In this document: piece by piece, positions 1-64,000 of the stretch
Numbering within the stretch: the first letter of the stretch is position 1
Layout of the letters: each line of letters begins with the position of its first letter
Assembly (NCBI GenBank): GCA_963808235.1
Contig: CAWEEQ010000004.1
Span: 3,392,001-3,456,000, forward strand
Origin: an uncultured delta proteobacterium
GTDB taxonomy: Bacteria; Desulfobacterota; Binatia; Binatales; Binataceae
Reading direction: 5' to 3'
DNA: 64,000 nucleotides
The notes under the pieces: model-generated
Database searches by the model: none
Seen by the model: only the letters and a program-made list of their open reading frames with translations
What the model was told of the DNA's origin: nothing
Program-made: the position numbers and the translations under genes

Positions 1-32
1 CTGAGTTTCGCCATCTGAGTTTTTTTGAAGCA

Positions 33-58
33 TTAGTCTAGTCACCTAATAGGATTAA
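33..58. promoter_or_regulatory. Candidate Rrf2 (CymR/IscR-like) operator upstream of the sulfate uptake operon
   Basis: AT-rich imperfect dyad TTAGTCTAGTCACCTAATAGGATTAA just before the first gene; resembles the dyads at 53162-53210. Confidence 0.35.
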
Positions 59-60
59 TC

Positions 61-255
61 ATGAAAGCGGACGCGCGACTGAACAACGAAATCGATACCC
101 CCCTAGACCACTCAGACGACGAAGTCCTGCGCAAGATCGCTAGCGCGATCAGCGGGGTCCGCTTCGGTTCAGTCGAAGTCGTGATCCAGGATTCGCGTGT
201 GGTGCAGATCGAGCGCAAGGAAAAGTTCCGCTTCGACAAGCCCGGTCGCGCATAA
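61..255 (+). CDS. YezD/DUF2292 family small protein (OscA-like)
   Basis: Motif I..AI.GVRFGSVEVVIQDSRVVQIERKEKFR; usual position ahead of sulfate ABC genes. Confidence 0.85.
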   Translation: MKADARLNNEIDTPLDHSDDEVLRKIASAISGVRFGSVEVVIQDSRVVQIERKEKFRFDKPGRA

Positions 256-420
256 GGTTTTCAACGTTGGCAACGTCGCAAACATTTTTCGAACACACAT
301 TTTTCAGAAGAGCTCGCCGGACCGGGGAAGGATCCGGGCGCTCTACGACAAAGCCGTTAATCATTAACCGCGAGCTGACCGGTCATCCGGAAGTTCCCCA
401 GACGATGAGGGGCTTCCGAG

Positions 421-1878
421 ATGAGAAAACACACTTTGCCGATCCGGCCGGTTCTGCTGGCAGCGGTAGTTGCCGGCGCGTTACTCCCCGCGAGGCTGGC
501 GCATGCACAGGCGAAGCTTTCCGTCGATCCGAAGGATCAGGAAATTGAACTGCTCAAGTCGGAAGTCAAGCAGCTCGAGCATAGGGTCGACACGCTGGAA
601 GGGCTTGACCAGAAAGTGAAAGTGATCGACCGCAAACTCGAAGTGCAGGCAGAGACCGAGCATCAGAAGTCGCTCGACATGCCGATCGTAAAGGTGGGCG
701 AGGAGGGATTCTCACTCTCTTCGCCAAATCACGACTACAATATCGGCTTCGGCGGTATCCTCCAGGGCGACGGCCGCTTCTTTACCAGCGGCAGTGACAA
801 GAACGTGGGCAGTACATTCTTCCTGAACCGAGTGCGCCCGATTCTGACCGGCTCAGTGGACAAGTACTACAATTTCAACATCACACCCGACTTCGGCCAG
901 GGCAGGGTCACGCTGCAAGACGCCTACCTGAATATCACTTACTGGGATTATGCAAGCCTGAGGACCGGAAAGTTCAAGGCCCCGATGGATCTCGAGCGAC
1001 TGCAGTCCGACCGTGATCTGGCGTTCAGCGAGCGTTCTGAGATTCAGAACCTGGTCCCGAACCGCGACACTGGTTTCAGCCTGCACGGCAGACTTCTGGG
1101 CGGCCGCATCTTCTATGACGCCGCGGTAATGAATGGAGTAGCTAACAACACTGCGGCAGACACTACCGACCTCGACACCAATGACGGCAAGGATTTCGTC
1201 GGCCGCATCTTCGCGACGCCGTTCGAGCTCGGCGAAACTGAATGGCTTAAGGGGCTGGGTTTCGGTATCGCCGGTTCTTATGGCGACGAGCGCGGCAGCA
1301 CTATCTCCACCTACAGGACCTATGGCATGAGTACGTGGTTCTCCTACAAGAGCGGCGTCAGCGCATCAGGCTTGCGCGCGCGCCTCGAGCCGCAGGCCTA
1401 CTACTACTGGCGCAGTTTCGGATTGCTCGCCGAGTACGCCTCGGATCAGCACTCGCTGAATCACTTCGTTAGTACTGCAAAGAAGTTTAAAAATACTACC
1501 GATACCTTCAGGGACGACGGCTACGTCGCGCAGGCCTCCTACCTGCTGACCGGCGAGGATGCGTCCTACGGCTGGGTCAAGCCGTATCATCAGTTCGACC
1601 CGCGCAACGGCACCTGGGGTGCATGGGAACTGGCCGCCCGAATCAGCAACGTGTCCGCCGATCCGCGTCAGTTTAGCCTCGGATACGCCAGTCCGACCAC
1701 GTCCGCGAAGACCGCGACCGAGTACGCGGCGGGCATCAACTGGTACCTCACCAGTCACATCAAGTGGCAGTTCGACTACGCGCGCACGTTCTTCAACGGA
1801 GGCGCGGGCGTGAAAGGCGCGATCAAGGATCGGCCCGACGAAAGCGTCTTCGAGTCGCAACTGCAGATCTCGTTCTGA
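421..1878 (+). CDS. OprO/OprP-family anion-selective outer-membrane porin
   Basis: Signal peptide, coiled coil, QDAY, GKFKAP, GAWELAAR motifs, C-terminal Phe (QISF). Confidence 0.85.
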   Translation: MRKHTLPIRPVLLAAVVAGALLPARLAHAQAKLSVDPKDQEIELLKSEVKQLEHRVDTLEGLDQKVKVIDRKLEVQAETEHQKSLDMPIVKVGEEGFSLSSPNHDYNIGFGGILQGDGRFFTSGSDKNVGSTFFLNRVRPILTGSVDKYYNFNITPDFGQGRVTLQDAYLNITYWDYASLRTGKFKAPMDLERLQSDRDLAFSERSEIQNLVPNRDTGFSLHGRLLGGRIFYDAAVMNGVANNTAADTTDLDTNDGKDFVGRIFATPFELGETEWLKGLGFGIAGSYGDERGSTISTYRTYGMSTWFSYKSGVSASGLRARLEPQAYYYWRSFGLLAEYASDQHSLNHFVSTAKKFKNTTDTFRDDGYVAQASYLLTGEDASYGWVKPYHQFDPRNGTWGAWELAARISNVSADPRQFSLGYASPTTSAKTATEYAAGINWYLTSHIKWQFDYARTFFNGGAGVKGAIKDRPDESVFESQLQISF

Positions 1879-1887
1879 GGCCACGCG

Positions 1888-2916
1888 ATGTTTAGAAGCA
1901 AATTGATTTATATGCTGGCCGCGATCTTGATCGTGGCGGCGAGCGTTTTCTTCGCTGTCGGTGCGCCGCGTGCGGCTCAGATTACGCTGCTGAACGTATC
2001 GTACGATCCGACTCGCGAGCTTTACGAATCGATCAACGCCCAGTTTGCGAAGGACTGGAAAGCAAAGACCGGCGACGACGTGACGATCAACCAGTCGCAC
2101 GGCGGCTCCGGCAAGCAGGCTCGCGCGGTGATCGACGGACTCGAGGCGGATGTCGTCACGCTCGGCCTGGCCGGCGATATCGACGCGATCGCCGAGAAGG
2201 CAAACCTGCTTCCGTCGAACTGGCAATCGCGCCTGCCAGACAATAGCTGCCCCTACACCTCGACCATCGTGCTGCTGGTGCGCAAGGGAAATCCCAAAAA
2301 TATTCGCGATTGGGATGACCTGGTGAAGCCGGGAATCTCGGTGATCACGCCGAACCCGAAGACTTCGGGCGGCGCGCGATGGAATTTTCTGGCCGCATGG
2401 GGCTACGCGCTCAAAAAGAACGGCGGCGACGAAACCAAGGCGACCGCGTTCGTCAGCGCGCTCTACAAGAACGTGCCGGTGCTCGACTCCGGCGCGCGCG
2501 GCGCGACCACGACCTTTGCGGAGCGCGAAATCGGCGACGTGCTGATCGGATGGGAAAACGAGGCGCGCATGGCGATCAAGCAATTCGGCGCCGACAAGTA
2601 CGAAGTTATCTATCCGTCGATCAGCATCGTCGCCGAACCGCCGGTCACGTGGGTGGACAAGGTCGCGAGCCGCCATGGCACCACAGCGATCGCGAAGGCT
2701 TACCTGGAATTTCTCTATACGCCCGCGGGCCAGGAGATCATCGCGCAGAACTTCTATCGTCCTCGCGATGAAGCTGTGTTGAAAAAGTACGCGGGCCAAT
2801 TTCCGACTCTGCCGATGGCCACCATCGACAAGGATTTTGGCGGATGGAAAAGCGCGCAACCGAAGTTTTTCGGCGACGGCGGCGTATTCGACAAGATCTA
2901 TCAGCCGGGAAGTTGA
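1888..2916 (+). CDS. sbp: Sulfate ABC transporter substrate-binding protein
   Basis: [38 protein letters not shown] motifs. Confidence 0.96.
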
Positions 2917-2931
2917 GGTAATTCTGAGACG

Positions 2932-3771
2932 GTGACGACGCGACGAACCAACGTACTGCCGGGATTTAACCTGACGCTGGGCTTCACGCTCGCGTATCTC
3001 GGAATCGTCGTGCTGATTCCGCTTTCGACGATCTTCCTCAAAACTTTTACCCTCACCTGGCCGCAGTTCTGGGCCGCGGTCGCGTCGCCGCGCACGATCG
3101 CCGCGTACAAGCTGAGCTTCGGCGCCTCGCTCGCGGGAGCGCTGGTCAACTCGGTGTTCGGATTCATCGTGGCGTGGACGCTGGTCCGCTACGAATTTCC
3201 CGGTAAGACGCTCGTCGACGTGATGGTCGATCTGCCGTTCGCGCTGCCGACCTCGGTCGCGGGCATCACGCTGACCGCGATCTATGCGGGCAACGGATGG
3301 ATTGGCCGGTACCTCGCGCCGCTTGGAATAAAAGCCGCGTACACCCCGCTCGGCGTGGCGATCGCGCTTACGTTCGTAGGCTTGCCGTTCGTGGTTCGCA
3401 CGGTTCAGCCGGTGCTCCAGGATCTCGACAAGGAATATGAGGAAGCCGCGGCAACGCTAGGCGCGACCCGCGCGCAGACCTTCATGCTGGTGATCGCTCC
3501 GGCGCTGATCCCGGCTTTGCTCACCGGCTTCGCGCTCGCGTTTGCGCGCGCGCTCGGCGAGTACGGCTCCGTGGTGTTCATCTCGGGCAACATGCCGATG
3601 CATACCGAGGTGGTGCCGCTGCTGATCATGAGCAAGCTCGAGCAGTTCGACTACGCAGGCGCGACTGCGATCGCGGTCGTCATGCTGGTCGTCTCGTTCC
3701 TGCTCCTGCTCGGGATAAACGTGCTCCAGCGATGGAGCAGCCGGCGTCTCGGTGAGGCCGGAAATGGCTGA
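2932..3771 (+). CDS. cysT: Sulfate ABC transporter permease CysT (CysU)
   Basis: DLPFALPTSVAG, EEAAATLGA, ARALGEYGSVVFI motifs. Confidence 0.95.
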   Translation: MTTRRTNVLPGFNLTLGFTLAYLGIVVLIPLSTIFLKTFTLTWPQFWAAVASPRTIAAYKLSFGASLAGALVNSVFGFIVAWTLVRYEFPGKTLVDVMVDLPFALPTSVAGITLTAIYAGNGWIGRYLAPLGIKAAYTPLGVAIALTFVGLPFVVRTVQPVLQDLDKEYEEAAATLGATRAQTFMLVIAPALIPALLTGFALAFARALGEYGSVVFISGNMPMHTEVVPLLIMSKLEQFDYAGATAIAVVMLVVSFLLLLGINVLQRWSSRRLGEAGNG

Positions 3772-4666
3772 AACCACTGCCCGCGCGGATGTTTTGACTT
3801 ACGAGCCGAAAAATCCCGCCACCGAAGATTCGCCTATCGTGCGGCTCGCGCTGATTTCGATCGCGCTCGCATTCATGGCGCTGTTCGTGTTCATCCCGGT
3901 GATCGCGGTCTTCACGCAAGCGCTCTCGAGCGGTGTCGGCGCCTACTTCGCCGCGATCGTCGATCCCGAGGCGCGCGCCGCGATTCGCCTTACCCTGATG
4001 ACCGCCGCGATCGCGGTGCCGCTCAACGTTGGTTTTGGAATCGCCGCGTCGTGGGCGATCGCGCGCTTCGATTTTCCCGGCAAGCAGGCGCTGCTCACGC
4101 TTATCGACTTGCCCTTCTCGGTATCGCCGGTGATCTCCGGGATGCTCTTCGTTCTCCTGCTCGGCGTGCGTGCGCCAATCGGCGCGTTCCTCGCCGCTCA
4201 CGGGGTCAGGATCATTTTTGCCGAGCCGGGAATCGTGCTCGCGACCATCTTCGTCACCTTCCCGCTCGCCGCGCGCGAACTTATTCCAATCATGCAGGCG
4301 GTCGGCAGCGAGGAAGAGGAAGCTGCGATCGTGCTCGGCGCCGGCGGATGGCAAATGTTTTTCCGCGTGACGCTGCCCAACGTCAAGTGGGGCCTGCTCT
4401 ATGGGATGGTGCTGTGCAACGCGCGCGCGATGGGCGAATTCGGCGCGGTCTCGGTGGTCTCCGGCCATATTCGAGGGCATACGAACACGATGCCGCTGTA
4501 TATCGAGATTCTGTACAATGATTACCAGTTCGCGGCCGCGTTTGCGGTCTCGTCGCTGCTCACCCTGCTCGCGATCGCGACGCTCATCGCCAAGCGATTC
4601 CTGGAGCGCCGCGTGGTTCCGGCAAAACAGGAACCCGAAACGATCGCGCCCAAGGTCGCCGCATGA
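3764..4666 (+). CDS. cysW: Sulfate ABC transporter permease CysW
   Basis: [32 protein letters not shown] motifs; ATG at 3764 overlaps the cysT end. Confidence 0.95.
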
Positions 4667-5733
4667 GTATCGAGCTTAGAAATATCAGCAAAAAGTTCGG
4701 CGACTTCGTTGCGGTTGATAATATCAGCCTGCATATCGAAACCGGCGAGCTGGTTGCGCTGCTCGGACTTTCGGGCTCCGGCAAAACTACCCTGCTCAGG
4801 ATCATCGCGGGCCTCGAAACTCCCGACACCGGCGAAGTGCTCTTTCATGGCGAGGACGCCAGCGCCGTCAGCGTCCGAGATCGCAAAGTCGGTTTCGTTT
4901 TTCAGCACTACGCATTATTCCGGCACATGACCGTGTTCGAGAACGTCGCGTTCGGACTGCGCGTGCTGCCACGGCCGGCGCGGCCAGACGAAACCGAGGT
5001 CGCGCGCCGCGTCCATGAGCTACTGAAACTCGTGCAGCTCGATTTCCTTGCCGACCGCTACCCGTCGCAGCTTTCCGGCGGCCAGCGCCAGCGCGTCGCA
5101 CTCGCACGCACGCTCGCAGTCGAGCCCAAAGTATTACTGCTCGACGAGCCATTCGGCGCATTGGATGCGAAAGTCCGCCAGGAACTTCGCCGATGGCTCC
5201 GTCGCCTCCACGACGAAATCAAAATCACCAGCGTCTTCGTCACCCACGACCAGGAAGAGGCGCTCGAGCTCGCCAACCGCATCGTCGTGATGAACAACGG
5301 ACACGTCGAGCAGATCGGATCGGCCGAAGAGGTCTATCATCATCCTGCCAACGCCTTCGTCTACAACTTCCTGGGCAACGTGAACCTGTTCCACGGGCGT
5401 ATCGAGAACGGGCGCGTCTTTATCGGCGATACCGCGGTCGAGCTGGAAAATACTCACGCCCACGCGCATCCCGAGACCGGCAAAGCGGTGCTCTACGTGC
5501 GGCCGCATCTGCTCGAAATCGTGCTGCAGCCAAACGGCAAGCAAACTTTTCCCGCCACCGTCAGATCGATTAATCCCGCCGGTCCGCAGGTCAAGGTCGA
5601 GCTGGTCGCCGAATGGGGCGACATGGTCCAGGTCGAGATCAGTCACGATCGCTACCAGATTCTCCACCTGGAGCCAGGCGCCCACGTGTTCCTGCGACCC
5701 AAGGAACAGAAGCTGTTCGTGTATCAGATCTAA
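4663..5733 (+). CDS. cysA: Sulfate ABC transporter ATP-binding protein CysA
   Basis: Walker [34 protein letters not shown]-terminal TOBE-like region. Confidence 0.95.
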
Positions 5734-5782
5734 TGCTGATTGCGGGAACCGCGCGGCCCTCGAAGCCGTTATCTAATATGCA

Positions 5783-6425
5783 ATGATCAAAAGCGCGAAT
5801 AACAACTCCAATAGTCACAACACACATCTGATCGGCAGGCGAGCATTCGTCGCAGCCATCGCCGCGATACCTGCTATCTTCGCATTCGGATACGCTGAAA
5901 TCGGCAGTCACCTCCGATGCGTCCGGCAATTCGCCGGATTCCGCAGCCTCGGGTATAGTCAAAGTATCGATCGTTGAATTCAGCGATTCCGGAAAAAGAA
6001 AAGGACTCGTGATGGAAGATAAAGTAGTCAAGACGGACGAAGAATGGCGCAAAGAGCTGACCCCCGAGCAGTACGAAGTCACGCGCAAAAAAGGCACCGA
6101 GCGCCCGTTCTCAAACTTGTACGCCGACAACCATGACAAGGGTCTCTACCGATGCATCTGCTGCGGCAACGCGCTGTTCGACTCGGACACCAAGTTCGAA
6201 TCTGGAACCGGATGGCCCAGCTTCTATCAGCCGATCGCGCCCGAGAACATCAAGACCGAAACCGACCGTAAATTCTTCATGAAGCGAACCGAAGTGCTGT
6301 GCGCGAAATGCGACGCCCACTTGGGCCACGTCTTCGACGACGGCCCGCGCCCAACCGGCCTCCGCTATTGCATGAACTCCGCATCGCTAAAGTTCATCAA
6401 GTCCGACGAACCGCAGAAGACCTGA
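5783..6425 (+). CDS. msrB: Peptide-methionine (R)-S-oxide reductase MsrB with Tat signal (one frameshift upstream of 6009)
   Basis: Core 6009-6425 has GTERPF, CxxC, GWPSF, HLGHVF, RYCMNS; upstream frame has the twin-arginine GRRAFV plus a hydrophobic stretch. Confidence 0.9.
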
Positions 6426-6431
6426 CGTACA

Positions 6432-6878
6432 TCAGCGATCGACTAGCTGCCACTGGATCAGCGTGAACCCTTCGACGTGATCCTCGAACACCGCTTCGAC
6501 CTCGGCGTCGATCTTCACCTCGCGCATCGCATCGCCGAGCAGGTTGCCAACCATCCGCACCTTCCCGGCGTCCCCAAGCTCGACGACAACTACAATGTAC
6601 GGGCACGCCGACTTCAGGGCCGGATGCGCCGGATGCCACACCCGCTCCCAACTGTAGATGCGCCCACGGCCCGACACGCGATGCCATCCGACGTCGAGCG
6701 TGTGGCACTTGTGACAAATCCACTCGGGACCGAACTGAAACGTCGCGCATTTATTGCAACGCTGCACGACCAGTTCATGGCGGCGCGCCGCCTCCCAGAA
6801 TTCACGATCGAGACCGTCGTGCATCGCGGCCGGCGCGGGCATTCCCGCGGGCAGATAAGTTTTCGATTGGTCGTCCAT
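6432..6878 (-). CDS. DUF35 Zn-ribbon/OB-fold protein (thiolase partner)
   Basis: FWEAARRHELVVQRCNKC...CHKC, GRIYSW, PYIVVVVEL. Confidence 0.9.
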   Translation of the reverse strand: MDDQSKTYLPAGMPAPAAMHDGLDREFWEAARRHELVVQRCNKCATFQFGPEWICHKCHTLDVGWHRVSGRGRIYSWERVWHPAHPALKSACPYIVVVVELGDAGKVRMVGNLLGDAMREVKIDAEVEAVFEDHVEGFTLIQWQLVDR

Positions 6879-6881
6879 CAC

Positions 6882-8052
6882 TCACCTGCGAAGGATCAGA
6901 TCGCTCACCGGCGCGACCATCGGGCCCGACACCACGATTGAAATCTCGGCGTCCTTGACCTGGCAGGTCGATGTGCCGCGCACCTGTCGCGCCGCCTCGA
7001 TTATCAGCTCGAGTCCGTGCATGTAGCACTCGGCCAGGTTTCCGCCGCTGGTGTTGATCGGCAGCCGGCCATTGGGCCAGGTCAGATTCTCGAACGTGCA
7101 GAAATCCATCACCTCGTTCGGATGACAAAATCCATGCTCGACGAGACTCGTCATCACCGCACCGGTGAAGTTCTCGTAAACCTGCGCAACGTCGACGTCC
7201 TTCGGCTCGATTCCCGCCATCGCGTACAGACGTGGCGCGAGCGTTTTGAAATTGGAGGTCGAGTAGTCGGGGCCATTCTCGGCAGCGGCGCCTTGGCGGA
7301 AATCGGAACCCTGCGCTGACGCCATCACGTACGCCGGGCGCTGCTTCAGATCGCGCGCACGCTCGGCGCTGGTCAGGATCACCGCCGCCGCGCCGTCGTT
7401 CTCCATGCAGCAGTCGTAGAGATGAAACGGCTCGACGATCCATCGCGACTCGTCGTAGTCCTTGCGCGTGAGCGGCTTGCCGTACATCACAGCGCGCGGA
7501 TTGAACTGCGCGTGGTGATAGCAGGCCATCGCGATCGCCGCGAGCGGGTCCTGCGTGATGCGATGCTCGTGCATGAAGCGGCGCGTCCGCAATGCGATCC
7601 ATTGCGCAGGCGTCGACATGCCGTACGGCCACGTGTACGCGGGCGCGCCGGAGATAGTGCGAATCGCCGGGGTCTGCCCGAAGCGGCCGAACTGCCCCTG
7701 CGCGAGTGCTCGATACACCACGACGCAGGTCGCGAAGCCGGCGACGATCGCGGCGGCCGCGTTGCCGATCGCGCCCGAGCCCCCACCACCGCCGCCGCCC
7801 CAGAACATGTTGGAGAAGCGCAACTCGGGGAGTCCGAGCGCGGTCGCGACGCGCACCGAGTCATTTCGATCGTTGCTGTAGGACGCGATTCCGTCGATCG
7901 CGGTGACCGGGATTCCTGCGTCGTCGGCGGCGCGCGCGAATCGCTTCGAGCGCCAGCCGAAACTCGCTGACCGGCGCGGCGCCGCGCTTGTAGTAGGCAG
8001 TCTCGCCGACTCCGGCGATAGCCACCTTGTCTTTGATGGTGAATTCGCTCAT
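6882..8052 (-). CDS. Thiolase-like (SCP-x/Ltp2-type) protein, frameshifted near 7920-7940
   Basis: N-terminal KVAIAGVGET; DCCMENDGAAAV, VYENFT, NTSGGNLAE motifs; Gly run where the N-terminal Cys usually sits. Confidence 0.85.
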
Positions 8053-8319
8053 CGCGGGCTTCTGCTCAGATCGCCTTAGCGAAATGCGCGCGAGAATCCA
8101 AGCGAAAGAGACAAGCCGGAGGATCGCAATTTTGGCGGATCTGGCTGTTTTTGAGTACCTTGCCGAGTCTTGACGGCGAAGGCTTGACGGCCAGGTTCTG
8201 AATCACGGGCAGGGACGCCCGTGCCACCGATCGGGGGATGGGAGATGCCACTGATCGGGGGAGAAATTGTCGTTGATCGAACACGAACCTATTGTAGCGA
8301 GTTGGATGGACAACGGTTG

Positions 8320-10390
8320 TCAGGCGGTGGCGCGATCGATCACTTCGAGCAGCGCGGCTTTTCGGATCGGCTTGGTCACGTGCTGGTCGCATCCGGCGTT
8401 GCGGCTGCTGATGAACGATTCGGACAGCGCGGCGGCGGAGAGTGCCACGATCGGGGTCGGGGTGCGATGATGGTCGCGTTCCCAATCCCGAATCGCGCGG
8501 GTCGCGGCATGCCCGTCCATCACCGGCATCTGAATGTCCATCAGGACCAGGTCGTACTTGTGGGCGATGAAGTGCTCGACTGCAAGCGCGCCATTTTCGA
8601 CCTCATCGATTCGGTACGGCGTATTCTTCAGGAACGCGGTGATCAGCATCCGGTTGTCCGCGGAATCGTCGGCGACCAGGATGCGCAACGGTTTGGACGG
8701 TGGTGCAGGCACTCGCGCTGGTGCATGCGCGCCGTTGCGCACCGCGGGCGCGAGATTCAATTTCGTGGAAGCGTCCTGGATTCGGAATCGTGCGCTGAAA
8801 TGAAAAGTGCTTCCGCGTTCGAGTTCGCTTTGCGCCCAGATCTTGCCGCCCATCAGTTCGACCAGCCGCTTGGCGATTGAGAGCCCGAGCCCGCTGCCGC
8901 CGTATTTTCTCGCGGTGGACGAATCGGCCTGAACGAAGGTCGCAAAAACCTGCTCGAGATCACTCGGTGCGATGCCGATTCCCGTATCGGTCACCGAGAA
9001 CTGAATCGCGCCCGCTTCGCCCGACGGGTCCTTCGATACCGTCAAGGCGATGCTCCCTTGCTCGGTGAACTTGGTCGCGTTGCCGATGAGGTTGACGAGA
9101 ATCTGGCGCACTCGAAGCGGGTCGCCAACCAGCGCGGTGGGCACGTTCGGCTCGATTCGCGCGGTCAAGACGAGCCCCTTCTCGCGCGCGCGGATGCCGA
9201 GTGTTTCGATCACCTGGTCGATTAAGCCCGCGAGGTCGAAGTTAACCTGCTCGAGGGTCAGTTTGCCGCTCTCGACTCGGGCCAAGTCGAGCACGTCGTT
9301 GATCAGCCCGAGCAGCGCGTTGCCGTTATCCATCATCGTGCCGAGGTAACGTCGTTGCTCTGCGTTGTACGGAGTTTCGAGCAATAGCTCCGCCATCCCG
9401 AGGATCGCGTTCAGCGGGGTGCGGATTTCGTGCGACATGCTGGACAGGAATTCTGACTTGGCGCGCGATGCGGCCAGCGCCTGCTCACGCGTCGCGATAA
9501 GCTCGCGTTCGGTCTCCTTCAGAAGCGTGATGTCGCGGCAGACGGTGATCACGCACTGCTCGCCTTGCAACTCCGTAATGGCGGCGGAAACGAGGCAGGG
9601 GATGATCGTGCCGTCTCGCGCGCGGAAACCCAGTTCGAGATTCTTGACCTGCCCGTGCGCGGTGACCTCGTCCTGGAAGCGTTTGCGATCGGCTGCGCTG
9701 GGCCAAACGCTGAACTTGAGATCCGACTCTCCGATCGCTTCGGCCCGCGTATAGCCGGTGATCTCGAAGGCGGGATTCACGTCGATATAGTGGCCGTCGG
9801 CGAGCGCGCTGATCGTGATGACGTCGGAACTGACGTCGAAGACCTTGCGCAGTTTCTCTTCGCTGACGCGGGTTTTGCGCTCGGATTGTTCGCGTTCCCG
9901 CGTGTAGCGTTCGCGCATCGCGGTTACCGCCTGAGCGATTGCCGGCCGCGGTCAGAACTCCTAGCCATTGCGCTGCTTCCTCTGCGCCGTGCCGACCCGC
10001 GCCGACTCGCATCGCCGACCATGCCACGACGCAAAGAATGTTGAATGAGCCCTGCCATCTCGACGGACCACGGAAAAATCGCGCCGGTACCCATCACCAT
10101 CAACATAATCGTCACCATGAACATGACGACTTCGCCATGCACCGAGCTAGTCACACCATCGCTGGCAACCACCATCGCACAGCCGATCCACATGATCGAT
10201 CGCCAATGCTCGCGAAAAATCACGGTGAAGCTGAGCGTCAGGAGTGTGCATCCGACTGCCAGGTCGAACAGAGAGTAGGCGAGGTGCAACGCCGCCGACG
10301 GATCCTGGCGAAACTCAGATCGGCAAGGCTGATCAGCGTCGAAATGATGATCAGCCCGGCGCCGCATCGAGCTGCTCTGAGCCGTCCATG
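8320..10390 (-). CDS. Membrane hybrid sensor histidine kinase/response regulator (TM-PAS-HisKA-HATPase-REC); 5' part frameshifted
   Basis: SHEIRTPLN, NLIGNATKFT, DTGIGI, GSGLGL, DLVLMDIQMP; hydrophobic segments in frames 9924-10390; start approximate. Confidence 0.88.
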
Positions 10391-10618
10391 CGTCTGTAGC
10401 AGAGTGCTGTCGTTGATGTCGGATTGCTCATCTATGACCAATAAGATGATGTGCAAGCGTAGTGCCGAGGTGCGATTGACCCGCCTTCAGCTACGGCGGC
10501 CTTAGCCGATCTGCTATCTCGCGAGTGTGGATGGCATGCCCGCTTTCGGGACATCAATCGGAAGACCGAGCGCCAGTCGTCACCGACTAGTTCGACTGCG
10601 ATAATGCACGTGGGTTCT

Positions 10619-11170
10619 ATGAAGCGATCAGGACATCCGCATCGATCCGCGAAACTACTGCGTCGATGCGAACTTGCGCGACGGCATCTCGATCCGAATC
10701 CGTGCGATCGGCGCCGACGATCAGGAGCGCCTGCATGAGCACTTTCGCGGGCTCAGCCAGCAGTCGATCTACTTCCGCTTCATGGGCTTCAGGCGCGATT
10801 TGTCGGCGCAGGATTTGAAGCATCTCACCGAACTTGATTTCAACGATCACGTTGGGCTCGCCGCAACGATCACTGAAGATGGACGCGAACGCTTCATCGG
10901 TGTCGGCCGATACCTGCGCCTGAAAGGATCCGCATCATGCTGAAGTCGCGTTCGCGGTACTGGACGACTACCAGGGACGCGGTGTCGGCACGCTCCTGCT
11001 CGAGCATCTGGCGGTCATCGCGCGCGCGGGCAATATCACGGAGCTGGAAGCGAGCGTGCTCTCCGACAACCGGAATATGCTCGAAGTATTCGCGCACAGC
11101 GGTTTCAAGATCCGTCACCCGCTCGATGCCGGGAGTGGTGAACCTTTACTACTCGACTATCAAGTCCTAA
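10619..11170 (+). CDS. GNAT family N-acetyltransferase (frameshifted)
   Basis: Stitched frames read LRDG..IRIRAI...SIYFRF...GVGRY...AEVAFAVLDDYQGRGVGTLLLEHL...NRNMLEVF; ends approximate. Confidence 0.78.
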
Positions 11171-11279
11171 AGATTCGTAGTCTGATACCTCGCCCTTATT
11201 TTTACGGGAGAGGAAGCCGGGTGCTGGCGGCCGATAGGTGAGATTCTGCTAATTGATTCAAAACATTTCGAGGTGCGCG

Positions 11280-12044
11280 ATGAGTCTGGTCGAATTCGCA
11301 ACCGAAGCCGAAATCGCAATCGTAACTATCAACCGGCCCGAGGCGCGCAACGCTGTCGATCGCCCCACCGCCGCGGCGTTGGCCGAGGCGTTTCGGCGCT
11401 TCGACGCTGACGATTCGCTCTCAGTCGCGATTCTGACCGGCGCGGGCGGAACGTTTTGCGCCGGCGCCGACTTGAAACAGGTCGCAACCGATCGCGGCAA
11501 TCGCGTCAGCGAAGATGGCGACGGTCCGCTCGGATGCACCCGCATGCTACTCGGCAAGCCGGTGATCGCGGCGGTCGAAGGATTCGCGGTCGCGGGCGGA
11601 ATCGAGCTGGCGCTATGGTGCGATCTTCGCGTCGCCGCGCGCGACGCAACCTTCGGCGTCTATTGCCGGCGCTTCGGAGTGCCGCTCTGCGACGGCGGCA
11701 CGATCCGGCTGCCGCGGCTTATCGGAATGTCTCGCGCGATGGACATGATCCTGACCGGCCGCGGCGTCTCAGGTGAAGAGGCGTTCGCGATCGGCCTCGC
11801 GAATCGAGTCGTAGAACCGGGCGAGACTCTTGCCGCGGCAAAAGACCTCGCAAAGCAAATCGCAGGCTTCCCGCAACGATGCGTCCGCTCAGATCGAATG
11901 TCGGCCTACGAATGCTGGCCGCTCCCGCTCGACGCCGCCCTGACAAACGAGTACCGCCACGGAATCGCCACGATCAACTCAGGCGAGACTCGCGCCGGCG
12001 CAGAGCGCTTCGCAAAAGGAATCGGCCGCCACGGCAAGTTCTAG
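11280..12044 (+). CDS. Crotonase/enoyl-CoA hydratase family protein
   Basis: NRPEARNAVD, FCAGADLK, AVAGGIELALWCD, DGGTIRLPRLIG. Confidence 0.93.
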   Translation: MSLVEFATEAEIAIVTINRPEARNAVDRPTAAALAEAFRRFDADDSLSVAILTGAGGTFCAGADLKQVATDRGNRVSEDGDGPLGCTRMLLGKPVIAAVEGFAVAGGIELALWCDLRVAARDATFGVYCRRFGVPLCDGGTIRLPRLIGMSRAMDMILTGRGVSGEEAFAIGLANRVVEPGETLAAAKDLAKQIAGFPQRCVRSDRMSAYECWPLPLDAALTNEYRHGIATINSGETRAGAERFAKGIGRHGKF

Positions 12045-12123
12045 GCGCAGGCGCGAATGACGGAACTCAATTTAATGTGAAACCCGCGGTGGTCGCCCCC
12101 GGCGCATGTTTCACACTTCCCTG

Positions 12124-12148
12124 GGCAGGGGTGACCCCTGCACCCAGT
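12124..12148. repeat. Dispersed palindromic repeat, family C (inverted copy at 30161-30184)
   Basis: GGCAGGGGTGACCCCTGCACCCAGT; its reverse complement, one G shorter, is at 30161. Confidence 0.65.
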
Positions 12149-12216
12149 ATTAAAGCAAAGATGCGGCGCTACGCGCCTGTTAGAAGTTTTGAGGCGGAGG
12201 TTTCCGCGTATTTACG

Positions 12217-12272
12217 TCTCCTTGTCCGAGGAGAGGTCGGGTGAGTGAGGAACGAAGCGAGCGAGGGTGAGG
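12217..12272 (+). repeat. REP-like palindrome, family A
   Basis: TCTCCTTGTCCGAGGAGAGG...GGGTGAGG; close relative at 60217. Confidence 0.7.
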
Positions 12273-12363
12273 TTCAACGCCCGCCATCGCATCAAACGTA
12301 CTTTCTATTGGTGATAACTGCGACCCGACAAGCTGTAGTGATGGGAAAGATTGAGTTACACAG

Positions 12364-12675
12364 TTGACTTTGTCAGTCCGCGACCCAGCTGCCGAGAATT
12401 GTGATTCACGGCGATCCCGATCCGGACCACGTTTCGACAAGTTACGTCGAGCGCAGAATCTATCCGTCCGAATGGAATGCCGCCGATTTATTCGGCTCAC
12501 CAATGCGTTTTCCAGGAAGCTGGCGAACCTGAAAGCGTCGGTCGCGCTCCACTACGCGCACTATAATTTCGTGCGGATTCATCGGACGCTCAGGATGACG
12601 CCCGCTATGGCCGCTGGCGTGACGGATCGGCTATGGTCGGTCGAGGAATTGATGGAAGCGGTGCTCTTCGCATGA
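12364..12675 (+). pseudogene. IS1-family transposase C-terminal fragment
   Basis: (TSYVER)QNLSVRMECRRFIRLTNAFSRKLAN...HYNFVRIHRTLRMTPAMAAGVTDRLW. Confidence 0.8.
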
Positions 12676-12914
12676 TGCAGGTCAGACCGTCACGCAACGC
12701 GAAGCCGGGATGGCGATGGCGCGTCGGGGTTATCGTGTTTGCGTTGATTGGAACTTGGGGTTTCTTTTGTCTATTTGTTGGGCGCTCATTCGCCCCGATT
12801 GGGACGGGAATAATGGTTGGCGAATTCCTCGTTGTTCTCGTGCTGCTATATTTGCTTGATCCTATCCTTCGCGCCCGACTTCTTGCTCGATTCCGTAGGT
12901 CAAATTCAAATTAG
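12672..12914 (+). CDS. Small two-TM hypothetical protein (IS passenger)
   Basis: ATGA overlap with the transposase stop; two hydrophobic helices; ends inside the right IR. Confidence 0.5.
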   Translation: MMQVRPSRNAKPGWRWRVGVIVFALIGTWGFFCLFVGRSFAPIGTGIMVGEFLVVLVLLYLLDPILRARLLARFRRSNSN

Positions 12915-13097
12915 GACACTACCCTATAGCGCGGGGGCATTGTGTCGCTGACGCGCTTCCTATATTCTTTCGGGCAAGTCAATCGTGACTTTATGCGCGC
13001 GTCGGATTCCGTGACGCCACCACCTTCGCAACATCAGACCCACACGTTCGGCGTTTTCACGAACTGGAATCCGGGGCTCTGAACCATAGGATACTGT

Positions 13098-14312
13098 TTG
13101 TCGTTTTCTGAATTTCCCGTTTCCCCCGAGATCCATCGTTCAATCAAAGACCGCGGTCATCACACACCGACCCCGGTCCAAGCCGGAGCTATCCCGGTTG
13201 CGCTCAGTGGGCGCGACGTGGTTGCCACGGCTGAAACCGGCAGCGGCAAGACCGCGGCCTTTCTGATCCCGACTATTGACCGGTTGCATCGCAAGCACAC
13301 CCGGCATATCGCCGCGCTGGTGATCATGCCGACCCGCGAGCTTGCGGCGCAGGCAGCGCGCGAGTTCGAGCTGATCGCTCGCCACACCCATATCCGCTGC
13401 GCGACGGTGGTCGGCGGAGAATCTGAACGGCGCCAAATCGACGAGATTCGCAAGGGCGCGCAGGTACTGGTCGCATGCCCCGGCCGGCTGATCGATTTTA
13501 TCGAGCGCGGCATCGTCAAGCTCGACAAAATTGAAGTCGTCATCATCGACGAGGCCGACCGCCTGCTCGACATGGGCTTCCTGCCGCAACTGCGCCGGAT
13601 CATGAGGATGGTGCCGAAGCATCGCCAGACCATGATGTTCTCGGCGACGATGGCCTCGGGCCCGGAAATGATCGCGCGCGAATTTCTGACTACGCCGGAG
13701 CGAATCACGGTCGGCGGAAAATCGGCGCCGCCGTCGCAGATTCGCCAATCGATCTATCCGGTCACGCTCGAGAACAAGGGCCCGGTGCTGCTCGAGATCC
13801 TGAAGCGGCCCGAAGTCGAGAGCGCAATCGTTTTCACCCGCACCAAGAGCCGCGCCGACCGGGTCGCCAAGCTGCTGATACGCGCCAATATCAAGGCGGT
13901 GCAGATTCATGGCGATCGTTCCCAGAGCCAGCGCAACGCGGCGTTGGCGGGCTTTCGGGCGCGAAAGTTTCGCGTCATGGTCGCGACCGACGTGGCCGCG
14001 CGCGGACTCGACATCCCGGACGTTTCCCACGTGATCAACTTCGACCTTCCCGACGAAACCGAAGGCTACATCCATCGCATCGGCCGCACCGCCCGGATGG
14101 GCAAGGCCGGCGAAGCGATCAGCCTGGTGACGCAAGAAGAGCGGGTCAATCTTGCCCGGCTCGAGCGCACGCTCGGCAACGCGCTCGACCGCGAGCACGT
14201 CGAGGGATTCGAGAAAATCGAAATCCTGGCGCCCAAGCCGGTGACCGTGTTCCGATCTTCGGGCGCGCGCAACCGCTCGGTGCGCAATCGTCCGCGTTCG
14301 CGCTGGGCGTAG
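13098..14312 (+). CDS. DEAD-box RNA helicase (RhlE-like)
   Basis: AETGSGKT, PTRELA, DEAD, SAT, ARGLD, HRIGRTAR. Confidence 0.95.
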   Translation: MSFSEFPVSPEIHRSIKDRGHHTPTPVQAGAIPVALSGRDVVATAETGSGKTAAFLIPTIDRLHRKHTRHIAALVIMPTRELAAQAAREFELIARHTHIRCATVVGGESERRQIDEIRKGAQVLVACPGRLIDFIERGIVKLDKIEVVIIDEADRLLDMGFLPQLRRIMRMVPKHRQTMMFSATMASGPEMIAREFLTTPERITVGGKSAPPSQIRQSIYPVTLENKGPVLLEILKRPEVESAIVFTRTKSRADRVAKLLIRANIKAVQIHGDRSQSQRNAALAGFRARKFRVMVATDVAARGLDIPDVSHVINFDLPDETEGYIHRIGRTARMGKAGEAISLVTQEERVNLARLERTLGNALDREHVEGFEKIEILAPKPVTVFRSSGARNRSVRNRPRSRWA

Positions 14313-14493
14313 CAGCCACAAATTCGCGCTATGAGTTCGCCTGCCACGGTGCAGATCGCAACTACGATCGGCACCGCGGCCAGGCGGCGCATTTCCCTGT
14401 GATATAATCGCCGCTAATGTTTTCGCGCGGGGAACTCTTTCATCGCAAAACAGCGGTACCTCGCCGTTGGTACCTTCTGCTAAAGGAGTGCGG

Positions 14494-16257
14494 ATGCGAC
14501 GACCTCATCGAATCAACCTCATCCTCGTTCGCCTGGTGCTGGCCGCGACTGCTGCCACAATTTTCAGCCTCAATGGATGCACCGCAACCAAGCTGCTGCT
14601 CACCGGGGGTGAGAAGCAGGTCAAGCATCATCTCCGTCCGGTTGAACCGGGTCCTTATGTAATCGTCTTCGGCTTCGACGGCGCCGGCTATGATCAGTTG
14701 AATGAGGCCATAGAATCCGGCAACGCGCCGAATCTTCACGCGCTGCTGGGCAAGAAACAAAAACAGGGCGACCTTGGTGTGTACGAGCACGCTTACTCGG
14801 CGCCCAATGCGCTCACTATCCTGCCCTCGACCACGGTCGCCGCGTGGTCGTCGATCTTCACCGGCGCGACGCCCGCTTACACCGGTGTGACGGGCAACGA
14901 ATGGTTCGTGCGTGAGGAGATGAGGTTCTATGCGCCCGCGCCGGTTTCAGTTGAAGAGACCGATGACACCCGCGCGGCGGTGACTGACGACCTGGTCGGC
15001 AATGCGCTGATGACCCCCACCTTGTTCAAGCAGGCTGGGGTGAAGTCGGCAGTCTCGCTGAATTACGTCTATCGCAGCGCTGACTACTACACGACCGTCG
15101 ATCCCACCACGATGGTCAGCATCATGGGTGATTTCATCAAGGGAGCGGTCGGCGTTGAGGATGACAAAAAGGACATCTACGTAAAGCTCGATCAAGACTC
15201 GGTGCCCAAGATGCTCGAATCGATCGAAACCCACGGGATGCCCAAAATACAGGTGGTCTATTTTCCGGGCATCGATCTGTACACCCATGTCGCTACCGGC
15301 AACCCGCTCAAGAAAGAGGTCGGCTATATCGAGAGGATCACCGACCCGTTGGTCGGGCAGGTGCTGGACGCATACCGGTCGTACGGCATTCTAGATCAGA
15401 CTTACATCGTGATCATCGCCGATCACGGTCACACACCAGTGTTGCGCGATCCGGAGCATGCGCTCGGCGCGGACCCTGACAATGGACCTGCGGCGGTGGT
15501 CAAGGCGGTAGGCTTTCGTCCGCGAAAATTCCAGCTGACCCCCGGCCCAAATGAGCAGGATTTTCAGTCCGCGTTCGCATACCAGGGCGCGATTTCCTAC
15601 GTCTATCTCGCCGACCGTTCGACTTGTCCGAATCCCGGCCAGACCTGTGACTGGAAAAAACCACCGCGATTCAAGCAAGACGTGATGCCGGTGGTTCGCG
15701 CCCTCTACAAGGAAAATCAGACCGGCAATATCACACCGCATCTGAAGCATACGCTCGATCTGATCTTTGCCCGCCAGCCCGTACCGCCCGGAACAAATAC
15801 GCTTCCTTTCGAAATCTTCGACGGCAAACAGCTGGTGCCAATTTCGGATTATCTCGATGAACATCCGAGACCCGATCTGATCGATCTCGACCGGCGAATG
15901 CGATGGCTGAGCTGCGGGCCCTACGGCAATCGCGCGGGCGATATCCTGCTGCTGACAAAGACGGGGCTGGACCGGCCGATCGGGCGGCGCTTTTACTTCT
16001 CGGGCCCGTACAATTCGTGGCATGGCAGCGCGTCGATGCAGGACAGTCACATCCCGCTGATCGTCGCGAGTCAGAGTCATTCGGGAGCAGAGCTGGAGGC
16101 GATAGTTGAACGCATCGCCGACGACAAACCGTCGGAGCTGGACTTGACGCCGATCGTACGGGCGTTGCTGCTTACTCCGGTCGCGCATCCAGCAGCGCTG
16201 CCGGCTAGCTCTCCGGCAGCGGTCCCGTCAACGACGCCCGCTGCGACACCTCAATAA
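14494..16257 (+). CDS. Alkaline-phosphatase superfamily (NPP/phosphodiesterase-like) lipoprotein
   Basis: RBS AAGGAG; lipobox SLNGC; FGFDG, PSTT, DLYTH, ADHGH, SWHG metal-site motifs. Confidence 0.82.
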   Translation: MRRPHRINLILVRLVLAATAATIFSLNGCTATKLLLTGGEKQVKHHLRPVEPGPYVIVFGFDGAGYDQLNEAIESGNAPNLHALLGKKQKQGDLGVYEHAYSAPNALTILPSTTVAAWSSIFTGATPAYTGVTGNEWFVREEMRFYAPAPVSVEETDDTRAAVTDDLVGNALMTPTLFKQAGVKSAVSLNYVYRSADYYTTVDPTTMVSIMGDFIKGAVGVEDDKKDIYVKLDQDSVPKMLESIETHGMPKIQVVYFPGIDLYTHVATGNPLKKEVGYIERITDPLVGQVLDAYRSYGILDQTYIVIIADHGHTPVLRDPEHALGADPDNGPAAVVKAVGFRPRKFQLTPGPNEQDFQSAFAYQGAISYVYLADRSTCPNPGQTCDWKKPPRFKQDVMPVVRALYKENQTGNITPHLKHTLDLIFARQPVPPGTNTLPFEIFDGKQLVPISDYLDEHPRPDLIDLDRRMRWLSCGPYGNRAGDILLLTKTGLDRPIGRRFYFSGPYNSWHGSASMQDSHIPLIVASQSHSGAELEAIVERIADDKPSELDLTPIVRALLLTPVAHPAALPASSPAAVPSTTPAATPQ

Positions 16258-16924
16258 AGTTGCCGTCGGGATCGCGGATGAAGGAAATTCGCGCAACCGC
16301 GCCGAGCGTCACCGGCGCCGCACCTTCCCACACGCCCATCGAGGTAAGGCGGCGATGCTCGCGGTCGCAGTCGCGGACCTGCACTGTGATGTAACGCATC
16401 CCGATCGCGCGCATCGAGCCGATCACGTCGATCGCGCTCGCCGACGCAGACTTCGGTGCCGCAACCGCATCGCGATCGTGTGCGAAGCTGATCACGGTTT
16501 CGCCCAGCTTGAAGCGTCCCGCGCCGAGCCGCTCCGCCTGGAGCGCATCGCCGTAGAATTGCTCAAAGGCGGCTTCGTCGGTGACTCCCAGATGAATCTC
16601 GATCTGCTTGATACCGCGATGACCGGCTGGAACCAGTTCGATATCGTTGCGATCAGGATCGAGCAACTCTGAGGGCGTCGAAGTGGAGGGGGCGGAAATT
16701 GTAATCCGCTTGTAGCCGCCGGACTTTCTCGGCGGGAGCGGATCGCGAGCGTGATTTATTTTCAGCACCGAACCAAGCAGTCCGAAGCGATATTGCCGCA
16801 CTCCGGCGCCGACCGGCAGGATCTCCTCGAAGGGCAGATGGATTAGCTCAGTGTAGAATGCGCGCATCTCGTCGATACGGTTGGTGAAGAGGCCCACGTC
16901 CACGAACTGCTTTGCGAGTTCCAT
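16205..16924 (-). CDS. VOC/glyoxalase family protein
   Basis: Duplicated beta-alpha-beta modules; DVGLFT, FIRDPDGNFIE. Confidence 0.8.
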   Translation of the reverse strand: MELAKQFVDVGLFTNRIDEMRAFYTELIHLPFEEILPVGAGVRQYRFGLLGSVLKINHARDPLPPRKSGGYKRITISAPSTSTPSELLDPDRNDIELVPAGHRGIKQIEIHLGVTDEAAFEQFYGDALQAERLGAGRFKLGETVISFAHDRDAVAAPKSASASAIDVIGSMRAIGMRYITVQVRDCDREHRRLTSMGVWEGAAPVTLGAVARISFIRDPDGNFIEVSQRASLTGPLPES

Positions 16925-17002
16925 TTTCGATCTCCCATCAAACGCATTACCTCATCGCCAAGGCCGTTCTCAAGTAACCTGCGTCGCACGATTTGAAGAC
17001 TG

Positions 17003-17034
17003 TTGCATTGCGGATAATATTAACTATAGTTAAT
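17003..17034 (+). promoter_or_regulatory. Sigma70-like promoter overlapped by a perfect 16-bp palindrome operator
   Basis: TTGCAT-16 nt-TATAGT; palindrome ATTAACTATAGTTAAT at 17019-17034. Confidence 0.55.
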
Positions 17035-17046
17035 TACATCCGTGAG

Positions 17047-17811
17047 ATGGAAATGACGACGATGGATGCCAAACAAACCTGGGACCCCGACAGTTACGCG
17101 CGCAATGCTCGTTTCGTCTCCGATCTCGGCGCGCCGGTGGTCGAATTGCTCGCACCGAAAGCGGGCGAGCGAATCCTCGACCTCGGATGCGGCGACGGCG
17201 CGCTGACCGCGAGACTCGTCGCGCTCGGATGCGTCGTGGTCGGCGTGGATGCGAGCGCCGCGCAGGTCGAAGCTGCACGGCGCATCGGCCTCGACGCACG
17301 CGTCGGCGACGGGAATCAGCTAGGCTTCGACGCCGAGTTCGACGCGGTGTTCAGCAACGCCGCGATTCACTGGATGAATCGCCCCGACGACGTCATCGCG
17401 GGCGTATCGCGGGCTCTCAGAGCCGGCGGGCGCTTTGTCGGCGAATTCGGCGGCTACGGATGTGTCGAGAAAATCAAGCGCGCGCTCATCGCGGCGCTGA
17501 CCCGCCGCGGAATCGATGGCGAGCGACTCAATCCATGGTACTTCCCGACGGTCGAGGATTACTCGGCGCGGCTCGTGCGCGGCGGCTTCACAGTCAGGTA
17601 TATCGCGCTCATTCCGCGCCCGACTCCGCTGCCGACCGAAATCAACGGGTGGCTCGATACCTTCGCGCAAGCCTTCATGGCGCCGCTCGACACCGGCGCG
17701 CGCCCCGCATTTATCGACGAAGTTCGCGAGTCGTTGCGTCCGGATCTTTGCGACGCGGACGGCAACTGGTTCGCCGACTACGTGCGGCTGCGTTTTGCCG
17801 CCGACAAGTAG
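17047..17811 (+). CDS. Class I SAM-dependent methyltransferase (Tam-like)
   Basis: ILDLGCGDG, FDAVFSNAAIHW, DYVRLRF. Confidence 0.9.
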   Translation: MEMTTMDAKQTWDPDSYARNARFVSDLGAPVVELLAPKAGERILDLGCGDGALTARLVALGCVVVGVDASAAQVEAARRIGLDARVGDGNQLGFDAEFDAVFSNAAIHWMNRPDDVIAGVSRALRAGGRFVGEFGGYGCVEKIKRALIAALTRRGIDGERLNPWYFPTVEDYSARLVRGGFTVRYIALIPRPTPLPTEINGWLDTFAQAFMAPLDTGARPAFIDEVRESLRPDLCDADGNWFADYVRLRFAADK

Positions 17812-17872
17812 CGTTTCCTGAATCCCGGCGTTGTTGAGTTCGCGCCCGAGGGTCGGGCAGTATCCGTTTGCG

Positions 17873-18619
17873 ATGAGCATCTTCCGCGAACTGACCGAGG
17901 GCTTGCCGCGCCAGGCTCCCGGCTCCTCGAAGGCAACTATCCGGACGCTGGGTTTGGCGCGCGGGTTGCCGGAGCGTCCGAGGATTCTGGACGTGGGATG
18001 CGGCCCCGGCGCGCAGACGATCGATCTCGCGCGCGCGACCTATGGCGAGATCGTCGCGGTCGATATCAGGCAGCGATTCCTCGATGAACTAAATGAACGC
18101 GCACGCGACGCCTGCGTTCTTTCGCAAATCACAACGGTCAACGTTTCGATGTTTGAGATGAACTTTGAGCCCGAGTCGTTCGATCTGATCTGGTCCGAGG
18201 GCGCGATTTATATAGCCGGGTTTGCCGAGGGGCTTGGCGCGTGGCGGCGTTTCCTTAAGCCGGACGGATGGATGGCGGTCTCGGAACTGTCGTGGCTGGT
18301 GCCCGATCCACCGGCGGAGGCGGCGCACTTCTGGGCGCGCAACTATCCCGGCATGAGATCGATCGAACGTAACTGCCAGGTCATCGCCGAAACCGGTTAC
18401 GTCGACGCCGATGGTTTCGTGCTCCCGGTTCAGGACTGGTGGGACAACTATTATGGACCGGTGCACGCGCGGGTTCAGAAGCTCAGAACGAAGTACGCCG
18501 GCGATCCGGAGGTCCTCGCGATTCTCGACGATCATCAGCGCGAGTACGATCTCTTCCGCACCCACTCCGACGCCTACGGCTACGTCTTTTACGTGATGCG
18601 CAAGCCCGCGCCGCACTAG
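17873..18619 (+). CDS. Class I SAM-dependent methyltransferase
   Basis: LPRQAPG, ILDVGCGPG, FDLIWSEGAIY, YGYVFYV. Confidence 0.9.
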   Translation: MSIFRELTEGLPRQAPGSSKATIRTLGLARGLPERPRILDVGCGPGAQTIDLARATYGEIVAVDIRQRFLDELNERARDACVLSQITTVNVSMFEMNFEPESFDLIWSEGAIYIAGFAEGLGAWRRFLKPDGWMAVSELSWLVPDPPAEAAHFWARNYPGMRSIERNCQVIAETGYVDADGFVLPVQDWWDNYYGPVHARVQKLRTKYAGDPEVLAILDDHQREYDLFRTHSDAYGYVFYVMRKPAPH

Positions 18620-18698
18620 CATCCGCGCTCGCCTTTCATTTGCCCGCGAACTGAGTTAGCTGTTGCGATAGAAATAATCAGACCCCGCGAGGATCGAA

Positions 18699-19889
18699 AT
18701 GGACTTTTCGCTGACGCCGAAAACCGAAGAATTGCGCAAACGCGTGTCCGCATTCATGGACCAGCACGTGTTTCCCATCGAGAAAGAAGTTCAGCTCGCG
18801 ATGGGCGAGAGCGGAAACCAGGAACCGCAATCGCTCAAGGACGTGCGCAAAAAAGCCAAGGCCGAGGGCCTGTGGAATCTGTTCCTGCCCGACGAAAAAT
18901 TCGGCGCCGGACTCAAGAACTACGAATATGCGCCGCTGTGCGAGCTGATGGGCCGCAGCCAAATCGGCGCGCGCGCGTTCAATTGCATGGCGCCCGACAC
19001 CGGCAACATGGAAATTCTGACTGAGTTCGGCACCCCCGAGCAGAAAAAAAAGTGGCTGCAGCCGTGCCTCGACGGAGAGATTCGCACCTGCTTTTCGATG
19101 ACCGAACCAGACACTCCGGGATCCGATCCGACCCAGTTGAAAACCCGCGCGGTCCGCGACGGCGACGACTACGTGATCAACGGTCACAAGTGGTTCACCT
19201 CCAATGCGATCGGATCGACGTTTGCCATAGCTATGGTCGTGACCGATCCCGACGCCGAGCCGCATCGCCGCGCGAGCCAGATAATCGTTCCGACCAACAC
19301 TCCGGGCTTCAACCTGATCCGGCCGGTGCCGGTGATGGGCCATACCGGCGGCGGCGGCCATTGCGAGATCGTCTACAAGGATTGCCGCGTACCGGTGACC
19401 AACCTGCTCGGCGAAGAAGGCGGCGGGTTTGCGATTTCGCAGGCGCGTCTGGGTCCCGGCCGTATCCATCATTGCATGCGGACGATCGGTATTGCTGAAC
19501 GCGCGCTCGAGCTGATGTGCAAGCGGGCGAACACGCGCTTCACGCACGGCAGCTTCCTCGCCGACAAGTCCAACATCCAGGAATGGATCGCCAACTCGCG
19601 AATCGAGATCGATTCATGCCGCCTCATGGTGATGCATGCGGCGTGGAAGATGGACACCGCCGGCAAGCGCGACGCGCGCAATGAGATCGCGATGATCAAG
19701 GTGATGTGCGCGAACATGGTGATGATCGTGCTCGATCGCGCGATCCAGGTTTTCGGCGCCGCCGGCGTCAGCGACGACTTTCCGCTCGCGCGGATGTGGC
19801 GCGACAGCCGCGCACTCCGAATCGCCGACGGCCCCGACGAAGTGCATCGCATGACGATCGCGCGCCGCGAGCTTCGCAAGTATAAATGA
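18699..19889 (+). CDS. Acyl-CoA dehydrogenase (ACAD10/11- or LvaC-like)
   Basis: GLWNLFLP, FNCMAPDTGNME, FSMTEP, QARLGPGRIHHCMR, IADGPDEVH. Confidence 0.93.
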   Translation: MDFSLTPKTEELRKRVSAFMDQHVFPIEKEVQLAMGESGNQEPQSLKDVRKKAKAEGLWNLFLPDEKFGAGLKNYEYAPLCELMGRSQIGARAFNCMAPDTGNMEILTEFGTPEQKKKWLQPCLDGEIRTCFSMTEPDTPGSDPTQLKTRAVRDGDDYVINGHKWFTSNAIGSTFAIAMVVTDPDAEPHRRASQIIVPTNTPGFNLIRPVPVMGHTGGGGHCEIVYKDCRVPVTNLLGEEGGGFAISQARLGPGRIHHCMRTIGIAERALELMCKRANTRFTHGSFLADKSNIQEWIANSRIEIDSCRLMVMHAAWKMDTAGKRDARNEIAMIKVMCANMVMIVLDRAIQVFGAAGVSDDFPLARMWRDSRALRIADGPDEVHRMTIARRELRKYK

Positions 19890-19904
19890 CCCGCGTCCGC
19901 ACGA

Positions 19905-20998
19905 ATGGCTGAAGCGATAGAAATCGTCCCCGAATTCGGCGACGTTCGCGCCGAAGAAGAGCTCGACTGGAATAAGCTCGCCGACTACCTGCGCGGCAAA
20001 CTCCCCGGCGCTGACGCGGCGATGACCGTCAAGCAGTTCCGCGGCGGATCGTCGAACCTGACCTACCTGCTCCGCTTCGGCAAAACCGAATGGGTGATGC
20101 GCCGGCCGCCGTTCGGCCCGCTTCCCGTCGGCGGCCACGACATGGGCCGCGAATACCGCGTGCTATCGCGGCTTTGGGAAGTGTTCAAGCCGGCGCCGCG
20201 CGGGATGATCTACAGCGACGACGCATCGATCGTCGGCGCGCCGTTCTTCGTGATGGAACGGCGCTCGGGAATCGTCATCAAGAACCGCCAGCCGCTGCCC
20301 GAGGAACTCGGCACCGATCCGGCGACGTACAGAGCACTGTCGCAGGGCTTCATCGACACGCTCGCGGATTTGCATCGCGTCGATTACGCGGCGATCGGAC
20401 TCGCTCGCTCGGCAAGCCCGAAGGATTTCTGAAACGCCAGATCACCGGATGGATGGGCCGCTGGGAGAAAGCGAAAACCCGCGAAGTGCCGTTGATGGAA
20501 AAACTCGGCGCGTGGTTCCTCGAGAACATGCCCGAGTCGCCGCCGCCCGCGCTAATCCATAACGATTTCTATTTGCACAACATCATGATCGGTTCCGACG
20601 ACCCCGGAAATGTAGTCGGCGTCTTCGACTGGGAGATGTCCACGATCGGCGATCCGATGGTCGATCTGGGAATCGCTATTGGCTATTGGCGCGACAAGTC
20701 CGACCCGCCGGAACTGCTCGTTACCTCGCAAGGCGAAGCGCACACACTCCGCCCCGGCTTCATGACCCGTGACGAACTACTCCATCGCTATTCACTCCGC
20801 ACCGGCCGCGACGTAAGCGGCATCCCCTTCTATTGGGCCTGGGCGCACTGGAAAACCGCGACGGTAGTCGAGCAAATCTACGTCCGCTACGTCCGCGGCC
20901 AAACAACTGATCCCCGCTTCGCCCTGATGGGCCCCTTCGCCCCCGCCCTGGCAATCGGCGCCGCTCAGGTAGCCTCGCGTTTGGGGTTCAAGGCGTAG
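19905..20998 (+). CDS. APH-family phosphotransferase (ACAD10/11 kinase-like), frameshift near 20400
   Basis: GGSSNLTY, RRPP, HDMGREY, then HNDF..HN, DWEMSTIGDP in the second frame. Confidence 0.88.
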
Positions 20999-21066
20999 CG
21001 CAAAGGCGTTTGCTGCCTCGCATTGGATGCTTCACATACAACGCGATACGTGCAATATTCGATCAC

Positions 21067-21344
21067 GTGATCCGGAGCTTCTCCGATCGCGATACGAGGC
21101 GATTTTCAATCGCGAACACGTGCCGAAGTTCGAGAGCATCGCGAAGGTCGCGCATCGGAAGCTTCGCGAGATTCATCGAGCGCTAAGATTGTCAGATCTG
21201 GCGGCGCTGCCAGGAAATCGGCTTGAAGCGCTCAGAGGAAATCGCGCCGGACAGCACAGTATCCGGATCAACAACCAGTACCGCGTCTGTTTCGTCTGGG
21301 ACCAGAGGGACGCGTACGATGTGGAAATTGTTGATTATCACTGA
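21067..21344 (+). CDS. higB: HigB (RelE/ParE) toxin, single indel near 21097
   Basis: GTG-IRSF.D..T start; PGNRLEALRGNRAGQHSIRINNQYRVCF...VEIVDYH. Confidence 0.88.
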
Positions 21345-21376
21345 GCTCCAAAAAAATTCTGGAGGACGCACAAACC

Positions 21377-21685
21377 ATGGCTCGCGGGAAGAAGATTCCG
21401 CCACTTCACCCCGGTGAAGTCTTGTACGAGGACTTCGTCGTTCCGACCGGCATCAGCATCCATCGGCTCGCGATGGATCTGCGCGTGCCGGCTAACCGGA
21501 TCGCCGAAATCGTAAAAGGCCAGCGCGCGATCTCGGCAGACACTGCGCTCCGCCTGGCCCGCTACCTCGGCACTTCGGCGGAATTCTGGCTGGGATTACA
21601 GAGCGACTACGAACTCGAAAAAGCAAAGGACCAACTCGCGGCGAGAATCGCGCGCGAGGTTCATCCTCGCAATCGCGCCGCATAA
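21377..21685 (+). CDS. higA: HigA addiction-module antitoxin (HTH)
   Basis: PLHPGEVL, AISADTALRLARYLGTSAEFWLGLQ. Confidence 0.93.
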   Translation: MARGKKIPPLHPGEVLYEDFVVPTGISIHRLAMDLRVPANRIAEIVKGQRAISADTALRLARYLGTSAEFWLGLQSDYELEKAKDQLAARIAREVHPRNRAA

Positions 21686-21781
21686 TCGCTCGCGACCGAT
21701 GCTCTTTTCAGCGAGCGGCAAGTAGGCTATCCAAGGAATAAAGGCGGATATAACCTTAACCCGATCTGGAGGTTCTAACCC

Positions 21782-22648
21782 TTGCACGCGATCACTTACG
21801 ACGCTCCTGGCACGCTTGATCAAGCGGTCAGCATCCTTAAAACCCACGGCGAAAACGCCCGCCCAATCTGCGGCGGCACCGACATCATCATCCAATTGCG
21901 GGCCGGAGTCCGGCGCACCGAGCATCTGGTCGATGTCAAGAAAATCAAGGAACTGTGCAGCCTCTCTTTCGATCCGAAGAAGGGATTGCGCCTCGGCGCA
22001 GCCGTGCCGTGCATCGAGATTTACGAAAACGACCTGATGCGGCGCCACTATCCCGGACTGACTGAGGCCGCGCATCTGATCGGCTCGCTGCAGATCCAGA
22101 ACCGCGCATCGGTGGGCGGCAATCTATGCAACGGATCGCCCGCCGCCGACACTACGCCGGCGCTGATTGCGCTCGGCGCCCGCGCCCGAATCGTCGGTCC
22201 CAAGGGCGAGCGCGAAGTGCCGGTAGATACTTTCGTCGTGTCGCCCGGACGGACAATACTGCAGCCGGGCGAGTTGCTGGTCGAGCTGCTGATCGCTCCG
22301 CCTCCGCCGCATTCGAGCGACGCGTATCTGCGTTTCATCCCGCGCAACGAGATGGATATCGCAGTCGTCGGAGTGGGAGTGGCGCTCACGCTGGACGGCG
22401 ACAAAGTCAAAGCGGCACGAATCGGCCTCGGCGCCGTGGCCGCAACTCCGCTGCTCGCGAGCAAGGCCGCCGACGCGCTCATCGGCAAGAAGCTCGACGA
22501 CGCGACTCTCGAGGCCGCTGGCCGCGCCGCGAGCGATGCGACTTCGCCGATCGACGACATGCGCGGCACCGCCGAGTACCGGCGTCACATTACGGCTGTG
22601 CTCACCCGCCGCGCGACTTCGATCGCGGCTGAGCGCGCGAAGAAGTAA
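21782..22648 (+). CDS. Xanthine dehydrogenase family FAD-binding subunit (CoxM/CutM-like)
   Basis: GGTD, QIQNRASVGGNLCNGSPAAD, PIDDMRGTAEYR. Confidence 0.92.
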   Translation: MHAITYDAPGTLDQAVSILKTHGENARPICGGTDIIIQLRAGVRRTEHLVDVKKIKELCSLSFDPKKGLRLGAAVPCIEIYENDLMRRHYPGLTEAAHLIGSLQIQNRASVGGNLCNGSPAADTTPALIALGARARIVGPKGEREVPVDTFVVSPGRTILQPGELLVELLIAPPPPHSSDAYLRFIPRNEMDIAVVGVGVALTLDGDKVKAARIGLGAVAATPLLASKAADALIGKKLDDATLEAAGRAASDATSPIDDMRGTAEYRRHITAVLTRRATSIAAERAKK

Positions 22649-22690
22649 CCAGCACGGAAAAACGAAAAATCAAATACGGCAAATATCACA

Positions 22691-23194
22691 ATGGCCAAAA
22701 AGACACTTGTTGAAGCCACCATCAATGGTGAAACGGTCGAGTTCCTCTGCGAGCCGCGCCAAAGCCTGCTCGAAACTTTGCGCGACGTCGTCGAACTCAC
22801 CGGCGCCAAGGAAGGATGCCTGACCGGCGACTGTGGGGCATGCAGCGTGCTGGTCGACGGCCGCGTTGTCTGCTCGTGCCTGATGCTCGGGGTCGAGGCG
22901 CAAGGTAAAAAGATCGCGACGGTTGAAGGCCTCGCGACCACCGGCGTCCTGCATACGCTGCAGCGAAAGTTTCTCGAACACGCAAGCCTGCAATGCGGCA
23001 TCTGCACGCCGGGATTCCTGATGGCGGCGAAGTCGCTGCTCGATCACAATCCGAAACCGACCGAGCCCGAAGTCCGCTATGCGCTCGCGGGGAATCTGTG
23101 CCGATGCACCGGCTATGACAAAATTGTAAAGGCGGTCCTCGATTCGGCCGCCGAAATTCGTTCGCAAGGTGAAGGCAAAGCGGCGGCGCGATAA
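22691..23194 (+). CDS. Xanthine dehydrogenase family 2Fe-2S subunit (CoxS-like)
   Basis: GCLTGDCGAC..C, QCGICTPG, GNLCRCTGY. Confidence 0.94.
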   Translation: MAKKTLVEATINGETVEFLCEPRQSLLETLRDVVELTGAKEGCLTGDCGACSVLVDGRVVCSCLMLGVEAQGKKIATVEGLATTGVLHTLQRKFLEHASLQCGICTPGFLMAAKSLLDHNPKPTEPEVRYALAGNLCRCTGYDKIVKAVLDSAAEIRSQGEGKAAAR

Positions 23195-23233
23195 TACGCG
23201 CGCATCTTTTTGAAACTTTAGAGGTTTGAACCC

Positions 23234-25522
23234 ATGGCTGCATCAACGACCAACGGCAATTTCAAAGTTATCGGCACCCGCCCGATTCGTCCCGACGGCG
23301 AGGACAAGGTAACCGGCCGCGCCAAGTACGGCGCCGATTACAGTTTCCCCGGGATGCTGCATGGCAAGGTGCTGCGCAGCCCGCACGCGCACGCGAAGAT
23401 CAAGTCGATAAAGATCGACAAGGCGCTGAAGCTCCCCGGCGTCAAGGCGATCGTCACGTCGAAGGACCTGCCCGAGGCCGAGAACAAGATCGAGCAGGCC
23501 GGCGAGATGGCGATCAATCCGATGTACCTCTCGATGAACATCCTCGCCCACGACAAGGTCCTCTACGACGGCCATGCGATCGCCGCGGTCGCCGCGACCA
23601 GCCCGCATATCGCCGAAGAAGCGATCCGCCTCATCGAAGTCGAATACGAAGTGCTGCCACCGGTGATGACCGTTGATGCCGCCATGAAGCCGGGCGCAAC
23701 GATCCTGCTGAAAGATCTCCGCAACAAAGAAGACGGTGACAAGCAGACCAACGTCGCGCAGCACTACCAGTTCAAGCGCGGCGACGTCGCGGCCGGATTC
23801 AAGAGCGCGGATTTCGTGATCGAGCGCGAGTTCAACACCGCGATGGTCCACCAGGGATACATCGAGCCGCACAACGCGGTCGGCATCTACAATTCCGACG
23901 GACAGGCGACGATCTACTGCTCGACGCAGGGCGCGTTCGACGTTCGGATGCTCAGTGCGCAGGTGCTCGGCATGCAGGTTGGCAAAATCAAAGTCGTGCC
24001 CGCGGAAATCGGCGGCGGCTTCGGCGGCAAGACGACGATTTATCTCGAGCCGCTGTCGGTGCTGCTCTCGAAGAAGACCGGCGCGCCGGTGAAGCTCGTG
24101 ATGTCGCGCACCGAAGTGCTGCGCGCGAGCGGCCCGACCTCCGGCTCGAAGATCAAGGTGAAGCTCGGCGCGACCAAGGACGGAAAATTGGTCGCCGCGG
24201 AAATCTGGATGGCCTACGAGGCCGGCGCGTACCCAGGCTCGCCGGTCGGCGCAGGCGCGATGTGTATCATCGCGCCGTACACGATCGAGAATTTCGTAAT
24301 CGACGCGTACGACGTGGTGGTCAATCGTCCCAAGACCGCGGCCTATCGCGCGCCCGGCGCCACCAACGCGGCGTTCGCGTCGGAGACGATTATCGACGAG
24401 CTCGCGGAAAAGTGCGGAATCGATCCGATCGACTTCCGACTGAAAAACGCCGCCAAGGAAGGCGCTGCGCAGGTGGTCGGCCCTCCCTTCAAGCGCATCG
24501 GATTGATCCAGACCCTCGAGGCGATCAAGAACAGCCCGCACAACAAATCGAAACTCACCGGCAAGTTCCGCGGACGCGGCGTCGCATCGGGATTCTGGTT
24601 CAATGCCGGCATGCAATCGTCAGCGACCGTGAACATCCACACCGACGGCACCGCGAGCGTCGTCACCGGCTCGCCGGATATCGGCGGCTCGCGCGCCTCG
24701 ATGGCGATGATCACCGCCGAGGTGCTCGGCCTCCAGATGACCGACGTGCGCGCGATCACCGCCGATACCGATTCCATCGGCCACACCGACGTGACCGGCG
24801 GAAGCCGCGTGACCTTCGCAACCGGGATGGCCGTGTACGAGGCCGCCAAGGACGCCGAGCGCCAGCTGATCGAGCGCGCCGCAAAAGTCTGGGAGAAGAA
24901 ACCCGACGAAGTCGAATTCCGCGACGGGATGCTCCATGCGAAAGGCAACGGCGTGCCGCCGCTGTCGATCAAGCAGCTCGCGCCGCGCTTCCCCCGCACC
25001 GGCGGTCCGATCACCGGACGCGCCAGCGTCAACGCGCGCGGCGTCGGCCCCGGTTTCGCCACCACGCTCGTCGATGTCGAAGTCGATCCCGATACCGGCA
25101 AAGTGCAGATCCTCCGATGCACCGTCGCGCAGGATGCCGGCAAAGCGATTCATCCGAGCTACGTCGAAGGCCAGATGCAAGGCGGCACCGCGCAGGGCCT
25201 CGGCTGGGCGCTCAACGAAGAATATTTTTACGACGACAAGGGAACTCTCCGTAACACCGGATTTCTCGATTACCGGATGCCGACCTGTCTCGACTTGCCG
25301 ATGATCGAAACGGCCATCGTCGAGGAAGCAAACCCCGGCCATCCGCTGGGAGTGCGCGGCGTCGGCGAGGTGTCGATAGTGCCGCCGGTAGCGGCAGTTG
25401 CTAACGCAATCTATCGAGCGGTGGGTGTCCGGATGACGGAGACGCCGATGTCTCCGCCGAAGCTGCTGAAGGCGATGCTGAAGCATCGCGGCGCAACGCA
25501 ACATTCAGCAGCGGCGGATTGA
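23234..25522 (+). CDS. Xanthine dehydrogenase family molybdopterin-binding subunit
   Basis: KVTGRAKY, GGGFGGK, AYRAPG, GQMQGG, RGVGE. Confidence 0.94.
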   Translation: MAASTTNGNFKVIGTRPIRPDGEDKVTGRAKYGADYSFPGMLHGKVLRSPHAHAKIKSIKIDKALKLPGVKAIVTSKDLPEAENKIEQAGEMAINPMYLSMNILAHDKVLYDGHAIAAVAATSPHIAEEAIRLIEVEYEVLPPVMTVDAAMKPGATILLKDLRNKEDGDKQTNVAQHYQFKRGDVAAGFKSADFVIEREFNTAMVHQGYIEPHNAVGIYNSDGQATIYCSTQGAFDVRMLSAQVLGMQVGKIKVVPAEIGGGFGGKTTIYLEPLSVLLSKKTGAPVKLVMSRTEVLRASGPTSGSKIKVKLGATKDGKLVAAEIWMAYEAGAYPGSPVGAGAMCIIAPYTIENFVIDAYDVVVNRPKTAAYRAPGATNAAFASETIIDELAEKCGIDPIDFRLKNAAKEGAAQVVGPPFKRIGLIQTLEAIKNSPHNKSKLTGKFRGRGVASGFWFNAGMQSSATVNIHTDGTASVVTGSPDIGGSRASMAMITAEVLGLQMTDVRAITADTDSIGHTDVTGGSRVTFATGMAVYEAAKDAERQLIERAAKVWEKKPDEVEFRDGMLHAKGNGVPPLSIKQLAPRFPRTGGPITGRASVNARGVGPGFATTLVDVEVDPDTGKVQILRCTVAQDAGKAIHPSYVEGQMQGGTAQGLGWALNEEYFYDDKGTLRNTGFLDYRMPTCLDLPMIETAIVEEANPGHPLGVRGVGEVSIVPPVAAVANAIYRAVGVRMTETPMSPPKLLKAMLKHRGATQHSAAAD

Positions 25523-25569
25523 TCACAGGTGATCAATTGGGCCGGGCGTAATGCCCGGCCCTTTTTCCG

Positions 25570-25833
25570 ATGGCCACAGTCGTCATTCCCGCGCTGCTCC
25601 GAAAATTCACCGGCGGTATCGAACGTGCCGATGTGCCCGGGCGCACCGTGCGCGAGTTAATCCGCAACTTGGGCGATCGCTTTCCAGGTATTTCCGAACA
25701 GTTGCTCGAAGATGGGGACATTCGGCCTTCGGTCGCCATATCGATCGACGGTGAGATGGCGACCGGCGGCATACTCGATCGGGTCGGCGCCGACAGCGAG
25801 GTTCACTTTATTCCGGCGCTCGGTGGCGGCTGA
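25570..25833 (+). CDS. MoaD/ThiS family sulfur carrier
   Basis: 87 aa with beta-grasp pattern and C-terminal PALGGG. Confidence 0.88.
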   Translation: MATVVIPALLRKFTGGIERADVPGRTVRELIRNLGDRFPGISEQLLEDGDIRPSVAISIDGEMATGGILDRVGADSEVHFIPALGGG

Positions 25834-25938
25834 GCGCGCGAGATGGATGACCAAATTGCACGCTTTAGTACGCTTATCAGGCGTATAGTAGCAACTGGAC
25901 GCTGGTTGCAACCCAGTTGGACTTAAGTACAATACGCT

Positions 25939-26010
25939 TGCTGGCCGGGGTTTGCCCCCCTTTTCCCGGTTGGCAAAGGGCCGGGCAGAGCAATCTGTCC
26001 GGCCCTAATT
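25939..26010 (+). ncRNA. Candidate small RNA with two hairpins and a C-rich loop
   Basis: TTGCAA-16 nt-TACAAT upstream; hairpin 25939-25975 with CCCCCC loop; hairpin 25978-26005 with GCAA loop. Confidence 0.4.
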
Positions 26011-26128
26011 CATTCGTTCAGAACGCCCGACTGACTGCTCAGTTCAGTGCGCGCACGGCCAATCTCACGATCCGGCCGGATTTTTTCGGACTTGACTTCC
26101 ATGCAAGATTCAAGCATTGATTCAAGCA

Positions 26129-26812
26129 ATGATGGAAGCAACGCTTGAACAGGGCCACTCCGAAGACACCGCCACTCGCATCGTCGACGCCGCCGAACGC
26201 TTGTTCCTCCGCGACGGTATCGACGCGACCTCGCTTCGCGCCGTAACGCGCGAGGCCGGGGTTAACGTCGCGGCGATCCACTACTACTTCGGCTCGCGCG
26301 ACGAACTGCTGCGCGCCGTCCTCGATCGAATCGTCACCCCGGTCAACGAGCGCCGACTCGTTCTGCTCGATCATGCGCTTGCCGCAAGCCGGGGCAGGCC
26401 GCTCGCGGTCGAGGAGATCCTGCGCATTTTTCTGTTGCCCGATCTCGAGGCGGTCGAAAGACTCCGCGATCGAGGCGTCGAGATTGCGCATTTTGTCGCG
26501 CGCGCTTACGCGGCGCCCTCACCCACGTTGAAAGCGTTGATCGAAGAGCAGTTCGACGAATGCTCGACGAGATTTCTCGCCGAACTATCGCGCGCTCTGC
26601 CCACCATCGCTCGCACGGAAATCGAGTTTCGCTTCCGCTGCATCGTCGGTGTGATCGTTCGGCTGTTCGGAGCGGCTGCGCCGCGCGGGATCTTAGGCGG
26701 TCTCGACGCCGCCGAAATCGCGCCCACGCTCGATCGCCTTGTCGCCTTTCTGGCTCCGGGTCTGACCGCACCGATCTCGGCGCCCGCTTCTCGATCGAAA
26801 CGAACCCGTTGA
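26129..26812 (+). CDS. TetR/AcrR family regulator (PsrA-like)
   Basis: RIVDAAERLF...TSLRAVTREAGVNVAAIHYYFGS HTH. Confidence 0.92.
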   Translation: MMEATLEQGHSEDTATRIVDAAERLFLRDGIDATSLRAVTREAGVNVAAIHYYFGSRDELLRAVLDRIVTPVNERRLVLLDHALAASRGRPLAVEEILRIFLLPDLEAVERLRDRGVEIAHFVARAYAAPSPTLKALIEEQFDECSTRFLAELSRALPTIARTEIEFRFRCIVGVIVRLFGAAAPRGILGGLDAAEIAPTLDRLVAFLAPGLTAPISAPASRSKRTR

Positions 26813-26865
26813 CGCCTGGTGAAGTCGCAAAATGAATTTCAATCGCAACGCAGGAGTGCATCGCA

Positions 26866-27795
26866 ATGCCAAACCCAGCGCATGAAATGTCCAGCCGACG
26901 CTGCGCCGCCACTCGTGTGCGGCCGCTAATCCGTCCGAGTTGGCTCTCGGCAAAAGTATGGCCATTCCAAACGTTCGAAATCGAAGTGAACGATATGCAG
27001 ATTGCCTTCACCGACGTCGGCCGTCACGACGCGCCTGCGATTCTGTTCGTGCACACTGGAACCTGGTCCTTCATCTGGCGCGACTTAATCACGCGCCTTG
27101 CCGCTGACTTCCGATGCATCGCGCTCGACGCACCCGGAACCGGGCAGAGCGCGCCGATGCCCGCGCGCGCAATCACACTTGAGAACTCCGCTCGCGCGGT
27201 GAATGGTTTAATCGAGGGCCTCGAGCTGGAAAATCTCATCCTCGCCGTTCACGACCTGGGAGGTCCTGCTGGGCTCGCAGGAGCGGCGCGGTCCACGGCG
27301 CGGGTTCGCGGAATCGCCGCAATCAATACCTTTGGATGGAAGCCGTCGGGCGCGATGTTCCGCGCGATGCTCGCCCTGATGGGCAGTGCGCCAATCCGCG
27401 AACTCGACGTGATGACCGGTTTTCTCACCCGGATTACCGCGACGACTTTCGGCGTCGGCCGCCATTTCGATCAGGCCAGCCGCGACGCATTTCGCGCACC
27501 ACTTGGTTCTCAAGGACGGCGCGCGTTTCATCTCTATCTAAATGACGCACGAAATTGCGACGCACTCTACGCCGAAGTCGCATCCGCACTCGCGGGCCCG
27601 TTCGCGAAACTGCCGCTAGTAACCATCTTCGGCGAGCGCAACGACCCGCTCGGCTTCCAGCCGCGATGGAAAGCGATGTTCCCCGACGCTCAACAGATAG
27701 TCGTCGCGAGGGGAAATCATTTTCCGATGTGCGACGATCCCGACCTGGTAGCCGACGCAATCCGCAAGTGGCATCGCGAGCGCGTGAAACCTTAG
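26866..27795 (+). CDS. Alpha/beta hydrolase (haloalkane dehalogenase/epoxide hydrolase-like)
   Basis: WSFIWR, DAPGTG, nucleophile HDLGG, GNHF. Confidence 0.85.
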   Translation: MPNPAHEMSSRRCAATRVRPLIRPSWLSAKVWPFQTFEIEVNDMQIAFTDVGRHDAPAILFVHTGTWSFIWRDLITRLAADFRCIALDAPGTGQSAPMPARAITLENSARAVNGLIEGLELENLILAVHDLGGPAGLAGAARSTARVRGIAAINTFGWKPSGAMFRAMLALMGSAPIRELDVMTGFLTRITATTFGVGRHFDQASRDAFRAPLGSQGRRAFHLYLNDARNCDALYAEVASALAGPFAKLPLVTIFGERNDPLGFQPRWKAMFPDAQQIVVARGNHFPMCDDPDLVADAIRKWHRERVKP

Positions 27796-27799
27796 CCGA

Positions 27800-28198
27800 T
27801 CAGGTCATGAAGACTTCGCGGACGTGGTTGGTGTCGTTGTACTCGCGAACCTGCGCGATCTTGTCGCCCTTGAACAGGACGTAGAAGTGATAGCGGTTCG
27901 CGTATTTCTTCCCATTCGATGCGATCGTATCGGACTCGCATTGAATCGCGACGTGCGGCCCCTCGGCGACTATTGTATGAAGCTTCATGTTCAAGCCGTT
28001 GGGGAACATCGCCTTCAGCATCGGTGGCATCGATTTCAGAAACGCATCCTTGCCGCCTATCGGCGTGACGCCAGGCAGCCGTCCCATCATCTCGAATTCG
28101 AAATCGTCCGTAATCAGGTCCGCGAAGGTCTTCGTATCCGGCTTTTCAAGACCCTTTAGAAAAGTGACGGCTCGTTCCTTCTGTTGTTCGAGGTTCAT
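27800..28198 (-). CDS. NTF2/SnoaL-like protein
   Basis: IVAEG..VA, Y.NRYHF, REYNDT. Confidence 0.85.
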   Translation of the reverse strand: MNLEQQKERAVTFLKGLEKPDTKTFADLITDDFEFEMMGRLPGVTPIGGKDAFLKSMPPMLKAMFPNGLNMKLHTIVAEGPHVAIQCESDTIASNGKKYANRYHFYVLFKGDKIAQVREYNDTNHVREVFMT

Positions 28199-28275
28199 TC
28201 AAGCTCTCCCAAATAAAAGGCGGCGGCGCGCGCGTGACGGGCGCGCAACCGCCGGGAATGATGTTTGCCGGTCGA

Positions 28276-28740
28276 CTACTGCTTGCGCCGCCGGAAGACC
28301 AGCACCGAGCACGGAGCGTTGCGCACAATCTTCTCGGCTACGCTGCCGATAATGAAATGCTCCGAGCCGGTTCGTCCGTGAGTAGCGAGCAGGATCAAAT
28401 CGATCTCGTTGCTCTTGGCGTACTCGACGAGCTTCTGCACCGGATGGCCGACCTCGGCGTTGGTCAAGACCTTTTTGGAATCGCCGAATTCATCTTTCTT
28501 GATTCGTTTGAGTTCCTCTTCCGCCTGCTCGAGCATCGCAGCCTCGCGCACCAGTTCGCGGCTCTGTTCCGCGTTGGTCGCGAGCGGCAACGGGACGAAG
28601 GTATGATGCGGTGCGATGACGTGCACCAGGTGAACTTCCGCTCCCACATCCTTGGCCAGTTCCATCGCGCCGCGCATCGCCTCCATCGAATGTTCCGAAA
28701 AGTCGATCGGCGCGAGAATTTTCTTTACGTTCTGAATCAT
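28276..28740 (-). CDS. Universal stress protein
   Basis: KILAPIDFS, DLILLATHGRTG, GSVAEKIVRNAPCSVL. Confidence 0.93.
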   Translation of the reverse strand: MIQNVKKILAPIDFSEHSMEAMRGAMELAKDVGAEVHLVHVIAPHHTFVPLPLATNAEQSRELVREAAMLEQAEEELKRIKKDEFGDSKKVLTNAEVGHPVQKLVEYAKSNEIDLILLATHGRTGSEHFIIGSVAEKIVRNAPCSVLVFRRRKQ

Positions 28741-28938
28741 GCAGTCCTCCCTGAAACCCAGCAATAACACCCACTCCGCCACCCCTGCAAACGCGCTCCT
28801 GTGCGAAGCGCCGCTCTTTCTTATCTCGCCCGTTATTTCACGCGGGAGGCGGCCGGCCGCCCGGCGGCTCGTAAGTGAGGGTGCAGCCGCCTCAGGCAAG
28901 ACGCCAAACAACGCATATCAGCGTCCGCGTTCCCCTTC

Positions 28939-28966
28939 CGTCGTCCCGACCGTAGTGGAAGGACCT
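28939..28966 (+). repeat. REP-like palindrome, family B (degenerate)
   Basis: CGTCGTCCCGACCGTAGTGGAAGGACCT; related to TGTCATTCTGAGCAGCGAAGAATCC at 60342. Confidence 0.45.
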
Positions 28967-29049
28967 CCGCGAAAGCGATGCTCTTTCTTTTCCTTTTCTG
29001 TCATCTTGAGATTCGTAGAAGAAAATTTCGCGTAAAAAAGGACCACCCC

Positions 29050-30105
29050 ATGAAAGGAACCGTCTTCCACGGACCCCACGACGTCCGCGTCGAGCGCGTC
29101 GACGACCCCAGCCTCCAATCCTCCACCGACGCGATCGTCCGCATCACCCGCGCCGGCATCTGCGGCTCCGACCTGCACTTCTATCACGGACAGTTCCCGA
29201 TCGCGCCCGGCTTCGTGCTCGGGCACGAGGGCGTCGGCGTGATCGAGGAAGTCGGCGCCGGCGTCGATCGCTTGAAGAAGGGGCAACGCGTGGTCGTGTC
29301 GGGAGTGGTCGCGTGTGGGCGATGCTTCTTCTGCCGGCGCGGACAATCCTCGCAATGCGCCGAGAGCGGCTCTGCCGTTTTCGGCTATGGAAGCAACTCC
29401 GCGGGCAAGCTCGGATACCTCGGCGGCGAGCAATCCGAAGCGGTGCGGGTCCCGATGGCCGACTACACCTGCTTCCCGCTCCCCGACGCAATCGACGACG
29501 ACGCAGCAGTCTTCCTGGCTGACATACTGCCCACCAGTTTCTTCGGCGCAATCAACGGCAACATCCGCCCCGGCGACACGGTCGCGATCTTCGGATGCGG
29601 CCCCGTAGGCCTATGCGCCATCATGAGCGCAAAGCTATTCGGCCCCGCCGAAGTGATCGCGGTCGATAGCATCGAGTACCGCCTGGATCTCGCCCGCAAA
29701 CTAGGCGCACATGCAGTAACAGCCGCCGAGGCGCAACAGACAATCCTCGATCGCACCGAGGGCCGCGGCGCCGACGTTGCGATAGAAGCAGTAGGCAACG
29801 AGTCCGCATTGACGGCAGCAATAATGTCCGCCCGCGGCGGCGGCACAGTCTCAGTAATAGGCGCCTTCGGCGCCCCATCCTTCAATTTCCCAATCGGCTA
29901 CGCCTTCGCCCGCGACCTAACTTTCAAAATCGGCCTGGCCAACATAAACGCCCACATCCCAGAACTATCCCGCCTGATAGAAAAGGGCGCGTTAGATCCG
30001 CATCCATTGATAACCCACATAATGCCTCTATCCGACGCAGCCAGAGGCTACGAAATCTTCAACGCCCACAAAGACAACGTAATAAAGGTCCTGCTAAAAC
30101 CCTGA
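29050..30105 (+). CDS. Zinc-dependent alcohol dehydrogenase (MDR; formaldehyde dehydrogenase-like subfamily)
   Basis: ICGSDLH, GHEGVG, CGRCFFC...C, DILPT, GCGPVG. Confidence 0.92.
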   Translation: MKGTVFHGPHDVRVERVDDPSLQSSTDAIVRITRAGICGSDLHFYHGQFPIAPGFVLGHEGVGVIEEVGAGVDRLKKGQRVVVSGVVACGRCFFCRRGQSSQCAESGSAVFGYGSNSAGKLGYLGGEQSEAVRVPMADYTCFPLPDAIDDDAAVFLADILPTSFFGAINGNIRPGDTVAIFGCGPVGLCAIMSAKLFGPAEVIAVDSIEYRLDLARKLGAHAVTAAEAQQTILDRTEGRGADVAIEAVGNESALTAAIMSARGGGTVSVIGAFGAPSFNFPIGYAFARDLTFKIGLANINAHIPELSRLIEKGALDPHPLITHIMPLSDAARGYEIFNAHKDNVIKVLLKP

Positions 30106-30160
30106 GATGAGCCGCGCCGAGAGCAAAAGACCGTCCGCGGGATTTTGCGATTGAATGAAC

Positions 30161-30184
30161 ACTGGGTGCAGGGTCACCCCTGCC
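30161..30184. repeat. Dispersed palindromic repeat, family C
   Basis: ACTGGGTGCAGGGTCACCCCTGCC, inverted match to 12124-12148. Confidence 0.65.
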
Positions 30185-30301
30185 GCCCCGCGCGTAGCGG
30201 TCCGACTCCGGTCTGAATCCCCATTAGCCAATCTAAACCCAAATTGCAGTGTCTGGCGGGATGCGGCGCGATGCGGTTCAATAGCAAGCGAGGTGTCTGA
30301 C

Positions 30302-31111
30302 ATGGCCGAAAATGCAATCACAACCAGAATCGAGGGTGAGCTCGGGTATCTCGTGCTCAATCGCCCCGAGAAGCGCAACGCGATCAACCAACAAATGCTC
30401 CGTGCGATTCCCGAGGCGCTCGACGAGCTCGACCGGCCCGAAGTGCGCGCGATCATCCTTTATGGCGAGGGCCAGGCGTTCTCGGCCGGCATCGACTTCA
30501 CCTCGCTCTCCAACGACAGCGGCGCGCGCGGCGGCGAAGGTGGCGGCCCCGACATGCAGCGCTTCCGGCGCTTCGTCGCGGAGTCGCAAGCCTCGCTCAA
30601 CCGGCTCGAGAGTATCGAGAAGCCGGTCATCGGCGCGCTGCATGGTTTCGTCGGAGGACTCGGACTCGAGCTTGCGCTCGCTTGCGATGCGCGCATCGCG
30701 GCGTCGGGCGCGCGCCTCGGGATGCCCGAAGTGCGCATCGGTCTGGTGCCCGACGTCGGAGGCACCACCCGCCTGACGCGCACGGTCGGCTACGCATTCG
30801 CCAAGGAACTGATCATGACCGCGCGGATGATCGACGCTCAGGCGGCCGAAAAGATCGGGCTGGTCAATCGCGTGGTCGCCGAGGGTACGCATCTGGCGGC
30901 CGCAGAAGAGCTGGCGCGCGAGATGGCTCGTAACGCGCCGCTCGCAGTCGGACTCGCGAAACGGATTATCGACAAAGGTCACGGGCTCGACAAGATGACT
31001 TTCCAGGAGCTCGAGATGCTGGCGCAGAGCTCGCTGATAACCACCGAGGATTTCCGCGAAGGCGCGACGGCGCTGGCGCAGCGGCGCGATCCGCACTTCA
31101 AGGGGCGCTGA
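30302..31111 (+). CDS. Enoyl-CoA hydratase/isomerase family protein
   Basis: NRPEKRNAI, FSAGID, GLGLELALACD, MPEVRIGLVPD. Confidence 0.93.
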   Translation: MAENAITTRIEGELGYLVLNRPEKRNAINQQMLRAIPEALDELDRPEVRAIILYGEGQAFSAGIDFTSLSNDSGARGGEGGGPDMQRFRRFVAESQASLNRLESIEKPVIGALHGFVGGLGLELALACDARIAASGARLGMPEVRIGLVPDVGGTTRLTRTVGYAFAKELIMTARMIDAQAAEKIGLVNRVVAEGTHLAAAEELAREMARNAPLAVGLAKRIIDKGHGLDKMTFQELEMLAQSSLITTEDFREGATALAQRRDPHFKGR

Positions 31112-32030
31112 GACGAATTTCGAAGCCCACCTCGAAGGTCTCGCCGGGCGCGAGCTCACGCGCGCCGGAATCGATTCCGCGCGCGGACAGATTGAAGGCG
31201 TCAGGCGCGCAGGTGTACGGCTCGATCGCGACGACCGGATTGCCCGCGGGAGCAAAGAGAACGAAATCTCCGAACGCCGGATCGGCGCACACCTCGACTG
31301 CGACCTTGAGCGATGGATCCGCCATCCGCGCACGCGGCGCCGACGCCTCTGTCGCCGGCCTCATCCGAAATGCGTCGTCGTAGGTCTCCGCGCCAAGCGG
31401 GCGCGCGATGCGAAGATCGTACTTGCCGTCGAGCGCGACGGGCGGCCCGGACGGAATTAAGCGCGCGTCCAGCGGCCATCGCCCGACGGCGTCGAGTTGC
31501 AAGCTGAGCGCCTCGCGACTTCCGCTCGAGGAGAGCGGCGCGTGAAAGTAGGGATGCGCGCCGAATCCAAATGGCATCGTCGAAATTCCCGAGTTGCTAA
31601 TCCGGGCGCGCAGTCGGAGCCCATTACCTACTTCGTAGTTTATTTCCAGAATGAACGGCCACGGCCATATCGATTTGAGATCGGGATGCTCCGATGAATC
31701 CAGTATGGCGCTGACATAGTATGGCCCTCGCTGCGCGACGCGAAATGGACGCTCGCATGCGAAGCCGTGAATGGCATGTCCCCGCGAAGGATCATTCACC
31801 GGAAGTGAGTATTCGCGGCCTTTGAAAGTGAAGCGCGCGTCAGCGATTCGACTCGGCCATGGAAACAGAATCGGGACGCCGCCGCGATGCGGATGCGCGC
31901 GCCACGAGTCGGGACTCGTCGGTCCGGCGATGACATCGAGCCCGCCGACGCTATAGCTGAGGCATTGGCATCCTGCCTCGGGTACGATGACCGCGCGTTC
32001 GCTATCCGCTTCCAGGGTAATGAGGTCCAC
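31098..32030 (-). CDS. Aldose 1-epimerase family protein
   Basis: PILFPWPSRI, HAIHG, GAHPYF, YDDAF, AIEPYTC. Confidence 0.88.
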   Translation of the reverse strand: MDLITLEADSERAVIVPEAGCQCLSYSVGGLDVIAGPTSPDSWRAHPHRGGVPILFPWPSRIADARFTFKGREYSLPVNDPSRGHAIHGFACERPFRVAQRGPYYVSAILDSSEHPDLKSIWPWPFILEINYEVGNGLRLRARISNSGISTMPFGFGAHPYFHAPLSSSGSREALSLQLDAVGRWPLDARLIPSGPPVALDGKYDLRIARPLGAETYDDAFRMRPATEASAPRARMADPSLKVAVEVCADPAFGDFVLFAPAGNPVVAIEPYTCAPDAFNLSARGIDSGARELAPGETFEVGFEIRLSAP

Positions 32031-32087
32031 GACGATTATTCGAACGATGAGAACTCAATACGAAGCTATGCGATGCACTCTGCCACT

Positions 32088-33362
32088 TTAGGGGCGTGGA
32101 ACGGAAGTACTTCCGGCTTCTGTTTTTTCACTCTTGTCGAAGTTGTGGATTGCCGACGTGATCATTGTCAACACAGTTTCGGAGGAAAAGCCGGCCACGA
32201 AAGCGAGCGGAATAGAGGTAGTTGGGCCGGCCGGAGTTAGTAAGATGTAGCCTGCGATCGCAAGAAAGGGTGCTGAGAGAAACTGCAGAATCTGTAAAAC
32301 CAGATGTTCTCGCATCTCGGAGGCCGCAAACGGTTTGCTATTGTCGAGGAATTGCTTTTGATATTGAGGCACTCTGCGCGTGAGGCTGATCGATGCTCCT
32401 ACTAAAGCGACTATGATGAAGTAGAGGGGGACGGTAATGCCACCGTGTATGACTGTATTGGGAAAATTCCAATAGCTCGAAGTTAGATTGATATCGGGGG
32501 TCCACGGTGGTGCGACGTATAGGTCGGACGAGCTTGGTGGCTGACCCTGCACAGGTGCGCTGGTAGCTGCTGGCTTGATTGATTGCTGTGGGTCCGATGA
32601 CGCGGTCGCACTTGTCTTAGCGCCGCCTGAAAGCCCTGACTGCGCTGGAGCTCCTGGTTTATCCGGCCGCCCATCCTTGGGAGCGGCTATCGAAGGGCTT
32701 ATAGGTGTCGTGACCTGAGCCGTTGGCGCCGCGGCTAGAGTCCCGCCGCCACCACCTGCGATGAGCACCAACCCTCCGATACTTATCAACCACTCGTCCA
32801 TATACGGATCGCGGGGTTGGCAGACGACCTCCCAATGTGAGTCCTCTGGTCTATCGTCATGCACGCAACCTACAACCAATGCTACAGGACTATCGGGCAT
32901 ATAATTGTAGACTGAGGAGACAACGCCCTGCGGGAGCATCATGAGAAATATGAACGGAGAAACTGCAACCCCCAGCGTCAGCAACATGAAGACGTAGCAG
33001 AAAACTATCATCTGACGAACTTTTAATTTCGTCTCCGAATCCGGGGGATTCGCTGGATTGAGATCCACCGTAAACACTCTCACGAACCACGCGAACATGA
33101 CCGCAGCTAGAATGAGCACCACGAGCAACACCAGGGTCGGAAGGTGTAATGAAAAGAATGAGGCGACAGTACTATTTCCGCCGGTGGGTAAGAAACTAAG
33201 CGTTTCCCCGGCGGGAGAAGACGACGCTTGCGGAGTTGGGTCCGCGGCTAAGGTAATCGAGGGACACAGAACTAGAGTGAGCAGGATCGCAACCCAACGC
33301 CCCCGGGAGCTGAAGCGACTTCCGAACCATTCCGCGAGACCGCGCTCCCACAGCCAGTTCAT
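32088..33362 (-). CDS. Hypothetical multi-pass membrane protein with Pro/Ser/Ala-rich extracytoplasmic linker
   Basis: 424-aa ORF with about six hydrophobic helices; ATGA-coupled to the upstream gene; atypical codon usage. Confidence 0.7.
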   Translation of the reverse strand: MNWLWERGLAEWFGSRFSSRGRWVAILLTLVLCPSITLAADPTPQASSSPAGETLSFLPTGGNSTVASFFSLHLPTLVLLVVLILAAVMFAWFVRVFTVDLNPANPPDSETKLKVRQMIVFCYVFMLLTLGVAVSPFIFLMMLPQGVVSSVYNYMPDSPVALVVGCVHDDRPEDSHWEVVCQPRDPYMDEWLISIGGLVLIAGGGGGTLAAAPTAQVTTPISPSIAAPKDGRPDKPGAPAQSGLSGGAKTSATASSDPQQSIKPAATSAPVQGQPPSSSDLYVAPPWTPDINLTSSYWNFPNTVIHGGITVPLYFIIVALVGASISLTRRVPQYQKQFLDNSKPFAASEMREHLVLQILQFLSAPFLAIAGYILLTPAGPTTSIPLAFVAGFSSETVLTMITSAIHNFDKSEKTEAGSTSVPRP

Positions 33363-33787
33363 CTAGCTACTCCAAAGTAGGTTCCATACGGAGAGTAGCA
33401 AGTGCATGAGCTGCCCACGGCTATGACGACTGTCGTCGGTAGAGCACATTGTCCCGCGGATGTGACACACATTGTAGCTCTTGGAGGCGCGGACGGTAGA
33501 TACTGATAAACGGGCGGCGCGTATTGTGGCGGGCGGTATGGATAGTACGGTGGAGGATACTGAACCTGTACTACCTGCTCCGATGCGTCCCGATCTTGAG
33601 TTGCCGTTGAATTACACCCAGGACGGTTGCCGGCCGAGTCCGGTGTCGTTTGCCGACTTTGTTGAAGACTCATGCGCGCAGACGCGCTGACCATATTGTA
33701 TCCTTCGATAGAACTCGCAGCTGCCGATAGGGTAACTGCGAAAAGGATTGCTCTGGCGAGAATGGCGCGTCGCTGATGGCGGTCCAT
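33359..33787 (-). CDS. Hypothetical secreted protein with Pro/Tyr-rich linker and C-terminal four-Cys mini-domain
   Basis: Signal-like N-terminus; CVTSAGQC-x13-CTC. Confidence 0.65.
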   Translation of the reverse strand: MDRHQRRAILARAILFAVTLSAAASSIEGYNMVSASARMSLQQSRQTTPDSAGNRPGCNSTATQDRDASEQVVQVQYPPPYYPYRPPQYAPPVYQYLPSAPPRATMCVTSAGQCALPTTVVIAVGSSCTCYSPYGTYFGVAR

Positions 33788-34168
33788 CTTTAACCCCTAT
33801 TTCGAGCCGACTGGGCTGACAGCCTCCTGTACCAGAGCACGGAACCCACAGTTAGTTTCCAAGTGCTAACACTGCTCCGCGGTTTTGCTGACGAGTGCCC
33901 CTCCCTTGAGACAGTGGAAGCCAATTAGAAGAGCGCCAGTCTTAAGTCAAGTCGTGAAATTGGATGGCGAGCGGAGAAGTAACTTTTTGTCGACTGAAAC
34001 AGTCGCTATGGTCAAAACTATTGCTTACGAGTCGAAGAAGCGGACAAGAATCTATGTGGCTCTTCTCCGCGCCGATTTGCAGAGTAATCGTATCGACGGT
34101 GATTGTTCCGAAGCTAGTCGTTGCGCGGTCCGGGAATCGCCACGACTTGAAACGCCGCGCGCGTGTGC

Positions 34169-35365
34169 CTAGAAGAAATCCATCGTCGGGAAGCCCGATT
34201 GCTTAGTTATGCAATTCCACAGATACACTGCGAAACCCAGGTCGCCGGTCCAGAGCGTGTACCACCCCTGGCCGTACTGCGCTTTCATCAGATGATACTG
34301 CTCGATACCGTGCATCGCGAATGCGCGCGCGCGTTGCAGCCATTTCAGGTCGCCAGTCCGCTGATAGAGCTTCAGAAACAGCAAGCCGTTGCCGCCGGTG
34401 CCATGGCATAAGTTCGGTCCCTTGGTCAGCGGACCCGCTGCGAAGGTGAGTTTGCCGCCGGCCACGAAGAGCGATTCCATCGCGGGGCTGCGATCCTTCG
34501 GAAATGCCGCGAGCGCGCCCAAGGTCCCCGGCGCTCCATGACACCATTGAACCAACCACGGTGGAGGCGCGTCCGGCGCTTCGGCCCGCGAATACCAGTT
34601 GGCGTATTCGCCCTCGACGTGCGCCGTGTTCTCGATAACCCGCGCGACACGATCGTACAGTTCTGTCTGACGATCCTCGGTAAGCATCGAGGCAGCGCGC
34701 ATCATCACGGATGCGTTCGCGGAGAAGCCGTGCACTGGGCCGAGAAAGATGCGCGGCTCGGGCCGGTAGAGGCGTTGTCTCCACAGATGACAGTCGAACT
34801 CCTGCCGATACTTCCATCGTGACCACAATTCTTCGACCTTTCTCAGGAAGGCGTCGCGCCAACGTACCTCGCCGCTATCGTTCCACATGAACGACGCGGC
34901 CAGCGCACTGCCGGGCGCGCCCCACATCAATTCTTCAGTCGGCTGCTCGGCATTGTTTTCGATCAGCTCGAACAGGCGATCGGCGACCTTGGGCGCGCGG
35001 GTAAATCGCCAGCGGACAAGTAAGATGCCGACTTCGCCCATCAGCAGCGATCCGGAATATATCCGCGGATCTTCTTCGGCCAGAAACTTCGAATGCACCC
35101 CGGCTATCGCGTCGGCGCAATCGAATCGTGACGGGACTGCACCGCACTCCGCGAGGTATCCGAGCGCCCAAATCGCGCCGGCCGCGCCGAACCATAATCC
35201 TTTCAGAACTCCCTTCGCATCCTCGCGCGGATGAGCAGGCCAGAATTGGGTGGGATCGAAATGTGTTTGCGTATCGGCGACGATTGCGGCGATCGCGTCG
35301 CGAGCGGCGCCTTCGTCCCACGCGGTTCGAGAGAGGGATTCATGCCGCTCGGGATAGTAAAGCAC
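34169..35365 (-). CDS. Stand-alone LanC-like (lanthionine synthetase C family) protein
   Basis: GxxG repeats, GPVHG, QWCHGAPG, NLCHGTGG Zn-ligand motifs. Confidence 0.9.
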   Translation of the reverse strand: MLYYPERHESLSRTAWDEGAARDAIAAIVADTQTHFDPTQFWPAHPREDAKGVLKGLWFGAAGAIWALGYLAECGAVPSRFDCADAIAGVHSKFLAEEDPRIYSGSLLMGEVGILLVRWRFTRAPKVADRLFELIENNAEQPTEELMWGAPGSALAASFMWNDSGEVRWRDAFLRKVEELWSRWKYRQEFDCHLWRQRLYRPEPRIFLGPVHGFSANASVMMRAASMLTEDRQTELYDRVARVIENTAHVEGEYANWYSRAEAPDAPPPWLVQWCHGAPGTLGALAAFPKDRSPAMESLFVAGGKLTFAAGPLTKGPNLCHGTGGNGLLFLKLYQRTGDLKWLQRARAFAMHGIEQYHLMKAQYGQGWYTLWTGDLGFAVYLWNCITKQSGFPTMDFF

Positions 35366-35442
35366 CGAGGCCTCAGGCGGCCGATGCGGAATCGGCGCGC
35401 ATCACAGTAAGCAATGAAGATTATGCCGAAGCGAAAGATCAG

Positions 35443-35751
35443 CTAGCGATCGCGTCCACCGCGGCGCTCGCCACCGCCGCCCCCGCCACCGCCGGCGCCG
35501 CCGCTTCGCGCTTGCGCTTCGTTGACCCGAATCGGCCGGCCCTTGATGTCTCTGCCGTTCAGGCTCTTGATCGCGCTTTCCGCCGCATCATCGGTTGCCA
35601 TCTCGACAAAGCCGAACCCTCGCGAGCGGTTAGTCGCGCGGTCGATGATGACTTGCGAGCTGTCCACCTTTCCTGCTTCTGAAAATACGTCGAGCAGATC
35701 CTGATCGGTTACAGTCCAAGCCAGATTCCCAACATACAGTCTGCGACCCAT
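35443..35751 (-). CDS. RRM RNA-binding protein with Gly-rich tail
   Basis: RNP2 LYVGNL, RNP1 RGFGFVEM, VNEA. Confidence 0.95.
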   Translation of the reverse strand: MGRRLYVGNLAWTVTDQDLLDVFSEAGKVDSSQVIIDRATNRSRGFGFVEMATDDAAESAIKSLNGRDIKGRPIRVNEAQARSGGAGGGGGGGGERRGGRDR

Positions 35752-36470
35752 TACCCCTCTCTCCTCGCGCGCGGTCGGCGAACCCCCATATGCACTCAGT
35801 CCGTGCCTATAGGCAGTCGAATGCCTAATTTGCGGTACGGACAATCTGGCGGTGAGGCAATCTCTTGAGCGCGCATCTGTTCCAAATTCCGGAATGCTTA
35901 TAGCATCGTGCCACGCGCAAACATAGCGCCTCCCTCCGTTGCGAGGCGCATTTGCCAAGCCTCTGAGTTATCGGAGGACAGGGCAGGTCGAGCGCTCAAC
36001 ATAATGAATGCCCATTGATGCCATTGAGTGCATAATGATTTCTAGTTGTTTTTTGAACCATTTTATCGCCCGTGTCGATTTTGCGGCGGCCATCCGCGGT
36101 CTTTGACAGCGACCTGCGGAGGCCGGGCGTACGATCACTTTCGGATAGCGGGCGACAGTGGTTCAACTCGGTGTGACAATGGCAAAACGATCCCGCAATC
36201 CATCCGAAGAACCGAAAGCAGAATCAAGATAGCCATTATAATAGTCAGTCGGAGGCCGACAGAGGCAATTGCGCGATGTCGTCCGATTGTCGGATTGCAT
36301 TCGCACATGGCGATTAGCTAGTGGCGCAGAGTTAAAGAGATATGCACATCACGGCGGCTATATCCAATTGGCTATGTGGATATTGCGAGGAAACGTTCGA
36401 TCTTGTGGAGTTGGATTTGATTGTGTACTGTGGATGAGTACTGATTCGACTACTCGAAGGAGATTGCTAA

Positions 36471-36854
36471 ATGCCACGTAAGAGCGCGTCGGGCGCAGCT
36501 ACATCCGCATTTCAACAGGTTCAGCGGCAAGCCCGGAAGCTGTTGGTGAACCTTCGCAAGACGATCCGCACCAAGGAGTTGGAATTGAGCCGGCTCAAGC
36601 AGGAGGAAGCGCGCCTGGGGCATCTGATCGGACGATCGAACGGAGGAATCACTCGAGACACGGGGGTGATGCGTGGCCGAGTCAACTGGCGCAGTGTGCT
36701 TTCCGCGCTGCCCAAGCAGTTTAAAGCCTCGGACGTGAGAAACGTACGCGGATTGAAGCAGAAGCGCCCGTCAGAGATTTTCGCGGCGATCACTCGATGG
36801 ATCGATGCCGGAAACGCAAAGCGAAAAGCGCGCGGAGTGTACGAACGAGTCTAA
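36471..36854 (+). CDS. Small basic hypothetical protein (coiled coil plus putative winged helix)
   Basis: RBS AAGGAG; own terminator; K/R-rich; C-terminal RGVYE wing-like motif. Confidence 0.7.
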   Translation: MPRKSASGAATSAFQQVQRQARKLLVNLRKTIRTKELELSRLKQEEARLGHLIGRSNGGITRDTGVMRGRVNWRSVLSALPKQFKASDVRNVRGLKQKRPSEIFAAITRWIDAGNAKRKARGVYERV

Positions 36855-36906
36855 CCGCAAGCCGGGCAACCCAAGCGGAGCCAGGCAAACGTGGGTGTTG
36901 ATACGA

Positions 36907-36942
36907 CGGCGCAACGAATCTCCGTTGCGCCGCTTTCTTTTT
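36907..36942 (+). terminator. Rho-independent terminator
   Basis: Stem CGGCGCAACG/CGTTGCGCCG followed by CTTTCTTTTT. Confidence 0.8.
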
Positions 36943-37061
36943 CAACCTGATGCCGGTGCGTATGCCGCGGTGTGAGTAGTCGTTTCGTTAATGCTCACTA
37001 GGGACTCGCGCAGTCTTGCTATAAGCTCCGCAATATAACTGGCACGAAGAGAAGCAGACCG

Positions 37062-38177
37062 ATGGCTGTAAAGACGATTGAATGGCGGGCGGACACGGTC
37101 CGTATGATCGACCAGCGCCTGCTGCCGGCGCGCGAGGTGATCCGGACCTATCGCGACTACCGCGGTGTCGCCGATGCGATCCGAACGATGGTCATTCGCG
37201 GCGCGCCGGCGATCGGCGTGGCCGCGGCGATGGGTGTCGCGCTCGGAATCAAAGGCACGGCCGGAGCGCGCGCAAGAAAGCGATTCGAAACGGTCGCAAA
37301 AGTGCTCCGGGCCACGCGGCCGACCGCAGTGAACTTGACATGGGCTATAGATCGGATGGGCGCGGTGCTCGAGAAAGCCCTTTCAGCCGATCTCAATTTA
37401 AACGCCGACGATCTCTTTCGCCGGATGCGTGCGGAGGCGATCTCGATCTACGAGGAGGACCTCGCCGCGAATCGTGCGCTCGGGCAATTCGGCGCCAGCC
37501 TGATCGGTGATCCAGCCACCGTGCTGACTCATTGCAACGCCGGCGCACTCGCGACCGCCGGTTACGGCACTGCGCTCGGTGTAGTACGCGCAGCGCGAGA
37601 CTCCGGCAAAACGATCAGCGTCTTCGCCGACGAGACGCGGCCATTCTTGCAGGGCTCGCGGCTGACGGCCTGGGAACTCCACAAAGACCGCATACCGGTC
37701 ACGGTGATCGCCGACAACATGGCGGCGACAGTGCTCGCACAGAAGAAGATCGACTGCGTCGTGGTAGGTACCGATCGCACCGCGGCCAACGGCGATGTCG
37801 CAAATAAGATCGGAACCTACCCGCTCGCGGTGATGGCGCGGCGGCACGGCGTGCCGTTCTACGTCGCAGCTCCGCTTTCATCGATCGATCTGAATTGCCC
37901 CGATGGTGCGTCGATCCCGATCGAGGAGCGTTCGGGGCGCGAGCTTACCGAATATGGTGGCAAGCAGATCGCGCCGAAGGGCGTACGCACGTTTAACCCT
38001 GCGTTCGACGTAACGCCAGCCGAGTTGGTGACCGCCATAATCACCGAGCGGGGCGTCGCGTATCCGCCGTATGCGGAGAGCCTGCGCGCGCTGAAGGCTC
38101 TGGAAGCGGCCGACGACACACGGACGAAGACAGCGCCCTCTGACGAGGCCGGCGGCGCTCGCTACTCGTCGAAGTGA
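37062..38177 (+). CDS. mtnA: S-methyl-5-thioribose-1-phosphate isomerase
   Basis: IDQRLLP, IRGAPAIG, RPTAVNL, THCNAGALAT, DETRPFLQGSRLT, ANKIGTY, NPAFDVTP. Confidence 0.95.
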   Translation: MAVKTIEWRADTVRMIDQRLLPAREVIRTYRDYRGVADAIRTMVIRGAPAIGVAAAMGVALGIKGTAGARARKRFETVAKVLRATRPTAVNLTWAIDRMGAVLEKALSADLNLNADDLFRRMRAEAISIYEEDLAANRALGQFGASLIGDPATVLTHCNAGALATAGYGTALGVVRAARDSGKTISVFADETRPFLQGSRLTAWELHKDRIPVTVIADNMAATVLAQKKIDCVVVGTDRTAANGDVANKIGTYPLAVMARRHGVPFYVAAPLSSIDLNCPDGASIPIEERSGRELTEYGGKQIAPKGVRTFNPAFDVTPAELVTAIITERGVAYPPYAESLRALKALEAADDTRTKTAPSDEAGGARYSSK

Positions 38178-39181
38178 TCTAGATACTCGGACAGCCCGTA
38201 GCCGATTTTTCCGTCCCAGTTCCACTCGGTCATACCTTCGGCGATTCGCGTGACCATCCCGGCTCTTCGATTGCGCAGCGGTATCATCGCGATCACCTTG
38301 CCCGATATCACGATCGGCGCGCCGCCTTCGGCGGTCTGACAGGTCACTTTGATCTTGTCATGTAACTGCTGCTCACCGATGAACTCAGTCTGGACGTCCA
38401 CCTTGATAATGTGCTGAAAAGGCTGACCTTTGCGGGCGATGAATCCGCCGGGACGCTCGCTGCCGTCGCGATTCACCGTGATCGTCGCCATCGCGCCGAG
38501 GCTGTCGTCGAAGTTCATCGTGAGCCATCGATAGTACTTCGGCGCCTGCCAGTAACGCGGCCCCCAGCTATGATCGCGCAATCCGAGCGCATCGATCTTG
38601 AACTCCCGATCTCTGCCGTCCGCCGATAGCACAAGTTTCCCGGTCGCGTGGCCGAGCTGTTCCAGGTGTCCCTTGGCAAACTGGGCTTCGGGATCGCCCG
38701 AAGGTTCGGGCGAGACCCAATCGCTGCCCCGCTTTTCGCGCTGTTCGCCGCCCCATCCAGGCGACACCGCGGAATAGTCAATTTCGAGCTTGGCTCGCGA
38801 GTAGGGATTGTTCTTGAATGCCTTCGCGGGATCGGCCATCTCGAGCGGGTTCTTCAATACGCAGACTTTACCGTTGTAGCTGACGCGATGCTGCTCGAAC
38901 GGCTTGACCACCTCGAACCTGGCGCCGCCGGCGTCGTGAGCGTCGTTGTTCGTGATCTCGGGACGCTGAAACATAAAGCCGATGGTGCCGTCGGGCAGGT
39001 ACAGGCACACGGTCATTTCGGCATATCCTTCGTTGGCGCGATTACCTAGTCGGATAAAGCCGCCGAGTCGTTGTTTCCTATCGAAGAAGTTATAGTATGC
39101 ACTCTCGTTGAAATTGGACTCGCCGGTATTGGGATGCATCAGATCATCCCGTTCAAGCAGTACCACTTTGCGTTCTGCCAT
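38162..39181 (-). CDS. Conserved hypothetical beta-rich protein (lipocalin/AttH-like)
   Basis: NESAYYNF, GHLEQ, GLRDHSWGPRYW, GYGLSEY motifs. Confidence 0.7.
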   Translation of the reverse strand: MAERKVVLLERDDLMHPNTGESNFNESAYYNFFDRKQRLGGFIRLGNRANEGYAEMTVCLYLPDGTIGFMFQRPEITNNDAHDAGGARFEVVKPFEQHRVSYNGKVCVLKNPLEMADPAKAFKNNPYSRAKLEIDYSAVSPGWGGEQREKRGSDWVSPEPSGDPEAQFAKGHLEQLGHATGKLVLSADGRDREFKIDALGLRDHSWGPRYWQAPKYYRWLTMNFDDSLGAMATITVNRDGSERPGGFIARKGQPFQHIIKVDVQTEFIGEQQLHDKIKVTCQTAEGGAPIVISGKVIAMIPLRNRRAGMVTRIAEGMTEWNWDGKIGYGLSEYLDHFDE

Positions 39182-39228
39182 TAGTCAAATCTCCTATCTT
39201 GTACAATGCAGGTGGTCTACGGCCACTA

Positions 39229-39648
39229 CTAAGTCGAGGTCTTGCGCATGGCGACGTCTCTCTCGAGGTAGCGCGGGTTTGCGATTCTGAGTTTATTTTC
39301 AACGCTCTGCCTGACCACACTTAGGACTTCCGCCCGCCGCGCCGACTCGTCCGCCTCTCCAGCGCGAATGCGCGCGCTGAGTTCCTCGGCCATGGTTGTG
39401 GACGCCTTGCGCAAATCGTCGAGGCTATGGAGGTGAGGCGCGTCGCGCCCGAGCAGGCGGGCAAAGGCCTTAACCTCGGTCCGGACTGCCGAATCTTCCA
39501 TCTGGATCTCGCGGGCAACGATGCGCATGACGTTTGCCACCACGCGCGCCTGGAACTGGCGTGCCCCTTCGATGGCCGGCACGATTTCGCGGTCGACGAA
39601 ATCCGCCGCCGCTTCGAGTAACTCAACCGAAGTTGGCCGATCCTGCAT
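39229..39648 (-). CDS. DUF6285/LvaB-like small helical protein
   Basis: MQDRPT..ELLEA, FQARV.AN, KL.IANPRYL; directly after an APH kinase. Confidence 0.75.
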   Translation of the reverse strand: MQDRPTSVELLEAAADFVDREIVPAIEGARQFQARVVANVMRIVAREIQMEDSAVRTEVKAFARLLGRDAPHLHSLDDLRKASTTMAEELSARIRAGEADESARRAEVLSVVRQSVENKLRIANPRYLERDVAMRKTST

Positions 39649-39681
39649 ATTCAGTTTTTCCTATTTCTCATTAGCCAGTAG

Positions 39682-40701
39682 CTATTCGATCAGATTCAAC
39701 AGTTCGAGTTCGGTCTCCGCGGTTCGCCGTCCAATACTAGCCAGTTCGACGCTCTTTACGAACCCATCGATATGAGTGCGCGCCTGACTGATAGTAATTA
39801 TTCCCCAGCGCAGGTTGCCAAAGACTTCCCAGAACCGGGCTGCATCGGGATCGACCGACATCCCACTGGCTTTCTCGTAGGCGCGGAAAAAATCCTCGCG
39901 CGAAGAGAGCCCGCCGACCGGCTTTTCGTCATTGCCGAATCGCCACGCCCGCACGCACATCCATCCGACGTCTTCCATCGGATCTCCCAGATGGGCGAGC
40001 TCCCAATCCAGGATCGATCGCACGCCCTCCGGTCCGAAAATCACGTTGCCGATCCGGTAGTCGCCGTGGACCAGCGCGTTGCGCGGGGTTTTCGGAACGC
40101 GACTGAAAAGCCATCGGAAGGCCAGCTCGAAAGCGGGATGCGGTTCCAGCGCGAGGCGGCGGAAAGTCTCTTCATACCGCTTTACCTCGGCGAGCGCGGC
40201 GTCTGCGTCGGCTTTTGGAAGGAAGTCGAGTTTGTGTTTGACCGGATCTATTAGATGAATCTTCGCGAGAATTTCGGCGAGCTGCGAAGGCATCACTTCG
40301 CGCGCCTTTGCGTACCCGTCGTCGCGGAGCAGCCGGCGTGCGAGAGTCTCGCCGTCGATCCGTTGCATGATGAAGAACGCGGCGCCGAGCACGCTGGGAT
40401 CGTCTGACAGCCAGAAGACCTCGGGCACCGGCAGACCGTCTTCGAACGCGGCGCGGATTACGAGGAACTCGTTGCGGCGCGAAGTGGCGATGTTGTGCAC
40501 ACCCGGATCGCGGCGCAGCACCATCGCGCGCCGACTCACGGTCTTGCCATCGTCGAGAGCGCAGTCGAACGACCAAATCTCGCGCGACGCGCCGCCGGGC
40601 ATCTTGCGGAAATTCTCGATAGTTACGTTTCTGAATCGGCCCTCGGCGCGAATGAAGTCGGTCAGCCGCTTGACCATCTCGCCGGGTTCAATCTTCTCCA
40701 T
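39682..40701 (-). CDS. APH-family phosphotransferase (LvaA-like)
   Basis: GGASREIW, HGDYRIGN, DWELAHLGDP, ELASIGRR. Confidence 0.88.
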   Translation of the reverse strand: MEKIEPGEMVKRLTDFIRAEGRFRNVTIENFRKMPGGASREIWSFDCALDDGKTVSRRAMVLRRDPGVHNIATSRRNEFLVIRAAFEDGLPVPEVFWLSDDPSVLGAAFFIMQRIDGETLARRLLRDDGYAKAREVMPSQLAEILAKIHLIDPVKHKLDFLPKADADAALAEVKRYEETFRRLALEPHPAFELAFRWLFSRVPKTPRNALVHGDYRIGNVIFGPEGVRSILDWELAHLGDPMEDVGWMCVRAWRFGNDEKPVGGLSSREDFFRAYEKASGMSVDPDAARFWEVFGNLRWGIITISQARTHIDGFVKSVELASIGRRTAETELELLNLIE

Positions 40702-40738
40702 AGGAAACGTCTATCACGAAAATCGCATCGCCCGCATG

Positions 40739-41551
40739 TTACGCGCGTCGGCCAACCTTCTGCGCGATCCCGTCGCCGAGCAGGTTGAAACCGAGGATCG
40801 AAAACCCGATCGCGACTCCCGGTGCGGTCGTAAGATGAGGCGCGACCAGCAGGAACGCGCGACCCGCGTCAAGCATGTTGCCCCAGCTCGGAGTCGGCGG
40901 TATCGCGCCCAGGCCCAGAAATGAGAGCGCGGCTTCCGCGCCGATGATTCCGCCCACGCCGAAAGTAGCCTGGACCGCCAGCGGGCCGACAACTGCGGGC
41001 ATCAGATGGCGCATCAGGAGGCGCGACCGGGTGGCGCCGAGACTTTCGGCGGCGAGCACATATTCGCGCTCACGCAGCGTCAGCACTTCGCCGCGAACGA
41101 TACGCGCGTAGCCGGTCCATCCCATCGCGGTCAGCGCGATCGCGAGATCGACCAGGCCCGGTCCCAGGATCGCGGCGAGCGCGATCGCGAGCAGTATTCC
41201 TGGAAATGCGAGCACGATATCGACGCCGCGCATCACGAGATTATCGATTCGCCCGCCTGACAGCGCCGCCGCGCCGCCGATTGCGCTGCCGACCAGCATC
41301 GAGGCTGCGACCACCACGACAGAAATCGAGAGCGAGAGACGCGCTCCCCAGAGCACTCGCGCGAGCACGTCACGTCCGAGTGCATCGCAACCAAACGGAT
41401 GAGCGCGGCTCGGCGCAGCAAGAGTGTTCGCGAGATCGATCGCGAGCGGATCGGTGCGGAACAATATTGGACCGGCGATCGCGGCGAGCACCATCGCAAC
41501 GACGATCGAAATTCCGATCGACAGCGATGGGTTGCGACCGCGCCCGATCAC
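40739..41551 (-). CDS. Peptide ABC transporter permease (DppC/OppC-like)
   Basis: HPFGCDALGRD, EAALSFLGLG, PSWG; GTGA overlap with the upstream permease. Confidence 0.9.
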   Translation of the reverse strand: MIGRGRNPSLSIGISIVVAMVLAAIAGPILFRTDPLAIDLANTLAAPSRAHPFGCDALGRDVLARVLWGARLSLSISVVVVAASMLVGSAIGGAAALSGGRIDNLVMRGVDIVLAFPGILLAIALAAILGPGLVDLAIALTAMGWTGYARIVRGEVLTLREREYVLAAESLGATRSRLLMRHLMPAVVGPLAVQATFGVGGIIGAEAALSFLGLGAIPPTPSWGNMLDAGRAFLLVAPHLTTAPGVAIGFSILGFNLLGDGIAQKVGRRA

Positions 41552-42468
41552 GAGATCCTCACGCGCGGATCGATCGCCGCATAGACGAGGTCGGTAGCCA
41601 TGTTCACGACGACGTAAGTCATCGCGAAAGCAAGGACGCATCCCTCGACTAGGGGATAATCGCGCGCACCAATCGCCCCAATCATCAGGCGGCCCAGACC
41701 CGGCCACGAAAATATCATCTCGGTAATGAGCGTCCCGCTGAGCAGCGCACCCATCTGAAGTCCGATGATCGTAACGACCGAGGTGAGCGCGTTGCGCAGA
41801 CCATGGCGGACCAGCGCGGCGCGCTCGCTCAGGCCCTTGCTGCGGGCGGTGCGCATGTAATCGCTCTCACGCACGCGAATGAGGCTCTGGCGCAGCATCC
41901 GTGCGAGGATCGCGGCGAGCGCGGTGCCGAGCGTGACAGCCGGCAGGACAAGATGCGCGAAACCGCCGCGTCCGGTGAGCGGTAGCCAGCGGAGATCGAG
42001 CGAGAACAAAATCATCAGCAGAGGGCCAAGATAGATGTGCGGCACCGAGATGCCGACGATCGCGAAACCCATCGCGCCGAGATCGCAGGCGCCGCCCGGA
42101 TTGGAGCCCGCAATAATGCCGAGCGGAAACGCGATCAGTATCGCGACCAGCATTCCCGCCGCAGCAAGCTCGATCGTGGCGGGAAACCGCTCGACGATCA
42201 GTTGCGAAACGGGCCGGCGATAGGAGGTCGATTCGCCGAGGTCGCCGACCGTGAGCCCGCCGAGATACGACAGGTACTGGCTGAGAATCGGACGGTCGAG
42301 ACCCATCTGATGACGCATCGCGACAACGTCGGCGGGCGCCGCGCTCTCACCGAGCATCGCGACCACCGGATCCCCGGGGACGAGATGGATGATCGCAAAG
42401 GTCAGCGTCGCCACGCCGAGTGCGACCGGCACCAGCGCGAGCAGGCGACGAGCGAAGAACTCGATCAC
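41548..42468 (-). CDS. Peptide ABC transporter permease (DppB/OppB-like)
   Basis: PGDP, GLDRP, DYMRTARSKGL, FSWPGLG, RDYP, DPRVR. Confidence 0.9.
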   Translation of the reverse strand: MIEFFARRLLALVPVALGVATLTFAIIHLVPGDPVVAMLGESAAPADVVAMRHQMGLDRPILSQYLSYLGGLTVGDLGESTSYRRPVSQLIVERFPATIELAAAGMLVAILIAFPLGIIAGSNPGGACDLGAMGFAIVGISVPHIYLGPLLMILFSLDLRWLPLTGRGGFAHLVLPAVTLGTALAAILARMLRQSLIRVRESDYMRTARSKGLSERAALVRHGLRNALTSVVTIIGLQMGALLSGTLITEMIFSWPGLGRLMIGAIGARDYPLVEGCVLAFAMTYVVVNMATDLVYAAIDPRVRIS

Positions 42469-44027
42469 TGCGACTCCGCCATGCGCGGGGTCGTCAACGT
42501 GAGCGTCGCGAGGGAGCGGAGACTGCCGTTCGGATATGCGTCGAAGCCGACCAGGCGGCGGTTCATGACGGCGACGTTGTCCACCCACCAGAGTGAGACG
42601 TACGGCAAATCTTCGGCGGCGAGCTGCTGCACTTGTGCATAAATCTTCGCGCGCTCGGCGGGATCGAGCGTACGCATGCCGGCTTCGACCAATTGATCCA
42701 TCACGGGGTTCGAATAGAAGCCTCGATTCAATCCCGGCGGCGTCTTCTTCGAATCGAAAACCATGTAGTAATGATTCGGATCGTTGATTCCGACCCATTG
42801 GAGCGAAGTGAGATCGAAATTTCCCTTCTGAACATCGGCATAGTAGGTAGGGAAATCGAGTGCTCGAATAGTCAGTGCGATACCAACCTTGCGGAGCATC
42901 GCCTGAAACACCTCGCCATCGCGAGAGCCCTCAGGGGTCGTCTTGTATTCGAAGCTGAGCGCGCGCATCCCATCGGGACCCGCCGGATAGCCAGCCTGAT
43001 CGAGCAGTTGGCGCGCTTTTTCCGGATCATAGCTATAGCCAGTTACCGCGCCATAGTATGCCCAATTCTCCGGAGATAGTAGTCCAGTCGCGACGCGCGC
43101 AGTGCCTCGCAGCTTCGTACTGACTATTGTCGCGCTATCGATCGAATAGGCAATTGCGCGCCTCACGCGGAGGTCGCGCAGCCGGGGATCACGGAAGTTG
43201 AATGATACGTACCTGTAGGTGGTGCCCGGAGTTTTGCTGATCGCCAGGTCCTTGTGCGCCGCAAGCCACGGCAACACATCGTCCTCAATATTGTTGCCCG
43301 AGAAATCGCAAACGCCCTCTGCCAGTTCGAGTGCGCGCACGGTCGGGTCGGGCACGACCTTAAAGAGAATCGATCGAGGTACGCCTTCCGGATGTGGAAA
43401 ATATGGATTGCGGAGGAGAGTCGCAGACTCATCGCGGATGTAATCAATCATCTGAAACGGCCCGCTGCCCGGAGGCGCGGCGCTATCGCTCTTCGCCGGT
43501 AGCGGAGTGCCATAGGGTATTATCCCCAGCGTCGCCAACTCCAGCGCGGGCGCATAGGGATTCCCTGTCGTCATGACGATTGTGTAATCGTCGGGCGCCT
43601 CGATCGACTTCAATTCCTCGATACTGCCGCGCTTGGGCGAAAGCGATTCGGGCGCGAGAACCGAATCGTAAGTATATTTGACGTCGCGCGAGGTCAGTGC
43701 GCGACCGTCACCGAAGCGCACGCCGTGACGCAGATGAAAAACAATTTCGGTTTCAGATGGACGCTCGATACTCTCGGCCAGGTAGCCGGCGAATTGGCCG
43801 TTGCGATCGGCCTTCACCAGCGAGTCGAAGATCAGCTCGTTCACCCGCGACGAGGTGGCGTCGGTCGCAAAGCGCGGATCGGTTGACGGCGGCGAGTTTT
43901 CAATGTCGACTTGGATCGTTCCCGGCGCGCGAGGAGCGCGCGAGTCGTCGCATCCGGAAAGCGCGACGATTGAGACCGCCGCGATGACCGTTCCCAGCAA
44001 GCGCATCGGAGCAGTCTTTTTGCTCAT
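42465..44027 (-). CDS. Peptide/nickel ABC transporter substrate-binding lipoprotein (family 5)
   Basis: Lipobox LSGC; F.LRHGVRF, DVKYT, GSGPF, VRRAIAY; start approximate. Confidence 0.88.
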   Translation of the reverse strand: MSKKTAPMRLLGTVIAAVSIVALSGCDDSRAPRAPGTIQVDIENSPPSTDPRFATDATSSRVNELIFDSLVKADRNGQFAGYLAESIERPSETEIVFHLRHGVRFGDGRALTSRDVKYTYDSVLAPESLSPKRGSIEELKSIEAPDDYTIVMTTGNPYAPALELATLGIIPYGTPLPAKSDSAAPPGSGPFQMIDYIRDESATLLRNPYFPHPEGVPRSILFKVVPDPTVRALELAEGVCDFSGNNIEDDVLPWLAAHKDLAISKTPGTTYRYVSFNFRDPRLRDLRVRRAIAYSIDSATIVSTKLRGTARVATGLLSPENWAYYGAVTGYSYDPEKARQLLDQAGYPAGPDGMRALSFEYKTTPEGSRDGEVFQAMLRKVGIALTIRALDFPTYYADVQKGNFDLTSLQWVGINDPNHYYMVFDSKKTPPGLNRGFYSNPVMDQLVEAGMRTLDPAERAKIYAQVQQLAAEDLPYVSLWWVDNVAVMNRRLVGFDAYPNGSLRSLATLTLTTPRMAESQ

Positions 44028-44093
44028 CCGCACCATCGACTTCGCCGATACTAGCAGGATTTGCATCGTCCTTTCGCTCACTGCGAAGTCCAA

Positions 44094-44612
44094 ATGAATC
44101 AAGATTGGCGCACGAAAATCAGGCTCATCCAGGGCGATCTCACCGACGCCGATGCCGACGCGATCGTCAACGCTGCGAATAACGAACTGATCCTGGGCGG
44201 CGGCGTGGCCGGCGCGATTCGGCTCAAGGGCGGTCCGGCGATTCAGGAGGAATGCAACCGAATCGGCGCGATCGCGCTGGGCGAAGCGGCGATCACGAGT
44301 GCGGGGCGCCTTCGCTCGCGGCACGTGATTCATGCGGCGAGCATGCGGCTCGGCGAAGCGACCTCGGAGGAGAATTTGCGCGCGGCGACTCGAAACGCGC
44401 TGATGAGAGCGCGCGAAAATTCCCTCAAGTCGATTGCCTTCCCAGCCATCGGCACCGGCATCGCGGGTTTTCCGATCGAGCGATGCGCGCCGGTGATGCT
44501 GGAGGAAGTGCGCACGCATCTTGAGGGTCCGACCACGCTCAAGCGCGTAGATTTCGTGCTCTTCGATCGCCGCTCGCTGGAAGTATTTGAGCGGGCATTC
44601 GGCAAGATTTGA
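44094..44612 (+). CDS. Macro domain protein (O-acetyl-ADP-ribose deacetylase/YmdB-like)
   Basis: GDLT, AIVNAAN, GGGVAGAI, AFPAIGTGIAGFP. Confidence 0.92.
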   Translation: MNQDWRTKIRLIQGDLTDADADAIVNAANNELILGGGVAGAIRLKGGPAIQEECNRIGAIALGEAAITSAGRLRSRHVIHAASMRLGEATSEENLRAATRNALMRARENSLKSIAFPAIGTGIAGFPIERCAPVMLEEVRTHLEGPTTLKRVDFVLFDRRSLEVFERAFGKI

Positions 44613-44621
44613 GGATCACCA

Positions 44622-44672
44622 CGGCAATAAAATTGAAATGCTGCATTCATTGGAGTGTAATGCGCGAGTGAT
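44622..44672 (+). promoter_or_regulatory. Pho-box-like tandem heptamers with 11-bp period
   Basis: CGGCAAT, TTGAAAT, CATTCAT, GTGTAAT, GAGTGAT at 44622, 44633, 44644, 44655, 44666; each matches CTGTCAT at 4-5 of 7 positions. Confidence 0.4.
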
Positions 44673-44769
44673 TTGATGAATTCGGAAAAGCGCGCGATTA
44701 TTATGCGCGCGATGGTGGATGTGCGGTCGGATGGATGACAGCGAGCGGCAGGGACGTTACCTTCTATCC

Positions 44770-46284
44770 ATGCGGCTCGGCGCAATCGACGTAGGTTCCA
44801 ACTCCGTTCACATGATCGTGGCCGACGTCGGCCGCGACGGACATCTCGAAGTCGTTGACCGCGTGAAAGAAATGGTGCGGCTCGGCCGGCGCTCGTTCAC
44901 GACCGGCCGCCTGACCGCGGAATCGATGGATCTCGCCGTGCGCGCACTCACGAACTTCAAGCGCCTGGTCCGCGTGCGTCGCGTCGAGCGTTTGCGCGCA
45001 GTCGCCACCAGCGCGGTGCGCGAGGCGCGCAATCGCGCTGAGTTCATCCGCAGGATCAAGCGCGAAACCGGCATCACGGTGGAAGTGATATCGGGACTCG
45101 ACGAGGCGCGACTCATCTTCAAGGCCGCGCGTCATGCGCTCGGGCTCGACGGCGGACCTCATCTGCTGGTCGACGTCGGCGGCGGGAGCGTGGAACTGGT
45201 GCTGGTGCGCGACGGGCGCCCGCTCTGGATGCGCAGTGTGAAGCTCGGCGCGGCGCGTCTTGCCGAGCGTTTTCTGACCGACGATCCTCCGTCGCGCGCA
45301 GAGCTCGACCGGCTCGAGGCGCATCTCGAGCGCGCGATTGGTCCTCTGATGCGCCGCTCCCGGCGCGAGGGTGTGATCCGCGCGATTGGCACTTCGGGAA
45401 CGATCAATACACTGGTCGCGATGGCGCGATCGTCGCGCGGCGAAGAGCTCGGACGACTCCATGGCGCGACCGCATCGGCCGGCGAAATTTCCGATCTGAC
45501 TCGCGACCTGGTAGAGGCGAACGCCGCACTACGGGTCGACCTTCCCGGCATGGATGCCAAGCGCGCCGACCTGATGCCCGCTGCCGCGGTGCTGGTGAAT
45601 TTTATATTGAAGAAGTCCGGCGCGCCGGAGCTGGTCGCATGCACGTGGGCGCTGCGCGAGGGCGTATTGCTCGGGCTCGCGCACAAGATCGATGCGCACT
45701 CGGCTTCCGACGCGCGGCGCCGCTCGGTCGGCGCGTTGGCGGGGCGCTTTGCGGGCAGCAACGATCACGGTCTCCAGGTGGCGCGGCTTGCGCTGAAGCT
45801 GTTCGACGCGACCGCGCCGGTTTTGGGCCTGCCGAAGTCCTCGCGAGAACTGCTTGAATTCGCGGCCTTATTACATGATATAGGTCACGCGATTGATCAT
45901 GACCGGCACAATCGCCATTCTTACTACCTGATTAAGAACGCGGAGTTGTTCGGCTTCGAACCTGACGAAATCGAGGTCATCGCACAGGCTGCTCGCGGGC
46001 ATCGCAAGCAGGCCCCGAAACTCGATTCGCCCGATCTGAAACCGCTCAGTCCCGCCAAGCGCCGGGTGGTCAGGGGTCTCGCCGCGATTTTACGAGTCGC
46101 CGACGCGCTGGATCGAAGCCACTTCGGTGTGGTTAAAAATATTGAGGTCCGGTATTCTCCGGGCCGCATAATCGTCGGAGTCGATTCGAAGCGCGAGAAG
46201 GCCGACCTCGAACTATGGACATGCGAGAGAAGGACCGATCTCTTATCGAGGCTGCTCGACCGCCAGGTGGTTCTGCAACGCTAG
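44770..46284 (+). CDS. ppx: Ppx/GppA exopolyphosphatase with C-terminal HD domain
   Basis: AIDVGSNS, VATSAVREA, DVGGGSVE, ALREG, LLHDIG. Confidence 0.93.
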   Translation: MRLGAIDVGSNSVHMIVADVGRDGHLEVVDRVKEMVRLGRRSFTTGRLTAESMDLAVRALTNFKRLVRVRRVERLRAVATSAVREARNRAEFIRRIKRETGITVEVISGLDEARLIFKAARHALGLDGGPHLLVDVGGGSVELVLVRDGRPLWMRSVKLGAARLAERFLTDDPPSRAELDRLEAHLERAIGPLMRRSRREGVIRAIGTSGTINTLVAMARSSRGEELGRLHGATASAGEISDLTRDLVEANAALRVDLPGMDAKRADLMPAAAVLVNFILKKSGAPELVACTWALREGVLLGLAHKIDAHSASDARRRSVGALAGRFAGSNDHGLQVARLALKLFDATAPVLGLPKSSRELLEFAALLHDIGHAIDHDRHNRHSYYLIKNAELFGFEPDEIEVIAQAARGHRKQAPKLDSPDLKPLSPAKRRVVRGLAAILRVADALDRSHFGVVKNIEVRYSPGRIIVGVDSKREKADLELWTCERRTDLLSRLLDRQVVLQR

Positions 46285-47078
46285 AACTCGGCTCTGTCTC
46301 TCCAAACGGTCACGCCTCCCCGACAGAGGACCTCATCAAGCCGTCTGCGTCCAAGCCCGCCCCGAAGACGCTGCTCGAAACCCCGCATCCTTATCCCGGC
46401 CGCCTGATCGCGGTGGAGGGAATCGACGGCTCCGGCAAATCGACGCAGTTGCTGCTGCTTGAACGATGGATGCGCTCGCGCGGATACCCGGTGCATTTCA
46501 CCGAGTGGAATTCGTCGCGCCTGGTGCGGCATTCGATGCAGCGCGGCAAGAAAAAGAATCTGCTGACGCCGACCACGTTCTCGCTCCTGCATGCGGTTGA
46601 TTTCGCCGATCGGCTCACCTATCAGATCCTGCCGCCGCTGAAAGCTGGCATGATCGTGCTCGCCGATCGCTACGTGTACACCGCATTCGCGCGCGATGTG
46701 GCGCGCGGAGTTCATCCCGAATGGGTGCGCGCCGTCTATAGTCCCTCGCTGCGCCCCGATCTGACCCTCTACTTCCGCGTGCCGATCGACATTTCGCTCG
46801 AGCGCCTGCTCTCGGGCCGCGCCAAGCTGAAGTACCACGAAGCCGGAATGGACGTCGGTCTGTCGGCAGATCCGGTCGAGAGTTTCCGGATGTTTCAGAG
46901 CCGGGTGCTCGAGATCTACGATCAACTCACCGTGGAATTCGGGATGCGCCCGATCGACGCGGCCGCCGAGATCCCCGATCAGCAGAAGGTGGTGCGGAGC
47001 ATGGTCCAGGAAATTCTCCGCGACTACGATCGCAAAAGAGCGAATGGAAAAAATGGCATCACGTCACATCCGCGCTAA
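46215..47078 (+). CDS. Thymidylate-kinase-like protein A (intact P-loop); true start uncertain, probably after 46284
   Basis: EGIDGSGKST, DRY; non-canonical TEWN and TAFARD motifs. Confidence 0.85.
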   Translation: MDMREKDRSLIEAARPPGGSATLELGSVSPNGHASPTEDLIKPSASKPAPKTLLETPHPYPGRLIAVEGIDGSGKSTQLLLLERWMRSRGYPVHFTEWNSSRLVRHSMQRGKKKNLLTPTTFSLLHAVDFADRLTYQILPPLKAGMIVLADRYVYTAFARDVARGVHPEWVRAVYSPSLRPDLTLYFRVPIDISLERLLSGRAKLKYHEAGMDVGLSADPVESFRMFQSRVLEIYDQLTVEFGMRPIDAAAEIPDQQKVVRSMVQEILRDYDRKRANGKNGITSHPR

Positions 47079-47811
47079 AAACTGGTACGGACATGGGCTG
47101 CCGTATCTCGCGAAGAAGCGCCTCCCGGGTCACTTGATCGCGATCGAAGGCACCGACGGCGTCGGCCGCTCTGCGCAGATTCAGCTGCTCCGCCCGTGGC
47201 TCGAACTCGAAGGCTATGCGGTCAGCAACACCGGATGGACGCGCTCGCCGCTGCTCTCCGACACCATCAATGAGGCCAAGGCCGGGCATCAACTGACCGT
47301 CACGACGTTCTCGCTGCTCTACGCCGCCGACTTCGCCGATCGGCTCGAGCACGAGATCCTGCCCGCCCTGCAAGCCGGGTTTATCGTGATCGCCGACCGG
47401 TATATGTACACCGCGTTCGCACGTAACAGCGTGATGGGCGCTGATCCGGATTGGACCCGCGAGTTATTCGGGATGGCGCTGGTGCCTGACCTCGTCTTCT
47501 ACCTCGATATCGACGTCGAGACACTCATTCCCCGCGTCATCATGGGCAAGGGAATGGACTACTGGGAATCGGGGATGCATCTCGCGCTCGGCACCGATCT
47601 GTTTGATTCGTTCGAGCGCTACCAGAGCCGGCTGATCGATGAATACCGGCGGCTCTCAGATGAATTCGGCTTCGTCTCGATCGACGCGCGCCGTCCAATA
47701 GAAGAGGTCCAGGCCGAGCTCCGCGAGCACATCGCGCAATACCTGTCTGGCGCGGCGGCGAAATCGCGCCCTGACCCGGGCGATACCAGCGCGCCGGTGC
47801 GCAAGGAATAG
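47044..47811 (+). CDS. Thymidylate-kinase-like protein B (variant P-loop)
   Basis: EGTDGVGRSAQ, DRYMYTAFARN; paralog of the upstream gene. Confidence 0.85.
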   Translation: MEKMASRHIRAKNWYGHGLPYLAKKRLPGHLIAIEGTDGVGRSAQIQLLRPWLELEGYAVSNTGWTRSPLLSDTINEAKAGHQLTVTTFSLLYAADFADRLEHEILPALQAGFIVIADRYMYTAFARNSVMGADPDWTRELFGMALVPDLVFYLDIDVETLIPRVIMGKGMDYWESGMHLALGTDLFDSFERYQSRLIDEYRRLSDEFGFVSIDARRPIEEVQAELREHIAQYLSGAAAKSRPDPGDTSAPVRKE

Positions 47812-47814
47812 TCA

Positions 47815-48891
47815 GTGGCAGAGCCATCGCCAGCCAATGCGCCGGTGCGCAGGGTGACGCTTTATCCCGGCGAGACCGTCGCCGATGCGGCCCGCAAGGC
47901 AATCGCATTCGGCGTCGAGTCGATGAGCCTCAACCAGGCCGCGGCCGAGAGCGGCGACGCCGAGCCACTGCATCAGCTTCGGGTCGCATCGCGGCGGCTG
48001 CGCGCATCGATCGAGCTGTTCTCCACAGTCATCTACGCGGGCCAGCTGAAAATCTACCGCCGCGACATTCCATGGATTCAGGGACAGGCGGGCGCGCCGC
48101 GCGAATGCGACGTGACCTCTGCGCTGCTCAAAGATCGCGCCGCGAAGATCGATCCGCAGCTTAGAGAATCGATCGCACCGCTGCTCGAAGCGCTCGACGC
48201 GCGTCGCAAATCCGAGCATGCGGTCCTTTATGAATCGCTCGCCTCGAAACGCTTTCACAGCCTCATCGCTAAGATGTCGCGGCCCGCGATCAAAAAAGTT
48301 GCCGGCTCGCGAACGCTGGGCGCCGCGGCGGCCCAACTGATTCGCACCATCGCGCGCAGTGCGATGCGTTTCGGCGCTACCCTCGACAACCAGGCGCCCG
48401 CCACCGCTTTTCACAAGCTCCGGGTACGAATCAAGCGTCTGCGCTATGCGCTCGAGATACTCAAGCCGCTCGGCGGCAAGCGGCACAAGAGAACTCTCGC
48501 CCGGCTCGAGGAATTGCAGGAAAGGCTCGGGCTGTATCACGACGTTGTGGTCGCGTCGGCGTGGCTGCGCCAATATGCGGAAACGTCCGGCGCACCGCCC
48601 AAAACGATTCTCGCCGCCGGCGCGCTGATTCAATCGCTCGCCAGCCGGGAAGCCAGGCTTCGCCGTCGATGTATCAAGGCATGGCGCCGATTCGAGCGCT
48701 CCGAGGCGATGCGCGACACGCTCGAAGAGATTCGCCGCGCGGGCAGACTCGCGCTGGTGCCGGTCATGTCGCCCGATCCAAATCAGGATCCCGGCGATGC
48801 GCACGACGCGGAGTCCGCACCTCACGAACTCAACGGCGAAACCACACGCAATTCAAATGGCTCGCACTCCGCGACGGACATCACCGCATGA
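47815..48891 (+). CDS. CHAD domain protein (polyphosphate-binding)
   Basis: LHQLRVASRRLR, FHKLRVRIKRLRYALE, LQERLGLYHD. Confidence 0.9.
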   Translation: MAEPSPANAPVRRVTLYPGETVADAARKAIAFGVESMSLNQAAAESGDAEPLHQLRVASRRLRASIELFSTVIYAGQLKIYRRDIPWIQGQAGAPRECDVTSALLKDRAAKIDPQLRESIAPLLEALDARRKSEHAVLYESLASKRFHSLIAKMSRPAIKKVAGSRTLGAAAAQLIRTIARSAMRFGATLDNQAPATAFHKLRVRIKRLRYALEILKPLGGKRHKRTLARLEELQERLGLYHDVVVASAWLRQYAETSGAPPKTILAAGALIQSLASREARLRRRCIKAWRRFERSEAMRDTLEEIRRAGRLALVPVMSPDPNQDPGDAHDAESAPHELNGETTRNSNGSHSATDITA

Positions 48892-48904
48892 TTCGTAAAC
48901 CCTC

Positions 48905-49405
48905 ATGATGCTCTACATACTGCGCCACGCCACCGCCGAAGAAGCGGCCTCGAGCGGCGACGACGGCGCGCGCAAGTTGTCCGAACGTTCCAAGGAAAAG
49001 ATGCGCGGGGCGGCCGCCGGGTTGCGCGCGATGGGTCTCAAGTTCGATACGATACTGACCAGCCCGCTCGCGCGCGCGACCGAAACCGCGGAACTCGTCG
49101 CCAGTGCGTACGACAACTCTCCGCCGCCGCAGGTGATGCCCGCGCTCGCCACCGGCATCGCCGCGACCGACGCGGTGTCGGCATTACGCGCTTTCGCCAA
49201 GCATGAAGAGGTGATGATCGTAGGCCACGAGCCGCAGCTAAGCGCGATCGCATCGATCCTGCTGACCGGCGCCAGCGACGTGGTTCATATGAAGCTCAAG
49301 ACCGGCGGATGCATCGCGATCGACCTGCCCGCACGCTTCGACCGCGGCGGCGGCGAACTGCGCTGGATCCTAACCCATCGCCAACTCCGCCAGATGCGCA
49401 AGTAG
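48905..49405 (+). CDS. sixA: Phosphohistidine phosphatase SixA
   Basis: LYILRHA, SPLARA.ETA, VGHEP. Confidence 0.9.
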   Translation: MMLYILRHATAEEAASSGDDGARKLSERSKEKMRGAAAGLRAMGLKFDTILTSPLARATETAELVASAYDNSPPPQVMPALATGIAATDAVSALRAFAKHEEVMIVGHEPQLSAIASILLTGASDVVHMKLKTGGCIAIDLPARFDRGGGELRWILTHRQLRQMRK

Positions 49406-49452
49406 CTCTCCCGCCCCGGCGGGAGTACACCGACTGTCCGCGGCTCGCGTGT

Positions 49453-49961
49453 CTATGACACCAAAGGGACCGAGCTAGTAAAAACTTTGAGCCACGTCCT
49501 ATCGGACACGGTAAGGCCGACCGGATCGCGATGGGCTAAAATCACAAATACGCCAGATAACCCGTCCCAGTGTTGCGGTTCCCCGTACTTTCACCTTAAT
49601 AGGCTTCCGCATTTCGCGCCCACCCCACTTTTTCAGAGACCAGAGCTTTTGCGCCCGTTGCATTTGTTGCAAGCGGTTGCAAGATTTTCCTCGCTGTTGG
49701 CCCCGCCGGTTGAAAAGGCTTCGACATGATCGATCACGCCCCATAGCTCGTCGAAGGAGCGGCGCGCCGTCCCGCGTGGCGTGGGCGAAGAAGTACGCCA
49801 GTGGCTCCATTCCATCCGGCGTTCGTCATCTCGCGTTCCAGCAACCGCAACACCGGCCCAAGATGACTGGCCGGTTACACCACCGGCAAATCCAACGGTC
49901 CGCGCCGGCACAATATGGAAAACTCGCGATCCTTCGGTATCAGCGGTCGTGACTTGCCCAT
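49453..49961 (-). pseudogene. HNH endonuclease with multiple frameshifts
   Basis: Stitched frames read RD.WICRWC...IDHVEAFSTGG.NSEENLATACNKCNGRKS; ends approximate. Confidence 0.7.
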
Positions 49962-50139
49962 CGATTACCCGGCTTTCTTTTCCATGCGATGAGTTCTGGC
50001 GGAAAGGCTTATAGCAGATTCCACGTTGCTGCGACTGTGGTAGTGGGCAAGAAATTGTTGGGCAAAGCCGGTGCGGGACATCTGCGCGGCGCGACTGTCG
50101 ACGCGCCGCACATCTGATGCGCGCGCGTGACGCCCCAAC

Positions 50140-50631
50140 CTATCCGCCTAAATCAACTTCCAGACTCTCGACGCGTACCCCTGCCTGCTCGAATCTGATC
50201 ACCAGCTGGCATCCACTCGTCTTGAGCGTCAGTGCGTATGCCCCCGGGCTCCGCTGCGTCGCACTTATCTGCTCGACCGTCTGGCCCTTCAGTGATGCGA
50301 GCGCCTTGTTCAGCTCCGCGAGCGACGCCGCCACCTCGCGGCCGCGCGGCGTCTTCATGAATAGCGCGTTGAGCGATAGCTCCGCGCCGGGCCCGAACAA
50401 TCGGCGCACGCGGCCGCTGGTCAGCGCGACCTCGACGATCGCGCCAAGCCGCGCCTGCAGATTGGCCGGCACCTCGAGCGTATCAATTGCAGTTTTGAGC
50501 GCGAGATAAACCTCGCGCGCCTCGGGGTCCGCGGTCGCGTCGAGGAAGGCCTGGATCTGCGGAATCAGGATGTCGTGCTGAAGACTATCGAGCGTTATCG
50601 ATTCGCCCGCAGGCGTGTCGTCGCTCGGCAT
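50140..50631 (-). CDS. Hypothetical protein, third gene of the sir-cysH operon
   Basis: 163-aa ORF starting 8 bp after cysH; host-like codon usage; ends in LGG. Confidence 0.75.
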   Translation of the reverse strand: MPSDDTPAGESITLDSLQHDILIPQIQAFLDATADPEAREVYLALKTAIDTLEVPANLQARLGAIVEVALTSGRVRRLFGPGAELSLNALFMKTPRGREVAASLAELNKALASLKGQTVEQISATQRSPGAYALTLKTSGCQLVIRFEQAGVRVESLEVDLGG

Positions 50632-50639
50632 CGATCAGC

Positions 50640-51470
50640 CTACGATTTCGTATGCCCGTCGCCGTTATTGCCGAGCAGCGCCGCCAGCTCATGCTCGAAA
50701 CCGCCGGTCTCGATCGCGCAGTGCATCCCGCATTCCTTGGGCGCGCCAGTCTCCCACCACCATCTGCCGTCGCGAGCTTCCTGGCCCTCGCCGACCGCCC
50801 GCGTGCATGGCGCGCATCCGATCGACTTGTAGCCCTTGTCGTAGAGCGCGTTATACGGCACGTCGTTGGCGCGGACGTAATCCCAGACCTCATCTTCCTG
50901 CCAATCAGCCAGCGGCGCGAGCTTCACGATACCGCCGTGATCGTGGTCTATTTCGATCTTCCGAATGTTTGACCGGGTCGCCCACTGATCGCGGCGCAGG
51001 CCCGTCACCCACGCGCTGTAATTCATCAGCGCACGGCGCAGCGGCAGCACCTTCCGAACCTGGCAGCACAGCAGGCGCAGGTTCACGTCTTTGTAAAAAA
51101 GATTGTTGCCGTGCTTGGTGACCATCTGTTGCACGACCGAGGTGTCGGGCATGAAGATCTCGACCTGGATTCCGTAGCGCTCGCGGTACTTGTCGATTAC
51201 GTCGTAGGTTTCCTGCGGCATCCGGCCCGTGTCGATCGTGAAAACCCGGATGTTCGGATCGATCTTGTGCGCCATGTCGATCAGCGCGCAGCCGTCAACC
51301 TGGAAGCTGCAGCAAATCGCGAGCTCTTTGCCGAACCGATCGATCGCCCACGCGAGCACTTCCTGCGGCTCCTTGTCGTCGAGCTCGACCGCGGCTTCGC
51401 CCGCTTCGAGTTCGTCCATGATAAGGCTCAGCTCGGGTTTTTCGAATTGCGCTTGCGGTGTTGCGGCCAT
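50640..51470 (-). CDS. cysH: APS/PAPS reductase, [4Fe-4S]-type
   Basis: IDTG, CC..RKV.PL, TGLRRDQ, SIGCAPCT, ECGMH. Confidence 0.93.
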   Translation of the reverse strand: MAATPQAQFEKPELSLIMDELEAGEAAVELDDKEPQEVLAWAIDRFGKELAICCSFQVDGCALIDMAHKIDPNIRVFTIDTGRMPQETYDVIDKYRERYGIQVEIFMPDTSVVQQMVTKHGNNLFYKDVNLRLLCCQVRKVLPLRRALMNYSAWVTGLRRDQWATRSNIRKIEIDHDHGGIVKLAPLADWQEDEVWDYVRANDVPYNALYDKGYKSIGCAPCTRAVGEGQEARDGRWWWETGAPKECGMHCAIETGGFEHELAALLGNNGDGHTKS

Positions 51471-51488
51471 GGCGAAGTCCTTGCGGGT

Positions 51489-53120
51489 TCAGGCGGCGGC
51501 ATCGGCGCCGGTTGCTACGTTTCCACTCGCGATCGAAATCAAGTCGTCATCGGAACTGCGCACGCAAAAGTGCGCGAACGTTTCATTGCTCTCGCGGCGT
51601 TCGAGATATGAGCCGAATAGCCGCGATACGTAATCCTCGACCATCGCGCTCGGCACCCGGCGCAGCACCGGCTTGCCGATGCCCGCGTCCTTGCCCAGTC
51701 CGCCGCGCAGGATAATGTCAAATGCCTCCAGCGGCTCGCCGTTGGGTCCGCGCCCGGTGGTGCCTTGCAAGCCGATATCGCCGGTCCAATGCTGCGCGCA
51801 CGCATGCGGGCATCCGTCGAGATTCACCTTGAGTCCGCCCACCTGCTCGCCAAACTGGTTCACCAGCCGCTCGATAATCGTCGCGAGCTTGGTCTTGGTC
51901 GGCGTGACGGCATAGTTGCAATGCGGATCGCCGATACATCCAATCGACGACGCATAGAGTCCGTTCGCGTTGAGCGGAAACCCGATCTCGCCGATTCTCG
52001 CGATCACCTCGTCGAGTCGCTCGCTCGGAATTCCGCTCACGATAAAATTCTGCCGCCGCGTCAGCCGGATATCGCCGCCGAACGTCGCCGCGACCGCCGC
52101 AATCGCGCGCATCTGCGCCCCACTCATCAAGCCGAGGTAAACCGGGAAGCCGACGTAGTGTTGCCCGGCCTGCTTCTGTTCGCTGATGCCCATGTGATCG
52201 CTGTCGGTCTCGGGAATCGGCATCGCGTCTAGGCTTTCCAGCGCATACCCAAGCTTCGCTTCGACCAGCCGGCGAAATTCCTCCGGCCCGTAATCGTCGA
52301 TCATGAACTTGAGCCGCGCCTTCACCCGCGAGATTCGGTACTCGGTGGTCCCCTTCCACACGTCGATAATCGCGCGCATCACCGGCATCGCCTGCTCGCG
52401 CGTGATGAAGACGCCGAGATGCCGCGACAAGCGCGGCGTCGACGATTGCCCTCCGCCGACGCGCACCGCGAAGCCCTCGCGCCCGTCCTTCACCATCCCG
52501 ACCAGCGCCACGCAATTGATCTCAGGCGCGTTGCACTGATGCTGGCACGCCGCGATCGTAATCTTGTGCTTGCGCGGCAAGTCCGAGTACTCGCGATTGC
52601 CGTAGAAAAATCCCGCCGCCTCGGCGACCAGCGGCGTCACGTCAAAGAGTTCTTCCTTATCGACGCCGGCCACCGGGCATCCGGTGATATTGCGCACCAC
52701 GTCGCCGCATCCGCCCATCGAGGTCAGCCCGACGCTTTTCAGCTTCTCGAGAATCTCCGGAAACTTGTCGAGCGTGATGTAATGAAGCTGGATATTTTGC
52801 CGCGTGGTCAGCTCACCCTGATCGCGTCCGTAAATCTCCGAGATTTCGCCGATCACCCGCAGCCCGTCGGCGCTCAGGATGCCGCTCGGAATCTTCACCC
52901 GCAGCATGAACGTGCCGATCTTCGGCTTGTCGTGATACATCCCGAACCACTGCAGCCGCACAATATCTTCCTCGGGAAGCTTTTCGTATGAGGTCGTCGC
53001 CAGCCGGTCCCATTGACCGGTCAGCTCGGTGGGAAAAAGCTCGTGCTTCAAGCGCTCGACTGAATTGCGCTTGCGCACCATTTCCCAGGATTGCGGTTCT
53101 TTTCTAGGCACTTGAATCAA
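51489..53120 (-). CDS. sir: Ferredoxin-type sulfite (nitrite/sulfite family) reductase
   Basis: TTRQNIQLH, LPRKHK, RARLKF-like motif, CIGDPHC and GCPHAC siroheme/Fe-S ligands; operonic with cysH. Confidence 0.88.
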   Translation of the reverse strand: MIQVPRKEPQSWEMVRKRNSVERLKHELFPTELTGQWDRLATTSYEKLPEEDIVRLQWFGMYHDKPKIGTFMLRVKIPSGILSADGLRVIGEISEIYGRDQGELTTRQNIQLHYITLDKFPEILEKLKSVGLTSMGGCGDVVRNITGCPVAGVDKEELFDVTPLVAEAAGFFYGNREYSDLPRKHKITIAACQHQCNAPEINCVALVGMVKDGREGFAVRVGGGQSSTPRLSRHLGVFITREQAMPVMRAIIDVWKGTTEYRISRVKARLKFMIDDYGPEEFRRLVEAKLGYALESLDAMPIPETDSDHMGISEQKQAGQHYVGFPVYLGLMSGAQMRAIAAVAATFGGDIRLTRRQNFIVSGIPSERLDEVIARIGEIGFPLNANGLYASSIGCIGDPHCNYAVTPTKTKLATIIERLVNQFGEQVGGLKVNLDGCPHACAQHWTGDIGLQGTTGRGPNGEPLEAFDIILRGGLGKDAGIGKPVLRRVPSAMVEDYVSRLFGSYLERRESNETFAHFCVRSSDDDLISIASGNVATGADAAA

Positions 53121-53161
53121 CTTCCGAAAGAAGTGGAACTCCCGGAACTGTAAAAGGTAAC

Positions 53162-53210
53162 TAAGATGAGTGACTTAGTCAATTAAGTAGATGACAAACC
53201 CGGTAGTCTA
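53162..53210. promoter_or_regulatory. Two tandem dyads, candidate Rrf2 operators
   Basis: TAAGATGAGTGACTTAGTCAATTA and TAGATGACAAACCCGGTAGTCTA in the divergent sir/rrf2 intergenic region. Confidence 0.5.
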
Positions 53211-53268
53211 TTTATTTTATAGCGCCGCCTTGATATAAATATTGGGAATTCCGAGAGAAACCAGAAAA

Positions 53269-53703
53269 ATGAAATTCGGCGTTGGCGTAGATTATTCCCT
53301 CAAGGCTCTCCTGATGCTGGCGGAGCGCTACCCCGGCACGCAGCCGGTGCGGGTCGAGGAAATCGCCGAGACTCAGGCCATCCCGGAGAACTACCTGCGC
53401 CGCCTCCTGATCGAGCTCAAACGCGGCGGCCTCGTCGCGAGCCAGAAGGGACCGAGCGGCGGCTACATGCTCGCCAAGCCGCCGGCGCGAATCACGATGG
53501 CCGACGTGATCGAGATCATCGAGGGCGACTACGCCCCGGTGGAATGCATCGAGGAGAGTTCCTCGTCGTGCCCGCGAGAGAATCCATGCCCGATGCGCGA
53601 CGTATGGCGCGAGGTGCGCGACTCGGTCAGCTCAATCCTGCGCGGCGTGACCCTCCAATCCCTATCCGAAAAGCGCAAACACGCAATCACCTTCAGCATC
53701 TAG
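53269..53703 (+). CDS. Rrf2 family transcriptional regulator (IscR/CymR-like, three Cys)
   Basis: IAETQAIPENYL, V.S.KGPSGGY.LAK, C-x7-C-x5-C. Confidence 0.92.
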   Translation: MKFGVGVDYSLKALLMLAERYPGTQPVRVEEIAETQAIPENYLRRLLIELKRGGLVASQKGPSGGYMLAKPPARITMADVIEIIEGDYAPVECIEESSSSCPRENPCPMRDVWREVRDSVSSILRGVTLQSLSEKRKHAITFSI

Positions 53704-53710
53704 CAGTCTA

Positions 53711-54076
53711 CTATTTCGCTTTGCTGACCAAATCCACTCCGTTGCCCGACGGGTCAACGAGGTTTGCCAGACCTCCCTTAGGGCCCCGCTGAATTTCGCC
53801 TTCGAGTTTGCCGCCCGCTTCGATTGCACGTTTGACCGCCTCGTCGATGTCATCGACGGTAAAGTCAAGATGGACCGGCGTCCAATGCCGTCGATAGTCG
53901 CGCGAGATTTCTCCCTGCACGCCTGCCGGAGTTTTCATTATCCAAAACGTCTGATCGCCCAGCTTTACCTGCGCCCAATCGGGATGATGTTCCGCGACCG
54001 TCAGGCCGAGCCCGCGCCCATAAAACTCAACTGCGCGATCCACGTCGTCAACGTCGATGCAAATTTGGAATTCCAT
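53711..54076 (-). CDS. VOC/glyoxalase family protein
   Basis: IDVDDVDRAVEFY, RHWTPVHLDF, DPSGNG. Confidence 0.88.
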   Translation of the reverse strand: MEFQICIDVDDVDRAVEFYGRGLGLTVAEHHPDWAQVKLGDQTFWIMKTPAGVQGEISRDYRRHWTPVHLDFTVDDIDEAVKRAIEAGGKLEGEIQRGPKGGLANLVDPSGNGVDLVSKAK

Positions 54077-54100
54077 GGCGTGCCTCCGTGGCGATCGCTT

Positions 54101-55084
54101 TTACACGTGCACCAAAACCTTCTCCCACAGCCGGCGGAACACCGCTTCGTCCATCCCCGTTCCCGAGAAGATGATCTGCGACAGGCCCCAGCTCTTCACC
54201 CGGCGCTTCAGCTCCACGACGCAGTCCTCCGGCGTGCCGATCAGCGCCATCGGCGACTGCAGCAATCCCTCCGGCGTCTGTTTGAATGCGGGCGCCATCA
54301 TCTCGGCCGTCTTGCGAGTCGCGTCGCGCGAGTCGGTGAGCATCGAAAAGAAGATGACGCTGCTGATCTTGACCGCGTCGGGCTTGCGCCCGTTGCGCTT
54401 CGCCTCCTCGCCCACGAAGGTGACCTTTTCACGGTAGGATTCATCGCTCAGGCGATTAAATTCCTCGAGCGAAATATGTCCCGCCTTTCCCGCGTCGGGA
54501 ATGATATTGAGGTAGTCCGCATGCTTGGCCGCGATGCGCAGCAGACCCTTGCCTCCGCCGCCCACAATTATCGGCGGCCGCGGCTTCTGCATCGGCTTGG
54601 GCCACAGTATCGCGTCTTTCAACTTGTAGAACTCGCCCTCGAAGGTCGTCCTCTCGTTGGCCCATAACGAACGGATGCAAGTGAGCGCCTCGTCGAGCAT
54701 CCGCAGTCGCTCGGTGATCGGCGGAAACGGAATTCCGGTCATCTTGAATTCAGTTTCTGTCCATCCGGAACCGAGTCCCGCAATCAGCCGTCCACCGCTC
54801 AAATGGTCGAGCGTGGTCAGGCTCTGCGCCGTGATCACCGGGTGCCGGAACAGGTTGCATAGCACCAGGTGCCCGACCCGGATTTTCTTGGTCGCCTCAA
54901 TAACCGCCGCCGCGATCGAGACCATGTCGTAGGCGAGCCCATGCGGATCGTATTGCCGCTCAGGCTGCTCGAGCACGATATGGTCCGGGAACATGACCAG
55001 GTCGAAGCCGAGCCCCTCGATCGTCTGGGCATAGGCGCGGAACTGGGCCGGTTCCATATTCCAAAGCTGAATTCCAAACTCCAT
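54101..55084 (-). CDS. LLM class (probably F420-dependent) oxidoreductase
   Basis: PDH, FRHP, LDHLSGGR, GLGSGW..E, PIIVGG. Confidence 0.88.
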   Translation of the reverse strand: MEFGIQLWNMEPAQFRAYAQTIEGLGFDLVMFPDHIVLEQPERQYDPHGLAYDMVSIAAAVIEATKKIRVGHLVLCNLFRHPVITAQSLTTLDHLSGGRLIAGLGSGWTETEFKMTGIPFPPITERLRMLDEALTCIRSLWANERTTFEGEFYKLKDAILWPKPMQKPRPPIIVGGGGKGLLRIAAKHADYLNIIPDAGKAGHISLEEFNRLSDESYREKVTFVGEEAKRNGRKPDAVKISSVIFFSMLTDSRDATRKTAEMMAPAFKQTPEGLLQSPMALIGTPEDCVVELKRRVKSWGLSQIIFSGTGMDEAVFRRLWEKVLVHV

Positions 55085-55515
55085 TTGAACCTCGCGAACG
55101 ATACTTGATTTCTGAGCCGGCTGAGACTAGCAAACCTGCCCGCGCTAACAGAAACCCCTTGATTACGCTCGCATCGCTGCGGATTTCACATTGCACGAAA
55201 TCGCGGCACACGCTGTTTCGTACGATGGCGCTAGTCATTGCAATTGCCGAAAATTGAAACAGTGCATTCGCGAACTTCCATAATTCTTCACACGTTTACG
55301 CGCTTAGTTGCTGCATCAGCGCGCAAGTCGTCCGGTGCCGTAGGGCGCCGCTGCCTGCGAAATCGTCAGCATGTGCATTAAAATTCATTGAACGGTTGAT
55401 TAAAGAGTGGTTATAGTATTACAGAGGATGGCCGAGGTTGGGATGAGGATGCGGTTTCGCCCTGCATACGCCCTGGGGTTCTGACGATGCCCGCGCGAAC
55501 TGCCAAAGGAGACTC

Positions 55516-56322
55516 ATGGCTCTAGGTGTCGCGCATGTACCGTCGCAAAAGAGTCTGAAACGACCTTCAATGCTAGCCGCCCTCGGGGAATTTCGGGTCC
55601 CGTTCGAGGCAACCGTCTTCTGGCTCGGCGCGCTCACCCACCCCTGGCCTCACGCCAACGCTGACAATCGCAAAGTTGTTCTGTTGATCCCCGGTTTCAT
55701 GGCCGGCGATGTAACCCTCGCCCCGATGGCGAACTTTTGCCGATGGCTCGGGCATCGCGTCGTCTTCGGCGGAATATGGTCCAATTCCGAGTGCCCGCGC
55801 GAAACGATGCGCAAGCTGACCGCCCGCCTGCTTCTCACTCATGAAAAATTCGACCAGCCGATCGTGGTGATCGGTCAGAGTCTTGGCGGCGTCTATGCGC
55901 GCGAGCTGGCTCGTGAAAATCCCGAAGCGATCGAACGGGTGATCTCGCTCGGCTCGCCGATCAGGACTCCGCGCGAGACCGCCAACTACGCCGTGCAGGC
56001 AGTCGCACGATCGATTGCGATGCTTCGCGGCCGGGCGGAAGGATGCCTCACCGAGTCATGCAAGTGCGGTCTGATCCTGAGCGACGACTCGCCGGGAGAG
56101 GTGCCGACCACGCACGTCTACTCGCGCACCGACGGAGTCGTGCACTGGCAGAGCTGCGTCGACGAAAGCGGCGCGCCCTCGGTCGAGAACGTTGAAGTGA
56201 TGGGCAGTCATGTCGGGATGGCGATCAGCTCCGACGTCTATCGCATCATCGCAGACCGCCTTGCGATGCCTCCGCGCCCCCCGCTCCACCTGGTCCGCCG
56301 CAAAGCCGCGTCAGCTATCTAA
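55516..56322 (+). CDS. Alpha/beta hydrolase (esterase/lipase)
   Basis: LIPGF, GQSLGG, LGSP, DGVV, SHVGM. Confidence 0.87.
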   Translation: MALGVAHVPSQKSLKRPSMLAALGEFRVPFEATVFWLGALTHPWPHANADNRKVVLLIPGFMAGDVTLAPMANFCRWLGHRVVFGGIWSNSECPRETMRKLTARLLLTHEKFDQPIVVIGQSLGGVYARELARENPEAIERVISLGSPIRTPRETANYAVQAVARSIAMLRGRAEGCLTESCKCGLILSDDSPGEVPTTHVYSRTDGVVHWQSCVDESGAPSVENVEVMGSHVGMAISSDVYRIIADRLAMPPRPPLHLVRRKAASAI

Positions 56323-56335
56323 CGCTCCTACAGCA

Positions 56336-56393
56336 TCTCCCTGACCGTTAAAAAGGGAGAGGCCGACGCTCGTCATAGAGCGGCGGGTGAGGG
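56336..56393 (+). repeat. REP-like palindrome, family A
   Basis: TCTCCC..GGGAGAGG-[hairpin]-GGGTGAGGG between convergent genes. Confidence 0.7.
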
Positions 56394-56443
56394 TCCGAAC
56401 CCAAAATTCCTCTCCACGCGATTGTTCCCCACGCGCCATCCGC

Positions 56444-57166
56444 TCACGCACGCCCATAAACCGGAATCACCGCGCCCGACGTGACCCGACAATCGTCCGA
56501 ACACAGATACGCAATCGTCTTCGCAATATCGCCCGGCTTCACCCAGTTCTCTTGCTTCGCCTTGGGCATCGCAGCGCGATTCGCTTCGGTGTCGATCGTG
56601 CTCGGCGCGATCGCGTTCACCAGCACTCCATCGCCAATCACTTCCTGCGCGAGCGACGCGGTAAACGTCGCGATTGCGCCCTTCGAAACTGCGTAGGCCG
56701 CGTAATCTCCGGCGCCCTGAAGTCCGCTTCGCGACGCAACCGATACGATCCGTCCCCACTTATTGCGCTGCATTATCGGCACCACCGCGCGGCAACATGT
56801 GAAGGTCGGTTTCAGATTCAGATCGAACATCGCCTGCCATTCGGCGAGCGTCGTCTCCGCGATCGATTTCCCGCCCCAGAATCCACCCACCAGGTTCACC
56901 AGGATATCGACCTTGCTCCACTTGGACGCGACATCCGCGACGAATTTCCCGATTTGCGCCTCGTCGCTAACGTCGGCTTTTTTCAACTGAATTTCCGACG
57001 CCGGAAAACGTTTCCCGAGTTGCTTCTTGACGATCGGCACTTCCGCATCGACGACGTACGGGACCGCGACTTTCGCGCCCGCGATCAGAAAATTCTCGAC
57101 CACCGCGCGCCCGAGCGCCCCGGTCCCGCCGGTGATTATCGCCACCCGATTTTCAAGCAACTGCAT
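56444..57166 (-). CDS. SDR family oxidoreductase
   Basis: TGGTGALG, YAVSK, VNAIAP. Confidence 0.92.
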   Translation of the reverse strand: MQLLENRVAIITGGTGALGRAVVENFLIAGAKVAVPYVVDAEVPIVKKQLGKRFPASEIQLKKADVSDEAQIGKFVADVASKWSKVDILVNLVGGFWGGKSIAETTLAEWQAMFDLNLKPTFTCCRAVVPIMQRNKWGRIVSVASRSGLQGAGDYAAYAVSKGAIATFTASLAQEVIGDGVLVNAIAPSTIDTEANRAAMPKAKQENWVKPGDIAKTIAYLCSDDCRVTSGAVIPVYGRA

Positions 57167-57175
57167 TTTGGATTG

Positions 57176-58234
57176 CTATTCCAAGGCCGCGCGACCCATC
57201 CGCTCATCGAACTCTTTGGCGACTTTCTCGTCGTTCGCCATCAACTGCTCGCTGTCGAGTTCCGCAAACGCCATCACGCCCATGCTGGAATATGCGCGGC
57301 GAATCTTCGGACCCCAAAGACCGATATTCTTGATCGTCGGTACGATTCGCGAGAACAGCCGCGACTGAAACTCGCGCATATCCGGCGACGCATCGACATA
57401 GGTGACGCATTCCTCGACCGGCAGACCAACCGCTTCCCACATCTCCTCGGAGCGAAAACGATCGCGCATCAGGTACGAGGCTTCCACGGCGAATTCCTCA
57501 CGCTCGTCGCGCTCCGCCTGTGTCAGTTGCGGATAGTAATCGCGCAGCGCCAGGCGTCCGAAGGCCACGTGCCGCGCTTCATCCTGCATCACGTACGCAT
57601 TCACGGCGGCAGCCAATGAATTTTTCGCCGTGTCGCGGATTCCGGCAAACGCGGCCAGCGCCAGGCCTTCGATAAGCACCTGCATCCCGAGATAAGTCAT
57701 GTCCCAGCGCGAATCGCTCAGCACGTCGTTCAGCAGGCGCTTGAGTGGCGGCGTGATCGGATATGCGAGATCGAATTTTTCGTGCAGCAGACGCGAATAG
57801 GTTTCGACGTGGCGCGCTTCATCCATCACCTGCGTCGCCGCATAAAACTTCGCATCGATGTTGGGCACCTGCTGGACGATTTTCGCGGTGCAAATCAACG
57901 CGCCCTGCTCGCCGTGCAGAAACTGCGATACCGACCAGGCTTGCGCGTGGCGGCGCAGGTTGGCCCTCTCCTGCCGGGTCATCTTGTTCCAGATATCGGA
58001 GCCAAAGATCGAGATGCTCTCGTCGGGAAGTTCCTGTGGATTTTCCGGATCGAGATCCTGTGACCAGTCGATTCGCGTCGAGGTGTTCCACTGAAGCCGC
58101 TTGCCCTTCTCGTAGAGCTTGCGGAGATCGTCCTTGCTCTCCTGGTATTCCCACTTGAAGACGGTGTCGAATTTGCCGGGCACCGCCCACTCGGCTTGCC
58201 CGCTCGGAACCGCGTAGCGCTCCTTGGTGGACAT
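57176..58234 (-). CDS. Ferritin-like diiron protein (AurF-related)
   Basis: QFLHGEQGA, two DEARH motifs, QVLIEGLA. Confidence 0.85.
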   Translation of the reverse strand: MSTKERYAVPSGQAEWAVPGKFDTVFKWEYQESKDDLRKLYEKGKRLQWNTSTRIDWSQDLDPENPQELPDESISIFGSDIWNKMTRQERANLRRHAQAWSVSQFLHGEQGALICTAKIVQQVPNIDAKFYAATQVMDEARHVETYSRLLHEKFDLAYPITPPLKRLLNDVLSDSRWDMTYLGMQVLIEGLALAAFAGIRDTAKNSLAAAVNAYVMQDEARHVAFGRLALRDYYPQLTQAERDEREEFAVEASYLMRDRFRSEEMWEAVGLPVEECVTYVDASPDMREFQSRLFSRIVPTIKNIGLWGPKIRRAYSSMGVMAFAELDSEQLMANDEKVAKEFDERMGRAALE

Positions 58235-58375
58235 TGACGGGACCTCCTCTCGAGCCGGTCCTCTTCCTGATTAGCCCGCCTCCGAGCGATGCGCAAACCA
58301 GTTCTGTCTCCGCCTCGGGAGAATAAAAAAAGGTTCGGTTCCCCTTCCCCTCTATGTCTCCTGAGTACCGAATTG

Positions 58376-58468
58376 CCCTCGCCCGCTCTGCGGGAGAGGG
58401 AACGGCGTCCGCGTCCCCGAGCTGCGGGGTGAGGGAGGGCCTCCAGGGAAGGGGTTAGGGGTTAGGTT
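58376..58468 (+). repeat. REP-like palindromes, family A (two units)
   Basis: CCCTCGCCCG..CGGGAGAGGG...GGGTGAGGG followed by GGGAAGGGGTTAGGGGTTAGG. Confidence 0.7.
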
Positions 58469-58497
58469 GATTGGTCATGCATCGCCGCGAATTGTGC

Positions 58498-59082
58498 TTA
58501 CTTGAAATTCGCGCTCGCGAAATCCCAATTGACCATCTTCCAAAACGCGTCGACGTATTTCGGCCGCGCATTGCGATAGTCGATATAGTACGCATGCTCC
58601 CACACGTCGCAGGTGATTATCGGCGTCTGCCCCTGCCGTATCGGGCATCCCGCATCATGCGTCGCGATCACCTGAATTGAACCGTCCTTGCCGCGCACCA
58701 GCCACGCCCATCCGCTCCCGAAGTGCCCGTCTGCAATCTCGCTGAATTTTTTCTTGAACGCATCGAAATGCCCGAACGCTTTCTTGATCGCATCGGCGAC
58801 GCGGTCCCTTCGGTTCGCCGCCACCCTTCGGACTGAGTGACTTCCAGTAGAAAGAATGATTCCAATGCTGCTCGGCATTGTTAAAGAGCGGCCCCGGTTC
58901 CGCGGTCTTGAGAATCTCTTCGAGCGGTGCGCCCTCGAATTTGCTGTTCTTGACCAGGTCGTTGAGCTTGTCGACGTATGCCTTGTGATGTTTGCCGTGA
59001 TGATATTCAAGCGTCTCGGCCGACAGATGCGGCTTCAACGCGTCCATTGCGGTATGGGAGGTTCGGGGAGTTCAAAAGCCAT
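58498..59082 (-). CDS. sodB: Superoxide dismutase [Fe], frameshifted
   Basis: MAFELP start, HHGKHH, FNNAEQHWNHSFYW, FGSGWAWL, DVWEHAYY across frames. Confidence 0.9.
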
Positions 59083-59279
59083 GAAGATGTACCTTCCTTT
59101 CGTGTGTGTTTGATCTGATCTTACGCCCGACAATGAACCGAGGCGAATTTCCGGCTCACGCCAATGTGTTGCGCGGTTCAAACCAACGCGCGGCGACTGT
59201 TGCAAAAGCGGTTATGCTATGAAAAGAGAAACTCGAAAGCGGGTTTCAGGCGGGGCGAACTCGAAGGAGGAGGATTCCG

Positions 59280-59977
59280 ATGGAAGAACTGGTCTTCATG
59301 CTGCTCAGATTCTTGCACTTCCTTTTCGGTATCATGTGGATAGGCCTGCTCTATTATTTCAATTTCGTGCAGACGCCGTTCTTCGGCGAAACCGATCCCG
59401 CAGTCAGCAGCGGCGCGATTCAGAAACTGGTCCCGCGCGCGCTCTGGTGGTTTCGATGGGGCGCGATGGGCACCGTCATCTTCGGCCTGCTCTACCTGCT
59501 GATGTGGTGGGCGATGCGCCTGGACTACGCGATGACCTCGTGGACCGTCGCGATTTTCACCGGCGGCCTGATGGGCCTCATCATGTGGGCCAACGTATGG
59601 TTCGTCATCTGGCCGAATCAGAAAATCGTCATCGGCAACGCGGCTGCGATGGCTGGAGGAGCGCCAGCCAATCCCGCCGCCGCGCCCGCCGGACGGCGCG
59701 CCGCATTGGCCTCGCGCACCAACACCTTTTTTCGATCCCGATGCTGTTCTTCATGGGGGCGGCGAGCCACTACACCCTGTTCAATGAGCCGACCTCCAGC
59801 GGAATCACCAGGTGGCTGGTGATCTCGCTGATCATAATTGCGCTGGTCGAAGCGAACGCGCTCATCGGCTCCCAGGGCGCGACCAAGAAGCCGCTTGATT
59901 CGATCTCCGGCACCGTCACCATGGGCGCTGTCCTATGGGCCGTGCTGGTCGTGGTCATCATGATAAGCTTGCGCTGA
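59280..59977 (+). CDS. PuuD-like (urate oxidase N-terminal) membrane protein, frameshift at the T-run near 59727
   Basis: RFLH...IMWIGLLYYFNFVQ, ALWWFRWGA, NVWFVIWPNQK, SRTN, SIPMLFFM. Confidence 0.75.
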
Positions 59978-59997
59978 TTCGAAGAGCTGACAGATCT

Positions 59998-60031
59998 CGA
60001 AGGGAGCGAAATCGTCGCTCCCTTCGTTCTT
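59998..60031 (+). terminator. Probable Rho-independent terminator
   Basis: Stem CGAAGGGAGCGA/TCGCTCCCTTCG followed by TTCTT. Confidence 0.65.
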
Positions 60032-60100
60032 CCAAATCCCCGCGTGCCAGTGGCACCTCCTTGATCCAGGAAGGCTTTGCATAACTGGTCGAGGCATACA

Positions 60101-60490
60101 TCCCCTCTCCCGATGGGAGAGGATTGAAGGTGCGAGGGACCTTATCCAGCGCGCGTTTTTTGGCGCGCGATTCAAGATTCTGCTCCGCTCCGAAAGCCGT
60201 GCGAAGGTTATCCTGAACCTCCCCTTGTCCGAGGGGAGGTCGGAGCGCGCCAAAGGAGCGCTCCGGGAGAGGTGCGACGCACGATAGCGCACACCGCCAA
60301 CTCGTCTAACCACTGTTCACTCGCTACAGGTGCGTCCATTTTGTCATTCTGAGCAGCGAAGAATCCCGGATTTTTCTCGGCACAAAACACCTCGACTTCG
60401 CTTCGGGCGCGCGTAGCCGAGCCGCTCCAATCCAATGTGCAGTTATGCAAAGCTCTCCCCTTCTCTCAGGGGAAGGGCCGGGGGTTAGGT
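60101..60490 (+). repeat. Cluster of REP-like palindromes (family A x3, family B x1)
   Basis: Units at about 60101, 60217, 60342 and 60453 between convergent genes. Confidence 0.7.
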
Positions 60491-60830
60491 TCAGTTCTTC
60501 ACTTCGGCCAGAAACGCCGTCAGATTATCGATCTGATTCCTGAGCTGCGGCAGCGCGCGCATCGCATGCGTCGTCCGCTTGGGCGTGTATCCGGGCGGAT
60601 ACTTGAGATACAGCACGCGATCCTCGACCAACTCTCGCGACGAGCCCGCGATCGGCGGCCCCTGGCTGCCTGCCAGATTCGGATTCGGATTGTGGCAGAC
60701 CACGCAATTCGTCATGTACACGATCCGCCCCTTCTGCGCCGGCGTCATGCGGCTTCGACGGCCCACATCCCGAGAGCGCAAGACTTAATATCGCGATGCT
60801 CGCGAGCGCAAAATTTCCCGCGCGCAGCAT
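60491..60830 (-). CDS. Mono-heme cytochrome c lipoprotein (frameshift near 60750)
   Basis: Lipobox LSGC; CVVCH; distal Met in THAM. Confidence 0.78.
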
Positions 60831-60900
60831 CGCCGTATTTTTTGACCGGGAAGTAGGAAGGCGGCCGGAGGTATTGTGCACGGGATAAAAGTCTTCTTGT

Positions 60901-61523
60901 CTACAGTTCGCGGCGGCCGCTGAGCGCGCTGGTCAGTGTCGCCGAGTCGCTGTACTCGAGATCGCCGCCGGCCGGCAGTCCCCGCGCGAGCCGGGTCGTC
61001 TTGACCCCAGCGGCTTCAACGCGCGCGCGATATAAAGCGCGGTCGCCTCGCCCTCGACGGTCGCGTTGGTCGCGATTATCACCTCGCGAATCGACGCCGG
61101 CGGACTCACGCGCGCGATCAGTTCCTTCATCTTGATATCGTCGGGGCCGATTCCGTCCAGCGGCGCGAGCGCGCCGTTGAGCACGTGATAGACGCCGCCG
61201 AAACTGCGCGCCCGCTCGATCGCCATCAGGTCGGCCGGCCCCTCGACGACGCAAATCATCTCGCGCTCGCGCGCCGGGTCGTCGCAGATCTGGCAGCGCG
61301 GATGGTCCGACAGCCCGAAGCATCCCGAGCACAGCCCGACCCGCTCTTTCATTTCGAGCAGCGACTCGGCCAGCGCGATCACCTGGTCGCGCGGACGATT
61401 GAGCAGGTTGAACGCCAGCCGCGACGCGGTCTTCTCCCCGATTCCCGGCAGGCGCGACAACTCCTTCACCAGCCGCGTCATCGCCGGCGGCAGTCCGTCC
61501 TGCCGCTTCAGGTTTTCCGCCAT
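60901..61523 (-). CDS. recR: Recombination mediator RecR (frameshift near 61010)
   Basis: [13 protein letters not shown]4 Zn finger, ICVVE, YHVL.G, EGEATA, G.P.GGDLEY. Confidence 0.95.
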
Positions 61524-61536
61524 CACGCGCGCTCCG

Positions 61537-61864
61537 TCATTCCGCGCCGCCGAAGCCGGGAATCTTCATGCCCGCCGAGCGGCCCGAGCTTGCCCATCTC
61601 GTCGGCGAGCATCTTCTGCGCGCGCGCCATTCCGTCGTTGACCGCGACCACGATCAGGTCTTCGAGCATCGCCTTGTCGTTGGCGGCGACGATCGCCGCG
61701 TCGATTTCGATTTTGCGCACGCGCAATCGTGCCGTCCACCACCACCCGCACCATCCCGCCGCCCGATTGTGCCTCGACGGTTTTCGCCGCCGCCTGTTCC
61801 TGCATCTCCTTGCATACTTGGTCTGCAACGCCTGCGCCTGCTGCATCAGTGAACTCAAATCCAT
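61537..61864 (-). CDS. ybaB: YbaB/EbfC nucleoid-associated protein (frameshifted)
   Basis: LMQQAQ, SGGGMVRV, MLEDLIVVAVND; lies between dnaX and recR. Confidence 0.9.
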
Positions 61865-61947
61865 TTCTGCCACTACCGTCGCTCCCTGGTCTGCGGGCTC
61901 CCCCGCCGCAGCCTATTTTATTTCGATCTGCTTTTTTATTTCGATTC

Positions 61948-63811
61948 TCAAGATCGCCTTCCTTCGCCTTGTCCGGCACTGGATTCGGCATCCTCGAGTT
62001 CCACCAGCCGCGCGTCGAGCGTGTCGAACACTCGCCGCACCGCCGGATCGGTAAGACGTGCGTTGCGTTCCTCGGGCGTCGCGACCCGCCGCGCCGTTTC
62101 CTTGATCGGCCGATTTCTGATCGGTCGTCGGTCGCCATGGCAACGACTGTCTTGGCACTCGGCGACGGCCGCGGCGATGCCGGTGACGCCAGCTCTTCTG
62201 GGTACGCGGCGCAGCGTCGTCGAGTCTTGGCCCGCGATGGCGCAGCGCCGTCGGTCGAAAGCTCGACGCGAATCTGCGCGCCCGAGATGCTCGCTCGCAA
62301 GCTCCGCGATCACCGCCGTTGTCGCTCAGATAGCGAATATAGATGTCGTTGCGCGCGGTGACCGTGAGCGTATCTCTGTCCAGCACGAGTCCCGCGCCCT
62401 GCTCCATGAAACCTGCCAGCGCCGCGCGACGCCCGCGGATAAAATCTCGCAACTCGGGAAGTCGCGCGCACCGTCGTCGTCGTCCTGCCCGGCGCGCCGC
62501 AGCGGCGCGTCCGCCTTCACCTCGCCCTCGACGCGCAGCCGCGTCGCGCGCCGCCGACGGCTCGCTCGACGCGGCTCCGACGACGACGCTCCGCGGCGCC
62601 GCCGCCACCGCCAGGCGGCTTGCCCGAGGTGGAGTTCCCGACGCCGGCGGCGCTTCCGCTCGCTCCGATCGCGCGCATCAACTCGTCCGCATCGATCACC
62701 GCCGCGAGCGACGCCATCCGCACCACCGCCATCTCCAGCATCAGATCCGGATACGGCGAGCGCATGATCTGCTCCTGCGAGTCGGCCATCAATCGAAAGA
62801 GCCGCATGATATCGCGCGAGCTCGCCCGCGCCGCCAGCCGCTTCAGCTCCGTCACTTCGTGATCGGGAATATCGTCGAGCGGGCTCTGCGAGCCGCCGCG
62901 GGAAGTTTCGCGACGGCCAGATTCCTAAGCGTCTCGAGCAAGTCGCGTCCGAGCGATTCGAGATTCGCGCCGCGGCCCCGAGCTCGCGCACCAGCGCGAG
63001 CGCGCCGGCCGCGATTTTTTTCGAGAATCGCATCCGCGAGTTGAGCACCGTCGTCCGGCTCGCGACGCCGAGCGACGCCGCAACTTCGGCCTCGCTGACC
63101 TTGCCCGCGGCGACCGACGCGATCGCCGTCTCGAGCATCCGCTCCGCATCGCGCATGCTGCCGCCGGCCTCGCGCGCGAGCAGTCTCAGCGCCGCCTCTT
63201 CGACCTCGACGTCTTCACGCTTCGCCAGGTCTTTCAGCCGCTCGAGCATCGTCGCGATACGGAATCCGCCGGAAGTCGTAGCGCTGCAAGCCGCGACAGG
63301 ATCGTCTCCGGCATCTTCTGCGGCTCGGTCGTCGCGAGGATAAATTTGACGTGCGGCGGCGGCTCTTCGAGCGTCTTCAGCAGCGCGTTGAACGCCTGGT
63401 CGGTGAGCTGATGCGCTTCGTCGATAATGTAAATCTTGAAACGATCGCGCGCCGGCCGGTAGCTCAGATTTTCGATAATCGCGCGTGCGTCGTCGATCTT
63501 CCGATAGGTCGCGCCGTCGATCTCGCTGACGTCGAGCGCGCGCCCGCCGCGAATCTCCACGCACGCCGCGCATTCGCCGCACGGCTCCGCGGTCGGCCCC
63601 TTCTCGCAGTTGAGGCATCGCGCGAGGATCCGCGCCGCCGTGGTCTTGCCGACTCCGCGAATCCCGGTGAACAGAAACGCATGCGCGATTCGGCCGCGCT
63701 TCAGCGCCTCGCCGAGCGTGCGCGTAACGTGCTCCTGCCCGACCAGCTCGGAGAAACGCTCCGGCCGCCATTTGCGCGCGAGCACCAGATGTGGCTGTGA
63801 GTATCGGCCAT
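61948..63811 (-). CDS. dnaX: DNA polymerase III subunit gamma/tau (several frameshifts)
   Basis: LARKWRP, GIRGVGKTT, CGEC..C, IIDEAH, LLKTLEEPP, TILSR, GSMRDA; dnaX-ybaB-recR synteny. Confidence 0.93.
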
Positions 63812-63846
63812 CGCAAATTTTTTATTTCCGGAGCTGCCCGTCGAAT

Positions 63847-63948
63847 GATAGCCAGGCACCCCTGCGGCACAGGGTGACAGCCGGTACCGTTGCTTCCTTC
63901 CGGACCTGGCGGGGTTCGCGGCCTTCCCTTGCGCAGGACCCGGCTATC
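63847..63948 (-). ncRNA. ffs: Signal recognition particle RNA (small, 4.5S)
   Basis: Minus strand has CCAGGTCCGGAAGGAAGCAACGG (domain IV) and terminal stem GATAGCC/GGCTATC; sits upstream of dnaX. Confidence 0.93.
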
Positions 63949-64000
63949 AGCGGCGGGCAGTTCCGATAAAGTTAAAAAGTTAAACAGAACGCTCCGTGTG

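Follow-up and report, generated by a model that had tools for sequence, protein, structure and literature searches.

A polyphosphate operon built around a probable bacterial PPK3, a heteromeric kinase of two thymidylate-kinase paralogs

Five tightly packed bacterial genes are identified here as a polyphosphate (polyP) operon that probably centres on a bacterial PPK3, the type of polyP kinase in which two exapted thymidylate-kinase paralogs form a heteromer. This identification is based on homology, synteny, motif states and phylogeny, and on finding tmk, PPK1 and PPK2 genes in the same genome. Judged by their sequences, the two paralogs, A and B, are members of the PPK3 clade, apart from canonical dTMP kinases (dTMPKs), and they are not equivalent: A has catalytic-type motifs, while B carries a Walker-A lysine-to-arginine replacement and is missing most of the basic cleft residues. 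A sequence-only reading of this DNA had already proposed a polyP-linked kinase within a module that makes, binds and breaks polyP; that idea is sound but was already published for Sulfolobus between 2024 and 2026.

Results

Operon layout

The window is the whole stretch of DNA analysed (64,000 nucleotides; contig C4, 3392001-3456000). Between 44719 and 49405 of the window lie five genes, all on the + strand, in the order ppx/gppA-A-B-CHAD-sixA, with junctions, 5' to 3', of a 70 nt overlap, a 35 nt overlap, a 3 nt gap and a 13 nt gap. ORF calls, Pfam and NCBIfam all agree with the arrangement that the sequence-only reading had described:

44719..46284, + strand: Ppx/GppA-family exopolyphosphatase, 521 aa when read from its first ATG; domain III/HD at the C terminus
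46215..47078, + strand: TMK-like protein A, 287 aa, putative catalytic-type PPK3 subunit (cPPK3 ortholog)
47044..47811, + strand: TMK-like protein B, 255 aa, putative regulatory-type PPK3 subunit (rPPK3 ortholog)
47815..48891, + strand: CHAD-domain protein of the polyP-granule-binding kind, 358 aa (PF05235, 136.8 bits)
48905..49405, + strand: SixA-type histidine phosphatase, 166 aa (TIGR00249, 81.2 bits, cut-off 74.5; PF00300, 41.7 bits)

The ppx, CHAD and sixA genes are thus co-directional with A and B, with no spacing or overlap above 70 nt. The ppx product matches PF02541 (Ppx-GppA, 215 bits), PF21447 (Ppx-GppA_III, 99 bits) and PF01966 (HD, 47 bits), and position 44770 is an internal methionine, residue 18, of its ORF. 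It scores 273 bits against TIGR03706, under the cut-off of 307, and so Ppx and GppA are not separable by this model. The operon ppx is the sole PF02541 match in the genome and the operon CHAD gene the sole CHAD match. A promoter and terminator scan of 43900-50000 returned one promoter-like and one terminator-like site, both within ppx and no more numerous than in shuffled sequence. The sequencing runs that contain the stretch are of soil-metagenome DNA only, with no RNA run among the runs searched.

Proteins A and B

The Pfam Thymidylate_kin model matches both A (67.5 bits) and B (75.3 bits). Against TIGR00041, the dTMP kinase equivalog model with a cut-off of 83.25 bits, A falls below (69.8 bits) and B slightly above (88.8 bits), and equivalog membership fails for the pair, both proteins being without the canonical motifs and outside the TMK clade. 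Each is far closer to a structure from Sulfurisphaera tokodaii than to any canonical TMK: A scores 192 bits (E 1.3e-55) against PDB 2plr/5h70 versus 53 bits for the best canonical TMK, and B scores 157 bits (E 7.5e-45) against 2plr versus 51 bits. This best solved relative of both proteins, STK_15430/st1543 (2plr, 4nzy, 4rzx, 5h70), was deposited as a dTMP kinase, and its 2plr/5h70 chain is named as a cPPK3 homolog in the main text of Hofmann et al. (JBC 2026, PMC12995831). It represents the catalytic type only, as a stand-alone structure, and its motifs EGIDGSGKS, TEWNSS and DRYIYTAYARD match those of A. No solved PPK3 heteromer was found in the PDB copy searched.

The motif replacements described in the sequence-only reading, TEWN/TGWT and DRYxYTAFAR[D/N], are present as stated. 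A has an intact Walker-A motif (GSGKST), DRYVYTAFARD, TEWNSS where a TREPGG-type motif would stand, and the lid arginine; K or R occupies 21 of the 22 basic columns. These columns come from our own alignment, the published cleft residues being given in Fig. S16 of the paper (PMC12995831). Retained ATP-site residues, a replaced dTMP-site motif and retained basic positions are the published cPPK3 traits. At its N terminus A also has a variable tail, about 60 aa long, encoded in part by the 70 nt overlap with the 3' end of ppx. Its start, MDMREK, is kept in eight same-genus loci, across which identity is 53-65% in the tail, including in-frame indels, versus 93-95% in the core.

B reads GVGRSA at Walker-A, with arginine in place of lysine, contains DRYMYTAFARN and TGWTRS, and has K or R at only 10 of the 22 basic columns. 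At the most catalytic-specific columns, where A has R105, K113, K114, R202 and K206, the corresponding states in B are S, A, G, gap and D. The published rPPK3 trait of a replaced DRX arginine is absent from B, which reads DRY; because this arginine is kept, inactivity of B would follow only from the Walker-A replacement and the missing basic residues. An AlphaFold2 model of B (pLDDT 91.7) has chains of S. tokodaii st1543 as its best Foldseek matches (TM 0.80 by query length, 0.88-0.91 by target length). In raw identity B is nearer to the Sulfolobaceae-like catalytic proteins (38.8-39.9%) than to their regulatory counterparts (27.6-28.9%), and its probable regulatory-type assignment is drawn from the trees, the gene order and the non-Sulfolobaceae regulatory rows.

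A predicted 1:1 complex of A and B scored 0.40 versus 0.00 for the best control, a pass that likeness to solved TMK homodimers may explain. Runs agreed on at least 92% of contacts and gave partner pLDDT values of at least 79 with alignments made for this analysis as input. Of 80 solved complexes, 58 reached the mark for a complex, as did 2 of 110 mismatched pairs, and scores of 0.60 or below were those of only 7 of the 80 solved complexes and of both mismatched pairs that reached the mark. The prediction weakly supports an A+B heteromer.

Canonical tmk and other ppk genes in the genome

A canonical tmk lies elsewhere, at 2861895-2862476 of contig C4, adjoining holB. Its product scores 178 bits against TIGR00041, carries the motifs THEPGG and DRYSDSTTAYQG, and is 25% identical to A and 30% identical to B. 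With this gene elsewhere, the dTMP-site motifs replaced and a clade of their own at 100/100, A and B were rejected as dTMP kinases, as the sequence-only reading had anticipated. Canonical dTMPKs share with them the fold, the P-loop, DR(Y) and the lid arginine; they differ in their TREPGG-type and DRYxxSxxAYQG dTMP-site motifs and in a gene placed by holB rather than by polyP genes.

The same reading had noted that ppk1 and ppk2 are absent from the window, which holds for 3392001-3456000 of contig C4, and had taken the pair to stand in place of ppk, which does not: the genome encodes both, with a single PF02503 match for PPK1 on contig C2 (182.9 bits) and a single PF03976 match for PPK2 at 781739-782437 of C4 (226.4 bits). 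Of the 24 same-genus genomes, PPK1 was found in 23, PPK2 in 21, and both together with PPK3 in 17. PPK2 was found in 34 and PPK1 in 17 of 50 PPK3-bearing genomes searched, with neither in 13. Neither A nor B matches PF03976 at E <= 0.01, and descent from PPK2 was rejected on this ground; the likeness to PPK2 is therefore one of function.

Family trees, motifs and loci

In an IQ-TREE phylogeny of 71 rows, canonical TMKs split off at 100/100, the regulatory-type rows form one clade (99/97) that includes B, and A falls among the catalytic-type rows. FastTree gave the same picture with 171 rows (TMK outgroup split support 99). The branch that carries the Sulfolobaceae-like regulatory rows is very long, at 1.13 to 3.17 changes per column. 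All 84 catalytic-type rows, A included, have the Walker-A lysine and DR, while DR is kept in 71 of 80 regulatory-type rows, 70 of which have arginine at the Walker-A lysine position; the type labels behind these counts are best phmmer scores to A or B and partly circular, whereas the tree bipartition is independent of labels. The remaining nine regulatory proteins, all Sulfolobaceae-like, read DGY, with K (four) or R (five) in the P-loop. As it is confined to these nine rows, loss of the DRX arginine looks, from the alignment, like a lineage trait and not a family-defining one. Conservation along the P-loop of the 68 non-Sulfolobaceae regulatory rows is E 100%, G 100%, x, D 100%, G 79%, x, G 100%, R 100%, S 85% and T 94%; in DRX it is D 100%, R 100% and Y 94%, and the lid arginine is at 100%. 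Mean pairwise identity is 0.49 for the regulatory and 0.58 for the catalytic type.

When 73 PPK3-type loci of other genomes were surveyed, the catalytic-type gene was directly followed by the regulatory-type gene in 69, a recurrence that argues against chance juxtaposition of A and B. Within 6 kb of these loci ppx was found in 45, CHAD in 26 and SixA in 27. At least one of these three polyP genes was found in 49 loci; in the other 24, ppx, CHAD and sixA are all absent within 6 kb. The pair is kept in 21 of 24 same-genus genomes (a tally with one unpublished genome, G023), and record titles place the family in about 12 bacterial phyla and several archaeal groups among the matches listed.

Discussion

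The sequence-only reading knew of no biochemical characterisation; a 2024 preprint (10.1101/2024.08.28.610084) and a 2026 paper in JBC (PMC12995831) supply one. The main text of the latter describes PPK3 of S. acidocaldarius as a polyP kinase in which two dTMPK paralogs, Saci_2019 (cPPK3) and Saci_2020 (rPPK3), form a heteromer; they are encoded in an operon ordered sixA-ppx-cPPK3-rPPK3-CHAD (sixA, saci_2017; CHAD, saci_2021). The complex is α2β2, and rPPK3 by itself is inactive, which is attributed there to the replaced DRX arginine. The reaction is reversible and strongly favours ATP formation from polyP and ADP, with polyP synthesised only at a high ATP/ADP ratio when an ATP-recycling system is supplied. 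Saci_0893 has dTMPK activity, which Saci_2019 and Saci_2020 lack (PMC12995831). This biochemistry, together with the place of A and B in the PPK3 clade, supports the proposed polyP-linked kinase.

The operon described here shares with that of S. acidocaldarius the tandem of catalytic then regulatory dTMPK paralogs beside ppx, CHAD and sixA, a separate canonical dTMPK gene elsewhere, a catalytic subunit with intact P-loop, DRX and basic cleft, and a regulatory subunit without the basic residues. Two surveyed loci, L099 and L102, have the order ppx-catalytic-regulatory-CHAD, with ppx ORFs of 411-417 aa, about 100 aa shorter than the one here, and the catalytic protein of L099 is identical to PDB 2plr/5h70 at 213/213 residues. 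In contrast to the Sulfolobus system, the host is bacterial and not crenarchaeal, with close homologs named Candidatus Binatus or Binataceae; sixA is at the 3' end and not upstream of ppx; A has a tail of about 60 aa at its N terminus; Ppx includes an HD domain; and PPK1 and PPK2 are present alongside the pair. B differs from the Sulfolobaceae-like regulatory proteins, which read DGY, in having the DRX arginine together with the Walker-A replacement. Two-domain class II PPK2 (P. aeruginosa PA3455) resembles PPK3, according to the same paper, in joining an active kinase module to an inactive homologous oligomerisation module and in preferring polyP-consuming nucleotide phosphorylation, although the ADP and polyP sites of PPK2 and PPK3 are swapped (PMC12995831). 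Unlike A and B, it belongs to PF03976 and is a single fused chain rather than the product of two genes.

By analogy with Sulfolobus, A would be the catalytic subunit, with intact P-loop and DRX arginine and a conserved basic cleft proposed to hold polyP, and B a non-catalytic partner that oligomerises with A and raises its activity, in the manner of Saci_2020. We infer that such a heteromer would be active with B itself inactive, moving phosphate reversibly between polyP and ADP/ATP. Flux would run mainly from polyP to ATP, given that PPK1, the usual synthase, and PPK2 are encoded in the genome and that the Sulfolobus enzyme prefers ATP formation. PPK3 would then act beside SixA and the sole Ppx and CHAD proteins that the genome encodes, for hydrolysis and granule binding respectively. 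As PPK1 and PPK2 coexist with it, the physiological role and direction of the pair are less certain.

That A and B are just ordinary or redundant kinases of dTMP or nucleoside monophosphates, with polyP genes as mere neighbours, would fit their Thymidylate_kin matches, the score of B above the TIGR00041 cut-off and the 'dTMP kinase' labels of close homologs in public sources. It is nonetheless extremely improbable in view of the tmk by holB, the replaced dTMP-site motifs, the separate TMK clade, the linkage of the pair, in 49 of the 73 loci, to at least one of ppx, CHAD and sixA, and the lack of dTMPK activity in both Sulfolobus proteins (PMC12995831). Replacement of ppk by the pair, which would make it the polyP synthase of the organism, is a little easier to entertain and still very unlikely. 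The window is free of ppk, 13 of the 50 PPK3-bearing genomes have neither PPK1 nor PPK2, and the main text of the paper states that most PPK3 genomes lack both and suggests in-situ replacement between PPK1 and PPK3 (PMC12995831); against this stand the PPK1 and PPK2 genes of this genome and of nearly all of the genus, and the narrow conditions under which SaPPK3 makes polyP.

A PPK3-type enzyme in which B is not dead deserves somewhat more weight, though it too is improbable. B would have a working or nucleotide-sensing site, so that the enzyme would have two kinds of active or allosteric site or another nucleotide specificity, for example for GDP or NMPs. Its DRX Asp-Arg is kept, as in 70 of 80 regulatory-type rows, the nucleotide pocket is strongly conserved in the 68 non-Sulfolobaceae rows, and the regulatory type is almost as constrained as the catalytic one. 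However, the Walker-A position is an invariant arginine in those 68 rows, and in P-loop kinases a lysine-to-arginine replacement at this position usually abolishes phosphoryl transfer. The catalytic-specific basic residues are also missing from B, and Sulfolobus rPPK3 is inactive by itself (PMC12995831). On the PPK3 reading with a non-catalytic B, it is conceivable, though still doubtful, that in most lineages the regulatory subunit is a conserved nucleotide-binding pseudokinase that senses ATP/ADP and sets the direction or rate of transfer between polyP and ATP, loss of DRX in Sulfolobus being derived. The features behind this suggestion, all read from alignments, are the invariant Walker-A arginine, the intact Asp-Arg clamp and the intact lid arginine.

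A search of CC-licensed PubMed Central and bioRxiv literature found no characterised bacterial PPK3, and the Pfam and NCBIfam copies held no PPK3-specific model matching A or B. Close homologs are named 'dTMP kinase' or 'thymidylate kinase' in public sources, and this mis-annotation of PPK3 genes is systematic because B exceeds the dTMP kinase equivalog cut-off. The survey qualifies the main text of the published paper in that a retained DRX arginine with the Walker-A replacement is the usual state of the regulatory subunit (70 of 80), that PPK3 often occurs alongside other PPKs and that the family is spread more broadly than 'a few bacteria'; the supplements (Fig. S16, S19, S24 and Data S1) may already include these observations on the Walker-A arginine, on co-occurrence and on the bacterial lineages (PMC12995831). 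Should the regulatory subunit prove to be a nucleotide-sensing pseudokinase, PPK3 would have an energy-charge switch built into it and would operate alongside PPK1 and PPK2, not in their stead.

Results

PPK3-type operon

The two tandem thymidylate kinase (TMK)-like genes, A and B, match the published polyphosphate (polyP) kinase PPK3, a heteromer of two dTMPK paralogues, by sequence, by the model of B, in trees and by synteny. This upholds the core inference of the sequence-only reading, that they encode a distinct polyP-linked kinase, and by homology the pair would be a new bacterial member of the family, with A of the catalytic type (cPPK3; c) and B of the regulatory type (rPPK3; r). The same reading knew of no biochemical characterisation, a statement superseded by Hofmann et al. 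(JBC 2026, PMC12995831; preprint 10.1101/2024.08.28.610084), who describe PPK3 of S. acidocaldarius. The operon there comprises sixA (saci_2017), ppx (saci_2018), two annotated dTMP kinases (2019 and 2020) and CHAD (2021). Saci_2019 is reported to be the polyP kinase, cPPK3; Saci_2020, rPPK3, has no activity alone, boosts Saci_2019 and forms an alpha2beta2 complex with it; the reaction is reversible with a ~50-fold preference for making ATP from polyP and ADP; and the true dTMPK is a third gene, saci_0893 (PMC12995831).

In the window, all five co-directional genes described from sequence are present on the plus strand with Pfam or NCBIfam matches, and the motifs that had been quoted for A and B are found in their sequences:

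44719-46284, +, Ppx/GppA phosphatase with domain III and HD domain, 521 aa (Pfam, NCBIfam)
46215-47078, +, A, Thymidylate_kin 67.5 bits, 287 aa (Pfam)
47044-47811, +, B, Thymidylate_kin 75.3 bits, 255 aa (Pfam)
47815-48891, +, CHAD protein, 136.8 bits, 358 aa (Pfam)
48905-49405, +, SixA, TIGR00249 81.2 bits (cut-off 74.5), 166 aa (NCBIfam)

At the first two junctions the genes overlap, by 70 nt and then 35 nt, and at the last two they are separated by 3 nt and 13 nt. A genome-wide profile search placed the only Ppx-GppA match and the only CHAD match of the genome in this operon. Upstream of ppx, at a distance of 106 nt, is a Macro-domain gene (ADP-ribose binding/hydrolase type; 44061-44612, +) with the same orientation. 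The flanking minus-strand genes are ordinary neighbours: upstream (42465-44519) a solute-binding protein (family 5) of a peptide-type ABC transporter and downstream, within 50140-53120, genes for PAPS reductase and sulfite/nitrite reductase together with a 163-aa ORF that matches no Pfam family. The N-terminal tail of A (46215-46400), about 60 aa with many Pro, Ala and Ser residues, is missing from Sulfolobaceae-like c proteins, and its first 70 nt overlap ppx. Across eight same-genus loci both ends of the tail are conserved, the start reading MDMREK, and the middle varies and carries in-frame indels.

Against the S. tokodaii PDB chain 2plr/5h70 (st1543, a named cPPK3 homologue), A scored 192.3 bits and B 156.9 bits, compared with 53.4 and 51.4 bits against the best canonical TMK. 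The AlphaFold2 model of B (pLDDT 91.7) likewise had these chains as its top structural matches, above canonical TMKs. Nine Sulfolobaceae-like genomes were taken as reference; the c-type ORF of one locus (L099) is identical to that chain at 213/213 residues, and this locus and a second (L102) have the order ppx-c-r-CHAD, equal to ppx-A-B-CHAD here.

Trees were built with FastTree (171 rows), IQ-TREE quick (71 rows) and IQ-TREE careful (the same 71 rows) from the TMK-like ORFs of the Sulfolobaceae-like loci, 73 PPK3-type loci among the matches listed in named public genomes, three same-genus copies and seven canonical TMKs. A caveat is that the c and r labels followed whichever of A and B gave the higher phmmer score. 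Trees and motif counts omitted copies of the window (L002, L003, L006) and of L027 (L096, L097), loci with split or truncated r genes (L044, L046, L082), an ambiguous locus (L095), seven of the ten same-genus loci (redundancy) and three r rows with <150 matched residues (L085, L087, L088). Canonical TMKs were set apart in all three trees (support 99 to 100/100), A and B both falling outside them. A stood among the first-position proteins throughout, and the second-position proteins formed one clade (97 to 99/97) that holds B and the Sulfolobaceae-like r proteins, although in raw identity B is closer to Sulfolobaceae-like c proteins (~39%) than to their very divergent r proteins (~28%). Under the TMK root the c rows did not form a single clade and were united in just 12% of bootstrap trees. 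Over 68 loci, the pairwise identities of the c proteins correlate with those of the r proteins at 0.84, a value that is descriptive only because the loci share kinship.

A housekeeping dTMP kinase function for A or B was considered and rejected. In the genome (4.59 Mb in 4 contigs, 93% complete) Thymidylate_kin matches A, B and one further gene (contig C4, 2861895-2862476). That third gene reaches 178 bits on TIGR00041, the equivalog model for dTMP kinase with a cut-off of 83.25, where A and B score 69.8 and 88.8 bits; it carries canonical TMK motifs and is followed by holB. The pair is thus distinct from the canonical tmk, as had been proposed.

Gene order is also widely kept: in 69 of the 73 listed PPK3-type loci the gene immediately after c, in the same orientation, is r. 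Within 6 kb, at least 45 have Ppx, at least 26 CHAD, at least 27 SixA and at least 49 any of the three. PPK1 was nearby in at least one and PPK2 in at least two; because several loci are on short contigs and the profiles were home-made, all these counts are lower bounds. A Candidatus Binatus sp. record (L052) has a c-r pair that belongs to another subclade, together with Acidoferrum records, and that lacks ppx, CHAD and sixA in the surrounding 6 kb; the c-r pair seems to have entered the Binatus lineage more than once.

Motif states of the two subunits

The Walker-A Lys and the DRX Asp-Arg are kept in 84/84 c rows, A included, and 70/80 r rows, B included, have Arg at the Lys position with Asp-Arg kept. 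The pocket shows high conservation across 68 non-Sulfolobaceae r rows, with the P-loop E100 G100 x D100 G79 x G100 R100 S85 T94 (conservation in %), DRX with D100 R100 and the lid Arg in 100%. Nine r rows, all Sulfolobaceae-like, have Asp-Gly with a P-loop K (4) or R (5). The inactivity of rPPK3 is explained in PMC12995831 by the DRX arginine, which 'is replaced in rPPK3s', but this fits only these nine rows, whereas B keeps Asp-Arg; no mention of the Walker-A change in rPPK3 was found in the available parts of the main texts of that paper and its preprint. Of the 22 columns counted as basic (K/R in >=70% of c or r rows), 21 hold K/R in A and 10 in B, which has none at the five most c-specific columns, in agreement with the description in PMC12995831.

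The sole r row (1/80) with Lys plus Asp-Arg, from a Candidatus Gastranaerophilales record (L078), combines DRY with a SEWKTS motif resembling that of c proteins; it is the first branch of the r clade and may represent the condition that preceded the change from Lys to Arg. In three Vicinamibacterales/Acidobacteriota loci (L085, L087, L088) the second-position protein lacks both the P-loop (e.g. DGVNGAAVET) and DRX (APY), a third, fully degenerate regulatory-subunit state.

Fused forms also occur. One protein (P0122) joins c and r in one chain, and four (P0135, P0142, P0143, P0188) have a c-type domain, then an r-type domain that is degenerate, and after these a Ppx-GppA domain III/HD domain, a gene-fusion link of PPK3 to the HD part of Ppx. 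GxGK[ST] and DRY are retained in the c domains, and the P-loops of the second domains are degenerate. Eight others (P0164, P0168, P0170, P0171, P0181, P0183, P0190, P0201; 507 to 1276 aa) join a PPK3-like catalytic-type domain, its motifs intact, and a kinase-like region of the APH/DUF2252 kind, five with an added MFS transporter domain and P0164 with an SPX domain, additions that suggest phosphate sensing and transport. In P0191 (2575 aa) and P0208 (1610 aa) a PPK3-like catalytic-type domain adjoins an inorganic pyrophosphatase (InPase) domain, and P0191 has a further ADP-ribosyltransferase domain of polyvalent proteins.

Co-occurrence with other polyP kinases

Neither ppk1 nor ppk2 was found within the 64-kb window, but the proposal that the pair stands in place of ppk fails at genome scale, where one PPK1 (contig C2) and one PPK2 (C4:781739) are encoded. 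Among 24 same-genus genomes, including the unpublished G018 and G023, the pair is present in 21, PPK1 in 23, PPK2 in 21 and all three in 17; an A+B-type pair was found with the query used in 4 of 16 other genomes of the class. For 50 of the 73 loci, an own selection of genomes of uncertain completeness, searches detected PPK1 in 17 genomes and PPK2 in 34 (both 14, PPK1 alone 3, PPK2 alone 20, neither 13). The sample therefore gives no general PPK3/PPK anti-correlation.

PPK1 lies ~10-50 kb from the PPK3 operon on the same contig in 12/24 same-genus genomes (G001-G008, G011-G013, G020), a loose linkage and no operon; the window's genome has it on another contig, C2. PPK2 is directly upstream of the c-r pair in one same-class genome (G026:C128:75249-78062) and <=6 kb from it in two Acidobacteriota loci (L036, L039).

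Discussion

A single complex prediction for A+B with our own alignments scored 0.40 (best control 0.00), with >=92% contact agreement between runs and partner pLDDT >=79, hinting that A and B may bind. The mark used is reached by 58/80 solved complexes and 2/110 mismatched pairs, and scores <=0.60 belong to only 7 of those 80 complexes plus both passing mismatches; since TMK homodimers have been solved, the pass may reflect likeness to these.

From homology, synteny, motif states and phylogeny we infer an activity, stoichiometry and direction in which A+B would be a heteromeric, reversible polyP:ADP phosphotransferase. A would perform the chemistry through its P-loop and DRX clamp, with polyP in a basic cleft, and B would be scaffold and activator of A. 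Given the presence of PPK1 and PPK2, the role would be mainly polyP-consuming and ATP-buffering, with CHAD-coated granules, beside Ppx and SixA, as the probable site of action. Two findings are worth following up: the arginine that B has at the Walker-A Lys position, and how often PPK3 coexists with PPK1 and PPK2.
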